Shown here one piece after another: positions 1 to 64,000 of a DNA stretch of 64,000 bases. Positions within the stretch are counted from its first letter, which is position 1; each line of letters starts with the position of its first letter. The notes under the pieces were generated by a model, which was given only the letters and a program-made list of their open reading frames with translations, was not told where the DNA came from and made no database searches. The stretch is from Malacoraja senta. Its lineage: Eukaryota. The stretch is taken from the NCBI GenBank assembly GCA_038087875.1, contig CM075981.1:19158001-19222000 (forward strand), given 5' to 3'. Both the position numbers and the translations under genes were made by a program.

Positions 1-284
1 TCTGTGATCCAGTGTGGGCGAGCACGCAGGCCGTTGACCGATGTGTCGGCATTTGTTGTACTTCCCCATCAAGCCCCGTGGTAGTTAAACCCACACCCCT
101 GGCAATGTGGCCGGAGTTGCCTATCGGAAGGGGCATCAGTGACCCAGAGTGGCGCGGCAGGGTTTGGAAACCCGCACTGTGATGTTTTTTTAAATCCAGA
201 GATTGGACTTTTAGACTTTAGGGATCCAGCGGGTAAACAGGCCCACCACATCCGCGCCCACATTTTTTAAAACAATTTTACCGA

Positions 285-443
285 GGCCAATTAACCTCCA
301 AACCTACAAGTATTGGAATGTGAGAGGAAACCGGAGCTCCCGGAGAAAACCCATGCGGTCATAGGGAGAACATACAAACATCACCCATAGTCAGGATAGA
401 ACCTGGGTCTCCGGCACTGAAAGACTCTAGCGCTGTGTCGCCC
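285..443 (-). mobile_element. tRNA-derived V-SINE-type SINE, partial
   Basis: Reverse complement of the gggcgac...cagcgc...gagacccaggttc...V-domain (ggttttctccgggagctccggtttcctc) sequence that recurs through the window. Confidence 0.75.
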
Positions 444-465
444 ATGTTATTCATTAACGAGTTAA

Positions 466-900
466 GGGCCTGTCCCACATGGGCATCATTTGCGCGACAT
501 ACTAAAAATTGGATGGCGCATGGTGACACGCGCATGGCGCGTGGTGAGGCGTGGTGGCGTATGCAGTGATGCGCGGTAACCCGCGGCGCCCCATTATTTT
601 GCAATGCTCAAAATCCTCACGCGCCACCTGCGTGACGTATCCCTTGTACATGTTGACGTACTGATGGCGTACGCTGACGTACTGACGGCGTACGTGTAGC
701 GAGTGGTGACGCATTATTACGCACAGTGATGCACAAACTGCCTATGCTCATTTATTATGCGTCACCGTGCGTCAATGTCCGTAACCATGCGCCGCCCGTA
801 CGCCGCCCGTACGCCGTCGGCGAGCCTTTTGCGCGTCATTTGAGCGCCGCACCACGAGACCACCCGGGTATAAAGCGAGCGTAGTTTTGAAAAATTTTCA
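466..900. mobile_element. CpG-rich non-autonomous DNA transposon (PIF/Harbinger-like MITE), one terminus visible
   Basis: Starts TAA|GGGCCTGTCCCAC, CpG-rich with short internal repeats (cgcccgtac x2). The matching right TIR was not found. Confidence 0.45.
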
Positions 901-1127
901 CTGGGAAAATCCTTGCCACGGTGATCGGACTAAGTACGAACGACATCACAAATGGGCTCCCAAAAGCAGCAGGGCCCTCAAGAGCACTTGGCGCGCAACT
1001 GTCGTACTGCTAGACAATTTTCGTGCGACAGTCACCACCAGCCTGTCGCGTAAATGACTCGCAATTGACGCCCAGTCCCTGTCTGTCCCAGCCTCTCGAT
1101 GCTGCCCTAACCCAAGAAGACCCCCAC

Positions 1128-1240
1128 TTAACTGGTCAGTCCACAGCAGAGGTAGGCGGTGCATCCCAAGGCAATGAACCACACGCACTGGAAGGCGATT
1201 GTCACGGCCATCCTAACTCGGGAGGACATGCACGAAGAGC
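1128..1240 (-). CDS. Gene A terminal coding exon: hydrophobic GPI-signal-like or tail-less TM segment (GSSCMSSRVRMAVTIAFQCVWFIALGCTAYLCCGLTS*)
   Basis: Strong acceptor ccctgtttctttctgttcacag| at 1241; phase 1 matches the C2 exon; about 26 largely hydrophobic residues, then TAA at 1130-1128. Confidence 0.72.
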
Positions 1241-1399
1241 CTGTGAACAGAAAGAAACAGGGAACTCACCGGCGTTCGTGCACAGAGTTGAGGATCGCTG
1301 TGCATCATGTGCGTAATTGTCATTACTCATGACAATCCGTGTTAATTTACGTGTGAGACAGAAAGAACGTCCTGTCTGGTTTTGAGGACGTGACCATCC

Positions 1400-3250
1400 A
1401 TGTGTGTTTGACCATTTGTGTGTCACGCTGTATGGTGTGTATGCAAGATCAGCCATGAATGAATGGTGTAGACTTGATGGGCCGAATGGCCTAATTCTGC
1501 TCCTCTAACTTCTGAACATGATACTGCTCTTTAACTGTTCACACCTGTCTATCATTGCATGTCTGAAACACTCAAGGTGTGTTGGTGCACGCGATTGTGT
1601 ATTCTGGCTGTTCATCTGTGACTGTCCAAGTGTGTATCTGTGTGCATACTGTTTGTGACTGTGTGTGCATTCATATGTGTCTATGATTGTCAGAGTGCGC
1701 ATTTGAACAACATGTATGTGTGTGTGAGTGACTGCCACAATGTCTGTGCATTTATGTTTTTGTGCATGTATGTACACAAAAGTAGCTGTATGTATATAAT
1801 TTTGAGCATATGTGTGTGTGTGTGTAAAATGATGTGGGTATGTTTGCAATTATTGGTGTTATGTTTGTGTGATTATGTTTGCTGTCAGTGTACTTATGTG
1901 TAAGTGATTGCCTTTTTTCACTGTCATCTGTGTGCACGACTAACTGATTGCATATTTACAGTGTCACTGTGTTTGATTGTATATGTATTTATGTTTTTTT
2001 CCTGTACTTTTTAATCTGTACGCTCTCATGGTATATGCAAGATGCTGGTGTGCGTAACAGCCTGTGACTTTCTGACTGTGTGACTGAGACTTTTTCCAAT
2101 GTTTTGGTGGCACTGTGTGGTCGAAAGAGAATGAAGGGCAGAAAGTATGCAAGTCAGTGACTGTATCTGTATGTGATTCTTTATATATATAACTGTATAC
2201 AAAGCATGTGCATGTGCATGCATGATTCTCAGTATTTGACTGTATGTGTATAACTATCTGTCTGTGTGTCTTACTCTGTGCTGTGACTATATAACTGTGA
2301 TTGTGAGTGAGACTTATGGTCGTGATTAGGTGTGCACAACCTTCTGTTTGTATGGGCCTCCTGAACATGTGCATGTCTGTATGTTTGACTGTTCATATGT
2401 ATATCTGCGACTAGATGTGTGAGATGTGTAATGGTCTGTGTGTGCTTAACTATGTATGAATGCAGTTAGTCATAGTCACACCACGTGGAAACAGGCCCTT
2501 CGGCTCTCATCTAAACTATTCCCACCTGCCTGTTTTTGGCATATCCCTACAAATCTACCCTATCCATGTACCTGTCTAAATGTTTGTTAAATGTTATGTA
2601 TAACTAAGCCTGGTGCGGTGCATACATTTCACTTTGTGTGTCAGAGAGAGATTCTGATGGTAGTATCTGTGTGTGATGGTGAGAATGTGATTTTTGGTGC
2701 AGCTGGCTGTGTCTGATTGTTCATCCGTGTGTCTGTGACTGTGTATGCAATTCTATGATTGTGCAGATAACTGTGTGTGTATGTGTTCATGAGATTGTAT
2801 TGATTTGTGTGTGTGAGGCGTTGTACCTCTTTGTATCTGTGTGTGTGTGTGTGGCTGTGTATCTGATTTCTATGCCTGTGTGTGTGTGGGAGAGAGACAG
2901 AAACTATGTATATGTATGCATGTCTATGTATGACAGACCATGTTTCTGTATGTGAGAGGCTGTGCATCCAACTTTGCAGATAACTTTACTGTGCAGTGTT
3001 ACAGGTATGTGTGACTGCTTATGTTTAACCGTGAGACGGTTTGTGCCAATGGTGTGTGATTTTCTCTGCACAGGACTGCTTTTGTGTGAGACTATGTGAA
3101 TATGTAAGTGCATAATTCTCGTGTCCCTATCTGCAACTAATTATGGGAGGTAGGTGCCTGTGTGCAACTGTACGTCGGTAATGGTGAACTTGTGACATGT
3201 TTGAGATTGTATTTGTGTAAATACATGAGTGTGTAAGTTTCAGTGGGAGC
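1400..3250. repeat. Long degenerate (TG)n-rich simple repeat in gene A intron 2
   Basis: About 1.8 kb dominated by tgtg/tgtatg/tgactg units; it produces the His/Thr- and Cys/Val-rich ORF artefacts. Confidence 0.9.
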
Positions 3251-3460
3251 AAGACTAGTTGGGTGAGATTCCTGCAGATATGTACACGACTATCTAGTGG
3301 ATGACCGTGTGATTGAGTGAGTGGTTCAATGCATATGCACGTATGTCCCTTTCCACTTCGACGACTGTGTGAGATTTGTGTCGGAACAGGAGATTACTGG
3401 GGTGCCGGGGGGAAGGGGAGACATAAAAAAAAGTCCCACCAGCTTTTTGCGTAAACTCGC

Positions 3461-3742
3461 CAATGAAGCTACAGGCTGGGGCCACGTCAACGGATAGGTC
3501 CTCTCGGGCTGCCTCCGAAAAGCATTTGTACACGGTGCTGTCGCTGTTGGGGTCAGGTGTGACAGTCAGCTGCCCGCCTCCGAACTCCATAAGGTGCCTG
3601 CTGTCGTCAGATATGTTGGTGCTACCTCGGCACCAGTGGAATTTCGACGCTTGCATCTGGAGAGAGCATGTCAACGCCAACTGACAGGGACTGCCCGAGG
3701 CGGAGAGTTTCTGAACCGTGTAGGCAATCTTTCCCGCGGAAC
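3461..3742 (-). CDS. Gene A exon 2: SLAM/CD2-type IgC2 domain (GSAGKIAYTVQKLSASGSPCQLALTCSLQMQASKFHWCRGSTNISDDSRHLMEFGGGQLTVTPDPNSDSTVYKCFSEAAREDLSVDVAPACSFI)
   Basis: Acceptor ctctctcctccccag|; open 282-nt phase 1-1 exon, the same length as gene B's C2 exon. Pattern C-x-L-x-L-T-C...W...Y-x-C...C includes the extra Cys pair typical of CD2/SLAM C2 domains; N-I-S sequon. Donor is TTG|GCGAGT (GC type); an in-frame GTGGGA lies 21 nt downstream. Confidence 0.85.
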
Positions 3743-4224
3743 CTGGGGAGGAGAGAGTGAGGTTAGAGCCCAGTCTGATATCTGATACACGGGGTCATCA
3801 ACACAAGGCCACACGACTTGACTGAACCGGGCCGTGACCTGCATCACGGGGGCAGCGAGTGCACGATCAGTTTAAAGGGCAGAACACCCTCCTGCTCCGA
3901 GGCAAAAGGCAGGAAACGTCCTGTAAATATTCCCTGCATACAGCATGGGGCAGTTCAGCGTGCGTCAGTGGGAGCATCCGTGTGCTGTGAGAGGGGGGTT
4001 CAGTTGGTGGGGAGGGTCGGCGACGGGGGAAGAGTTTCTGTGGGAGAGGGATTCGGTGTGTGGGGAGATTCGGTGATGGAGGGAAATGTCGATGGGCTCA
4101 GAGAGATTCAATGGGCGGAGAGAGTCTGTGATGGGAGAGAGTGTCTGCAGGCCGTGTGAGTGGTTTCAGCGGGCAGAGATGGAGTATCCGTGGGCTGTGG
4201 GAAATTCAGTTGATGGGAAAATTC

Positions 4225-4551
4225 ATGGACTGGTGATGACCACGAATCGCAGACTTCAAGCAGTCATTGCATGTAAAGGATATGCAGCAACATACTAAAC
4301 ACGACTACTTTCATTTACATGACATTGCTGTGTCCCAAACATTATGGTGCCCTGAAATGGGGACTATGTATAAACACAGCTGTAATTTCTACATGGTGAA
4401 TCCAAAATCTGTAAAAATGGCCTTTATTAAAATCTGACAATATGCACTTTAACCTCATGTGATTTTTTTCTATTACAAATCTCAAATTGTGGAGTACAGA
4501 GGCAAATAAATAAATGATAGGTCTTTGTCCCAAACATTATGGAGGGCACTG
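4225..4551 (-). mobile_element. Tc1/mariner terminal fragment (IR/DR-type TIR)
   Basis: Ends in gtcccaaacattatggagggcactg|TA, i.e. TA|CAGTG start on the minus strand. An inner direct repeat gtcccaaacattatgg lies at about 4332. Confidence 0.7.
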
Positions 4552-5029
4552 TAACCAAAAAGGAAGAAACTAAGAATGAACACAAGCGGATAGAAGCAGG
4601 AGGCGGCCACTCAAATAATCACACCAACATTACCCGTAATTCTACAAATGGAATGTTTACTGTATGCAGTAATTAATAAATACCATAAAATATATTGTCA
4701 CTATTATCAACAGCTCAGCAGCTTGAAAAATGCTTTATAAGATGTACGGGAGAATTAGTGTAACGTTGGATAAAGTTTACATATTTGGATATTGATGGAA
4801 TCACAAGATGTGGGGTTAGAGCCGGACAATGGCATTGAGGTAGGTCACCATTCCCCCCTCCCATTGCCCCTTCTTTACTGCCCCCCATCCCTCTGGCTGC
4901 CACCACCCTTCTTTCTGTGTCCTGCCAGCTGACTTCACCCTCTCTCTCTTTTTCCTTTTTCTCAGTCTTGTCACTTTCTGTCCTCCCACATTTCCCCTCT
5001 CTCCCTACTCCTCATCCTGCTTTTGCTGA

Positions 5030-5065
<36 letters not shown>

Positions 5066-5820
5066 CCTGTGGGTGTCAGAGGTCCACCTCACAGTTCACT
5101 GCACCTGCTACACACCCATTTAAAGCTTATTCTTTACAATGGAGACTCTAAGAAAGGAGAGAGATATGGTCCCTCACAGCCTTATTGGGCTGACCACCCC
5201 TTGACCCACTTCAATATCACCTCACCAGGTGCTAACCAATCCAACTCCTTCTTATCTGGCACCAATGTTCGCTTACGACCCCCCCCCCCCCCCGCATCCT
5301 CACTTCCTCAAACAGTTAGTATAGAAATGACATAAGTCTGAAGCAGCAGTGGTGGAGGAATGGGGTGAGAAAGCTGGTTGAGGTGCAGTGAGAGCCCTTG
5401 GGAGAATGTTGTGGCTGAAAAGGGGGAAAGGACCTTCGCCTGGACTGTACTGGGAATGAGGTTGACCCACAGCACTGATCACAGTGTATAAAGTTTACCC
5501 TCTGTGTCTCGGGGGATGCCAAGACAATGGGCAATATAGGGGAACAGGAATTCAAGAGCAACAGCAGATGCTCCGTTTGGCTCTCCCTCCCCATTACTAC
5601 ACCCCTCTGAACCATCCTCAGGAGCACCAGTCCCTCAGTCTATTATTCATTCCCCAGTGTTCTTTCCCACTCCCTTTTGCTATCACTCCCTCACTATTCC
5701 CTGTCTCATCCTGCTGGTTGTCCTCGCTCCCTGTCCCTCGCCCCTCTTGCCCATACGCTCACTTCTCCCTCCCTCTCTCACTCGCGCTTCCTCTGCCTTC
5801 CATTTCTCCACCCGACTCAC

Positions 5821-5878
5821 CAGTCCACATGGAGAAGAAGATGATGACTCCCAGTACAGCCTTGGGCAGGGTATCCAT
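5821..5878 (-). CDS. Gene A exon 1: signal peptide (MDTLPKAVLGVIIFFSMWT-G) of a CD2/SLAM-like IgSF protein
   Basis: ATG at 5878 on the minus strand, 19 codons plus 1 nt, hydrophobic core AVLGVIIFF, then a perfect phase-1 donor G|GTGAGT at 5820. Splices in frame to the Ig exon at 3742. Confidence 0.8.
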
Positions 5879-6002
5879 TGTTTAACAGCTACTGCGAAGA
5901 GGTCTGAGTGGCAAAGGCAGCTGGTGGCAAATATTCTGTGTGATCCCTGTGAGACAAGGTCATAGACTGGCTGCAGATAGAGAGGGAGAGGCTCAGAATG
6001 GT

Positions 6003-6060
6003 CAACTGACCACAAGACAGCACTTCCTGACCCATGAGAGAGCAGAATCAGCCACAGGAA
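6003..6060 (-). promoter_or_regulatory. Candidate haematopoietic promoter module of gene A (MYB/E-box, RUNX, ETS)
   Basis: CAACTG at 6003-6008 abuts ACCACA (RUNX TGTGGT on the minus strand) at 6009-6014, followed by CACTTCCT (ETS AGGAAGTG) at 6021-6028 and a second GCCACA-GGAA at 6051-6060. All lie 125-180 bp upstream of the ATG. Motif match only. Confidence 0.45.
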
Positions 6061-6099
6061 CCAGCCCAGATCAGCCCCGAGATCTGGCTATAGAGAGGG

Positions 6100-7150
6100 A
6101 GGGTGTGTAGACAGAGAGAGAGAGACTGTGAGAAGAGGGGGCAAAGAGAGAGAAAAGGCAGAGGGGGGGGGGGAGAGAAGAGGGAAGTGAGCATAGAGAA
6201 GGAGAGGGGGCAGAGAGGAAATGGGTCACAGAGGGTGGGAGAGTAAAGGAGAATGGGAAGGGAAACAAAAGGAAAGGGATCAGAGAAAGAAAGGAACGGG
6301 GCAGATAAAGAGGTGGCGGACAGTGATATTGAAGTGGGGGCAAAGAGAGGGTGAGGGAGAGATAGGTAAATGTGGGGCACAGAGAAAGAGAAGGGTGAGG
6401 AAGAGAAAATGTGTAGGGACAGAGGGGAGGGGCAGAGAGCAAGGGGGGAGTGAGGGATGTGCCAAAGAAAAAGAGTAGAGGGGTCAGAGAATGTGGCGAG
6501 AGGGTGGAAAGGCAGGAGTAAGGGCAGTGAGAGAGACAGGTACGAAGGAGATGGACAGAGATAGAGAGAAAGTGAAGGAGGCAGTGAGGGACAGAGGAGA
6601 GGGACAGAGAAAGGGGAAAGGAGGAGATAGAGCCACACTGGGGGCGATGGAAAGAGGGACATAGAGGGGATTGGGGAGAAAGAAGGAAGCCAACAAAGAG
6701 GCAAAGAGATAAAAAGCAGTGGGAGAGGAACAGAAAGATTGGAAAACAGGCAGATAGAGTGAGAGAAAGACAGACTTAGGGGGGAGGGTGATAAAGAAGG
6801 GAAAGTAAAGACAAACGGTCAGAGCGAGAGTGATGGGGGAGAAATGTACAGGGAGCAGCAGTAAGGGAAAGAGGAAAGGAAAGGGGAGCAGAGAGAGGGG
6901 GCAAGAAAGGAAAAGGGGCAAATTGATTGAGGGAAGTGGGACAGAGAGAGAGAGGAAGCAATGAGTAAAACGGGACAGAGAGCGTGAAGGTGTATTAAGA
7001 TGATGTGGGCTAGAGGTTGAGAAGGAGACAGTGAGTGTGGTGATGGAAAGAGGGAGACAGGAAACAAAAGCAAACAGACAACAAAAGAGGGAAAGAGAAA
7101 CATGCAGATAACAAGAGACAGGGAAAGCAAAGGAAGAATGTTGATAAACA
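6100..7150 (+). repeat. ~1 kb polypurine (GA-rich) low-complexity tract
   Basis: The plus strand is almost entirely A/G; it produces the Leu/Ser/Pro ORF artefacts on the minus strand. Confidence 0.9.
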
Positions 7151-7157
7151 CCTAAGA

Positions 7158-7480
7158 CCACCGTGGCATAGCTGGTAGAGCTGATGCCTCGCAGTGCCAG
7201 AGATCTGGATTCGATCCTGACCTTGTGTGCTGTCTGTGTTGAATTTGCACCTTCTCCCGGTGACCGAATGGGTTCCTTTAGGGTGCTCCTGTTTCCTCCC
7301 ACATCCCAAAGACTTAGAGGGTTTAGGTTAATTGGTCTCTGTAAATTGCCCCCAGTGTATAGGAGTGGATGAGAAAGTGGGATAACATTGAACAAATGTG
7401 AACTATTGATCGATGGTCGGCCATGTACTCAGTGGGCCGAAGGGCCTGTTTCCATGTTGTGTCTCTAAATGAAAATAAAC
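7158..7480 (+). mobile_element. V-SINE-type SINE
   Basis: tRNA-like head (gtggcatagctggtagagctg...ggattcgatcc), central V domain, CR1-like 3' end gggccgaagggcctgtttcc. Confidence 0.8.
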
Positions 7481-8489
7481 AAAATGTTGTGCTTTTCATC
7501 AAGAAGGGCTGCAGAGTAAAACCCAGGAGTGCTCAGGTTTTATCCCAGATCCCAGAGAGGTACGGGTCTGTAGGTTATCTGGAACCTGAGGGGCAACTGC
7601 CAGAGGAAATGGTTGAGGCAGGAATTATAATATTTTGAAAAACATGGATAGAAAAGATTAAGAGGAATATGGGATATGGATCAAATGCTGGAAAATGGGA
7701 CTAGCTTAGATGAGCACTTGGCCAGCATGGAAGAGTTGGGCCAAAGGGCTTGTTTGCATGCTCTACGACTATCTATCTCTGACACCATGAGTGGGAACTG
7801 GCATATACTATCTATCTCTACCAATCTAACCTACATCCCAGGATTTGAGGAAATTGGTTGTGAGAGAGGGGATGCATGGGATGTCATTCACCAAGGTTTT
7901 CTGGGTGCTGGAAATGATTATGTGAATTGGAGAAAAGAAGGTGTTCATTTATTTAAGAAAGGAGGAAGAGAACATCCAGTAAACCACTAGCCAGTTAACT
8001 TGACATCAGTAGGAAGGAAATTGCTGAATTCTATTATTAACAAAGTTGTCACAGCACCCTTGGAAAATAATAAAATAATTAAGAAGTAGAAACAAAGAAC
8101 TGCAGACAATGACACAATGCTGAAGTAACTCAACTAGTCAGGCAGCATTTCTGGAGAAACATGGATAGGAGACATTTCGGGTGGACACCCTTCTACAGAT
8201 TCTTGACATTTCAAGTCGGCTTGGTGGCGCAGTGGTATTTGCTGCCTACAGCCCCAGAGATCCGAGTTAGAGATACAGCGAATTCAGCGCTGTATCTCTA
8301 AATTAAACTAAACTAAAAGTTGAGACCCTTCTTCAAACTCAATTATTAATTAGTGTTGATATTGATTTATTTATAAAGATACTGAAGGGGCCTTTCAGCC
8401 CACTGTGTAATTTCATATCTCCCCCTGGCCTTGTGACAATGCCATGAGCTCCAACACCCACCACCGATTCCTACTCGCCTACACACCTG

Positions 8490-8690
8490 GGGCAATTTAC
8501 AGCGGGCAATTTATTCTCCCCTCTGCACACCTTTGGAATGTAGGAGGAAAATGGAGCACTCCAGGGAAACCCATGCGGTCACGAGGAGACCATGCAAACT
8601 TCACACAGACAGCTTCTGAGGTTGGGATTGAACCTAGGTTTCTGGAGACGTGAGGCCAGTAGCTTTTCTCACCGCTCCACTGGGTCCAGA
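8490..8690 (-). mobile_element. V-SINE-type SINE, partial
   Basis: Reverse complement of the SINE head and V domain (ggaggaaaatggagcactccagggaaacccatgcggtcac). Confidence 0.7.
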
Positions 8691-8904
8691 GAAGTGACAT
8701 GCGTGAAAAATCTTTGGGTTTGTAAACAACATAGATAAAGACAAATTATTTGTGTACTTTCTCAGAGCCGTTTGATAAGGAGCATGCAGCGTGTTGTAAT
8801 TGATTAACAGCAGTAGGAATAAAAGTGTCATTTTTGAGTTATGAGGCTTTGAATAGAGAGATTGGTGCTGTGGCCCAATTATTTACTGTTGACATCAGCA
8901 ATCT

Positions 8905-9860
8905 GCAAGGGTGGCACATCTCCAAGTTTGCGGTTGACACTGAGCTGGGGGGCAGTGTTAGCTGTGAGGAGGATGCTAGGAGACTGCAAGGTGACTTGGA
9001 TAGGCTGGGTGAGTGGGCAAATGTTTGGCAGATGCAGTATAATGTGGATAAATGTGAGGTTATCCACTTTGGTGGCAAAAACGGGAAGGCAGACTATTAT
9101 CTAAATGGTGGCCGATTAGGAAATGGGGAGATGCAGCGAGACCTGGATGTCATGGTACACCAGTCATTGAAAGTAGGCATGCAGGTGCAGCAGGCAGTGA
9201 AGAAAGCGAATGGTATGTTGGCCTTCATAGCAAGAGGATTTGAGTATAGGAGCAGGGAGGTTCTACTGCAGTTGTACAGGGTCTTGGTGAGACCACACCT
9301 GGAGTATTGCGTACAGTTTTGGTCTCCAAATCTGAGGAAGGACATTATAGCCATAGAGGGAGTGCAGAGAAGGTTCACCAGACTGATTCCTGGGATGTCA
9401 GGACTTTCATATGAAGAAAGACTGGATAGACTTGGCTTATACTCGCTAGAATTTAGGAGATTGAGAGGGGATCTTATAGAAACGTACAAAATTCTTATGG
9501 GGTTGGACAGGCTAGATGCAGGAAGATTGTTCCCGATGTTGGGGAAGTCCAGGACAAGGGGTCACAGCTTAAGGATAAGGGAGAAACCCTTTAAGACCGA
9601 GATGAGGAAAAACCTTTTCACACAGAGAGTGGTGAATCTCTGGAACTCTCTGACACAGAGGGCAGTTGAGGCCGGTTCATTGGCTATATTTAAGAGGTAG
9701 TTAGATGTGGCCCTTGTGGCTAAAGGGATCAGGGGTTATGGAGAGAAGGCAGGTACGGGATACTGAGTTGGATGATCAGCCATGATCATATTGAATGGCG
9801 GTGCAGGCTCGAAGGGCCGAATGACCTACTCCTGCACCTATTTTCTATGTATCTATGTAT
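8905..9860 (+). mobile_element. CR1 LINE, 5'-truncated (RT C-terminus plus 3' UTR)
   Basis: ISKFAVDT...KCEVIHFG...RPHLEYCVQFWSP...RTRGHSL; 3' end gaagggccgaatgacctactcctgcacc with a (tctatgt)n tail. Confidence 0.93.
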
Positions 9861-9864
9861 GTAA

Positions 9865-10131
9865 AGTTGCTGCCTTACAGTGCCAGAGACCCGGGTTCAA
9901 TCCTCACTACGAGTGCTTGTCTGTACGGAGTTTAATATGTAACCTGCATCCTCCCACAATCCAGTTTCCTCCCACACGCCAGGTCTATAGGCTAATTGGC
10001 TTGTATAATTGTAAAGTGTCCCCAATGTGTAGGATAGTGTTAGTGTGCGGGGATTGCAGGTCGGCGCGGACTCGGTGGGCCGAAGGACCTGTTTCCACGC
10101 TGTATCTCTAAACTAAACTAAACTAAACTAA
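9865..10131 (+). mobile_element. V-SINE-type SINE with (CTAAA)n tail
   Basis: SINE body followed by ctaaactaaactaaactaaactaa. Confidence 0.8.
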
Positions 10132-11224
10132 GGAGATCATGTAACAGATCCAGGTTATTGAGGTTAATGGCAGTTAAGGCTGTGGGGAGAATATAAAGGG
10201 GCCTCAAGGGGTGAAGGAAAAGGCAGATGGAATATCAGGTGAGAAAAAATGTGAGGAATACTGCAGTATGGGAGAGGCAATACTGGCACCCATAGAAGAT
10301 ATTAAAGGGAGCACCAGACTGAAGTAGTACTGAGGGTTGCTGCTGTGGAGGAGTGTGGAGCCGAGGAAGTGCATACTGAGGGAGGAGTCGCACTGAGAGG
10401 GTGCAACACTGTAGGAAGAGCAGCACTGAGGGAGTAGTGCACTATCAAAAGGGCAGTACTGAGTGTGCACCACTGTGCAAAGAAAGTGCTAAGGGCCTCC
10501 CGCACCGTGGGATGGGGAAAGAGAACTACCAGGATTACCCCAGAAAAACAGGAAATTTCAACATGCTGACTCTACTCGTCGTTCTCATAATGATTTAACA
10601 CACTAAACCGGAACTCTTACTCTGAATATACACTGCCAGAAATTCTGTGTCAGCGGTTTCCAGAAAACGAACCCTTGCAATAAATGAAACAATAATTTAC
10701 CCAAAGGCACAGTAATTTCTGGACACCGATCAACAACACAGCATTCCAACTCCACAGCCTATTTTGTAAACCCCTCCAGTCCATAACCCCTCCAATCCTT
10801 ACACCTGCTATTTCTGTAACCTCTCTAGCCCATAAATCCCTTCCTATCTCCGTAATCTTTCCACCCTTGCACATGCCCACCTCTGTGATCCCTTTCAGCC
10901 CCTACATCACAGTGGCACCACCTGGTTCAAAAGGCAGTTTTGCTGGTACTCTGCACTGTGGGTAAAGCAGTTGTAATGAGACTCAGCTCTGTGTGACGGG
11001 CACTTCCAATGGCACTGTGGGAATGGCAGCAGATCAATATAGAAACTCAGTACTGTTGGCGGGCAGCTGATGGGACGCTACACAATATGAGGGGCAGTTC
11101 CGATGGGAATGCACTGTGGGTGGTCAGTTCTGATGAACTCTGAACTGTGTGAAGGGCAGTTTTGAGTCAATGCTGTATTTTCTGAGGTTCTCATCCTCAA
11201 CAGACTTCTATCCTTAGACGGGTG

Positions 11225-11855
11225 CGAAGGAGTCTGTGCCAGCTCCCACCCATGGTTTCAGGACAATAACCTTTCTCTCAATGTCAGCAAGACAAAGAAG
11301 CTAGTTATTGACTTCAGGAAGTGTGGTGGAGTACTTGCCGCATCAGCTTCATTGGTGCCAAAGTGGAAATGGCTGAGAGTTTCAAGTTCTTTTGCATTAA
11401 TATCACTAACATTCTGTCGTAGTCCAATCATATCGATGCCACATCCAAGAAGGTACACCAATGCATTGACTTCTTTAGGCGACTCGGGAAATTAGGCATG
11501 TTTTCAATGTCTCTTACCAACTTCTTGAGATGCACCATATAAAATATACAACTTACATCACAGCTTGGTTTGGGAACAGTTCTGCCCGACAACAAGAATT
11601 TGCAGAGAGTTACAGATGCAACCTAGTCTATCACACAGATCAGACTTCCCACCATTGATCCATCTACAATTCATGCTGCCTTGGAAAAGCAGCCAACATA
11701 ATCAAAGATTTGTCCCGCACCGGTTATTCCTTCTTCTCTCTGCTCCCATTTGGTAGAAGATACAGAAGCTTGAAAGCACACCCTACCATATTAGGAACAA
11801 CTCCTTCTCTTTTGTTATCGGGTTTCTGAACCATCCTTCCATAAGCCAGAGTAGT
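11225..11855 (+). mobile_element. Rex1/Babar-like LINE remnant; continues after the hAT at 15283-15460
   Basis: Degenerate LSLNVSKTKKLVIDFRK...FKFF.I.IT..LS motifs; the sequence resumes after the hAT TSD. Confidence 0.7.
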
Positions 11856-12194
11856 GTCAGATTCAGGGCCGGATTTACGTATAACTAGACAAGGCTTAAG
11901 CTTAGGGCCTCGAGACCTAGGGGGGCCTCGACCCGCTCCACCAAGATGTATAAAACTTTTGACACAGTGGCGTTGTTACAAAACCTACCATCAGTGGCGC
12001 TGTGCGATAGTGGCGTTGTTACAAAACGTACCATCGGTGATGCTGTTCTTGCGATTCCAGAGGCTTTGGTGGTGTGGGGGGGGTGATTAAAATGCGGGTG
12101 AGGTTCATATTCGTTGTGGAGAGGAATGTGCTCCAAAGATCCTTGGAACCTTGGAAGTGCAGGACAAAGCAAAAGGTATGTAGTTTATTTAACC

Positions 12195-13420
12195 CTTTTC
12201 CCCTGCCGAACCTCGCTGCCGCACCAGGCCTACCCACCTCTGCGCCACACCGGGGGCCTACCCACCTCCGCGCCACACAGGGGGCCTACCCACCTCCGCG
12301 CCACACCAGGGGCCTACCCACCTCCGCGCCACACCGGGGGCCTACCCACCTCAGCGCCACACAGGGGCCTACCCACCTCCGCGCCACACAGGGGGCCTAC
12401 CCACCTCCGCGCCACACCGGGGCTTACCCACCTCCGCGCCACACCGGGGGCCTACCCACCTCAGCGCCACACAGGGGGCCTACCCACCTTCGCACCACAC
12501 CGGGGGCCTACCCACCTCCGCGCCGCTCCGGTCCTACCCACCTCTGCGCCGCACCAGGGCTACCCACCTCCCCGCCACACAGGGGGCCTACCCACCTCCG
12601 CACCACACCGGGGGCTTACCCACCTCCGCGCCACACCGGGGGCCTACCCACCTCAGCGCCACACAGGGGGCCTACCCACCTCCGCGCCGCACCGGGGTCC
12701 TACGCACCTCGCTGCCTCACCGGAACCATCGAACCTCGCCGCCCCACCGACTATCCGCCCACCGGGACCTCCCACGCTTTGCCCACTGACCCTCGCCACT
12801 CCACCGCCCTCCAGCAGCCCGCAGCCATCACCTTACCTGCAGCCTGGACTCAGCACCGGGCTGAAGTTTCCATGTTGCAGACTCCAACTCCACTGAGTTT
12901 GACTGCGCTGGGTCCTAGTGCTAGTGTCCCATACTTAGTAACCTCAGTGGCTGTTCCACTGGGTCTTCCCCATTCTCCTCAAACCATGTGACCCCAGCTC
13001 TTCCCCACCCACACTACAGTCCTCATACCGCCCTACCCCCTGACCACCCATCACCCCCCCACCAGACATCGCCTCGGCCTCAGTCCACTCACCTGCCTTC
13101 CCCCGGCCCCAACCCCCATCCCTGCCATGTGTTCATCATCCCCCCTGTCCTCCCCCTCTCAGATACTGAATGGTCTGTCCTCAGTAGAGGCCTCACCTTT
13201 GGCCCCCTCCGTCCCCACCGCAATGAGTTCCGTGCCCGCCGCGATTTGAAGCTCTTCTTCCGTCGCCTCCGCCTCACACCGTTCTTCCATGGGAAGGAGT
13301 CCTCGCCCCCATTGATGATCCCTTTTCCCATCTCCAACCTCCTCTTAGACCCCCCTCATGGCCATCTTCCAGCTTTAGACCATTTTATTTTAACTGCCAG
13401 CGGGACATCAACCGCCTCAA
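12195..13420 (+). mobile_element. Penelope-like element 5' portion (minisatellite plus ORF N-terminus) inside the hAT
   Basis: PCHVFIIPP.LPLSDTE.SVLSRGLTF.PLRPH.NEFRARRD..LFFRRLRL resembles the PLE ORF N-terminal region that precedes the RT. No RT or 3' end follows. Confidence 0.7.
12225..12715 (+). repeat. GC-rich ~27-29 bp minisatellite (cctacccacctccgcgccacacc/agggggg), roughly 17 copies
   Basis: Directly visible tandem units with variable G-run length. Confidence 0.92.
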
Positions 13421-13673
13421 CACTATATAATACCATGTAATTCTGTGTTCAGGGAAGTGGCGAGAGGACAGCCAAGTGTCTGTGTTGCTCACTTGGCTGG
13501 GATTTGTTTTCCTTGCCACTTCCATCGGCCAATAATTAGTAAAGTTTTGAATTGGTCTACCAAACTGCTTTGTGAGTTGTCTGTTTATTAAAAAGTGAAC
13601 CTGTTTGTTTAGTTATAAGTTAGCCTTTTTCAAGCAGATTTGATTCAGATTTGAATCAGGTTTTGCAAAATAA

Positions 13674-14710
13674 TTGTCAATAAGGAACAATTCTTTAAGA
13701 AATATTTCCCAACGGGAGGCACATGCAAAAGCCACCGAAGCTATTTTGGAAAGTTACAGCGCTATCACTGATGCCCTCAGTCATTTGTACTCTGATGTTA
13801 ATGTGAAGGGTGATACCAGACTTCAAGCTAACAATCTTTTGCTGATAATGGAAGAACTGGAATTTGTGTTTATGTTGCATTTTTGGACCTGGTCTGCTAG
13901 GTCATTTCCACAAGGTCAACAAAGCCATTCAGAAATCCAAACTGTTATTGTGTACTTGTGCAAGTTTGAACAGTTCACTTCAGGATTTTGTAAGCAAAAT
14001 TAGAGAAGATTTTGATGAGCTTGAGCAACAAGCAAAGGCCACCTTGCCAGATGTTAACTACAGAACTGTCACAGGGAGACAAAGAGTAAGGAAATGGCAA
14101 GGAAATGATGGAAGTGCACCTCGTCCTGATGCTTTAGATAAACTCTCTTCAAGAGATAAGTTTAGGATAAAATCCTTTATTCCTACACTAGATGCACTTG
14201 AAACCAATTTAAAAAGAAGAGGTACTGTGTACAGTGAAGTTACACAACAGTTTCAACACCTTTGCTGAATTGGTCTTTCTGTGCAAGAAATTCAGCAAGG
14301 TGTTGAACTGTTGATGGAAGCATACCCAGAAGATGTTGACCTGAAACTTACTGATGAACTTTTGCACTTTCACTCATACGTGAGACAAAGCCATAGGCAG
14401 ACAGAAGAGCACTCTCTGTCTCATACAGACCTTTATCAAATAATATGCAAGGAAACAATTCAGATGGCCTTCCCTAATGTGGAAGCAATCTTGCGGCTGT
14501 TTATTAGCTTAATGGTCACCTACTGCTCGGGAGAGAGGTCTTTTTCAAGACTCAAAAGAATTAAAAATGAATTAAGTTCCACAATGTCTCAAGACAGGTT
14601 GTCTGCACTGAGCATTCTGTGCATTGAGAGTGACAAACTTAGACAAACAGATCTTGGTCAACTTCTGGATGATTTTGCTATGAAGAAGGCGAGAAAAAAA
14701 ACATTTTTGC
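13674..14710 (+). pseudogene. hAT transposase C-terminal remnant (frameshifts and stops)
   Basis: REAHAKA.EAI, and the dimerization-domain motif FPNVEAILRLF...CSGERSFSRLKRIKNEL.STMSQDRLSALSILCIE, split over three ORFs. Confidence 0.9.
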
Positions 14711-17700
14711 TCTTAGTGTATTTGTTGTTTCTTTATTTCTTAATATTCAAGATTCAATCAAGAGACATTTATTGTCACATGCACCAATTGGTACAATGAA
14801 ATTTGGGGGTCACCATCCGACGTCAGAACGGGAGAACATTCTCAGCGGCTTGGACTTCCGAATCGACCAGTTCCTACCGGAGACCGCGGCTCCCGAAGTC
14901 CACAGGCTGAGCTGGGCGGAGATTCATGCTGGCGGCCCTCGGCAAAGGGATCCCAGGGCTCCGCGAGGTTGAAATCAGCGCGGCCCGAGGCTGGGAGCTC
15001 CGCACACCACAGCTCCATGATGTTGAAGCAGCAGGCCCAACACTCCAGAGCTTCAAAAGGCGATCCAGGTAAGGCATCGCATGCTCCGCGATGAATCCAA
15101 CATGTATTTAAAAACCAACTGTTTAATGACAACATACAGTAGGATCTAAAAGTGTCACACTGTCACTGTCGGGTAGTCATGGTCCTCTAGTTGTGGGGGT
15201 GGGGTATTGGGAGGGGGGGGTGCGCCTCACAAGTGAAATAGCCCAGGGCCTCTCTTCATCTAAATCCGGCCCTGGTCAGATTCACCTTTACCCATTTGCA
15301 GACATTGGTCTTTGTCTATGGAACTGATGCATTACAATGTTGAGAGCTATCTTCTGCATTCTGTATCTCCCCCGTTGCTCTATTGTATTATAGTTTGACT
15401 TGATTGCATTTATGTGGAGTATTATCTGATTTGACTGGATCGCATGCAAAGCAAAGCTCTTCACTGTACTGTAAATTAACCCTTATTAATTCATGCCATT
15501 TACTACCTTTACCACACATATGTGCATGCCACCCTTTACATGGTATTACGTACTATACAAAGGCTCTCTCTCTCTCTCGCTCGGGCACACTAGTCAGTAA
15601 AGCCAGACGCGAGCAGCTGGCTGTTTGAATGTTCCTGTGTACTTAATGGAATAAAGTTGGATTTCACCATGCATGTGTTTTTCATATGGGCCGCCGATAA
15701 ACATGTACCTTGCAGCACATGACAATAACAAACCTGTGGAGTTGTGCTCAGTCTCCTGGAGTAATGTGAACAGGAGGGAAGCACCAGGCAGCGCCAAAAT
15801 ATAGCGACAGTGCATTTGTGGTTGTGCAAAAGAATCTCACTGTGCTGTGCGTACGTGACAATAAAGAACCATTGAAGGAGTTGCATTGTGGGGACAGTAC
15901 TATTTGCAGTATTAAGCTGCCGTCTCACAAGCTTTGCACATACCCTCCCAGCAAACCCGCCCTGCATTTTTACTGTGCTAAAGGTAGCATTGAATTGTTT
16001 CCAGAAACTCTGTGCAGAGGTTACCAGAACATGAACCCTTGCAATCAATTCAACAATAATTTACTCAAAGTCACAGGAACTTCTCGGTGGTGATCAACAA
16101 CACAGCACTCCAACTCCAACCCCTTTTCCCTAAACTCCTCCAGTTCATAACTAACTCCAATCTTTTTAACCTTCCCACCCCTGGAGTTGCTCCGTCCTAC
16201 TGCCTTTAATCAGTGGGAGCCATCACTTGTTGCAGCTTGCATCCTTTTCAGGACAGACGATGACAGCGATGTCAACATTTGAAACATGGAAGATGGACAC
16301 GAAAGAAGAAGAAGATTGCCTTTAATGACCTGTACACGCATGGTCCCATTTGCGTCTGCCCCTCCACACAACTCAATCCCCTGCTGTGAGATGTTTATCC
16401 CCGTCACGCTGCAGCTTGTTACCAATCTCACATTATTACATAGTGATAACTGGCAAGCTGATGCCTTGCAAGCACCACCAAGCTCCGTGCACCATTCAGC
16501 TACTGTCTAGGTCTGAAGAAATGTTACACAGGTGTGAGACGTGTTCATCAGAGCTCAAGAGTTTAACAAGGTACAGCCAAAGATTAGCAGATGTCAGGAA
16601 AGCCAGTTAAAAAAATACATTCCTCAGCTCGCCTGCAGTCATCTCACATGACACACCCCAGTTTCCGAAAATGCTTTATTTCAGCAGATCAAAATAATAA
16701 AACCACAACTTTACCACTCTGCAGTGACACTTTTCCCCACCCAAAGTATATACTCATTGAATCTCCTCACACAGCCTGAGATGCAGTAATCCCCAGCATG
16801 AACAATACAGACTCACAAAATCCTACACTTCCCCAATCAAAATCAGCACATATATTGAATCCCCTCACGCAGCCCAAAGACACTATCCCCCATCAGCGAA
16901 ATTCCAGACCCATTGTACCCACTTTCGCAGCCCATGGACACTCTCCACTTCCACTGATTCTACCCACAGCCACCAGACACCCTCCTCCATCATATACACT
17001 CCCTGCCCACTGAATCGTCTCCCATAATCATGGACATTCTCCCTTACAATAGACCCTCCCCACCTATACACTCTCCCACAGCCCACATACATTATTTTTC
17101 CTTGTTAAACACAATGAAACTCAAGTAATACACCCCCTGCAGTTTCCACGCTTTCTCCCCAATTCAGTCCATCCCCACTTATATCTGTGATACTTTGGAC
17201 ATCCTTCACCACTTGGACAGGTTCTAACTACCTAGCCCTGACAAGCGCATCCTTACCAGACACATACAATCATTCTCCACCTCCATCCACATCAGGAGAT
17301 TCAGAGAGTCCTCTACTTCTTCTTTGAACAGAGGCCCAAACAGATTTCTTCACCAACACACTCATTCACTGGACATCCTTACGTTGAACAACTCCACTCA
17401 CATTCTTCAGATCAAGGGTGTTGCTTTGAACCCTTGCCTGGGCCCAAACCACACCTGTGTTTTTGTGGGATATGTGGAATGGTCCATGTTTCAGTGGTGC
17501 TGCTTCCTGCACTCACATGAAACATTTCACACCTTTTGCTGCCAGTTTCCACTTGCTCTCACCTGCGCATGGCCTACCTATGCGTTTCAGACTGTGGAAA
17601 AGTCCTTACTCAAAGCATCATATGTCCATTTCCTTACATAGATCCTGCTTGGCCTGCTGAATTCCACCAGAACTTTTGTTTTTGCTGACCTATAGGTCTG

Positions 17701-17738
17701 TGGTCTCCTGTATTGTTAAATCAAGGACAAGTTACATA

Positions 17739-18047
17739 GGGCGGCACTGTGGTACAGCGATATAGTTGCTGCCTTACAGTGCGAAAGACCTCAGGTTCGA
17801 TCCTGATTACAAGTGCAGTCTATACAGAGTTTGTTCGTTCTCCCGTGACTGCATGGGTTTTCCCCGGGTGCTCTGGTTTCCTCCAACACTCCAAAGACAA
17901 ACAGGTTTGTAGGTTAATTGGCTTCAGTAAAGATTGTAACGTCTCTAGTGTGTACGATAGTGCTAGTGTACGGGGATCGCTGGTCAACACGGACTCAGTG
18001 GAGTGGGCCGAAGGGTTGGTTTCCGTGCAATATCTCTTAACTAAACT
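17739..18047 (+). mobile_element. V-SINE-type SINE, near full length
   Basis: gggcggcactgtggtacagcg head with A/B-box-like motifs, V domain, ctaaac tail. Confidence 0.85.
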
Positions 18048-18099
18048 GAACCAATACATCGATTGGGATAAAACATCTCTTCCTCCATCTGTGCATGTT

Positions 18100-18370
18100 G
18101 CAGCCTTCAGGACTTACTGTCAAATTCTTCAACTTTGCAGAACCCTGTTTGCCATTTCTACTGTAGGCTCTCCTCTTCCTTTCTTCTTCCCCCCCCCTCT
18201 CCCCCCCATCCCCACCCCTCCCCACCTCCCCCCCCCCCCTCCCCCCCCTCCCCCCCTCCCCCCCCGCATCAGTCTGAAGAAAGGTTTCGGCCCGAAACGT
18301 TGCCTATTTCCTTCCCTCCATAGATGCTGCCGCACCCACTGAGTTTCTCCAGCACTGTTGTCTTTCTCCA
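18100..18370 (+). mobile_element. Penelope 3' terminus (pLTR) fragment; older PLE body remnants at about 17150-17700
   Basis: catcagtctgaagaaaggtttcggcccgaaacgttgcc...ctgagtttctccagca, the same terminus as the other PLE copies. Confidence 0.75.
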
Positions 18371-20329
18371 TTTATAACGTTGACTCTGTTTTTCTCTCTC
18401 CATAACCCCTGCTTGACCTGCTGTGCATTTCCAGCATCTCTTTATAGTTTCAGTTTTAAACTGAATTGCAGTTCATAGCTTTTACACATCCTTTATTTTC
18501 TCTTTCTTTCTAACTGTACATTTTAACCCTTCATCACAATAACCAAAAACACTGGGGACATCTGGGAAAACCTTGCTTCACCTACTAGAGGTCATTCCTC
18601 GTTTTATCCACCTCTACCCCCAATCTGTTTTTTGAATTTTCTCCCAGTTTTTCAACACCCTCGGCTATAAGGGGAAAAGGTGAGATTCCCGGCTGTGGGA
18701 ATGGGGATGGGATCAATACTCCATCTTGTAATGGTTGCCAGCGAGTATATGCCAGCAGAGGTCAGGCAGTTGTGGTGGTCAATAAGCCGGCAACTACGGA
18801 GGTGTGTTGCATATCAGATCTCTGCAGTTTCTGATAGTTGGCTCCGTTTATTTTCAGAATAACGTTTACTTCCTCATTTTTTTTTCTGCATTTTCTGAGA
18901 AATGCTTGCAAATAAAGTAACATTGAATCATTGAAACTGTTTCCAGCTATGAGAACACATTCTCAGATTGTGCAAGTAACGGAAACTCATCCAAACCTCA
19001 AGCACGCAGTGCCCATGTCATCCCATTTTACAAATTAAAAACAGACATCCCACTTAACCAAACCGACTGTACAAATTTGAGGACTTCTTCCACCATAGGC
19101 CTCATCACAGTCTCTCTCGTAGACATTCCCCTTCAGCCCCTTCACTGTTCCCTCTGTAACACCACTAGTCCTTACACCCCTATCTTTGAAATCCCCCCAG
19201 TGCCTGCACCTATCCCTACATCTATAATCTCTCCAGTCCCTAAACCCTCATTTTCTCTGTAATCCCTCCATCCCTTACACCCTTCTGTCTCTGAACCCTC
19301 TCCAGTCGCTCTAACCATGATCTCTGAAATCCCACCAGCCCTTAACACCTTCCACTTTCAGTAACCCCTCCAGATCCTATGCTTTCTCAAAAATCCAATC
19401 GCTACACTGTAAAACCCTTCTGGCCCAATAACCCTTTTTATCTTCATAATCCCCTCTAAAAATTCTCAAAGTTGTTTGGTCAAGTATATGGATAGGAAAT
19501 GTTTAGAGGGATGTGGACCAATTGCAGATAAATGAGCCTAACTTAGATGGGGGATTATGGCCGACATGAAATGAAAATGAAATGCCTTTATTTGTTGTTG
19601 TAAGCACTGCATACAAAGAAATTGTTGTTGCCACTCCATTGGTGCATAATATACAAACATAAAAACACAGGACACAATTTAAATACAATGTTAAAAACTA
19701 GGTATTAAAGTAAGTAATCAGTACTGTACATGGTGATAGTAAAAGTTAAAGGCGAGTAGCAGCATGGAAGAGTGTAGCATGAATAATACTCAGTGTTTTT
19801 TCATGTTGAGTGTGAAGATTGCTTTGGGGAAGAAACTGTCTGAGTCTGGAGGTGTGCGTTTTGGCTGACCTGTAACGCCTGCCAGAGGGCAACAGTTCAA
19901 AAAGGTGGTGACCGGGGTGTGTGGAGTCTTTGATGATTTTAGTGGCTTAGGCCAAAGTGTCTGTTTACATGCTGTATGACACCCTTCTTATTTTTGTAAC
20001 CACCTCCAGCCCTACCACCCATTCAGTTTTCTACCCCTCCAGGCCCTACATCCACTCAAGCATCCAATCTCCAAACATCTCCTTATCTCTGTAACCCACT
20101 CCAGCCTTAATGTCCTTCTTTACCCGAACAAGCCCTTCTAACCTTCCCTATTTTTAGAAGTCCCTGATAGTTTCGTCACTCTCCTGTAACTAGCTATAAA
20201 CCAGTCAGTACACAGATTTCATCCTGAGAGAGAGGGAGCAGTCAATGTACAGATAACTCCCTTGGAGTGAGAGACACCAGTCAAGTGTACAGAAATCCCT
20301 CTGAGAGAGACGGACTGAGAGAAATGAGC

Positions 20330-21632
20330 CAGCACCGCCATTCAATATGATCATGGCTGATCCTGCTTTTACCCAATATCCCTTGATTCCTTCAGCCCTA
20401 AGAGCTAAATCTAACTCTTTTGAAAACATCCAGTGAATTGGCCTCCACTGCCTTCTGAGTCAGAGAATTCCACAGATTCACAACTCTCTGGGTGAAGAAT
20501 TTTTTCCTCATCTCAGTCCTAAATGTCCTATGCCTTATTCTTAAATTGTGAGCCCTGGTTCTGGACTCCCCCAACATCGGTAACATTTTTCCTGCATCTC
20601 TCCTGGCCAATCCTTTAAGAATTTAATATGTTTCTATAAGATTTCCTCTCATCCTTCTATATTCTATTGAATACAAGCCCAGTCGACCCATTCTTTCATC
20701 AGATGTCAGTCCCGCCATCCCAGGAATGAGCCTGGTGAACTTGTGCTGCACTCCCTCACTAGCAATAATGTCCTTTCTCAAATTAGGAGACCATAATTGC
20801 ACACAATACTCCAGGTGCGGTCTCACTAGGGCCCTGTACAACTTCAGTAGGACCTTCCTGCTCCTAAACACAAATCCTCTCGCAATGAAGGCCAGCACGC
20901 CATTAGCTTTCTTCACAGCTTGCTGTACCTGCATGCTTACTTTCTGTGACTGATGTGCAAGCACACCCAGGTCTCATTGCACCTCCCCTTTTCTTAATCT
21001 GACACCATTCAGATAATAATCTGCCTTCCTGTTTTTGCCATCAAAGTGGTAACCTCACATTTATCCACATTATATTGCAACTACCATGCATCTGCCCACT
21101 CACCCAACCTATCTAAATCACCCTGCAGCCTCATAGCATCCTACTCGCAACTCACACTGCCACCCAGCATTGAGTCATCCGCAAACTTGGAGATGGTACA
21201 TTTAAATCCTTTGTCTAAATCGTTAATATGTATTGTAAATAACTGGGGTCTCAGCACTGAGCCTTGAGACACCCCACTAGTCACTGCCTGCCATTCTGAA
21301 AAGGACCTGTTAATTCCTACTCTTTGATTCCTGTGTGCCAACCAGTTCCCTATCCCCTGACATCAGTCTGAAGAAGGGTCTCGACCCACAACGTCACCCA
21401 TTCCTTCTCTCCAGAGATGCTACCTGTCCTACGGAGCACACAGTTTCCTACACAGTTCTCTATCCATATCAAAACCCTACCCCCAATACCATGTGCTCTA
21501 AATTTGCACACTAATCTCTTGTGTGGGACCTTGCCAAAGGCTTTTTGAAAGTCCAGATACACCACATCCACTGGCTCTCCCTTACCCTTTCTACTTGTTA
21601 CATCCTCAAAAGATTCCATAAGATTATTCAAG
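20330..21632 (-). mobile_element. CR1 LINE (host of the L1), with a small PLE terminus inserted at about 21357-21440
   Basis: VDVVYLDFQKAF.KVPH, SGVSQGSVL, RPHLEYCVQLWSP motifs on the minus strand. Confidence 0.9.
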
Positions 21633-24612
21633 TTTAAAATTAGAACAGATACAGGAGAATTATTAAAAATGCCCAAGGATATAAACGAGAGATTTCTCCA
21701 ATACTATCATAATCTTTATTCAACTAAAACTGTAGTAGAACCAGAAGGAATAGCAGATTTTTTACTAAAATGTAATTTAAAAGGTTTAGACTCAAACGAT
21801 AGAGAATTATTAGAAGGGGAGATTACGATAAAGGATATTGAAGAGTCTATTGGTTCTTTAAAAAACGGTAAAGCAGTAGGACCAGATGGTTTAGGCTCTG
21901 AATTCTATTAAAAAAATTATGACTTGCTCTCCCCACGTTTACAAAGGCTGTATGAGCATATCTATACTCAACAGAAACTTCCAGATACTTTAAATGAATC
22001 TATAATAACACTTATTCCTAAAGTTGATAAAGATCCGGAAGATCCGGGATCATATAGAGCAATTGCACTTTTAAATACAGATCAGAAAATATTAACTAAA
22101 ATACTAGCGCATAGATTAAGTACAGTGATGAATAAATTAATACACCCTGACCAAACAGGCTTTATTCGGAAAAGGTACTCATGTTATAATCTAAGAAGAT
22201 TATTTAATATTATATATTCTAAGAGAATTATTAATGAAGATCTAGCAATAATCTCACTTGACACTGAAAAAGATTTTGATCAGGTTGAATGGTCCTATTT
22301 ATTTTCGGTGATGGAAAAAGTGCAGCTAGGGGAGAAATTCTGCACATGGATAAAACTGTTATATACAAATCCTACGGCTAGAATATTAACAAACCAAAGG
22401 TTGTCATCTAAATTCAGCCTATCTAGAGGTTGTAGACGAGGTTGAGTATAGATATGCTCCATTATTATTTGCGCTTGCTATTGAGCCACTCGCAGAAAGA
22501 GTTAGGGGTCATCCGGAAATACATGGGTATAACACAAAGGATACAGTGAATAAAATTTCTCTATACGCAGATGATGTACTAATTTACATTACAAAACCAG
22601 AAATTAGTATTCCAAACTTATTAAAGCTAATAACCCAATTTGGTTCACTCTCAGGATACAGAATAAATTGGAATAAAAGTGAAATTATGCCAATAAGGGA
22701 ACACAACAAACATATAATACAACAATTTCCATTTAAAATAGTAAACGAAAAATTCAAATACCTAGGCATTTACGTCACTAAGATATATACATCATTATTT
22801 AAAGCAAATTTTCCCCCATTACTGAACAAACTACATAAGAATATTCAATATTGGAAAACACTTCCTATCTCAATGGTTGGCAAAATTAATGCCATAAAAT
22901 GATTTTTTTACCGCAAATATTATACCTTTTTCAGACAATTCCGATATATTTGTCAAAAAACGTTTAAAAAAAATTGGATTCCATTGTTAATGATTTTATC
23001 TGGGATTATAAGAATCATAGGATAAACAAAAGACATTTGTGTAAATCAAAAATAAATGGAGGCTTGGTTTTACCAAACTTTCTGTTTTATTTTTGGGCAG
23101 TTAATATTAAAAATATGAATTTCTGGTTGGAAGAAATAGATCAACAACCAGATTGGTTAAAAATGGAAAAGGAAGATTGTTTACCTTTTGATATCGGCTC
23201 GATATTATTTGCTACGTCTAAATTAAAGAAAAAAATGTATATGGAAAACCCTATAATATTTAGTGCTATACGAATTTGGAAACAATTAAAAAAGACACTA
23301 AAATTAGATAATTTATCACTTTTTCTTCTAATTGTGAATAACCCTTTGTTTAAGCCCTCATGGTTGGACAGGGGTTTTACACAATGGAAGAATTATGGAA
23401 TTAAAAATATGGGACAACTTTACAAGGAAGGCACTTTTCTTACATTTCAGGAGTTGCAACAGACTTATGGACTTCGAGGAAATGATTTTTTCAGATATCT
23501 TCAACTCAGAGATTATGTAAAATCGAATACTCAAAATGTTCAAATTAGAAATTCAGAAATTCTTGATGAATGTTGGAATAAACATCCTAATACAGAAAAA
23601 TTTATATCTTATATATATAATATTTTATTAGACAATGACATTCCATCGACGGACTTACACAGACAAACATGGGAAAAATAATTAAATCAAATAATAATGA
23701 AAGATACTTAGGAAGAAAGTTTACAACACATACATCAATGTTCATTAAATGCCAGACATTCTTTAATACAATTTAAAGTAATACATAGGTTACATTATTC
23801 AAAAACAAAATTACATAAAATCTTTCAACATATCTCACCTATATGTGATAAATGTCAACATTTAGAAGCTAACTTATCTCATATGTTTGCAAACTGTGTA
23901 AAAATTTAAAAATTCTGGGTAAATATTTTCAGTATAATATCTAAAGTGACCAGCACACAATTGGACCCGGATCCAAAATTAATAATACTCGGAACATTAG
24001 AATTAAATCAAACATTTACAACAACACAAAGAAACTTTATTGATTATAGTATAATAACGGGAAAAAAAATAATTCTAAAATTTTGGAAAGGCCCTATAAC
24101 CCCCACAATCAAAATGTGGATTATAGAAATGACGGAGACCTTAAACGTGGAAAGAATCAGATTTTCCCTGTTGGACAAACAGGAATTATTCGTTGGAACA
24201 TGGTCTCCCTTTATTGATTATTTAAAGGGTCAGAATGGTTCAGCACAAGAACCTGACTAACACTCGGGCTAAAGAATGGATGAAATGTTATACTCTGAAA
24301 TGTACGAATATATCTCGAACGAAGTTTTTTATCTTAATAAATTTTTCCATTCTTCTTTAACTATCTTTTTCTTTTCTGTTTTTTTCTTTTTTTTTTCCCT
24401 TCTCTCTCTTTTCTTCTCTCTCTTTTCTTTCTTTACATCATCTATCTTTTTAGTTCTATCTAGTTTTAAAAAACAACAAAAAAAGGCAAAAGGTATTGGA
24501 GACAATGTAATAATAATTGACAATATTATCAATTTAAAAATGCAAGACTGGTAATGATGTTAATATGTTATGTACTTATCTCCAATAAAAAATTATTTTC
24601 AAAAAAAAAAAA
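21633..24612 (+). mobile_element. L1-clade LINE, 5'-truncated, ORF2 disrupted
   Basis: KAVGPDG..SEFY, YRAIALLNTDQKIL.KILA.RL, SLYADDVL and a C-terminal Cys/His knuckle; AATAAA at 24584 with a poly(A) tail; 13-bp TSD AAGATTATTCAAG (21620-21632 and 24613-24625). Confidence 0.93.
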
Positions 24613-25479
24613 AAGATTATTCAAGCATATATAAAAATAACAATAGAGGTGCAAAGTCACAAACAATACCTCCATGTCTTTGCAGTTCGGAGCTTATTTG
24701 GAGGCTGTGGTGTTTAATAGCTTGATGGTTGATCAAAAGAATCTGCTTCTGAACCTGGACAGTACAGTTTTCAGGCTCCTGTGCCTTCTTCCCGATGGCA
24801 GGAGTGCAATGACAATGTGGCCAAAATGGTGTGGTCTCTGAGGATTCTTGCTGCTTTTTTGAGCCAGTAATTTCTGTAGATCTCTTCGATGGTGGGGAGG
24901 TTTGTAGCTACTTTAGAGTCAGTCTGGAGATATCCCCGAGTGAGTGTAGCTGGAGATACTGGCCAGTGGATGGATATCCCCTGAGAGAGAGTAACCGTGA
25001 ACACCGATGCATGGATATCTCATGTGAGAGAGTTACTGAGAGACACAAGACATGGAAAAGATAACTCTGAAGGAGAGGGAGGAGGGTCACAGGTGCCTGT
25101 ACAGATATCCTTGAGCGAGAGATACCTGCCAGGGAGAGGGGGAACTGAGAGGCACCAGTCAGTGAGAAATACAGGAAGACACCAGTCTATGTATTGGAGT
25201 AAGAGAAGTATTGGACCAAAGGGGTAACTTCTGTATGAAGTCAGGGAATGTGCCCCGGTTCTAACTGAATACTTCTCATTTGTATTGACCAAGAAGAAGG
25301 ATGTTATAAATAGTAGGTTCAGATAAGAAATATGTGGATAATCGAGCATGACAGTAAGTAGGGGGAGGCGTTAGATGCCATGAATAAATCCCCAGTGCCG
25401 CACGAGGGAAGCAAGGGAAGAAATTCCAGACAGAGATGTTTGCATCTTTATTGGCCACTGTTTTTGTTCCAGGGGACTG

Positions 25480-27085
25480 GGAGATATCTTCCAATATTTA
25501 AGAAGGGCAGCAGGGATAAGTTAATGAAACATGTCAGCGGCAGGGAAATTATTAAGAAATTTCTAAGGGATAGGAGTGATGAACGCTTTGAAAGGCAGGG
25601 ACTGATCAGTAATAGTCAGCATAGAACATGGAACAGTACTGCACAGGAAAGGGCCCTTCAGACGGCAATGTTTGTGCCAAACATGATGCCTAGTTAAAAT
25701 GCTCTCATCTGCCTGCACATGATATATTAGCATGGGTAGAGGATTGGCTAACAAATAGGAAGCAGAGAGTGGGGATAAATGGTTCATACTCGGGATGGCA
25801 ACCGGTAACTAGCGGGGTTCCGCAAGGGTCGGTGCTGGGACCCCAGTTGTTCACAATTTATATAAATGATTTGGAGGAGGGAACCAAGTGTAATATATCA
25901 AAATTTGCGGACGATACAAAAATGGGAGGAAAAGTAGGGGATGAGGAGGATAGGAAGAGTCTGCAAAAGGATATAGATAAGCTAGGTGAGTGGGCAACAA
26001 CTTGGCAGATGAAATTTAATACTAATAAATGTGAAGTCATTCACTTTGGGAAAAAAAATGATAGGGCAAGTTATTTTCTAAATGAGGTGGAGCTGCGTTG
26101 TAATGCAACGCAAAGGGATCTAGGGGTAGTAGTACATGAATCACTAAAAGTTAGTATGCAGGTGCAGCAAGCAATCAGGAAGGCCAATGGAGTTTTGGCC
26201 TTTATTGCTAGGGGGATTGAGTATAAAAACACGGAGGTCTTGCTGCAGCTGTACACAGTATTAGTGAGACCACATTTGGAATACTGTGTACAGTTCTGGG
26301 GTCCATACTTAAGAAAGGATGTACTGGCCCTGGAGGCAGTGCAGCGAAGGTTTACAAGATTAATTCCTGCAATGAGGGGATTGACATATGAGGAAAGGTT
26401 AAGTAGGCTGGAACTCTACTCTTTGGAGTTTAGAAGAATGAGAGGCGATCTCATTGAAACATATAAGATCGTGAGGGGCCTTGATCGGGTGGATGCACCG
26501 AGGATGTTCCCAATGATCGGGGAAACTAGAACTAGGGGACATAGTTGTAGAATAAGAGGGGGCTCTTTTAAAACTGAGATGAGGAAGAACTTCTTCACCC
26601 AGAGGGTGGTTAATTTATGGAATTCACTGCCCCAGGGAGCAGTGGAAGCAGAAACATTAAATATATTTAAGTCTAAAATAGATGGTTTTTTAGCTGCCAA
26701 GGGGATAAGGGGCTACGGGGAGAGGGCAGGGATATGGACCTAGGTATGGTTAGTATAGTAAGACCTGAGTGATCTCCTGGACAAGTGTCGATCGCCTGGA
26801 TTGGGGTCGGAGAGGAATTTCCCGGATTTTTTTCCCGAATTGGACCTGGGTTTTTATCCGGTTTTTTGCCTCCCCCAGGAGATCACGCGGTTCTTGGGGT
26901 GGAGAGGGGTGATAGCGATATAAAGGGGAGGGTAGTGTCTTGTGTTCTGTGTCTTGTGTCTACTGTTTGTGGGTAAGGGTGTCTGTTTAGTGTTCAGCCA
27001 TGAGCGAATGGCGGTGCGGGCTCGATGGGCCTGGTGGTCTACTCTCGCACCTACTTTCTATGTTTCTATGTTTCTATGATCCATA
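25480..27085 (+). mobile_element. CR1 LINE, relatively young (324-aa uninterrupted RT C-terminal ORF at 25769-26743)
   Basis: [28 protein letters not shown], open frame, 3' UTR and (tttctatg)n tail. Confidence 0.95.
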
Positions 27086-27789
27086 TCCCTCTACTCCCTG
27101 CACTTCCATGTGCCTATCCAAATACCTTCTAAATGGCACTGCTATATCTGCCTCTCCACCCCAGCAATGTGTTCCAGACCCCCACCACTCTGTGTAAAAA
27201 ACATGCCCCGCACATCTCTATTAAACATCCCCCCCTTTCACCTTATTGCCACATCCTGTAATGTTGTACATATCCTCCCTGGGGAAAATGGTGCTGAATG
27301 TCTATTCTCTTTCTGCCTCTCATAATTTTATATACTTCTTTCGAGTCTCCCCTTAACCTCTGACGTTCCAGAGAATATAATCCAATTGTATCCAACCTCA
27401 AAATGTCTCCACATCTTTCCTGCAATCAGGCGACCAGAATTGCATGCAATACTCCAAATGTGGCCCAACCAAAGTCCAATAGAGCAGCAGTATGACTTCC
27501 TGATCCTTATATTCAATGTCCATAGCAATGAAGACAAGCATACCATATGCCTTTTTTTCCACCCTATCTATGTGCAGCCGTCTCTAGTGAGTTTTGAACT
27601 TGACTCCAAGATCCCTCTACACATCAATCTGTTAAGGGTTTTGCCATTAACTATACTGTCTCCTTACATTCAACCTCTTGATGTGCAACACCTCATACTT
27701 GCTCGGGTTAGAGTTAATTTGCCATTTTTCCGCCCACTTCTGCAGCTGATCTATATCCTGCTGTATCTTCTGACAGCCTTCCTCACCAT

Positions 27790-30700
27790 ATGCATGATTT
27801 TGAACAAGATATTGACCCTGGAAATAATTTTCTTAACAATATAAACAATAACTGCTGTTATTACTCTGAAGATCAATTCAACATGAACATAAAATCAGAT
27901 CATGGAATGTCAATAATTCATTTCAATAGCAGATGTTTATATGGAAATTTTCACAACATCAAGGATTACTTAAGTCATCTAAACAAACCATTCAATGTGA
28001 TAGCCATATCTGAGACCTGGCTTAGTACTGAAAAGGGTGTGGATTTTGAGTTAAATGGATATGAACTGAGTTACATAAATAGGAAAAATAAAAAAGGAGG
28101 AGGGGTGGCTTTGTATGTAGATAAAAGATTAAATTATAAAATAGTGGAAAATATGACAACTAATATTGATGATGTGATGGAGATTATTACTGTAGAAATC
28201 TACCTGGAAAAAAAGAAAAATGTAATTGTAAGTTGTGTATACAGAGCACCTGGTTCCAATATTGAAATATTTAAGAATAGTATGGAAAGATTGTTTGCCA
28301 AGAAAGATCACAGAGTTGTGTTCATTTGTGGGGATTTTAATTTAGATCTCTTAAATCCCAACAAGCACAAACAGAATGATGAATTTATCGATGTATTGTT
28401 CAGTATGAGTTTTTTTCCACTTATCACCAAACCAAGTAGAATAACATCTCACTGTGCAACTCTAATAGACAACATATTTACAAACAGTATGGACAACAGC
28501 ATAAAGAGTGGGTTACTACTAAATGACATCAGTGACCATCTGCCGGTTTTTGTAATGTTTGTTTGTGATTATGTTAAGTGTAAGGATGTTAATAAGATTA
28601 GATACAGGAGAGTAAGAACAGAAGAATCTATAAATAAATTTAGTATTACTGACCCAAAATTGGAAACAGGTGTTTAAAGAGACTGATACCAACAAAGCGT
28701 ATGAAACATTCCTGATAATATTTAAATCATTATATGATGAACACTGTCCTTTGAAACAACACAACAAGAAGCAAAAATATATAGTTAGGCCATGGATGAC
28801 AAAAGGACTACAAAATGCATGCAAAATAAAGAATATCTTGTATAAAGAATTCATAAAATTCAGAACTATAGAAGCAGAAAGTAAATACAAAAGATATAAA
28901 AACAAATTGACTAGTATTATGAGGACATGTAAGAAAGATTATTATAATAAAATAATAAACGATAATAAAAATAATATCAAGGGTATATGGAATGTGTTAA
29001 ATAATATTATCAGGAATGGATCAATGAATATAAACTACCCTCAGTATTTTGAAGACAATGATACAACTGTAAGCGATATGAATGATGTGGTTAATGGGTT
29101 TAACACATTTTTTGTAAGTGTGGGACCAAAACTGGCAGAAGAAATCGATAATCCACAGTCAGAAGAAGGAGAGGGGAAGGTTGTGGATTTGTTAGACAGC
29201 AACCCAAACTCAATATTTTTCAAAGCAGCTGATGAAAAGGAGATTATTGACATTGTTAGTAATTGTAAGAATAAAAGGTCTACAGACAGGAATGACATTG
29301 ATATGGCTTTAATCAAGGTAGTCATTGGTGTATTTGTAAAACCCTTAACTTATATTTGCAATTTATCTTTCAAAACTGGTGTATTTCCATGTAAAATGAA
29401 AACTGCCAAAGTCATCCCACTATACAAAGCTGGAGACAGAAATGAATTTACAAATTACAGGCCGATGTCGTTACTCTCTCAGTTCTCAAAAATATTAGAA
29501 AAACTGTAGGTAAGCAGATTAGATAACTTTATCGAGAAGCACGAATTGCTAGTTGATAGTCAATATGGATTCAGGTCAAACAGATCGACATCCATGGCAT
29601 TAATGGAGTTAATTGAAGACATTACCAGTTCTATAGATAACAAGCAATATGCAGTGGGTGTATTTATAGATTTGAAAAAAGCATTCGATACAATTGATCA
29701 TCATTTGCTAAGAAAAAAACTGGAAAAGTATGGAATCAGAGGGGTTGTACTAGAGTGGATGAGAAGCTACATAAGTAAAAGACATCAGTTTGTGCAAATA
29801 GGGGACTGCAAATCAACATGCTTAGAAATAACTTGTGGATTCCCACAGGGGTCGGTTTTGGGCCCCAAATTATTTATTTTGTATATTAATGATATATGTA
29901 GGGTGTCAAACCTCTTGAAATTTGTGTTATTTGCAGATGACACTAATATTTTCTGTGATGGGGACAATTTGCAGCAGCTTTTGGAGGTGGTCACAGCTGA
30001 AATGAGTAAACTAAAAACATGGTTTGATTTGAATAAATTATCATTAAATTTAAACAAAACAAAACTTATGCTGTTTGGAAAACGCAAAATAAATACACAA
30101 GTAAAAGTAATGATAAATAATGTTGAAATAGAAAGAGTGTATGAAAATAAATTTCTGGGTCTGATTCTTGATCACAAAATCTGCTGGAAACCCCATATAA
30201 AACATGTGAGAGCAAAAGTAGCACAGAGTATTGGAGTGATGGGGAAAGCAAGGCATGTTTTGAATGAGAGAGCACTGTATATTCTGTACAGCTCACTTGT
30301 GTTACCGTATTTAAGTTACTGTGTGGAAGTATGGGGCAACACCTACAAAACCACCTTACAATCACTAAGCACACTACAAAAAAAGAGCTATTCATATAGT
30401 AAACAATGTAGGATATTATGAACACACCAATATACTGTATTTAAAATTAGACACCTTAAAGATTAAGGATCTGGTAGAATTTAAGACTGCACAAATAATT
30501 TATAAAGCAAAAAATAAACTGCTACCTGTAAACATACAAAAACTGTTCAGAGACAGAGAGGGGGGTTATAACTTTAGAGGGAAACTAAACTTGAAACAGC
30601 ATTATGCTCGGACCAATTTAAAAAGTATGTGTATTTCCATTTGTGGGGTGGTTTTGTGGAATGGTCTTGGCGAAACAATTAAACAAAGTATGAATATAAT

Positions 30701-31233
30701 GCAATTTAAAAAAATGTACAAAAGATATATCTTTGAAACGTACAGTAATGAGGAAGGAGAATGTAAATCTCACAGATGTTAATGGTGCTTGTTCTTTTTG
30801 TTCTTTTCTTTTTTTGTTCTTTTTTTCTTAATAGCTTGATTGGAGTAGTTTTATTTGAATTGTCTGTTTATTTTATTTTATTGAATTTTGCATTTGTTAA
30901 TGGTGAAGAATGGGGGTTGGACTTGACAAGCATAGGCTTCTTCCTATCCCTTTTTGAACGAGTCTAATGTGTATTATGTTGAAATTGGCTTTTGATTTTT
31001 TAATTTATGTNNNNNNNNNNNNNNNNNNNNNNNNNNNNNNNNNNNNNNNNNNNNNNNNNNNNNNNNNNNNNNNNNNNNNNNNNNNNNNNNNNNNNNNNNN
31101 NNNNNNNNNNNNNNNNNNNNNNNNNNNNNNNNNNNNNNNNNNNNNNNNNNNNNTCATTTTCATCTTTTCTTTTCTTCTTTTTTTAATCGTTCGAAATAAA
31201 AAGATATCAAATCAAATCAAATCAAATCAAATC
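27790..31233 (+). mobile_element. APE-RT LINE of the L2/Crack/Daphne type (ORF2 with stops and frameshifts), (CAAAT)n tail
   Basis: Endonuclease motifs HFNSR, AISETWL, GGGVALYV, CGDFN, TLIDNIF, SDHLP; RT motifs YRP.SLL, QYGFR, DLKKAFDT, PQGSVLGP, FADDT. Clade assignment is by eye. Confidence 0.85.
31011..31153. other. N run (143 nt); a homologous N run of 141 nt lies at 33690-33830
   Basis: Both runs have identical flanks (taatttatgt / tcattttcatc) in inverted orientation. Confidence 0.95.
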
Positions 31234-31295
31234 TCCAACTCCTCCAATTTTGGTGTCGTCAGCAAACTTACTCACCACTCATCTACATTTACATC

Positions 31296-33547
31296 TAGAG
31301 TAGACAAAATGTTTAAGAAGGAACTGCAGATGCTGCAAAATCAAAGGTAGACAAAAATGCTGGAGAAACTCAGCGAGTGAGGCAGCATCTATAGAGCGAA
31401 GGAAACGGCAATGTTTCGGGTCGAGACCCTTCTTCAGACTGATGTGAAACTGTACTTATCCTTGGACCAGGACCCCACAGAGGAGCACCAGGCCACTATC
31501 TCTAGCACTATCACTGACTTCATCACATCCGGCTCCCTGCCCTCCCAAGCTTCCAACCTCATCGTTCCGCAGCCCCGCACGGCCCGATTTTACCTTCTCC
31601 CCAAAATCCACAAACCTGACTGTCCTGGCAGACCCATTGTTTCTGCCTGTTCGTGTCCTACCGAACTCATTTCCACATACCTAGACTCCATCCTATCCCC
31701 CCTGGTTAAATCCCTCCCTACCTATGTTCAAGACACCTCACACGCTCTTTGTCTACTCCAGAACTTCCGTTTTCTAGGCACGCATTCCCTAATCTTCACC
31801 ATGGATGTCCAGTCACTCTACACCTCCATCCCCCACCAAGAGGGTCTTAAAGCCCTCCGTTTCTTCCTCGACTGCAGAACCAACCAATCCCCGTCCACTG
31901 ATACTCTCCTCCACCTACGTTAACAACTTTTTGTTTGACTCCTCCCATTTCCTCCAAATACAAGGAGTAGCTATGGGCACGCGCATGGGCCCTAGCTATG
32001 CCTGCCTCTTTGTAGGGTACGTCGAACAATCTTCGTTCGAGGCGTACCAGGGTCCTATCCCCAAACTCTACCTCCACTACATCGACGACTGCATTGGTGC
32101 TACCTCCTGCACCCACACACAACTCACTGACTTCATCCATTTCACCACTAACTTCCATCCGGCACTCAAATACACCTGGACCATTTCCGACATTTCCTTA
32201 TCATTTTTAGACCTCACTATCTCCATCACAAGTGATAGACTACTGACCGACATCCACTATAAACCCACCGACTCCCATGGGTATCTGGACTACTATTCTT
32301 CCCACCCTGCTTCTTGTAAGGACTCCATCCCCTACACCCAATTACTCTGGCTACGCCGCATCTGCACCCAGGATGAGGTGTTCCACACCAGGGCATCGGA
32401 GATGTCCTCATTCTTCAGGGAACGGGAGTTCCCCTCTTCTACTATAGATGAGGCTCTCACCAGGGTCTTTTCTATACCCTGTAACTCTGCTCTCACTCCC
32501 CATCCCCCCACTCGTAACAAGGGCAGAGTCCCCCTTGTCCTCACCTTCCACCCTACCAACCGTCACATACAACAAATAATCCTCCAACATTTTTGCCCCT
32601 CCAATGGGATCCCACCACCGGCCACATCTTCCCATCTCCTCTCATGTCTGCTTTCCACAGAGACCGCTCCCTCCGTAACTCCCTGGTCAATTTGTCCCTT
32701 CCCACCCAAACCACCCCCTCTCCTGGCACTCTTCCCTTGCAACCGCAGGAAATGCTACACTTGTCGCTTTACCTCCCCCCTTGACTCCATTCTAGGAACC
32801 AAGCAGTCTTTCCAGGTGCGGCAGAGGTTCACCTGCACCTCCTCCAACCTCATCTATTGCATCCGCTGCTCTAGGTGTCAGCTCCTCTACATCGGTGAGA
32901 CCAAGCGTAGGCTGGTGATTGTTTCGCCTAACATCTCCGCTCGGTTCGCATTATCCTACCTGATCTTCCGGTGGCCCAGCACTTAAACTCCCCCTCCCAT
33001 TCCGAATCTGACCTCTGTCCTGGGCCTCCTCCATGGCCAGAGTGAGGACCACTGTAAATTGGAGGAGCAGCACCTCATAACTTGGGCAGTTAACACCCCA
33101 GCGGTATGAACATTGACTTATCTAATTTCAGGTAGTCCTGGGGAGAGACAAGACTTTGCCTTCCATCACAGTGAGGAGGAGATTCACTGTGATGGATGTT
33201 TGTGTAAATTGTGTTGGTGTGTGTCTTGGTTCTCTTCTTGTTGTATGACTGCAGAAACCAAATTTTGTTTGAACTTCATTTGAGATCAAATGACAATAAA
33301 CAGTATTGTAATTGTAATTTCTCCTCCCCTTCTCACCTCTCCCTCAGCCCACTGTCTCTGCCTCTTCCTTTCTTCTTCCTGCCCCCCCCCACCCTCACAT
33401 CAGTCTGAAGAAGGGTCTCGACCCGAAACGTTGCCTATTTCCTTCGCTCCATAGATGCTGCCTCACCCGCTGAGTTTCTCCAGCATTTTTGTCTACCTTT
33501 GATTTTGCAGCATCTGCAGTTCCTTCTTAAACATTTTGTCTACTCTA
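31296..33547 (+). mobile_element. Penelope-like element A (RT plus GIY-YIG, frameshifted) with an inverted 3' terminus at its 5' end
   Basis: FYLLPKIHK, PGRPIVS, DVQSLYTSIP, GVAMG, YIDD, NLIYCIRC...YIGETKR; 31296-31447 is the reverse complement of 33396-33547. Confidence 0.93.
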
Positions 33548-34545
33548 GATGTAAATGTAGATGAGTGGTGAGTAAGTTTGCTGACGACACCAAAATTGGA
33601 GGAGTTGGAGATTTGATTTGATTTGATTTGATTTGATATCTTTTTATTTCGAACGATTAAAAAAAGAAGAAAAGAAAAGATGAAAATGANNNNNNNNNNN
33701 NNNNNNNNNNNNNNNNNNNNNNNNNNNNNNNNNNNNNNNNNNNNNNNNNNNNNNNNNNNNNNNNNNNNNNNNNNNNNNNNNNNNNNNNNNNNNNNNNNNN
33801 NNNNNNNNNNNNNNNNNNNNNNNNNNNNNNACATAAATTAAAAAATCAAAAGCCAATTTCAACATAATACACATTAGACTCGTTCGAAAAGGGATAGGAA
33901 GAAGCCTATGCTTGTCAAGTCCAACCCCCATTCTTCACCATTAACAAATGCAAAATTCAATAAAATAAAATAAACAGACAATTCAAATAAAACTACTCCA
34001 ATCAAGCTATTAAAAAAAAAAGAACAAAAAAAGAAAAGAACAAAAAGAACAAGCACCATTAACATCTGTGAGATTTACATTCTCCTTCCTCATTACTGTA
34101 CTTTTCAAAGATATATCTTTTGTACATTTTTTTAAATTGCATTATATTCATACTTTGTTTAATTGTTTCGCCAAGACCATTCCACAAAACCACCCCACAA
34201 ATGGAAATACACATACTTTTTAAATTGGTCCGAGCATAATGCTGTTTCAAGTTTAGTTTCCCTCTAAAGTTATAACCCCCCTCTCTGTCTCTGAACAGTT
34301 TTTGTATGTTTACAGGTAGCAGTTTATTTTTTGCTTTATAAATTATTTGTGCAGTCTTAAATTCTACCAGATCCTTAATCTTTAAGGTGTGTAATTTTAA
34401 GTACAGTATATTGGTGTGTTCATAATATCCTACATTGTTTACTATACGAATAACTCTTTTTTGTAGTGTGCTTAGTGATTGTAAGGTGGTTTTGTAGGTG
34501 TTGCCCCATACTTCCACACAGTAATTTAAATACGGTAACACAAGT
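33548..34545 (-). repeat. Inverted copy of 30295-31295 (host flank of PLE A)
   Basis: Reverse complement with only a few substitutions and indels, including the LINE 3' end, the N run, the (CAAAT)n tail and the CR1 stub. Confidence 0.95.
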
Positions 34546-35087
34546 AATTTATATGTATCATAAACAACAGAAGTCGCAGAACTGATATCTGCGGACTTCC
34601 ACTGGTCATGGACTTCCAGCCGGAATATCCACCTTCAACCACAACCATCTGTTTTCTATGAATAAGGCAGTTCTGAATCCATACGACCAAGTCATCACGA
34701 ATTCCATATATCTTAATCTTCTGGATCAGCCTACCAGCTGCAAAGTACATTTGGAACCTCACCAATATCCTCGACTTCAAATAGAGATTCCCCCCAGTAC
34801 CTATTGTCACCCTCTTTTTTAACATACATATATAAAGCCTTGAGATTTTCCTCAATCCATCTCGCCAATAACATTTCATGGCCCCATGGCTTTTCTAATC
34901 ACTCGTTTGAGTTCTTTCCTACTCGTTTTATATTCCTCATAAGCCCTGACTGATTCCACCTTCTTAAACTTGACATATGCTTCCTTTTTCTGACTGACCA
35001 AGTTTACAAGCTCCTTGGTCATCCATGGTTCCCTTACCTTGCCATCCTTATCTGTCCTCCTCCCTGGAGCAAGCCAATCCTGTACTT

Positions 35088-36997
35088 ACCCCTGGACCAT
35101 GACCCCACTGACGAGCACCAGGCCACCATCTCCAGCACCATCACCGACTTCATCCACTCCCACGCCCTGCCCGACCGAGCCTCCAACCTCATCGTTCCCC
35201 AGCCCCGCACAGCCCGCTTTTACCTTCTCCCCAAAATCCACAAACCTGACTGTCCCGGTAGACCCATTGTCTCTGCCTGTTCGTGCCCCACAGAACTCCT
35301 CTCCACCTACCTCGACTCCATCCTATCCCCCTTGGTTAAATCCCTCCCTACCTATGTTCAAGACACCTCAGACACTCTCCGTCGTCTCCGCGCATTCCAC
35401 TCTCTAGGCCCTCACCCCCTCATCTTCACCATGGACGTCCAGTCATTGTACACCTCCATCCCCGACCAGGATGGTCTCGAAGCCCTCCGTTTATTCCTCA
35501 ACCGTAGAAGCAACCTATACCCGGATACTGACACCCTCCTCCGCCTAGCGGAGCTGGTCCTTACACTTAATAACTTTTCATTTGACTCCTCCCATTTCCT
35601 CCAAATACAAGGCGTAGCTATGGGCAGACGCATGGGCCCCAGCTACGCCTGCCTCTTTGTCGGGTACGTAGAACAATCCTTGTTCAATGCGTACCAGGGC
35701 CCCATCCCCGACCTCTACCTCCGCTACATCGATGATTGTTTTGGTGCCACATCCTGCACCCACACACAACTGACTGACTTCATCCGCTTCACCACCAACT
35801 TCCATCCGGCACTCAAATACACCTGGACCATTTCCGACACTTCCCTACCATTCCTTGACCTCACTATCTCCATCGAAGGTGATAGACTCCTTACCGACAT
35901 CCACTACAAACCCACCGACTCCCATGGCTATCTGGACTACACTTCTTCCCACCCTGCTTCCTGTAAGGACTCCATCCCCCACTCCCAATTCCTCTGTCTA
36001 CGCCGCATCTGCTCCCAGGATGAGGCGTTCCACACCAGGGCATCTGATATGTCCTCATTCTTCAGGGAACGGGGGTTCTCCTCCTCCACCATAGATGAGG
36101 CTCGCACCAGGGTCTCTGCCATACCCCGCAACACTGCTCTCTCTCCCCATCCCCCCACTCACAACAAGGGCAGAGTCCCCCTAGTCCTCACCTTTCACCC
36201 CACCAGCCGTCACATACAACAAGTGATCCTCCGTCAGTTTCGCCACCTCCAACGTGACCCCACCACTCGCCACATATTCCCATCTCCCCCCATGTCTGCC
36301 TTCCGTAAAGACCGCTCCCTCCGTAACTCCCTTGTCAATTCTTCCATTCCCTCCCATACCACCCCCTCCCCTGGTACTTTCCCTTGCAACCGCAAGAGAT
36401 GCAACACTTGTCCCTTCACCTCCCCCCTCGACTCCATTCAAGGACCCAAGCAGTCGTTTCAGGTGCGACAGAGGTTCACCTGCATCTCCTCCAACCTCAT
36501 CTATTGCATCCGCTGCTCTAGATGCCAGCTGATCTACATCGGTGAGACCAAGCGGAGGCTTGGCGATCGTTTCGCCGAACACCTCCGGTCGGTCCGCAAT
36601 AACCAACCTGACCTCCCAGTGGCTCAGCACTTCAACTCCCCCTCCCATTCCGTATCTGACCTCTCTGTCCTGGGTCTCCTCCATGGCCACAGCGAGCAAC
36701 ACCGTAAATTGGAGGAAATGCACCTCATATTCCGCTTGGGCAGTCTACATCCTGGGGGCTTGAACATTGAATTCTCCCAATTCTGCTAGCCCTTGCTGTC
36801 CCCTCCCCTTCATCAGCCCTCTGGTTGTCTCCTCCCATCCCCCAGCCCTCGGGCTCCTCCTCCGCCTTTTTCCTTTTTTCCTTTCTTCTCCCCACCCCCT
36901 ATCAGTCTGAAGAAGGGTTTCGGCCCGAAACGTTGCCTATTTCCTTTGCTCCATAGATGCTGTTGCACCCACTGAGTTTCTCCAGCATTTTTGTGTA
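35088..36997 (+). mobile_element. Penelope-like element B, 5'-truncated, with an open RT-GIY-YIG frame from about 35085 to 36789
   Basis: No stop codons from YLPLDHDP to EFSQFC*; RT YIDD and GIY-YIG LIYCIRC/YIGETKR; 9-bp TSD CCTGTACTT (35079-35087 and 36998-37006). Confidence 0.95.
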
Positions 36998-37369
36998 CCT
37001 GTACTTTGATCAGTTGGGCTTTAAAGAACTCCCACATGTAATCTGTGTATTTACCCAATAAAAACTGCTCCCTATCTACCCTGCCTAATGGCATTGTAAT
37101 CTGCCTTTTCGACAATTATGTATCTTCCCCCAACATCCACACCTGTCCCTATTCAAAACAATCTGAAAACTTATGGAGTTGTGACTACTATCTCCAAATT
37201 TGTGTGCCACCGAAACACCAGCCACCTGGCCAGGTTCATTTCCCAATGCAAGGTCCATTATGGTCCCTCCTTGAGTCGGACTATCCACATACTGTTTAAG
37301 GAAACCTTCTTGGATTCACCTGAAACATTCTGCTCCATTTAATCATCTTACCCTGTGTAGCAGTTAGAT

Positions 37370-38810
37370 TCAATATTCAAGATTCAAGAGGTTTATTGCT
37401 ACGCCAGTTCCATACATGGTACATTCCTGTGTGAAAATTTTGTGCTGGAGGATTCCGTACAGTAAATTTAACATTAAATTATAAAGTGCAAGCATTCAAT
37501 TATAGACCAGTTCCAGAGTCCAGTTCAGGTGAGTTTCAGGGCTGGTTGTTTCAGCAGCCTGATTGCCTGGGGGAAAAGCTGTTTGAGTGTCTGGTGGTAC
37601 GGGGGCTGATGCTCCGGTACCTTCTGCCTGAGGGCAACAGGCAGAATAGACGATGGTCCGGGTAGCTGGGGTCTTTGATGATCCCCTGGGCATTTCAACC
37701 GCCTGGAGTAGATGTCCTGGAGGGAGGGCAGCTCGCACCCGGTGATGTGCTGGGCCGTCCGCACAACTCTCTGCACGGCTCTTCGGGCATGGCTGGTGCA
37801 GCTACCATGCCAGGTGGAAATACAGCCTGTCAGGATCCTCTCCACGGTGCCTCTGTAGAGATCCCTGAGCACCCGGGAGTTCAGGCGGAATTTCTTCAGT
37901 CGCCTGAGGTTTTATAGGTGCGGTTACACCTTTTTGCTGATGGTGGATATATGGGTGGTCCAGGGCAGGCCCTCTGTGATGTGGAGACCGAGGAACTTGA
38001 CGTTCTCCACCCTCTCCACCGCTACACCGTTGATGTTGATGGGGAGGGGGGCGGGTAGTGCGCCCCCCTCCCCCTCACTTCTTCCTGTAGTCGATGATCA
38101 CCTCCTTGGTCTTGTCGACGTTGAGAGAGAGGTTGTTGGCCCGGCATCACTGTGTCAGGGCCACTACACCTTCTCTGTAGGCCGACTCGTCGCCGTTGGT
38201 GATCAGACCCATGACTGTAGTGTTGTCCGCGAACTTGACGATGATGTTGGTGTCATGTTGGGCCACACAGTCGTGGGTGTACAGGGAGTACAGGAGGGGG
38301 CTGAGGACACACGCCTGAGGTGCGCCGATGTTGAGGGTGAGGGCTGTGGAGGTGTGGTCTCCGATCCTCACCACCTGGGGTCGGCCCGTCAGGAAATCCA
38401 GGATCCAGGTGCACAGGCCTGGGTTCAGTCCCAGGTCCAGGAGCTTACCGACGAGTCCATGAACAGCATCCTAAAAAATAAGTGTCCCTCTTGTCCAGGT
38501 GAGTGAGGGCGGTGTGAAGGATGTGGGCGATGGCGTAGTCTGTTGGGGCTGTAGGCAAATTGGCAGGGGTCCAGGTTGTTGGGTAGTGAGAAGCAGATTA
38601 TGTCCTTGACTAACTTCTCAAAGCATTTGCTGCTGATGGGTGTCAATGCCATCGGTCTCCAGTCGTCGAGGGTGGTGGATTTGTTGTGCTTGGGTATGGG
38701 GATGATGGTGGAGGTTTTCAGACAGGTGGGGACGGATCTTAGGGAAAGCGAGAGGTTGAAAATGTCAATGAACACCCCCGCTAGCTGACTTGCACATGCC
38801 TTCAGGACGC
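37370..38810 (-). mobile_element. Rex1/Babar-like LINE, 5'-truncated
   Basis: [66 protein letters not shown]; (ttgaatc)n tail at about 37370. Confidence 0.88.
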
Positions 38811-39320
38811 CACACATATGTTGTATATGTGTATTTTTACAATTCTGGAGAGATTTTAGCACAGAACATTAAAAATGTCATATCTCCACTAAGTAGTATG
38901 ATGTTAATTTTTTCAGGGATTGTGACTCAAATGTGCAAGAGATAGTAGAGATAAAATCAAGATAGGAATTAAATTAATTCCCTGAATCGACCAGTTTATA
39001 TCCCAAAAATATAAATTTTTAGGACACCAAAAATGTAACATGCTTTGACACAATGAAATAAAGTGGCAATTTCTGTAATTTCATTATAATTCAAAATATT
39101 TTCAAGTTTGTTGATTTGCAGAGATGTATGTTTCACATTGATATGCAAAACTGCTGATGAATTTGGCATTGTGCTCAGAATAGCCATATTTCAAAGAGTG
39201 TAACGGTGGTTACTCTTGGTGTCTACCCTATTTTAGAGTAATCACTGTTACACCACAATGGTAAATTAGGACCAAAGAACTTCCCAAGGAGATTGAACAT
39301 TTTCTAGTTTGAAGAACTCA

Positions 39321-42300
39321 ATAACCATATAACCATATAAACATTACAGCACGGAAACAGGCCATCTCGGCCCTTCAAGTCCGTGCCGAACACTTTTTTG
39401 TTCTCTTTTTTTTTTCTTTTCCCCCCCCCTTCTTTCTTCTTACTTCCCCCTAGTCCCATCTACCTGCACTCAGACCATATCCCTCCATTCCTGTCCCGTC
39501 CATATATCCATCTTTTAGGCGCTTCCCCCCCTGGTGAATGCTATGTACTTACCTTTCTCTGTTTCTTTCCCGAGTGCAGGCCTTGTGGTTGTGAGTCTGG
39601 AATCAAGGGGTTAAAAGGCTCCTGTACCCGATTGGCCAAGCTGCGTCAGGTGACGGGTGACGCATCTGAAGCTTAAATACCAGAGTCTCCCAGGATTCTC
39701 TCTCTTCTTCATCGACCCTGACTTGTGAGCTGACTGCTGGAGTGAGCTGCGGAAGGCCTGGCCACCTGGCATAGAACTTTGTGTACTTTCACCATTACTT
39801 ATTAACAAATATTGAATTGGGACGGATAAGGGCTGACCTTAGTGTTTTCGTGCATTTTGTTTCAGGGTTATATCTCTTTAGGAAGGTTTTAGAGTCTCCG
39901 GTTCGACGGTCCATCACGTGGCTGGCTGGAGCACTGTTAAATTGTTTGTCAGTCCATCCATATCCCTGACTGGGTTGTTTGAATCAGGTTTGGGTTTTGT
40001 GTTCCATTGAATAATTAAAACTACTTTTGAACTTGAACCTGGTTTTTGAATTATGTTACGCGGCTCTGAAGTACCTGCATTCGGGAGTCGTAACAAAATG
40101 GGGGCTCGTCCTAAGTTTTGAGGACCCTAGATGTTTTGGGGTTTTTTTTGGTAGGCTTCTGGTGACTGAGGAAGTCTGTGTTGTGAGGGAAATTTTTCTT
40201 CCCTGTTTGTGGTAGCATTGGTGCCCAGGGTTTAGCTGGTGGTTTGGTACTACATTTGATATGGAGTTTAAAGGGAAGGACTTTATTGAGGCTCCTAGTC
40301 GGGAGTTGTTTGATAGATGTACGAAAGAGCATTTGATTTTTCTGGCAGAGAACTATGAAGTGCCTATTAACCCACATTCAAAGAAACAGTCCATTAAATC
40401 GGTGTTGTGGGCTGCGTTGGTGGAGGGTGGGGTTTTGCCTGGCTGTGCAAACAGTCCCACACCTTCTGTTCAGCCTGGTCAGGACATGGAGGTAGTCATT
40501 AGGTTGAAGGAGTTAGAGCTGGCAATGAGAGAGGAGGAGACCAAAAGAGCAGAGGAGACCAAAAGAGCAGAGATTCAGCTGCGTGGGGCTGAGGAGGAAA
40601 CCAAGAGGGCAGTGATTAGGCTGCGGGAGAAGGAATTGGATGCCTCCCGGGTTTCTTCTAGGAAACGGGAGTTTGATATGAGCAAGAACATCCGCCTGGT
40701 TCCCCCCTTTAGTGAGAAGGATGTAGACAAGTTCTTCACAGTGTTTGAACGGGTGGCCTAGGGACGTGTGGACCTTGCTATTGCAGTGTGTCCTTGTGGG
40801 TAAAGCACGGGAGGTGTACTCGTCTTTGTCTGTTGAAAGCAGTCTGGACTATGAGTGTGTGAAGTCTAGAGTATTAAGGGCTTATGAATTAGTTCCAGAG
40901 GCGTACCGGCAGAAATTCCGGCGCTTTAGGAAGTTTGATAGTCAGACTTATGTGGAGTTTGCTAGGGAGAAGGAGGCACTTTTTGACAGGTGGTGCGCTT
41001 CTCAAGGAGTGAAGGGTATTGGGCAACTGCGGGCCTTGATGATTATGGAAGACTTTAAGAACTGTTTCCCTGAGAGGGTTACTACTTACCTTAATGAGCA
41101 GAAGGTGAATGAGGTGTCGAAGGCCGCGGTGTTGGCAGATGAGTATGTATTGACTCATAAAACTGATTTTGTTGGGCGATCCTATAGTTTTGGTGCACGG
41201 CCGGTTGATCGTGGTGGTGTCGCCGGTGGAAGTGTCAAAGGTGTTTCTGTGCCTGCAAGTGGCAGCACGTTGATACAGGGGGAGGTCCGAGCTGATAAGG
41301 TTGACGGAAATTTGAGGACTAACAAAGGTCCTGTGTGCTACTATTGTAGAGGGAGAGGGCACATGTTAAAGGCGTGTCCCGTTCTGAAGCAGAAAAATGC
41401 AAAGCCTGTGGCTTTGGTGGGTACACAGAAGGCACCTGTGGTACCTGAGGTGCCTGAGTCTGATGAGTGTAGGAATTATTCTGCGTTCATCGTGAATGGT
41501 TTTGTTTCTCTGGAGGATGGGGGTGATAGAGTTCCAGTATCCATCTTGCGTGATACTGGTGCTACTCAGTCCTTTATATTGGAGAGTGTACTGCCGTTTT
41601 CTGGGGAATCATCGGTCAAGTGTCCCTGTGGTAGGATTCGGGATGGATGGCATGGTAGTGCCTTTGCATACCGTGAGTCTCGAGTCCGAGTTGGTTTCAG
41701 GCCGGGTAACTGTTGGGTTACGGCCGTGTTTTCCCGTTGGGGGAGTTTCTGTAATTTTGGGGAATGACTTGGCAGGAGGTAGAGTTTTAGTTCCTCCTGA
41801 GGTGACGGCTGTTCCGATGGTGCAGAGTCCTGATAGATTGGCTCTGCAGCATCCGAGGGTCTTCGCAGCTTGTGCTGTCACGAGGGCTATGGTTAAGAGC
41901 CAGGCGAAGTTTGGGGATGTAGAGGACCTGAGTGAGAGCATTTTTGGGGATCAGGATGAGGGATCCTGTGTTGTGAAGGGTGTTTCTACATCTCAAGATG
42001 GGATAGTGTCTGGAAATGGGCCGGTGTCGCTGCCACGTGACCGACTGGTTGAGGAGCAAAAGAGTGATCCAGGTTTATCTGATCTGTTCGACTGCGCGGT
42101 GCCTGAGGGGGATATGGATTCCACAGCAAAGGGGTATTTTCTAAGGGAGGGCTTACTGATGCGAAAGTGGTCTCCCTTGGATATGTCTGGGCATGATGAT
42201 TGGAGCGTGGTTGATCAGAATGTGATACCTCGTCAGTATAGGGACGAGTTACTCTGTTTGGCTCATGATGGTCCTCTGGGTGGACATTTGGGGGTCAATA

Positions 42301-45300
42301 AGACGTATGACCGTATCTTACGGAATTTTTTTTGGCTAGGGTTGAAAAAGGACGTGAAACAGCAGTGCAGGTGTTGTCACATCTGCCAGGTGGCAGGAAA
42401 GCCGAACCAATCGATTGTTCCTGCGCCTTTATATCCAATCCCTGTGGTCGGTGAGCCGTTTGAGCGGATTTTAGTTGATTGTGTGGGTCCTCTACCTCGG
42501 ACAAGGGTGGGCAACAAGTTTTTATTGACAATTATGTGTGCGTCTACCCGCTTTCCGGAGGTGGTCCCTTTGCGTAGAATTACTGCCCCTACCATTGTGA
42601 GGTCTCTCACTAAGTTTTTTTCGTTGTTCGGTTTGCCCAAGGTTGTGCAGAGTGACCAAGGTTCCAACTTCATGTCGAAGGTTTTTGGTCAGGTAATGAA
42701 GTTGTTAGATATTAAGCATTGTTACTCCAGTGCGTATCACCCTGAGAGCCAGGGAGCTCTCGAGAGGTTTCACTAGACTTTGAAATCTATGTTGAGGACT
42801 TACTGCCTGGAGTTTGAATAAGACTGGGATGAGGGGGTTCATCTAGTTATGTTTGCGGTGCGTGAGGTCGTGCAGGAGTCTTTGGGGTTCAGTCCTGCTG
42901 ACCTGGTGTTCGCCCATACTGTACGTGGTCCGTTGAGGGTCCTAAAGGAGAAATGGTTGCAGGAGGATACAAAACGTAGTATTTTAGACCACGTCTGTAC
43001 CTTTCGGTCTAGACTGAAGAGGGCATGTGAACTGGCAATGGGTAATCTTGTTTCTGCTCAGTCTAGGATGAAGGGGTGGTTCGACAGGAAGGCTTCTAGT
43101 AGGAATTTTTCTCCAGGTGACAGGGTCCTGGTGTTGTTGCCTATTACTGGTTCCAGTCTGCAGGCTCGGTATAGCGGTCCCTATCAGGTGGTTAAGAAGG
43201 TTGGTGAAAGGGATTATGTTATTGGTACCCCTGATCAAAGGCGTAAGACTCAGCTCTGTCATGTCAACATGATGAAGCAGTACCATGAGCAGGAGCCTGT
43301 GGAGGTTAATGGGGAGGTGCTGTGTCCTTCGGTTTCATCTAAGCCTGTTTTGGCTGCAGTGGTGCTGCCCCCTGACACGGGTGGTGATGTGGGTGAGGCA
43401 AGGTTGTCTGTGGCAGTGACGCAGGGAAGGGTTTGTAACTCTGAGGCTTTGGAGTCGCTTCCCTTGCGGTTGTCTCATTTGACTGAAAGTCAGCGGGGTG
43501 ATCTGCTTGCTTTGGTGGAGTCAAATGGGTCACTGTTCTTGGATGTGCCTTCTCAGACGTCTGTGCTGCAGCATGACATTGACAGGGCCGGTGCTTCGCC
43601 AATTAAAAAGCATCCGTATCGGGTCAACCCTGACAGGCGTCATCGTCTAGGGAGTCAGGTTGACTATATGCTGCGGCATGGCATTGCTGAACCTAGTTGT
43701 AGTCCGTGGAGTTCTCCGTGTCTACTGGCTATGAGGGCTAATGGGGAGGACAGGTTTTGCATGGACTTTCGGAAAGTGAATGGTGTAACTAAGCCGGATT
43801 GCTATCCTCTCCCACGAATGGAGGATTGCGTGGATCGTGTGGGAAGTGCATCTTTTGTGTCTAAGTTGGACTTGTTAAAAGGGTATTGGCAAGTTCCTTT
43901 GACTAGGCGGGCGAGGGAGATCTCTGCGTTCGTTACGCCTGATAACTTTCTTCAGTACACAGTAATGGCATTTGGGATGCGCAATGCGCCGGCAACCTTC
44001 CAACGGTTGGTGAAGATTGTATTGTCTGGTTTGTCCTTCTGTGAGGCATACCTTGATGATTTGGTTGTGTGCTCCAGGTCGTGGATCGAACATATCGGTC
44101 ATCTGAAGGAGGTATTTCATCGTTTAGCGGAGGCAAAATTAACGATCAATCTGGGGAAGTGTGAGTTTGGCCAGGCCACGGTAATGTATCTGGGTAAGAT
44201 GGTGGGCCGGGGTCAGGTTCGCACTCTCAATGAAAAGGTGGGGCATATTGTTGCATTTCCTGCTCCAACCTCGAGGACTGAACTCCGTAGGTATCTGGCT
44301 ATGGTTGGGTACTATAGAGGATTCTGTCCAAACTTCTCTGCGGTGGCTGCCCCTTTGACGGATTTGCTGAGTCCGAAGGTAGCTTTTGTGTGGTCCGCAG
44401 AGTGTCAACAAGCCTTTGATCATACTAAAAAGTCTTCTGGTGCGCGCACCTGTGCTTGCGGCACCTGATTTTGAGCGTCCATTTAAGCTGGCAGTGGATG
44501 CTAGTGATCGTGGGGTTGGGGGAGTTCTACTACAGGATGATTCAGATGGGGTGGAGCATCCAGTTTCGTACTTCTCTAAGAAGTTTAATCGTCATCAGAA
44601 GTGGTACTCCACCATTGAGAAAGAAGCCCTTGCTATTTTAATGTCTCTGAATCATTTCGAGGTTTATGTTGGCTCCTCGAATGTCCCTGTCATCGTTTTT
44701 TAAAGGATAAAATCGAACCTGCCTCCACCACTTCCACTGGAAGCTCATTCCACACAGCTACCACTCTCTGAGTAAAGAAGTTCCCCCTAATGTTACCCCT
44801 AAACTTCTGTCCCTTAATTCTCAAGTCATGTCCCCTTGTTTGAATCTTCCCTACTCTCAATGGGAAAAGCTTATTCACGTCAACTCTGTCTAACCCGCTC
44901 ATCATTTTAAAGACCTCTATCAAGTCCCCCCTTAACCTTCTGCGCTCCAAAGAATAAAGACCTAACTTGTTCAACCTTTCTCTGTAACTTAGTTGCTGAA
45001 ACCCAGGCAACATTCTAGTAAATCTCCTCTGTACTCTCTCTATTTTGTTGACATCCTTCCTATAATTAGGCGACCAAAATTGTACTCCATACTCCAGAAT
45101 TGGCCTCACCAATGCCTTGTACAATTTTAACATTACATCTCAACTTCTATATTCAATGCTCTGATTTATAAAGGCCAGCACACCTAAAGCTTTCTTTACC
45201 ACCCTATCTACATGAGATTCCACCTTCAGGGAACTATGCACAGTTATTCCTAGATCCCTCTGTTCAACTGCATTCCTCAATTCGCTACCATTTACCATGT

Positions 45301-46575
45301 ATGTCCTATTTCGATGTGTCCTGCCGAGATGTAGCACCTCACATTTATCAGCATTAAACTCCATCTGCCATCTTTCAGCCCACTCTTCCAAATGGCCTAA
45401 ATCTCTCTGTAGACTTTGAAAATCTACTTCATTATCCACAACACCACCTATCTTAGTATCATCTGCATACTTACTAATCCAATTTTCCACACCATCATCC
45501 AGATCATTGATGTACATGACAAACAACAGTGGACCCAACACAGACCCCTGAGGCACCCCACTAGTCACCGGCCTCCAACCTGACAAACGGCCATCCACCA
45601 TTACTCTCTGGCATCTCCCATTCAGCCACTGTTGAATCCATCTTGCTACTCCACTATTAATGCCCAACAATTGAACCTTCTTAACCAACCTTCCATGTGG
45701 AACCTTGTCAAAGGCCTTACTGAAGTCCATATAGACAACATCCACCGCTTTACCCTCATCAATTTCCCTAGTAACCTCTTCGAAAAATTCAAAATATTAG
45801 TCAAACATGACCTTCCAGGCACAAATCCATGTTGACTGTTCCTAATCAGACCCTGTTTATCCAGATGATTATATATATTATATCTAAGTATCCTTTCCAT
45901 TAATTTGCCCACCACTGACGTCAAACTAACAGGTCTATAATTGCTAGGTTTACTCATAGAACCCTTTTTAAACAACGGAACAACATGCGCAGTACGCCAA
46001 TCCTCCGGCACTATTCCCGTTTCTAATGACATTTCAAATATTTCTGTCATAGCCCCTGCTATTTTTACACTAACTTCCCTCAATGTCCGAGGGAATATCC
46101 TGTCAGGACCTGCAGACTTATCCATTTTCATATTTTTCAAAAGTGTCCGCACCTCCTCTTCTTTGAATCTCATAGTTTCCATTGCTACTCTGCTTGTTTC
46201 TCTTACCTCACATAATTCCATATCTTTCTCCTTGGTGAATACCGAAAAAAAGAAATTGTTCAATATCTCCCCCATCTCTTTTGGCTCTGCAGATAGCTGT
46301 CCACTCTGACTCTCTAATGGACCAATTTTATTCCTTGTTATCCTTTTGCTATTAATATAGCTGTAGAAACCCTTTGGATTTACTTTCACCTTACTTGCCA
46401 AAGCAACCTCATATCTTCTTTTAGCTTTTATAATTTATTTCTTAATATTCTTTTTACATTCTTTATACTCCTCAAGCACCTCATTTACTCCATGCTGCCT
46501 ATAATTATTGTAGATCTCTCTCTTTTTCCGAACCAAGTGTCCAATTTCCCTTGAAAACCATGGCTCTTTCCAATT
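39321..46575 (-). mobile_element. CR1 LINE in two pieces (46575-44696 and 39516-39321) interrupted by the Gypsy fragment
   Basis: RT ORFs at 45646-46401, 45140-45745 and 44690-45133. The sequence after ...ILSFKK resumes at 39516 (aaaagatggatatatggacggg) and ends in an (atatggtt)n tail. Confidence 0.88.
39517..44697 (+). mobile_element. Gmr1-like Ty3/Gypsy LTR retrotransposon fragment (partial 5' LTR, PBS, gag, PR, IN, RT, partial RNase H)
   Basis: LTR end ...GTCGTAACA at 40095; tRNA-Pro PBS TGGGGGCTCGTCC at 40099-40111; capsid WP..WT.LLQ.VL.GKA; CYYC..RGH...C knuckle; protease RDTGATQS; integrase HHCC and D..D..E motifs before the RT (LDLLKGYWQ, YLDD). Several frameshifts. Confidence 0.93.
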
Positions 46576-47359
46576 ATGATAATGATGGCTCTTACCAATA
46601 GATAATGAAATTATGAGAAGAAAGTAACCTTAATATCAAGATTCTGTAAAAGCTGCAGCATGCCAAAATTAGTGAATATTTTTGCTGTCCACTATCATAC
46701 ACGTAACACCAGCACTTTGCAGTAGCTATATTTCGATCAAATTATGTACCTGCAGTCTCTTATTATTTATGAAAAAAAAATGTATTCAAAACATGAGAAA
46801 GATATTACAAAAAATAAATACTGGAAGAAACAGGAGCTGTGTAACCCGCGTAACCCGCGTAACGCACGTTTCAGTAGATAACAGGAATATTGGTCATTTG
46901 GTCGCATACTCCATGTTTATAGCAAGAAAGCACATTTGTCTGATGAAAAACAACAAAAGTGAAGAAATCAGCGATCATGCTTTGGAAAAAAATGACTTTC
47001 TAAATTTCATGTAACGGTTGTTATGGTAGACTTCAAACATAAAGTGTAAAAAAACGCATGTTAAGCAAGGAATTTTGTTCATTAATCACATTTTCTCAAA
47101 CTTCATGAGCTATCTCTCCCTGTCATGTACTGCTGCTGGTGGGGGGTTTTGATTAATCTGAATCATGTTGAAATAATTTATTTGTGAACTTCAGTTTTAT
47201 GTATGATGTCACACTTTTTGTACCCAGTATTGTAAAAACACACATATATGGAATCTAGCAAGCTATCTGACAAGTCCTCTTATATTAACTGCTCGAGGAG
47301 GTTAAAGCAAAAGGGATCCAGGGTAATCTGACTAATTTAATCCAAAGTTGAATTGGTGA

Positions 47360-47880
47360 TATTGATATTGGTTTATTAATGTCACATATTCATCAACACA
47401 GTGAACTGTCATGTGTGCTATCAAGCTAATCATCCATACATGATCACAATCAAACCATATACTGTACGAGTACAACAATCACACGAGTGCAAACAGAGAA
47501 AGAAACAGAGTGCAGAATACAGTATTGCAGTTACAAAAGGTGCAGGGAGAGGGGATAAGAGAGAATGATGGGGGTGTGTGTGGGCAGTGTGAATGTACAT
47601 AGAGTTAATGGGGGAGGGGAGGTGTGGGTACAGGATGTTTTGCGTGATGTTCTGGGCTGTGTCCACGATTCTTTGAAATTTCTTGCACTTAGGCAGAATA
47701 ATTGCGAAACTAAGGTGTGGTGCATCATGGTAGGATGCGTTCCATGGTGCATCTGTTGAAGGTGCTAAGAGTCATTGCATACATGCCAAATTTTCTTAGT
47801 CTTCTGAGGAAATAGAGCCGTGGGTGAGCTTTCTTGCAGTGGCATCATTGTGGTTGTTGGTGATGTTTGCACTCAGGACC
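47360..47880 (-). mobile_element. Rex1/Babar-like remnant; similar remnants at about 19570-19970, 24650-24900, 49040-49760, 54990-55430 and 61650-61900
   Basis: Degenerate QRLYFLRRL / CAVESIL.G.IT.W.G motifs and typical tails. Confidence 0.65.
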
Positions 47881-48479
47881 TTGAAGCTTACAGCTTACAG
47901 CTAAGGCTGGAAGAATGCTTTTCTGACTGGAAGTCTGCAACAAGTGGTGTACTGAATATCATTGGGGTTATCAAGTGGACACCTCCCTTCATTGGTGTTT
48001 CATTGAGTTAGGCCCATGATACCTCGGGAAGGCTCAGCCGTTGGTTCGCACAGCACAACTCCCACCAGTATCTTCTAAATAAAGGAAGCTGCAGGCAATT
48101 AGCTCACTCTAACTAATGCTAAATGGATGCTTTCAAGAGAGAGCTAGATAGGGCTCTTAAAAATAGCAGAGTCAGGGGATATGGGGAGAAGGCAGGAACG
48201 GGGTACTGATTGGGGATGATCAGCCATGATCACATTGAATGGCGGTGCTGGCTCGAAGGGCCAAATGGCCTACTTCTGCACCTATCGTCTATTGTGTATT
48301 GTCTAAACACCTGCATCCAATCTTCCACTAATCCTAGCCCATCATTAAACTTGTAACACCACAAATATCACCCTTGCATACACTTGCACAGACTACAATT
48401 ATAAAGAAATACACATACTGCATGTCATACGTTTCCTTTCTGCCCACAACTGACACTATTTCTTCTACACTAAATCCAC

Positions 48480-48775
48480 CTACTGCCTTGTACTGCTGCC
48501 TCTGACATCTGCCTCATGGCCTGATGCAAGCTCTGTCTGCGAATTTCTAGCTCTCCAAATAGCGACATGGTCTATGAATATTCTACAACCCACCTCTACT
48601 GGACGTACTCTTGCTCTCCAACCTTGCTGCTCATCTTCTGCTGCCAACTCTACATATCTAAACGTTTTTCCTTTCATAAGCCTCATCCACTAAGTTCTCC
48701 CAAGGCACCGTCAGTTTTACAAAATACACTATCTGCTGACCAACTGACCTTAACACTATATCAGGCTTCAAACTA
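48480..48775 (-). mobile_element. R2/NeSL (Hero-like) non-LTR remnant, restriction-like endonuclease domain
   Basis: SLKPDIVL...KLTVPWE..VDEAYER, then (frameshift) RY.ELAAE..QQGW.ARV.PVEVGCR. Confidence 0.75.
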
Positions 48776-50874
48776 GTACTAATAATTTCATACAAAAATA
48801 AAAAGATTTCCTCCTAAATCAACCTGCAAATCTCAATCATTGGCTCCCCATAACTATGCTGCCACCTTCAGATATCTTTGGACCTGTGCACCAAGGTTTG
48901 GGCTTTAACACAGCAGCATGCTTCCTGAAGTCGACAATTAGCACCTTCATCTTGCAGACATCGAAGGAGAGGGCATTGTTGGATGTGGAGAGTCTTGAAT
49001 GAGGTGACATAGTCACAAGGTAATGGGCTGGTTAGTTAGTTAGTTTTAGTTTATTGTCATGTGTACCGAGGTAGAGTGAAAAGATTTTGTTGCGTGCTAA
49101 CCAGTCAGCGGAAATACAATACATAACAACAATCAAGCCATTCACAGTGTGCAGATATATACACAATAAAGGGAATAATGTTTAGTGCAAAATAAAGTCC
49201 AGTAAAATCCGATTAAACACTGTATAGTCTGAGGTTCTCCAGTGAAGTAGATAGTAGCTCAGGGCTGCTCTCCAGTTGTTGATAGAATGGGTTAATTGCC
49301 TGATAAGAATGGTTCAGTTGCTGTGAAGAAACTGTCCCTGAATCTGGAGGTATGCATTTGAACATCTGTACATCTTGCCTGATGGGAGAGAGGGGAGAAC
49401 AGAGAGTACCCAGGGTGTGACTTATCCTTGATTATGCTGCTAACATTGCCGATGCAGCGTGAAGTGTATATTGAGTCAATGGGTTGGTTTGTGTGATGGT
49501 CTGGGCTGCATCCACAATTCTCTGCAATTTCTTGCGGTCTTGCATGGAGCTGTTCCAAAACCATGCTGTGATGCTTCCCGATAAAATGCTTTCAACAGCG
49601 CATCTGTAAAATTTGGAGAAAGTTGTTGGGGACATGCCAATCCTCCTTAGCCTTCGATGGAAATAGAGACGTTGGTGTGCTTTCTTGTCCATTACTTCGA
49701 TATGGCTGGTCCAGGACAAGTTGCTGATGATATTTACTCTGAGGAACTTGAAGCTTTGGCTTGGTCAATTAAAAAGTATGCATAGAAATTTCTTCTCACA
49801 GAGGATTGCTGGAATCTCCACCTCAGAGAGTTATGGAGGCTAGATCAATTAAAGCATTCAAATTGGAGACATGTAATTGTCTGAAAGATCAGGGAATTGA
49901 ACTTCATTTAGAAATTACATAGAATAGGAGTTGAGTCCTGTATTAGATCAGTCATGAATGTATTGAATTGCAGGGTAGGCTTGAGAGGCTATTTTCTTCA
50001 GTGTTCTCATGTATATCTCACAAAAAGACTTGCCTATTTTGGCCTGGGTGAGTGCACATCACTACAATTTTGACTTGGATAAAGTGAATGGAAAGGTCCA
50101 ATGTGAAGGGACTCGACAGCAGAGAAAGGGTTGAGTCAAGGTGGGAAGAGGTAAGTTTAGCTGGGCAAGAACAGGCTGAAACAATGGGCCTGCCTGTGCA
50201 GTCCAGCTATAGATCTTAGAAGCAAAGTAGAAATGGGTTGTGCAGGCTATGGCACCAAGATTGGAAGCTGTGGAATGAAGGGGTTCTAAAGAGAGCTCTG
50301 TGACTGTGGGTTTGTTGGAATGGTTGTGTTCCAGAGGAGGTATCTGGTGTCTGAGAACTGAATCTAGGCTTCGGCACCACAGAGATCAGTTCACCAGACA
50401 ACAAAGGAACCACCGTTGTCAGTATGTTTGATAACAATACTAGGATTGGTTGATTTGTGAGTTGAATGCTGTAAGTTTAATAAGAGGAAAGATAGTGTGT
50501 GAAAAAAGTAGAAAACATACAAAAAAGGTACAGTATAAGATTATCCCCATTGGCCAATAGTGTCTGTACATAGCATGCAACCAAGATAAACTAATTCCAC
50601 ATGCCTGCATATGATAGCTATCCCCCCAATCTGTGCATATCCAAGTGACTATCTAAAAGCCTCTTAAATGCTGCATGCGTCCATCACTATTTCTGCCAGA
50701 ATATTCCCGATACTCACCACCCTCTCTGTAACAAAATTGTCATGCTCATCTCCTTTAAACTTTGACCTTCTCATTTTAAAGCTATGACTTCTAGTCTTTG
50801 ACAATGCCACCTTGCAAAAAAGGTTCTAACTGTCTACCTTATCTATGCCTCTTATAATCCTATATAATTCTATC

Positions 50875-51795
50875 ACAAAGCTGGGTGGCAGTGTGAACTG
50901 TGAAGAGGATGTTAGGAGGTTGCAGGGTGACCTGGACAGGTTGAGTGAGCGGGCAGATGTGTGGCAGATGCAGTATAATATAGATAAATGTGAGGTTATC
51001 CACTTTGGCGGCAAAAACAAGGGGGCAGATTATTATCTCAATGGGGTTAGGTTAGGTAAGGGGGAGGTACAGCGAGACCTGGGTGTCCTTGTACACCAGT
51101 CACTGAAAGTTGGTGTGCAGGTACAGCAGGCAGTGAAGAAAGCTAATGGAATTTTGGCCTTCATAACAAGAGGATTTCAGTATAGGAGTAAAGAGGTTCT
51201 TCTGTATAGGGCTCTGGTGAGACCACATCTGGAGTATTGTGTACAGTTTTGGTCTCCTAATTTGAGGAAGGACATCCTTGTGATTGAGGCAGTGCAGCGT
51301 AGGTTCACGAGATTGATCCCTGGGATGGCGGGACTGTCATATGAGGAAAGATTGAAAAGACTAGGCTTGTATTCACTGGAGTTTAGAAGGATGAGGGGAT
51401 ATCTTATAGAAACATATACAATTATAAAAGGACTGGACAAGCTAGATGCAGGAAAAATGTTCCCAATGTTGGGCGAGTCCAGAACCAGGGGCCACAGTCT
51501 TAGAATAAAGGGGAGGTCATTTAAGACTGAGGTGAGAAAAAAACTTTTTCACCCAGAGAGTTGTGAATTTGTGGAATTCCCTGCCACAGAGGGCAGTGGA
51601 AGCCAAATCACTGGATGGATTTAAGAGAGTGTTAGATAGAGCTCTAGGGGCTAGTGGAGTCAAGGGATATGGGGAGAAGGCAGGCACGGGTTATTGATAG
51701 GGGACGATCAGCCATGATCACAATGAATGGTGGTGCTGGCTCGAAGGGCTGAATGGCCTCCTCCTGCACCTATTTTCTATGTTTCTATGTTTCTA
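50875..51795 (+). mobile_element. CR1 LINE, 5'-truncated
   Basis: KLGGSVNCEED...RPHLEYCVQFWSP; 3' UTR and (tttctatg)n tail. Confidence 0.92.
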
Positions 51796-52435
51796 TGTAT
51801 CAGATCACTCCTCAACCTCTGACATTTCAGAGAAAACAATTCAAGTTTGTTCAACCTCTCCTTATTGCTAATACCACCTAATCCAGGCATCATTCTGGCA
51901 AAACTCTTCTGCACCATTTCCAAGCCACCACATCTTTCTTGTAATGGGGCGACCAGAACTGCATACTCCAGATGCAACCTCACCAAAGTCGTATAAAGCT
52001 GCGACATGACTTCCTTGTTGCAGACAAAGTCAGGCCGACTCTCCCTAAATAACCAATTCCCTTCCATGGGATAAATCCAATCCTGAAATATCTTCTCCAA
52101 TAGATTCCTCACCACTGATATGAGGCTCAGCAACCTATAATTCCCTGGACTGTCTCTATCTCCCTCCTTAGACTAAGGAACAACATTGGCTACTGTCCAG
52201 TCCTCCGTGGATAGAGAGGTTGCAAAAAGCTTGGTCAAAGTCTATTCAATCTTCTCTATTGCTTTTTAAAAAATAACATAGGATAGCCATGGGAATTTAA
52301 CCATCTTACTCCTCTTCGAGAGTCTTAACACCACCTCCTTCTTGGCTCAAACTGCCCTTATATGTTAGTATTCTCCACACTATCCTCACTGTGCTCCGTA
52401 TTCTTATTGTTTATGAATACATAGGCAAAGTACTT

Positions 52436-54083
52436 GAAGGAAGACAAAAATGCTGGAGAAACTCGGCGGGTGAGGCAGCATCTATGAAGAGAAGGAATAG
52501 GCAACATTTTGGGTCGAGACCCTTCTTCAGACTGATGTCGGGGGAGGGGGAGGGGGGGGGGCAGGGAAAAGGAAACTGGGGCTGCATCTGCACCCAGAAT
52601 GAAGTGTTCAAGACCAGGGCATCGGAGATGTCCCCATTCTTTTGGGAACAGGGGTTCCCCTCTGCTATTATAGATGAGGCTCTCACCAGGATCTCCTCTA
52701 TATCCTGCAGCTCTGCTCTCACTCCCCATCCCCCTACTCATAACAAGGACAGAGTCCCCCTTGTCCTCACCTTCCACCCGACTAGCTGTCGTATACAACA
52801 TATAATCTCCCTGGTCTGGAACACCACATTCTGGGTGCAGATGCGGCATAGACGGAGGAATTGGGAGTCAAATTGGGAGTCGAGGATAGAGTCCTTACAG
52901 GAAGCAGGGTGGGAAGAAGTGTCATCCAGAGAGCCATGTGAGTCAGTGGGTTTGTAGTCCAGATAGCCGTGGAAATCAATGGGTTTCTACTACAAACCCA
53001 CCGACTCCCATGGTTCTCTGGACTACACTTCTTCCCACCCTGCTTCCTGTAAGAACTCTATCCCCTACTCCCAATTCCTCCATCTACGCCGCATCTGCAT
53101 CCAGAATGAGATGTTCCAGACCAGGGCATCAGAGATGTCCTCATTCTTTAGGGAACGGGGGTTCCCCTCTGACTATAGATGAGGCTCTCACCAGGGTCTC
53201 CTCTATATTCCGCTCTCACTCCACATCCCCTACTCATAACAAGGACAGAGTCTCCCTTGTCCTCACCTTCCACCCTACCATCCGTCGCATACAACATATA
53301 ATCTTCCGACATTTTTGCCACCTCCAACGGGATCCCACCACTGGCCACATCTTGTCATCTCCTTCCTTTTCTGCTTTCCGCAGAGACCGTTCCCTCCGTA
53401 ACTCCCTGGTCAATTTGTCCCTTCCCACCCAAACCATCTCCTCCCCTGATACTTTCCCTTGCAACCGCAGGAAATACTACACTTGTCGCTTTACCTCCCT
53501 CTTCAACTCCATCCTAGGGCCCAAACAGTCTTTCCAGATGAGGCAGAGGTTCACCTGCACCTCCTCTAACCTCATCTACTGCATCCGCTGTTCCAGGTGT
53601 CAACTTCTCTACATTGGTGAGACCAAGCGCAGGCTTGGCAATTGCTTCGCCCAACATCTCCGCTCAGTTCGCAATAACCAACCTGATCTCCTGGTTGCTC
53701 AGCACTTCAACTCCCCCTCCCGTTCCGAATCTGACCTTTCTGTCTTGGGCCTCCGCCATTGCCAGAGTGAGGCCCAGCGCAAATTGGTGGAACAGCACCT
53801 CATATTTTGCTTGTGTAGTTTACACGCCAGCGGTATGAAAATTGACCTCCAATTTCAGGTAGTCCTTGCTTTGTCCCTCCTTCTCCCCCTTCCCAACTCT
53901 CCCCCAAGCCTACTGTCTCCGCCTCTTCCTTTCCTTTTCCCCGCACTCCCCGACATCAGTCTGAAGAAGGGTCTCAACCCGAAATGTTGCCTATTCCTTC
54001 TCTCCATAGATGCTGTCTCACCCGCTGAGTTTCTCCAGCATTTTTGACTACCTTCGATTATTCCAGCATCTGCAGTTCTTTCT
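52436..54083 (+). mobile_element. Penelope-like element C with an inverted terminus and an internal inverted segment, inserted in an old minus-strand CR1 (about 51800-54290)
   Basis: 14-bp TSD TAGGCAAAGTACTT (52422-52435 and 54084-54097); GIY-YIG motif LIYCIRC/YIGETKR. Confidence 0.9.
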
Positions 54084-54369
54084 TAGGCAAAGTACTTAGT
54101 TAGTACTTCACCTACATCCTCTGACTCCAAGAACACTTTTCCTTCTTTACCCTTGAGTGGTCCTACCTTCTTCCTGGTTACCTTGTTGATTTAATTTACA
54201 TATAAAAAGCATTACAATTTTCTTCAACTCAACTTACGTCAGTTCTAATCACCTACTTGAGTTCTTTCCTACTTGCTTTATATTCCTCAATATCAAGATT
54301 GAATGAAATAGTCAGGGTGAGAGATCAGTTAGTTGCGCGTGTTCTTCGTTTGCGCAGTGTTGCGATACG

Positions 54370-54423
54370 TGCTTCCTCTGCTCATGGTGAGATCAGTTCC
54401 TGTTCCTTTACTTCCTTTTTCAG
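54370..54423 (+). promoter_or_regulatory. ETS-core (TTCC x4) cluster and/or polypyrimidine acceptor just upstream of gene B's ATG
   Basis: TTCC at 54373, 54397, 54403 and 54412 (AAAAAGGAAGT on the minus strand, PU.1/Spi-like). The same tract ends in ttttttcag (54423), so it could instead be a 3' splice site. Confidence 0.35.
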
Positions 54424-54466
54424 AAGATATCCGGGCCTTAGAAATCTAGTTCACTCAAACCTCAAG

Positions 54467-54533
54467 ATGTGGGAGTTCTCCTCGAGAAGTGCTGTCTGGC
54501 TGTTCTGTGCCTCCCTATTTGCCAAATGTTTGG
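54467..54533 (+). CDS. Gene B exon 1: signal peptide (MWEFSSRSAVWLFCASLFAKCL-A)
   Basis: AAGATGT start context, 22 codons plus 1 nt, hydrophobic AVWLFCASLF, phase-1 donor G|GTAATG; in frame with the V exon. Confidence 0.7.
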
Positions 54534-55574
54534 GTAATGTCAAGTTTTAGAGTTTGACTCTGGTTATAGAGCGGTGTAATATGTGTGAGCGATGTGAGGT
54601 TTACAGTGCTTGCAGAGGTCATTCATCATGGTCACATCCTCCGTTTGCTGGTTCACACCCTTGCATGTAAATTGCTTACTTGCTCTTTGTCTCTTCCATT
54701 CTTTCACACTTTTTCCCCTGTCCCTCTCTAGGTCTAGGTCTTGATTTCATTCCATCTCACTTAGTCTCTCTTTATATCTCACTTAATCCACAGACGTTCT
54801 ATATCTTTGTCCGTCCCTTTAAATATGTTTGTTGGTTCCTCAACACCTCAATCATCTCTGTAGGATTGACTGTCTTTCCCTTTGTTGCCCCCTCTCTCCC
54901 ACTCTCTCTTCCTCCTTGTATCCCTCTCTCTCCCTCATGGTCGCCCTCTGTATACATAGCTGTAGTTCAGCATCATTTTATGCTTCACATATTTCTGTTC
55001 ATCAGTTCTGATCACCTAACCACTTCCTGCCACCATTTGATAGAGTTCTTGACTCGAGTTAGCTTATCATATCCTGACAGACCTTTCATGCGGCGTCTAC
55101 GGAGGTATTTTTACAGACTTAAGAACGGCTTCTTCCCCATGGCTCTCATTTTCCTGAACCTTTAATGTCTTTCACACCCGCTTCCCTGAGGTGCTGTAAT
55201 GTACTCTTATATCTAATTCTACCTCAATTGGTTATTTTGTTATTGCTGTTTAGTATTTTTATACGTCTTCAGTTTACACAAAAATCTTTGCACAATTCTG
55301 CGGATTTGCATACATTATTGCGTTCGTTGTCGTTATTCTCTTTATTGTTTACTCTGTGAGCTTCATGCGAACTTGAAACTTCATTGCCCCTGTTGTATAT
55401 GGCATAAAATAATCTGAATCTGAATCTGAGGTTTCAAAGGCAGTGAGTTACTGCCTGGGTTCAGGGGCACAGTTGACCGCATTTCTCTTGCCTCAGAAAA
55501 ATCCATCACTTCTGGATGTCAGCTGCAAGGTGGGAGTTGCACTATACTGACCAATGAAACCAGACATGGAGGTC

Positions 55575-56940
55575 ACCAGTTGATTTATGACCAGCACACG
55601 GAGGAATCTTGGATCTGTCTTCACTAAGGAGGACACAAACAATCTTCCTGGTATAGTAGTGGCCAGAGGATCTGGGGTGACAGAGGAACTGAAGGAAATC
55701 CACATTAGGCAGGAAATGGTGTTGGATGGACTGATGGGACTGAAAGCTGATAAATTCCCAGGGCCTGATGGTCTGCATCCCAGGGTACTTAAGGAAGTGG
55801 CTCTAGAAATCATGGATGCATTGGTGATAATTTTCCAATGTTCTATAGACTCAGGATCAGTTCCTGTGGACTGGAGGGTAGCTAATGTTATCCCACGTTT
55901 TAAGAAAGGCGGGAGAGAGAAAACAAGGAATTATAGACCAATTAGCCTGACATCGGTGGTGGGGAAGATGCTGGAGTCAATTATAAAAGATGAGATAGCC
56001 GCACATTTGGATAGCAGTAACAGGATCGGTCCGAGTCAGCATGGACTTACAAAGGGGAAATCATGCTTGACTAAACTTCTGGAATTTTTTGAAGATGTAA
56101 CTCGGAAAATGGACAAGGGAGAGCCAGTGGATGTAGTGTACCTGGACTTTCACAAAGCATTTGATAAGGTCCCACATAGGAGATTAGTGGGCAAATTTAG
56201 GGCACATCGTATTGGGGGGTAGAGTGCTGACATGGATAGAGAAGTGGTTGGCAGACAGGAAACAAAGAGTAGGGATTAACGGGTCTCCTTCAGAATGGCA
56301 GGCAGTGACTAGTGGGGTACCGCAAGGCTCGGTGATGGGACCGCAGTTATTTACAATATACATCAATGATTTGGATGAGGGATTCAAAGTAACATTAGCA
56401 AATTTGCAGATGACACAAAGCTGGGTGGCAGTTTGAACTGTGAGGAGGATGCTATGAGAATGCAGGGTGACTTTGACATGTTGGGGGAGTGGGCAGATGC
56501 ATGGCAGATGAAGTTTAATGCGGATAAATGTGAGGTTATCCACTTTGGTAGTAAAAACAGAAAGGCAGATTACTATCTAAATGGCGTCAAGTTGGGAAAA
56601 GGGGAAGTACAACGGGATCTGGGGGTCCTTGTACATCAATCTATGAAAGTAAGCATGCAGTGAAGAAAGCGAATTGCATGTTGGCCTTTATAACAAGAGG
56701 AATCAAATATAGGAGCAAAGAGGTCCTTCTGAAGTTGTACAGAGCCCTAGTGAGACCAGACCTGGAGTATTGTGTGCAGTTTTGGTCCCCTAATTTGAGG
56801 AAGGTCGTTCTTGCTATTGAGGGAGTGCAGCGTAGGTTTACAAGGTTAATTCCCGGGATGGCGGGACTGTCATATGCTGAGAGAATGGAGCAGCTGGGCT
56901 TGTACACTCTGGAGTTTAGAAGGATGAGAGGGAATCTCAA
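55575..56940 (+). mobile_element. CR1 LINE in gene B intron 1; a further minus-strand CR1 fragment at about 57060-57385
   Basis: [42 protein letters not shown] motifs. Confidence 0.92.
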
Positions 56941-58180
56941 CGCTGCCGAGGGAATTAACAAAGAATGACCTGGCATGAGGGGACCGCCATGAGGGAGGGG
57001 AAAGAACAATGGGACCCGGGCGTGGGGAACCGCTGTGAGGGACATCCCCTCTTGAAATAAATACTAGCATTGCATTTGATTTCTTTACTACCGATTCGAC
57101 TTACAGATTAACTTTTTGGGAATCATGCACCAGCACTCCCAAGTCCCTTTGCACCTCCGATTTCTGGATTCTCTCCTAATTTAGAAAATAGTCTATGCCT
57201 TTATTCCTGCTACCAAAATGCATGACTCCTCACTTTGCTACACTATATTCCATCTGCCACTTCTCTGCCCACTCTCCCTACCTATCCAAGTCCTTCTGCA
57301 GAGTCCCTGCTTTCTCTACACTACCTGCCCCTCCACCAATTTTCGTATCATCCACATGCATGGCCACAAAGTCTTCAATCCTCACATACAAATCAAAGCT
57401 GAATGGTAACTGTCACCTCCAGTTGCTGCCAGTTTGTTGGCAGACTTTCAATTACTAGAGGAGGTGGGCGTTGCTTTATGTTTTCTCTGCAACATACTTG
57501 ACCTCTCACTGACTTGTTTGGATCCCATAACATTTCTCACATTTGCGCATTGAGGAATACATGGAGCAGAATACCTGCTGGCAAGCACATATTTCACAGG
57601 TCAACAGGAAGAAAGCCTCAATAACATTACATTGCAGAATGACACCTATGTCTGGCCCATACAGAACCAAATATGACAACCTTTCCCTCTGATTACACAA
57701 GAATGGCTGCAGGCAAAGGGAATGCAACAGCAGGACATGGGGCATCCTTGATGCATTCCTGTCTCAAAGTGAAGGGCGCTGTCCTCCCACAACCTGAAGA
57801 TGTACAGATTTGTACGTTCATTGGTCTCTGTAAAATTGCTCCTAATGTTCAGGGAGTGGATGAGCGAGATTGTATAGAAATCGTGTGAACGAATGATCAA
57901 TGGATGGCATGAACTCGTTGGGCCGAAGGGTCTGTTTCCATGCTGTCAAAATAAGTGAAGGGTGCTTTCAGGAGCCCGTTTACCATCACCAACAGAATCT
58001 TCACCCTGTTCCCTCCGTGGGCTCACTGTCTGATGCAGGAATTATGGGCCGGGTATCTCACGGAGCCAGGAGCCAGACGATGGGCCGCATGGCCTGCTCC
58101 TGTGCTCTGTGATTCTCCCAGCTCCGATTCCTCCTCCAGTCACTGAGCTGTCCTGCTGACTGCCTCTCTTGTCTCCTCAG

Positions 58181-58498
58181 CTGGGACTGGGTCCGCCGCT
58201 GGCACCGTGACCGGAGCTCGGGGACACACGATCTCCTTACCTGCTGGGATCACAGTCCCACCGGACATTACGGAAGTTGTGTGGAGGCGGGTATTGCCCA
58301 GAATCAAGATAGCGGAACACTCGAATGGGAAGATTGAATACTATAACGTCAATTACACGGGACGGGTAACTCTTCACCCCAGGAACTTCAGTCTGGAAAT
58401 CCGTGATCTACGGGGAGAGGACGCTGGTGAATATGAGGTGACTTTTGGAACAAGTTCAGGAGTTGAAACTCAGGCAAGAGTCCGACTGGAGGTGTACG
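58181..58498 (+). CDS. Gene B exon 2: Cys-less IgV domain of the CD2/SLAM family (GTGSAAGTVTGARGHTISLP...VVWRR...GRVTLHPRNFSLEIRDLRGEDAGEYEVTF...VRLEVY)
   Basis: Acceptor tctcttgtctcctcag|, donor G|GTGAGT; 318 nt, phase 1-1. Has the V-set Trp, R-V-x-L, S-L-x-I-x-x-L and D-x-G-x-Y motifs but no B/F-strand cysteines, as in CD2/CD48/CD58/SLAM V domains. Confidence 0.93.
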
Positions 58499-59169
58499 GT
58501 GAGTGAGACTGCCACAGAGGTCCCGGGATTCACCAGCTCCTGAACCCGTATAATTAATTGGTGAGGGCAGATCCTGTGCGTTCCCCAGTTTACTGAACCC
58601 CACTGACTGCCAGTGTGTGGAGTGGGGGTCACGGCCGTTGTGCGACTGGGGCAGTGCCAGGCTGGGGGACAGACCCACCACATCCCCGGAGACTGGGCCA
58701 GGGGCCGCCAAGGAACAAACCGTCAAAAGGGGAACCTCGTAGCTCCGAGGCTGGAGGAGCTGAGCACATGGGGAGGGAGGAATGGATAGGGTAGGAGGGG
58801 TAGTTTAGATGGGCCGAACAGTCTGTATCTCTGAGACCTAGTTAAACAGACCCCACTGTATCCACAGGTCAAAGGCCTTGTATGTCATGTTCAGGGATCC
58901 CAGTTGTCCCATCTGTTTCCCACAGTTCTGCCTGTTCATTCCCAAGACTGGGGAGTGAATTCAGGAAGGTTTTTATTCCTCAGCCTCCATGCTCTGCATT
59001 GCTGAGCGTTGCCCTGTGTATTTATTCCACTGAATATGGTCCCAATGAGTGAGGCAGTACATGTACACAACAACACACTCACACCCAGCAATATCGTTCC
59101 TATCTCACTCTTACAAGAGTGAAATAGGAATATAACCTTTCAAAACACATAAATAAGTGTTTTGAAAGG

Positions 59170-60045
59170 TTAGATCGCATGGGATCCAAAGAGCGATAGC
59201 TGAATGGATAGCAAATTGACTCCATGGAAGAAGCAGAGGGTGATGGTGGAAGGTTGCTTCTTGGACTGGAGGCCTGTGACAAGTGGTGTGCCTCAGAGTT
59301 CGGTGCTGAGCCCGTTACTGTTTGTCATCTACATCAATGATTTGGATAATAACAAACAAGAGGGCAAGATTAGCAAGTTTGCTGATGATACACAAGTGAG
59401 TGGTTTTGCAAATAGTGAAGATGGTTATGAAAGATTGCAGCTGGATCTGAATCGATTGGCCAAGTGGGCGGAGGAATGGTTGATGGAATTTAATACAGAG
59501 AAGTGCGAGGTGTTGCATTTTGGGATGTCTAACAAGGGCAGGACCTACACAGTAAATGGTAGGCCTCTGGGTAGTGTTGTAGAGCAGAGGGATCTAGGAG
59601 TGCAGGTGCATAGTTCCTTGAAGGTCGAGTCACAGGTAGATAATTTGGTCAAAAAGACTTTTGGCACATTGGCCTTCATCAGTCAGAGTATTGAGTATAG
59701 AAGTTGGGAGGTCATGTTGCAGATGCAGTTGTATAAGATGTTGGTGACACCGCATTTAGAATATTGTGTTCAGTTCTGGGCACCATGTTACAGGAAAGGT
59801 ATTGTCGAGCTTGAAAGGGTTCAGAAAAGATTTACGAGGATGTTGCCTGGACTAGAGAGTGAGCTGTAGGGAGAGGTTGAGTAGGCTGGGTCTCTATTCC
59901 ATGGAGTGCAGGAGGATGAGGAGAGATCTTTTCGAGATGTACAAAATCATGAGAGGAATAGATCGGGTAGATGCACAGAGTCTCTTGCCCAGGGTAGGGG
60001 AATCGAGGACCAGAGGACTTAGGTTCAAGGTGAAGGGGACAAAGT
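59170..60045 (+). mobile_element. CR1 LINE fragment in gene B intron 2
   Basis: [31 protein letters not shown] motifs. Confidence 0.9.
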
Positions 60046-62270
60046 TACAAACGTTTTCAATATAGTCCCGATGGTCCCTTGTTGCCCTTGGTGCCCCCAC
60101 ACTCCCCCACCCCCCATGCCGGGTCCCTCTTTGTTCGGAATCAGGATTGGAATCTGAATCCATTGCACACATTCCCGCCTTCCCTTCAGAACAAAGTTCT
60201 ATCTGTCTTGGCCTTTTACCGACTTGGCCTCCACAGCTCTCCGAGGGAGAATTCCACTGATTTCAAATCCTCAGAGAGGAGGAATTTCTCCATTTCTCCA
60301 TCTGACAAGGACAACCCCTTTTCCTGAATCTCTGCCCCTTAGCCTGAATCTCTACCCCTTGTCCACGATCCCACTCCTCCTGTCTCTGTTTCTTGTCCTC
60401 CCCCACTGGGGATTGTTTCGCTCAGTCCCCTCTGCCCATACCGATCAATACGTTAAAAATGTCCCTCAGGTTACCTCATCCTGCTCGGGTCGACAGGGAA
60501 TGACCATGGCCTCTTTTGACCACCAGAGCACGGAAGCCCTTCATCCCTAAAATTTTTGCTGTACATATCTCTTGCACTTTGACATCCTTTCCAACATGCA
60601 AAGCCTTGAGCTGGCACAGCTCTCCAGCTGTCGACAAACCAGTGGTTTCTGAAGATTCATCATGATTTCTATGCTCTTGAACTTTGTGCCTGTGTTTAAT
60701 GTGATGCACATATTCTCACAGCACCTTCAGCAGTAGGACACAGTGATTCAAGTAAGCAGCTAACCAAACCATCTCAATGGCAATTATGGGTGGACAATAA
60801 CAGGTGGCCTTGCCAGCAATACCCAGATCCCCAAAAAATCAATTTAAACAAAATAATATTATTCTCGGCGTTATGTTCCATCTGTCACCAACCAGATGGC
60901 ACATAATTGAAATCAATCTCTATCTTCCTCATAGTTCATTGAACCGCCAAGTTTTTCTCATTTGGAAAACAATGATCCAACTGCTGAACTTGAACAACTC
61001 ACCTCTCCAATCACTGTATACGTTCACCATGTATCTGTACACTTTAAATGGCTCGATTGTAATACAGTAAATGGCTCGATTGTAACCAGTTCGGACGGAG
61101 ATACGATACGGATTAACAAATCGCATCTCCATCGAGGTAAGAGATTTAAAAAAGTTTCCCCCAACCCCCACCCCCCCCCCCCCACACCCTGCATAAAACA
61201 AAGCTAAAGAACACTAAAACACACATTTAACACGTACTAAAAAACAACAAAGAACGAAAAGGACAAGACAGATTGTTGATGAGGCAGCCATTGGGGCGCT
61301 ATCCGGTGGTTAACCTAAACTAAACTAAACTTTCTCTTTCTGTTTCTAACACTAGATTAATTTTCTTTACACATTGTACCCCCCTAATCTGTGAGCTGAT
61401 TGAGGCTCTGTGTGGGAGAGGGTGTGTCACCCAGGATCTGCATGGTGCCGGATTCACTCTGGAACATAGCATGCTATCCCAGTCTGGGTCTGTGCCCATC
61501 ACAGTCCAAGGGCAACTGCTGTTGGCAGGTTCAGGGCTGGTTTGGGCTGGGTCACACTTAGGTGTGTAAGAGGCATGCGGACCACTCACAGGAGTGACAA
61601 AATACATGGAACTGATGAGAATTCCCAAGATACAGAGCCATAAAACCTGCGCAGACTGGAGATTTTGCAGACATCTTCAACCTCTCATTACTGAAGTCTG
61701 AAGTTCCCACATGCTTTAAGAGGGCATCAATAACACCAATTCATGCGCTGTTCAGCACAAGAAGAGTGGGGCAACATGCCTCAATGACTATCGATCTGTG
61801 GCACTAACGTCCGTGGCGATGAAGTGCTTTGAGAGATTGGTTATGGTGCATATCAACTCCTACCTCAACAAGAACCTCAACCCATTACAATATGCACACT
61901 GCAAATTTTTCATGTTTGTTATATTATTTACAGATTACTATGTTTACATATTCTGTTGTGCTCCTGAAAGTAATAATTTCATTGTTGGACATATGATAAT
62001 ATCACACTTTTGACTCGACTGTAAACAGGACACAGTGGAGAGTTTGTGGATGAGTGCGGGCAGTGGTCGGGAAGGGAGCGCAGCAAGTGTGGACTTCCTC
62101 CAGCAACAACTATCTGAACTGAAGGGGGAGGGAAGAGATAAACTGGTGGGTGGAAATGAACTGGCATTGGCTTAAAGTTCACTCGTGACTGTTGAAGACA
62201 GGATGTTGGGTATCGAGGGGTCCACAAGTATCTCCTTTACTCATCTTTCTTCTCTCTGCCCCAACCTCAG

Positions 62271-62552
62271 AGCCCGTGGCAGGAACACAGATCAAGGCTG
62301 AGAACATCACCGAGATCTGCAACCTCTCCCTGACTTGCTTCGTGACCTCCGGCGGCCCCATCAACTTCACGTGGTGGAGGGAAGCTTTGGGAAATGACAG
62401 CACCCACCACCTCGAGGGACACGGAAAGACAATACAGGTTTATCACACAGCAGAGGTCGGGGGCACTGTGTATACGTGTGAGGCCAGTAACCCGGTCAGT
62501 AAGGGCACAGCACAGATCCGGCTGAGGGATATCTGTAAACAGTCCACATTTG
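62271..62552 (+). CDS. Gene B exon 3: SLAM/CD2-type IgC2 domain (EPVAGTQIKAENITEICNLSLTC...FTWW...YTCEASNPVS...ICKQSTF)
   Basis: Acceptor ctctctgccccaacctcag|, donor G|GTGAGT; 282 nt, phase 1-1. CNLSLTC, YTCEASNPVS and a terminal Cys are the canonical SLAM-family C2 signature; several N-x-S/T sequons. Confidence 0.95.
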
Positions 62553-62864
62553 GTGAGTGTCAAAGTGAGGATCCCAGGTTATTGGGAGGACAGTAGTTTA
62601 TTTGTTCATTGGGACAGTGTATTGGGAGTGTGTGATGGGACAGTGTGGAGGGAACTTCACTCTATACCTAATCCATGCCAGGAGTGGGTGGGATAATGGC
62701 ATAGAGGCACTAGGCCACATCTAACCCATGCCTTGGAAGGATTTAATACATAATTAACATTATTCTGTTCCCAAACCTTTCATCTCCATTTTTTTAAGCA
62801 ACCACTGAGGCTTAATTAAAGTGGTACCTCTGCCCAGAATGCACTTCAGCTTTGTGGAGTCAAC

Positions 62865-63530
62865 TCAGATGTACCTTTGCTAATCCACTGCCTGGCCATG
62901 TACAGGAGCAGAGTGATGAGAAGGTCCTTGTCCCCTTCTGCACTGACTGTCTATAGTTCAGGATCAAGGGGTTAAGTAGAGCCAAATCTTGATGACAGAC
63001 CCTTTAAACATTATAAACAGGCTGCAACCTCTCACTATCTGTGTGTACATGGAACATGTACTTGTCCAGGCTACAGAAAGCCAGGCAGGCTAAGGGGTTC
63101 ATGGGAGAATTAAAATCCTGTTAAACGAGACTGCTCTAAAACTAAAACTAAAACAAACAAAAACAGGTCTCTGAATGCCTCCAATGAACCAGTGGGCACT
63201 GCTTGCTCTCGCTTCTTTCACACCCATGGACGGATGTATCCTTGGAAGAAGGGCAGGCAGTCAGCCCAGATGGTACCTTCGACAATCCACTGCCTGACCA
63301 CGCACAGGAGCAGAGAGATGAGACGGTCCTTGTCCCCTTCTGCACGGACTGTCTACGGTTCAGGAGCAAGGGATTAAGTAGAGCCAAATCTTGAAGACAG
63401 ACCAAACAGGCTGCAACCTCTCATACGCTGTGTGTACATTAAACATGTACTTGTCCAGGCTGCAGAAAGGCAGGCAGGCTAAGGGTCCATAGGAGAATTA
63501 AAATCCTGTTGAATGGGACTGCTCTCTGCC
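62865..63530 (-). mobile_element. Two diverged tandem copies (about 62865-63135 and 63268-63528) of a Tx1-like ORF2 C-terminal remnant
   Basis: Minus-strand HV.TD.ERLQP and DLLITLLLYMA.QWI resemble the Tx1 zinc-knuckle/C-terminal region; the two copies align at roughly 80-85% by eye. Confidence 0.5.
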
Positions 63531-63604
63531 ACACTCTCCACCCTTGGTCCCATTCAGGCAGGGCTCCGCACCCACATCCACCATGCAGGATGATCATCAC
63601 AGTT

Positions 63605-63921
63605 TAAGTTTTGTTTTTAGTTTAGAGATACAACATGGAAACATACATTCACCGAACATCGATCACCCATTCTCACTAGTTCTGTTTTATCCCACTTTTC
63701 ACATTGACTCCCTCCACATTAGGGGCAATTTACAGAGACCAATTAACCTGCAAACCCACACATCTTTGGGATGTGGGAGGAATCAGGAGCACCTGGAAGA
63801 AACCCATGTGGAGACAGGGAGAACATGCAAACTACACACAGACAACACCTAAGAGGATCAAACCCATGATCCTCTGACATTGTGAGGCAGCAGTTTTACC
63901 AACTACACCACGCTGCCGCCC
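63605..63921 (-). mobile_element. V-SINE-type SINE
   Basis: Reverse complement of a full SINE: head gggcggcagcgtggtgtag, V domain, (ctaaa)-like tail. Confidence 0.8.
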
Positions 63922-64000
63922 CAGTGTTTGTAAATGGCAAACAATGATGAAGAACTGGAGTGGGTGCTCGAACAGGTTGTACAGGGAACAACACCCTGTG

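Follow-up and report, generated by a model that had tools for sequence, protein, structure and literature searches.

A skate gene with a single SLAM-type C2 domain: a probable member of a V-less shark and ray family that stops at a conserved exon boundary

The window, i.e., the whole stretch of DNA analysed here, comprises 64,000 nucleotides of the skate Malacoraja senta (GenBank assembly GCA_038087875.1, contig CM075981.1, positions 19,158,001 to 19,222,000; all positions below are those of the window). On its minus strand, three exons encode a signal peptide, a single Ig domain and a stalk with a transmembrane segment. About 48 kb from this candidate gene, on the opposite strand and in divergent orientation, lies a SLAMF5-like gene (gene B, plus strand, 58207-62545) with a V exon at about 58207-58506 and a C2 exon at about 62243-62545. 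Gene B shows 45-48% identity to SLAMF5-like/Ly-9-like proteins of the shark Heptranchias (E 1e-20 to 1e-27), and with gene B in the same window the candidate is located in a SLAM/CD2 gene cluster.

The first exon of the candidate gene (5878-5821) has the ATG, whose Kozak context is good (A at -3, G at +4), encodes the signal peptide and ends in phase 1 at a GT donor (GGACTG|GTGAGT). Intron 1 (3743-5820; 2078 nt, GT..AG) has a good AG acceptor and leads in frame into the Ig exon, which starts at 3742. In the first-pass annotation of this DNA exons of 58 + 282 + 113 nt were combined to an uninterrupted minus-strand reading frame of 150 codons; this frame is present, but the end of exon 2 was placed 21 nt too early. 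The donor assumed there (3461|3460) is a GC site (TTG|GCGAGT), which is replaced here by a GT donor of the same phase at 3440|3439 (GCTG|GTGGGA). In tblastn comparisons, the match to Mobula and Hypanus proteins extends over seven further in-frame codons beyond 3461, reaching 3438, and a 422-nt contig from the run X4 of a related species aligns exactly to 3439-3740. The reach of the homology, the end of the contig and the GT donor together define an exon 2 of 303 nt (3742-3440, phase 1 to phase 1), encoding the single C2-type Ig domain and the start of the stalk, and an ORF of 157 aa. The contig of one relative ends at 3465, so the GC site may be used occasionally.

Intron 2 (1241-3439; 2199 nt, GT..AG) has a good acceptor as well (ttctgttcacag|GC), and the third exon (1240-1128 up to the stop codon) is again spliced in frame. 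Up to the exon boundary of the family described below it spans 1240-1132 (109 nt, phase 1 to phase 2) and encodes a cysteine-containing stalk followed by the transmembrane segment MAVTIAFQCVWFIALGCTAYLCC. The hydrophobic end of the product noted earlier is genuine, and the stop is located one codon past the position where family members splice to their tail exons. Hypanus LOC132395789 matches exon 2 with an E value of 1.4e-25 and exon 3 with 45% identity over 31 aa, the exons being collinear (tblastn), and in the same type of search the exon-1 leader is 61% identical, along 18 aa, to those of Mobula (P0001) and Hypanus (P0037). This similarity is far above chance, and by sequence comparison the three exons are confirmed as real. 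The introns contain repetitive DNA: in intron 1, simple repeats occur together with an interspersed repeat of very high copy number (about 4229-4553), while intron 2 consists largely of a long tract that is CA-rich and G-poor on the gene strand and holds a high-copy repeat in two halves (about 1468-1504 and 2485-2595), visible as depth peaks and 1504->2484 joints in the run data.

In CD2/SLAM receptors the V domain is the ligand-binding domain, and signalling by the ITSM runs via SAP adaptors. The V-then-C2 order that is the hallmark of these receptors is not found in the candidate gene, where the leader joins the C2 exon directly. Queries with the V domain of a shark SLAMF5-like protein and the V exon of gene B matched only 58207-58497/58506 in the window (shark V E 6e-20) and gave nothing significant below 12000, bearing out the earlier statement that intron 1 is free of a V exon; these queries revealed no remains of a V exon in intron 1 or its surroundings either.

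The RNA found came only from relatives of the window species: two RNA-type runs, X3 and X4, were available as assembled contigs only, and their depth is zero over the unique parts of the introns. The X4 contig mentioned above (contig 25) has a depth of 5.4 and aligns to 3439-3740; rows of equal depth lie over about 1163-1240. Moreover, bin 5801-6000 has a value of 0.97, the figure obtained from 36 nt x 5.4 / 200 and in agreement with the 36-nt flank of this contig; its exon-1 piece follows from this depth arithmetic and is not a listed alignment piece. The intron-less X4 contig thus appears to hold exons 1, 2 and 3. Contig 16 of X3 lies on 1131-1241 and continues with up to 47 nt that are dissimilar to the window. 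Apparently, the exons are transcribed and spliced without a V exon in two relatives.

An exhaustive HMMER search of 1.84 billion representatives returned as the only strong single-domain matches proteins from Mobula, Narcine, Heterodontus and Scyliorhinus, in which the Ig domain begins at residue ~22, right after the leader. A profile search further gave Hypanus, S. torazame and seven Mustelus paralogues, resulting in a family from Hypanus sabinus, Scyliorhinus canicula, Mobula birostris, Narcine bancroftii, Heterodontus francisci, S. torazame and Mustelus asterias. All 13 homologues, among them LOC132395789 (Hypanus sabinus) and LOC119971552 (Scyliorhinus canicula), are annotated as 'uncharacterized' in RefSeq, no skate protein of the family is annotated in the protein libraries searched, and a full-text literature search found no paper describing it. 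In these 13 proteins of seven shark and ray species the leader is joined straight to the Ig domain, so the V-less layout suggested for the skate gene is seen in its relatives too. This supports the view that the V-less layout is a conserved architecture and not an annotation gap.

The skate gene shares with the LOC132395789/LOC119971552 family the homologous leader, the single Ig domain (29-49% identity, 12 invariant residues), the stalk cysteine, a similar membrane segment and the exon order, a V domain being absent in both. The alignments are collinear up to '...TS'; exon boundaries in the relatives were deduced from isoform differences (Mustelus P0045, P0046) and from the ray sequence '...KTS|QK'. 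Beyond this point the two differ, since family members mostly have a long tyrosine-rich tail whereas the window copy ends where the exon does. The cytoplasmic tail comprises 110-200 aa after the membrane segment in most members, carries a membrane-proximal EEGIYSxL/V motif in full-length ones and ends in VTYSAxAEEV in many. Nine of the 13 members have ITAM-like tyrosine pairs (YxxL-x7/8-YxxL), one or two each, and the Mobula tail scores 25.4 bits with the Pfam ITAM profile (PF02189) against a cut-off of 22.2. The distal ITAM is missing in three Mustelus paralogues, and an ITSM (TxYxxV/I) was found in none of the 13 homologues' tails. Short homologues of the Ig exon (55-175 aa) were not found. 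A further difference concerns the membrane segment, where most of the family has a lysine (V-K-I) and the window copy, like the contigs of three relatives, a threonine (V-T-I).

The window has TTAAGT instead of GTAAGT at the family splice-donor position (1131-1126, minus strand). The conserved exon boundary therefore reads CAG|TTAAGT, and readthrough yields AGT followed by the stop TAA (1130-1128). An alternative GT lies one base upstream (A|GTTAAGT) and corresponds to a shifted-register donor form, a type described by Tan et al. (2016; PMC4856993); its use would shift the frame. In window positions 1-1131 no tail exon was found, the window starting 1127 nt downstream of the stop. Since the change from GT to TT at a conserved donor coincides with the stop, the earlier description of the gene as apparently intact is doubtful: the Ig exon is fully kept, but the product covers no more than the three 5' exons of the family plan. 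As the window reads, this copy would thus encode at most a tail-less form of 157 aa, unless base 1131 represents an allele or an error; a genuinely tail-less gene, a broken one and a single-base assembly error are all conceivable.

A possible, though rather doubtful, reading is the earlier model in corrected form, in which the skate gene encodes a functional, tail-less C2-only protein of 157 aa, with the donor loss fixed and selected and the product serving as decoy, cis-modulator or ligand, either membrane-anchored or GPI-anchored like CD48. The three exons are open, all family-invariant Ig residues are present, and the stop coincides exactly with the end of the exon, so that no aberrant peptide would be appended. 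In a DNA contig of the relative X2, 15 of the 16 differences to the window are located elsewhere than 1131, so X2 probably shares the T at this position. Furthermore, tail shortening is recurrent in the family, as seen in the three Mustelus paralogues, and the C-terminus with its small residues, polar spacer and hydrophobic end might resemble a GPI signal. However, the X3 transcript departs from the window after 1131, suggesting that splicing continues to further exons in at least one skate-like relative, and the reading hinges on one base in an assembly that also deviates from all four runs at position 1225, another conserved residue of this exon. The relatives' long tails, ITAM-like in nine of 13, moreover read as those of a signalling receptor and speak against the decoy or cis-modulator role suggested initially; the window product is probably not a complete tail-less decoy by design.

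It is unlikely that the window copy is a decaying gene or an allelic null, that is, a former tailed receptor in which a donor-killing G-to-T change, perhaps with further damage, leaves a truncated or nonsense-decay-prone message and no function. The TT at the conserved donor position and the loss of the membrane lysine would fit such a decay, as would position 1225, where a conserved stalk cysteine is changed to serine in the window assembly only, compared with all four runs. In exon 3, all ten differences to X2 are non-synonymous and their density is above that of the flanking intron, which fits relaxed or unusual selection, and an annotated skate orthologue is absent from the libraries searched. 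Against decay, the Ig exon is wholly intact with every invariant residue kept, introns 1 and 2 have good splice sites, and in two relatives the exons are found in spliced transcripts.

The Ig domain contains four cysteines, Cys19-x5-Cys25 and Cys73-x16-Cys90, and one NIS glycosylation sequon, and it retains every one of the 12 Ig residues that are invariant in the family. The arrangement corresponds to the SLAM second-disulfide pattern (Cys-x5-Cys ... Cys-x16-18-Cys), which is also found in the C2 domain of gene B, and all four cysteines align to the C2 domain of a Heptranchias SLAMF5-like protein, in agreement with the original assignment as C2 type with the SLAM-style extra pair. The Pfam profiles Ig_3 (19.5 bits) and I-set both remain below the cut-off, and an AF2 model of the Ig exon gives an Ig sandwich (pLDDT 77.6). 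Outside its own family the top per-domain matches are the C2 domains of shark Ly-9-like (25 bits) and SLAMF5-like (22 bits) proteins. In sequence searches of the PDB, the generic I-set proteins NCAM2, myomesin and contactin outrank SLAMF6 (E 0.12), and CEACAM1 and CEA are also among the matches. Foldseek against the PDB and Swiss-Prot models returns a generic Ig fold, with ZAG alpha3, CD3 epsilon, CD48 and myomesin all at non-discriminating E values above about 1e-3; the C2 domain of rodent CD48 is among the top fold matches, the match to rat CD48 spanning residues 4-97.

The proposed SLAM membership thus holds in part: the cysteine pattern and the location in the cluster speak for it, but the domain lacks an associated ITSM in its family and hhalign scores are equal for SLAM, CEACAM-like and 'HEPACAM2-like' C2 sets, being 59.8 against SLAM C2 and 59.8 against teleost and lamprey CEACAM5-like C2. 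Descent from CEACAM-type C2 domains or from another C2 lineage, with a coincidental SLAM neighbourhood, would accommodate this tie, the CEACAM1 and CEA matches, the absent ITSM and the return of CEACAM20 by a protein-atlas feature search, which yielded functional look-alikes only (allergin-1, CEACAM20, KSHV K1, FCRL5); ITAM-like tails do occur in some CEACAM members (PMC13278318). Such an origin is nevertheless improbable, as the CEACAM5-like C2 consensus is devoid of the first and last cysteine of the window domain, the extra pair that aligns exactly with SLAM C2, the top single-domain scores go to shark SLAM-family C2 domains and the gene is located in the SLAM cluster. CEACAMs furthermore have an N-terminal V-like domain and single-disulfide C2 domains, whereas the window gene has no V domain and carries the extra pair. 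A SLAM ancestry of the Ig domain is favoured. With CD2/SLAM proteins (shark SLAMF5-like and Ly-9-like, gene B, mammalian CD48 and SLAMF6) the domain has in common the second disulfide at the same positions, a ...DS.H... stretch and the genomic cluster, although identity to their C2 domains is only about 23-27% and the window family is without their V domain and ITSM, its tails being ITAM-like in the relatives.

Taken together, the window gene is likely to be the skate member of a V-less single-Ig family of sharks and rays with a SLAM-type C2 domain, probably of activating type, in a copy that stops at a donor TT. The product would be a type I membrane protein in which the signal peptide is joined to a lone SLAM-type C2 domain, followed by a short cysteine-bearing stalk and a single transmembrane segment, and the window would carry the first three coding exons of the family gene plan. 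The family itself would most likely act in activating-type immune signalling, as a receptor or as a signalling chain: with its small C2 ectodomain the protein would engage a ligand or partner, probably in cis or in the form of a dimer disulfide-linked by the stalk cysteine, and the phosphorylated tyrosine pairs of the tail would then recruit tandem-SH2 kinases.

Only in its working plan of one small Ig domain, a stalk cysteine, a charged residue in the membrane segment and an ITAM-like tail does the family resemble CD3 epsilon/gamma/delta, CD79a/b, NFAM1, CEACAM3 and CEACAM20; no sequence relationship to these single-Ig ITAM chains and ITAM-type CEACAMs was detected, and the membrane charge of the shark and ray family is basic (Lys), not acidic. 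CD3 epsilon is found among the fold matches with a TM score of about 0.53-0.55. It might be speculated that sharks and rays built a dedicated ITAM chain from a lone SLAM-type C2 domain, comparable to CD3/CD79 and serving the receptors of the SLAM cluster, with the skate copy as a tail-less partner or decoy; pairing would then occur via the C2 domain, the stalk cysteine or the membrane lysine. We consider this extension a long shot. If true, such a chain would open to the SLAM family an ITAM pathway that is absent from bony vertebrates.

If the preferred reading as a V-less, ITAM-bearing SLAM relative is true, the family would represent a different use of the SLAM scaffold in the oldest jawed vertebrates and would bear on the origin of ITAM chains and paired receptors; so far, it is present in databases as unnamed predictions only. 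For the window itself the value is more modest and consists of a correct model for an unannotated skate gene and of a one-base question that governs the tail of its protein. Finally, a neighbour of the family gene in Hypanus is of KCNJ type, which is reminiscent of human 1q23.

The candidate gene on the minus strand of the window is real once its model is corrected by 21 nt. The first-pass annotation had joined 5878-5821, 3742-3461 and 1240-1128 into a stop-free ORF of 453 nt (150 codons), in which exon 1 has a good ATG context and a GT donor, and a pyrimidine tract precedes each of the two acceptors. These joins are in frame, but exon 2 was ended 21 nt early at a GC donor (TTG|GCGAGT), leaving the product short by 7 residues and correct in other respects. 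In tblastn, in-frame homology to ray proteins runs past this donor to 3438, with ...FIGEFTQKAG of the window aligned with ...FVDTIVTKAG and ...FTDPTVTKTG of ray homologues, and a GT donor of the same phase is present at 3440|3439; exon 2 therefore spans 3742-3440 (303 nt) and the ORF comprises 157 codons. The GC site may sometimes be used, as contig 17 of the RNA-type run X3 ends at 3465. A long, CA-rich, G-poor low-complexity tract (window ~1600-3300, minus strand) occupies most of intron 2.

Four public runs were mapped on window positions 1-6000. The DNA runs X1 and X2 cover exons and introns alike, and the RNA-type runs X3 and X4, which derive from related organisms, have zero depth over the unique intron parts; the gene is transcribed in relatives. 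Contig 25 of X4 (422 nt, depth 5.4) sits exactly on 3439-3740, rows of depth 5.4 are also found over about 1163-1240, and the bin 5801-6000 has a value of 0.97, which is what 36 nt x 5.4 / 200 gives, in agreement with the 36-nt flank of this contig. We read it as one intron-less contig over exons 1, 2 and 3, the exon-1 part being inferred from the depth arithmetic; if so read, it would demonstrate that exons 1 and 2 are joined without a V exon and that the GT donor is used.

The layout of a single C2 domain without a V domain, as originally proposed, is real and conserved. With a shark SLAMF5-like V domain and the V exon of the SLAMF5-like gene B as queries, no significant match was obtained below 12000, and both match only 58207-58497/58506. 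When the Ig exon was compared exhaustively by HMMER with 1.84 billion representative proteins, four single-Ig matches of 224-275 aa emerged, all RefSeq "uncharacterized proteins" (Mobula birostris, Narcine bancroftii, Heterodontus francisci, Scyliorhinus canicula); two of them have a complete N-terminus, and there the Ig match starts at residue 22, right behind the signal peptide; the other two (P0007, P0013) have a shorter N-terminus. Hypanus sabinus LOC132395789, S. torazame and seven paralogues of Mustelus asterias were further retrieved with a profile search, which brings the single-Ig homologues to thirteen in seven shark and ray species. These searches of protein databases yielded no member outside elasmobranchs and no skate protein, and a full-text literature search found no paper describing the family. 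From the leader through to "...TS", where the membrane exon ends, the 157-aa window product aligns collinearly with the ray proteins, and it keeps 12 of 12 family-invariant Ig residues. Since the leader joins the C2 domain in every homologue, V-lessness is an ancient family trait predating the shark/ray split and not the outcome of a recent deletion in the skate copy.

The assignment of the Ig domain to the SLAM-type C2 class is favoured as probable, short of proof. The only Pfam matches, to Ig_3 and I-set, stay below threshold, PDB sequence searches place NCAM2, myomesin, contactin and CEACAM1 on top with SLAMF6 at E 0.12, and the AlphaFold model (pLDDT 77.6, seven strands) resembles Ig domains generically, its fold search giving the longest coverage for rat CD48 C2, with CD3 epsilon also among the matches. 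Profile-profile scores are tied between the SLAM, CEACAM5-like and "HEPACAM2-like" C2 sets (59.8, 59.8 and 59.4). Per domain, the top matches outside the V-less family are the Heptranchias Ly-9-like C2 (25 bits) and SLAMF5-like C2 (22 bits), followed by a teleost CEACAM5-like protein (21.6 bits). All four cysteines of the window domain align pairwise with SLAM C2, whereas the CEACAM5-like consensus is without the outer cysteine pair. The cysteine alignment, the per-domain scores and the presence of gene B ~48 kb away on the opposite strand thus speak for a SLAM-derived C2 domain, against the profile tie and the PDB ranking. Two proteins named "HEPACAM family member 2-like" in RefSeq (P0011, Hypanus sabinus; P0029, Rhinoraja longicauda) have SLAM-type C2 repeats bearing the signature GICNLTLTC...NDS.H...YKCEARNP; they seem to have been misnamed by automatic annotation.

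The window product makes most sense as the front half of a receptor from an ITAM-type family, ended early in the skate copy; a purpose-built 150-aa decoy describes it poorly. Most homologues run on for 110-200 residues past the membrane segment. EEGIYSxL/V is conserved in the tails of full-length members, nine of the 13 members contain one or two YxxL-x7/8-YxxL pairs, many tails end in VTYSAxAEEV, the Mobula tail passes the cut-off of the Pfam ITAM model, and no ITSM is found in any tail of the family. Mustelus isoforms (…QQSS-KNEKK… vs …QQSR-EEGIY…) show the membrane exon to end in phase 2 after "AG", the exact counterpart of ACC AG in the window, which continues as CAG|TTAAGT, not CAG|GTAAGT, and on read-through gives AGT TAA. 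Contig 16 of X3 lies on 1131-1241 followed by up to 47 nt dissimilar to the window, while the X2 DNA contig stays with the window down to 1092, so that in at least one relative splicing must continue from this point. No tail-like coding sequence is found in window 1-1131, and because family genes in other species span 15-73 kb, any tail exons would fall beyond the window start. A GT one base upstream of the boundary (A|GTTAAGT), which looks like a shifted-register donor (PMC4856993), would shift the frame if used. At least seven paralogues occur in the one shark Mustelus asterias (P0044-P0050), three of which stop short of the distal ITAM-like pair, so variation in tail length recurs inside the family.

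The early stop may be functional, a null or an artefact. Allelic variation or an error could account for the T at 1131, because the same assembly departs from all four runs at 1225, where it carries G (a Ser codon when read on the gene strand) and the runs, the near-identical DNA run X1 included, have C (Cys). This Cys lines up with the stalk cysteine conserved among the ray proteins, and the difference, which affects a functionally suggestive residue, reflects either allelic variation or a mistake in the assembly. Exon 3 (1128-1240) shows 10 differences in 7 codons to the X2 DNA contig, all non-synonymous, compared to 5 in the 187 nt of intron next to it (1241-1427). In this small sample, in which X2 may be a paralogue, exon 3 diverges faster than the intron, a pattern compatible with relaxed constraint as well as with diversifying change.

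Gene B lies in divergent orientation to the candidate gene. Its V exon (58207-58506) and C2 exon (62243-62545), both on the plus strand, have 45-48% identity to Heptranchias SLAMF5-like/Ly-9-like proteins, and a weak leader-like match is found at 54467-54544. As reverse-transcriptase-like ORFs occur within 52000-60000 (e.g., 55587-56222 and 59204-59869, plus strand), retroelement copies are present between the two receptor genes. Moreover, depth is very high over 1468-1504 and 2485-2595, and in many contigs 1504 is followed directly by about 2484; the two segments look like halves of one high-copy repeat with an insert of ~980 nt between them in the window. Finally, 201-600 downstream of the gene and 4229-4553 in intron 1 are extremely high-copy interspersed repeats, with a depth 10^4-10^5 times that of unique sequence in all four runs.

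Follow-up and report, generated by a model that had tools for sequence, protein, structure and literature searches.

The DNA analysed is a 64,000-nt stretch of the Malacoraja senta assembly GCA_038087875.1 (contig CM075981.1, positions 19,158,001-19,222,000 of the forward strand), hereafter the window, and all coordinates are positions within it. The analysis concerns one locus, 30295-34545, whose features are collected in Table 1. Two host LINEs form its surroundings, with LINE-A lying inserted within the older LINE-B. ORF 29546-30421 of LINE-A passes position 30295 unbroken, and the last ~940 nt of this element (30295-31235) make up most of the left arm of a large inverted repeat. An insert of 3245 bp (31296-34540) is located at a single point of LINE-B. 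It begins with an inverted 152-nt 3' unit from a Penelope-like element (PLE); the PLE itself follows in sense orientation over 2.1 kb, and the ~1 kb of sequence left of the target is then repeated in mirror image. LINE-B has the same orientation and frame in 31236-31295 and from 34541 onward, and its frame is uninterrupted across the site (INYL/DVNV). Other LINE RT copies in the window align gap-free across this point when 31236-31295 is joined to 34541 onward, and the insert thus closes exactly at the target. Translation and LINE alignment reveal neither a target-site duplication (TSD) nor a deletion at 31296-34540. The uninterrupted LINE-B would read ...AAATTACTTG followed directly by GATGTAAATG... 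at this site. The split of a host LINE by the insert, which had been predicted from the sequence, is therefore borne out by translation and by alignment to the other LINE copies in the window.

Table 1. Features of the PLE insertion and its inverted flank duplication (positions within the window).
Feature	Positions	Strand	Description and basis
LINE-A	27800-31235	+	APE-type LINE (endonuclease, RT, 3' UTR, (ATCAA)n tail); Pfam Exo_endo_phos and RVT_1 on its ORFs
LINE-B piece, left side of target	31236-31295	-	60 nt; translation ..DVNVDEW
LINE-B continuing, right side of target	34541-35079	-	..GRLIQKIKIYGI..LLFMIHINYL
Left arm of inverted repeat (original)	30295-31447		host flank 30295-31295 and inverted PLE 3' unit; arm self-alignment
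Right arm (copy)	33395-34545		sense PLE 3' unit and flank copy; inverse of left arm
Duplicated flank	33548-34545		reverse complement of 30295-31295: LINE-B piece, LINE-A tail, 3' UTR, ORF end
Inverted PLE 3' unit (a)	31296-31447	-	152 nt; joined to flank by odd end TAGAGTAGACAAAATGTTT; alignment of seven PLE 3' units, motif search
Unique PLE body, sense	31448-33394	+	1947 nt; RT and putative GIY-YIG region, frameshifted; 85% DNA identity to PLE-2 (35080-36793)
Sense PLE 3' unit (a prime)	33395-33547	+	continuous with body; ends in the same odd 19 nt (AAACATTTTGTCTACTCTA)
N run, left arm	31011-31153		143 nt, mirror of 33690-33830
N run, right arm	33690-33830		141 nt, mirror of 31011-31153
Microhomology CAAGT (ACTTG on minus strand)	34541-34545		5 bp; end of flank copy = first bases of right host flank

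The inserted element can be assigned to the PLEs. Its body is 5'-truncated at about residue 235-255 of ~800-aa relatives, as judged by N-terminal alignment, and its 85% DNA identity to PLE-2 extends over 1.7 kb. The PLE-2 ORF (35332-36789) has 834 relatives, many with RVT_1, and a PLE-type RT in a single ORF is indicated by these relatives together with the homology of the focal body. A Pfam search of the focal PLE ORFs themselves gives no RVT_1 match; a YIDD motif is visible in the focal translation. The GIY-YIG match of PLE-2 (E=5e-4, 20.7 bits) lies under the Pfam cut-off of 22.6. Several PLE-2 relatives carry PF01541 after RVT_1, and the focal copy is frameshifted in this region. Inverted, pLTR-like 3' units are present at 31296-31447 and 52431-52574, the former followed by a sense body that runs to 33547, in agreement with the original prediction. 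The seven PLE copies in the window fall into two classes of 3' end, about 30 nt apart, and all seven keep a core-like motif, CTGAAGA..GAAAC. Rfam hammerhead models return no match to the PLE terminal units even at E<=10, and helix I could not be paired by hand. The missing TSD does not exclude PLE membership, because PLE insertions lacking one are on record (PMC3846280).

Each arm of the inverted repeat contains ~1 kb of host LINE and the same 152-nt PLE 3' unit. Alignment of 30295-31447 with 34545-33395 shows 12 mismatches in 1009 non-N columns and three indels: 1 nt at 30378, 1 nt at 31406/33437, and a third within the N runs, whose lengths differ by 2 nt. The G/A difference at 30315 changes LPYLSY to LPYLNY, and the indel at 30378 shortens a homopolymer from A7 to A6. 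Both the inverted copy of flank 30295-31295 at 33548-34545 and these two differences had been predicted, and the arm alignment recovers all of them. With arms of 1.15 kb around a 1.9-kb loop, the alignment suggests a divergence of about 1.2% since formation. On either side of the N runs the two arms stay in register apart from a net offset of 2 nt. The same content is thus hidden in each arm, which points to masking by content instead of assembly gaps that arose independently. The runs fall in the 3' UTR of LINE-A (ORF end 30782), and no reading frame depends on them.

These comparisons confirm that the inverted duplication beside the PLE is real and far beyond chance. Tandem and inverted PLE structures are known to trouble assemblies (PMC8557442), no public run contained more than half of the words of the stretch, and no read contig spans the whole structure. 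However, a chimeric read, a fold-back read, or a repeat misjoin is a very unlikely source of arms that differ at 12 sites and 3 indels, with at least one change of its own in each arm relative to family contigs (30315 in the left, 34453 in the right). The centre is also 1.9 kb of unique sequence rather than a read-end hairpin, and the outer joint lies at a microhomology exactly where the host LINE continues. In public run X15, a 166-nt contig at depth 16.5 covers 34518-34650 with 0 differences and crosses the right outer joint, with only 28 nt on the arm side, which is under the 31-nt bridging rule. The right outer joint is the only joint covered by a contig; read contigs are mostly short and high-copy. 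In the same run, the bin 31094-31242, at the outer end of the left arm, has a depth of ~39 versus 16.5 for the joint contig, a ratio that fits two arm copies but was left unused, as contig depths are not comparable. An exact look-up of three ORFs, two crossing the a/P joint or the right outer joint and one starting at the latter, found none in the protein collection.

The arrangement of the surrounding LINEs indicates that the left arm is the original and the right arm the copy. The reverse polarity is ruled out by upstream continuity of LINE-A and collinearity of LINE-B, which are found in the left arm only. An independent LINE copy as the source of the right arm, which the original prediction had named as one refuting case, is also ruled out: the arms have two nested junctions and the odd PLE end in common, and no further LINE-A copy exists elsewhere within the window. 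The joints themselves are informative. The odd 19-nt end recurs unchanged at each PLE/flank joint, and the LINE-A/LINE-B and LINE-B/PLE joints are common to both arms. In the seven-unit alignment, the sole other window copy that reaches as far (53961 onward) is without this 19-nt end. Because the odd end and the nested joints are shared, one PLE/flank joint is most simply read as a DNA-templated copy of the other, and the strand consisting of flank plus cDNA probably served at some point as a DNA template. Two independent primings are disfavoured for the two joints, as the shared 19-nt end would represent an abortive start followed by a jump.

The opposite end of the flank copy closes at a short microhomology. 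ACTTG at 30295-30299 is the reverse complement of 34541-34545 and is located at the extreme end of the right flank, where the copy rejoins host DNA exactly at the target, as had been predicted. Use of the first available ACTTG is ruled out, since further ACTTG motifs at 30921 and 30589 lie closer to the break. Microhomology at the extreme 3' end of a primer strand is typical of target-primed reverse transcription (TPRT), and the flank copy starts with sequence perfectly complementary to the end of the left flank. Both observations would be accounted for by retrotransposition of a read-through PLE RNA whose 3'-transduced flank measured ~1 kb. Pairing over 5 nt would have let the bottom strand, ending in ...ACTTG, prime reverse transcription of this RNA, while twin priming from the homologous left flank would have produced the inverted unit. 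Its source locus would read PLE 3' end followed by GATGTAAATGTAG..., then LINE-A. However, such an event needs either an opposite-orientation PLE already at this site or a near-identical paralogous locus, neither of which was traced in the window, and base-exact replacement of the old copy would be required as well. We therefore regard read-through as highly improbable.

An exact closure of this kind would be expected from free ends at an integration site, and the TSD-less, base-exact recovery of the host LINE likewise speaks for an event at such ends. Of the explanations considered, we rate a by-product of PLE integration highest, with about an even chance that it accounts for the inverted duplication. 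In this mechanism, the PLE endonuclease would nick the top strand at 31295, and the resulting 3'-OH would prime cDNA synthesis on the PLE RNA. An abortive start followed by an enzyme jump would generate the odd 19-nt end. The strand composed of left flank and cDNA would then serve as template, either for second-strand synthesis, snap-back or otherwise primed, that overran the cDNA/target joint by ~1 kb into the flank, or for replication of an unrepaired end. Across the break, the 3' terminus ...ACTTG would pair with that of the new strand (...CAAGT), allowing the product to be sealed by microhomology-mediated end joining. In vitro, both strands of the target are cut and extended by a PLE protein (PMC11167929), and palindromes found where PLEs join in inverted orientation have led to a proposal of self-priming (PMC3846280). 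Snap-back structures do arise in this PLE family: an internal palindrome (52809-52958 versus 52986-53126) lies within the copy at 52431-54090.

Several aspects of the locus count against this by-product reading. From a plain fold-back one would expect a full palindrome with symmetric PLE arms. Here 152 nt on one side face a 2.1-kb sense body on the other, and an extra step is needed: one arm of an originally larger palindrome may have lost its inner part, the two ends may have been trimmed unequally, or the template may have been switched a second time. The original prediction is supported in that both arms trace to one event and not to separate LINE copies, and in the closure at the target; the fold-back of the primed cDNA that it proposed is a candidate step, and its plain form misfits the asymmetry. 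The second break would also be atypical, since the family copy at 52431-54090 has a 13-bp TSD and the focal insert has none. A further aspect is the distribution of differences between the arms. Over 152 nt, the PLE units differ by 4 mismatches and 1 indel, a total of 5, against 9 differences in 858 nt of flank (Fisher p 0.05-0.09). All five lie within 31376-31412, a 37-nt interval in the inner part of the left unit, and the outer 110 nt are identical, a pattern not predicted by a one-step copy. No strand-coordinated, deaminase-like pattern was seen among these five clustered changes.

Such clustering mildly favours a sequence of two steps, which we regard as the main rival although less likely than the integration by-product. 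An ordinary PLE insertion (inverted 152-nt unit, body, and sense unit) would have come first, followed later by a repair template switch between its inverted ends. A break or collapsed fork in or near the sense 3' unit would leave a 3' end that anneals to the inverted unit 1.9 kb upstream; the outer part of that unit and ~1 kb of left flank would then be copied before rejoining at ACTTG (SDSA/MMBIR), as happens in inverted duplications mediated by inverted repeats. The break might stem from the PLE endonuclease re-cutting its own end, and PLE proteins do cleave at their own pLTR junctions (PMC11167929). This sequence accounts for differences confined to 31376-31412 beside an identical outer 110 nt, explains the odd 19-nt end in both joints as a copy, and agrees with a PLE-unit divergence at least as high as that of the flank. 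However, the return point is the exact, in-frame continuation of the host LINE from 31295, TSD-less and lossless, and nothing would direct a later switch to this position. The TSD expected from the first insertion must also be absent or have been removed to the base. As to whether duplication and insertion belong to the same event, exact closure favours one event, and the clustered inner differences favour two.

Insertions of EN+ PLEs are described with pLTRs, an adjacent inverted 5'-truncated copy, and an optional 30-40-bp "tail" (PMC8557442, PMC3846280, PMC11167929). The skate locus resembles this architecture in its inverted 3'-end unit directly upstream of a 5'-truncated sense copy, the alternative 3' ends ~30 nt apart among the window copies, and a coding capacity for RT and, putatively, GIY-YIG. 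In contrast to the described inverted repeats, which consist of element sequence only and are TSD-bounded, the skate repeat enters host DNA for ~1 kb, lacks a TSD, and has one idiosyncratic end in both units. A literature search for the PLE class found no published case of an inverted flank duplication with such an insertion. For human LINE-1, there are published insertions in which the flank was duplicated in inverted orientation or folded back (bioRxiv 10.1101/2024.12.14.628481; PMC7058536). In those cases, too, a retroelement is central in a head-to-head flank duplication with a short microhomology at the closing joint, and they are read as remodelling or replication of TPRT break ends. The skate locus likewise has a retroelement centred in a head-to-head duplication of its own flank and a closing microhomology of 5 bp, and by analogy it appears to be the PLE counterpart of the published LINE-1 inverted duplications. 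The LINE-1 cases differ in that they involve an APE endonuclease rather than GIY-YIG, are somatic or experimental, and keep a TSD signature. The L1 fold-backs are also chromosome-scale, whereas the skate duplication is local (1 kb) and TSD-less, with arms that have diverged by about 1.2%. A duplication old enough for such divergence is presumably in the germline genome.

Two further systems share elements of this structure. L1 twin priming, or 5' inversion, was reportedly described by Ostertag and Kazazian in 2001. It resembles the skate locus in that both target strands prime and an inverted segment lies beside a sense segment, but it inverts a different part of the RNA and duplicates neither element nor flank sequence. 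Inverted-repeat-mediated template switching also produces duplications, as in MMBIR and DUP-TRP/INV-DUP rearrangements. In these, as in yeast fold-backs, short inverted homology primes opposite-strand copying and microhomology closes the event, but they occur independently of any insertion and leave no target site restored with base precision. L1 twin priming is mentioned in 10.1101/2021.12.20.472354, and fold-back inverted duplications induced by double-strand breaks in yeast and template-switch inverted duplications are cited in PMC11724301 and bioRxiv 10.1101/2024.12.14.628481.

How PLE integration is completed, and how tandem and inverted ends arise, is an open question (PMC8557442, PMC11167929). 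Copying at this locus crossed the cDNA/target joint into host DNA and closed to the base on the other target end, which constrains the completion step. Insertion with inverted flank duplication would also not be limited to APE-LINEs or tumour cells, and palindromes of kilobase size would remain in the germline genome of a vertebrate as its trace. The locus is single and non-genic, and the two-step sequence is a live rival, so we treat it as a lead worth following and not yet as a result. A broader proposal, which we think unlikely, is that PLE intermediates routinely use target strand plus cDNA as second-strand template, with inverted units as the short form and host-flank mirror copies as the run-on form, making PLEs a recurrent germline source of host palindromes in skates. 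If true, such palindromes would constitute hairpin-RNA loci and duplicated regulatory modules in skates, and the present locus would be a fossil intermediate that makes the PLE second-strand step directly readable. The original prediction had likewise offered fold-back as a general explanation of inverted pLTRs. This is not supported by the copy at 52431-54090, in which the inverted unit has a different outer end and the insertion is bounded by its 13-bp TSD, an architecture expected from separate priming on both strands, as seen in vitro (PMC11167929).

A self-comparison of the window shows that 30295-31447 (left arm) and 33395-34545 (right arm) are mutual reverse complements. The arms mismatch at 12 of 1009 aligned positions, N runs left out; in addition, there is a 1-nt indel at each of 30378 and 31406/33437, and the N runs are offset in length by 2 nt. 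The S/N codon at 30315, the A7/A6 difference, and the ACTTG named in the original prediction were all confirmed in the arm alignment and sequence. The letters flanking both N runs are in register in either arm, indicating that the runs hide equal content; they look like masking, not two separate assembly gaps. Both lie within a LINE 3' UTR, beyond the end of that LINE's ORF at 30782, so the reading frames are independent of them. The host element, LINE-B, is old and holds three nested insertions in ~10 kb (26900-37700): LINE-A, the focal Penelope-like element (PLE) complex, and a second PLE, PLE-2.

Features of the host LINE and its insertions (window positions)
Feature	Position	Strand	Length	Remarks
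LINE-B, readable coding sequence	26900-27800, 31236-31295, 34541-35079, 37008 onward	-		from translation
LINE-A	about 27800-31235	+		endonuclease and RT domains; (ATCAA)n tail
Focal insert	31296-34540			
Part 1, inverted PLE 3' unit	31296-31447		152 nt	
Part 2, sense PLE	31448-33547		2.1 kb	closes in same 3' unit
Part 3, reverse-complement copy of 30295-31295	33548-34545			
N run, left arm	31011-31153		143 nt	mirror of right-arm run
N run, right arm	33690-33830		141 nt	mirror of left-arm run
PLE-2	35080-37007			

Several observations argue against the structure being an artefact. The two arms have diverged from one another; measured against family contigs, one or more changes are private to the left arm (30315) and likewise to the right arm (34453). 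The inverted repeat encloses a unique centre of 1.9 kb. A 166-nt contig from the public sequencing run X15 matches 34518-34650 across the right outer joint with 0 differences. Because only 28 nt of this contig fall on the arm side, below the 31-nt bridging rule, and X15 is possibly the source sample, it constitutes read-level rather than independent support. In the public-run search, at most half of the stretch's words were present in any run.

The left arm is identified as the original by three features: ORF 29546-30421 passes through 30295, leaving this arm unbroken with upstream LINE-A; its LINE-B piece has the same orientation as LINE-B at 34541 onward; and the right arm ends abruptly at 34545. 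At both PLE/flank joints, the ...TTCTT end is followed by AAACATTTTGTCTACTCTA. In the alignment of PLE 3' units, the only other window copy extending that far (53961 onward) lacks these 19 nt. By their sequence, the extra nucleotides appear to have arisen by brief copying of the upstream start site (CATTTTTGTCTACC) and then a jump. The same abortive-copy-plus-jump accident is unlikely to have arisen twice, and the shared end therefore indicates that one joint is a DNA-templated copy of the other.

The two LINE-B pieces were joined by script and translated. The joined frame reads ...LLFMIHINYL/DVNVDEW.. across the insertion point (slash), and three other LINE copies in the window align across INYL/DVNV, ungapped there (e.g., 45694-45440, INDLDDGVENW). 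The in-frame join and ungapped alignments indicate that the focal insert entered at a single point with no target-site duplication (TSD) and no loss, to within one codon, the frame being kept. The five bases ACTTG form part of the host LINE as well as the terminus of the flank copy.

The focal PLE body is 85% identical to PLE-2 over 1.7 kb. The 485-aa ORF of PLE-2 has 834 relatives, many of which carry RVT_1 together with GIY-YIG, and shark and ray proteins are included; GIY-YIG on PLE-2 itself is slightly below the Pfam cut-off. A motif search showed CTGAAGA..GAAAC to be conserved in seven PLE units of the window. Rfam hammerhead models gave no match to this motif, which is therefore named hammerhead-like only. 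At 32731, the focal PLE has a base absent from most family contigs, which appears to be a private, frame-shifting 1-nt insertion. The focal PLE (31448) and PLE-2 share their starting position within the element, CTGTACTTA, which points to either a defined 5' end of the RNA or a strong stop; the Y codon there is conserved in ~800-aa relatives (residues ~234-256). The first 8 nt of PLE-2 (CTGTACTT) are present in the host LINE too, at the PLE-2 insertion point; they may represent either a TSD or a microhomology of 8 bp at the 5' joint.

Our preferred reading, to which we give about an even chance, is that the focal structure is a by-product of PLE integration, since free ends at an integration site would be expected to close in just this way: exactly, without a TSD and at a terminal microhomology. 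Synthesis would be primed on the top strand at 31295, the flank-plus-cDNA would serve as template for ~1 kb past the joint, and closure would proceed through the microhomology. The asymmetry (152 nt versus 2.1 kb) would require one more, unobserved step. All five differences between the PLE units (four mismatches and the indel) fall within 37 nt (31376-31412), beside the hammerhead-like core of the left unit, and in each the left unit is derived relative to other window copies. The main rival, a switch between the inverted units of the element during later repair, accounts for this clustering; an integration by-product does not. Such a switch, which we consider less likely, gives no reason for the host LINE being restored to the base. 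The units are more divergent than the flanks (Fisher p 0.05-0.09). Over their outer 110 nt the two units show no difference, and none of the models fully accounts for this distribution.

A PLE at 52431-54090, which serves as a normal insertion for comparison, is flanked by a 13-bp TSD, AGGCAAAGTACTT. Its inverted unit stops at the inner start site, and its sense unit runs ~30 nt further out, an extension corresponding to the "tail" of published PLEs. This architecture fits priming on both strands, an activity that an Anolis PLE shows in vitro (PMC11167929). The element also contains a snap-back palindrome (52809-52958 versus 52986-53126, 30-nt spacer) and an additional sense fragment (52581-52807), indicating several template switches in a single insertion; the palindrome shows that fold-back synthesis happens in this PLE family. 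Earlier papers discuss self-priming and the inverted ends of PLEs (PMC8557442; PMC3846280), and L1 insertions with inverted flank duplication and L1-bridged fold-backs have been published (bioRxiv 10.1101/2024.12.14.628481; PMC7058536). A full-text literature search combining Penelope with "inverted duplication" returned nothing relevant. In hundreds of public contigs from four runs, PLE 3' units are joined in head-to-head pairs, with 31439-31442 linked to 33400-33404; these are abundant fold-back mini-insertions.
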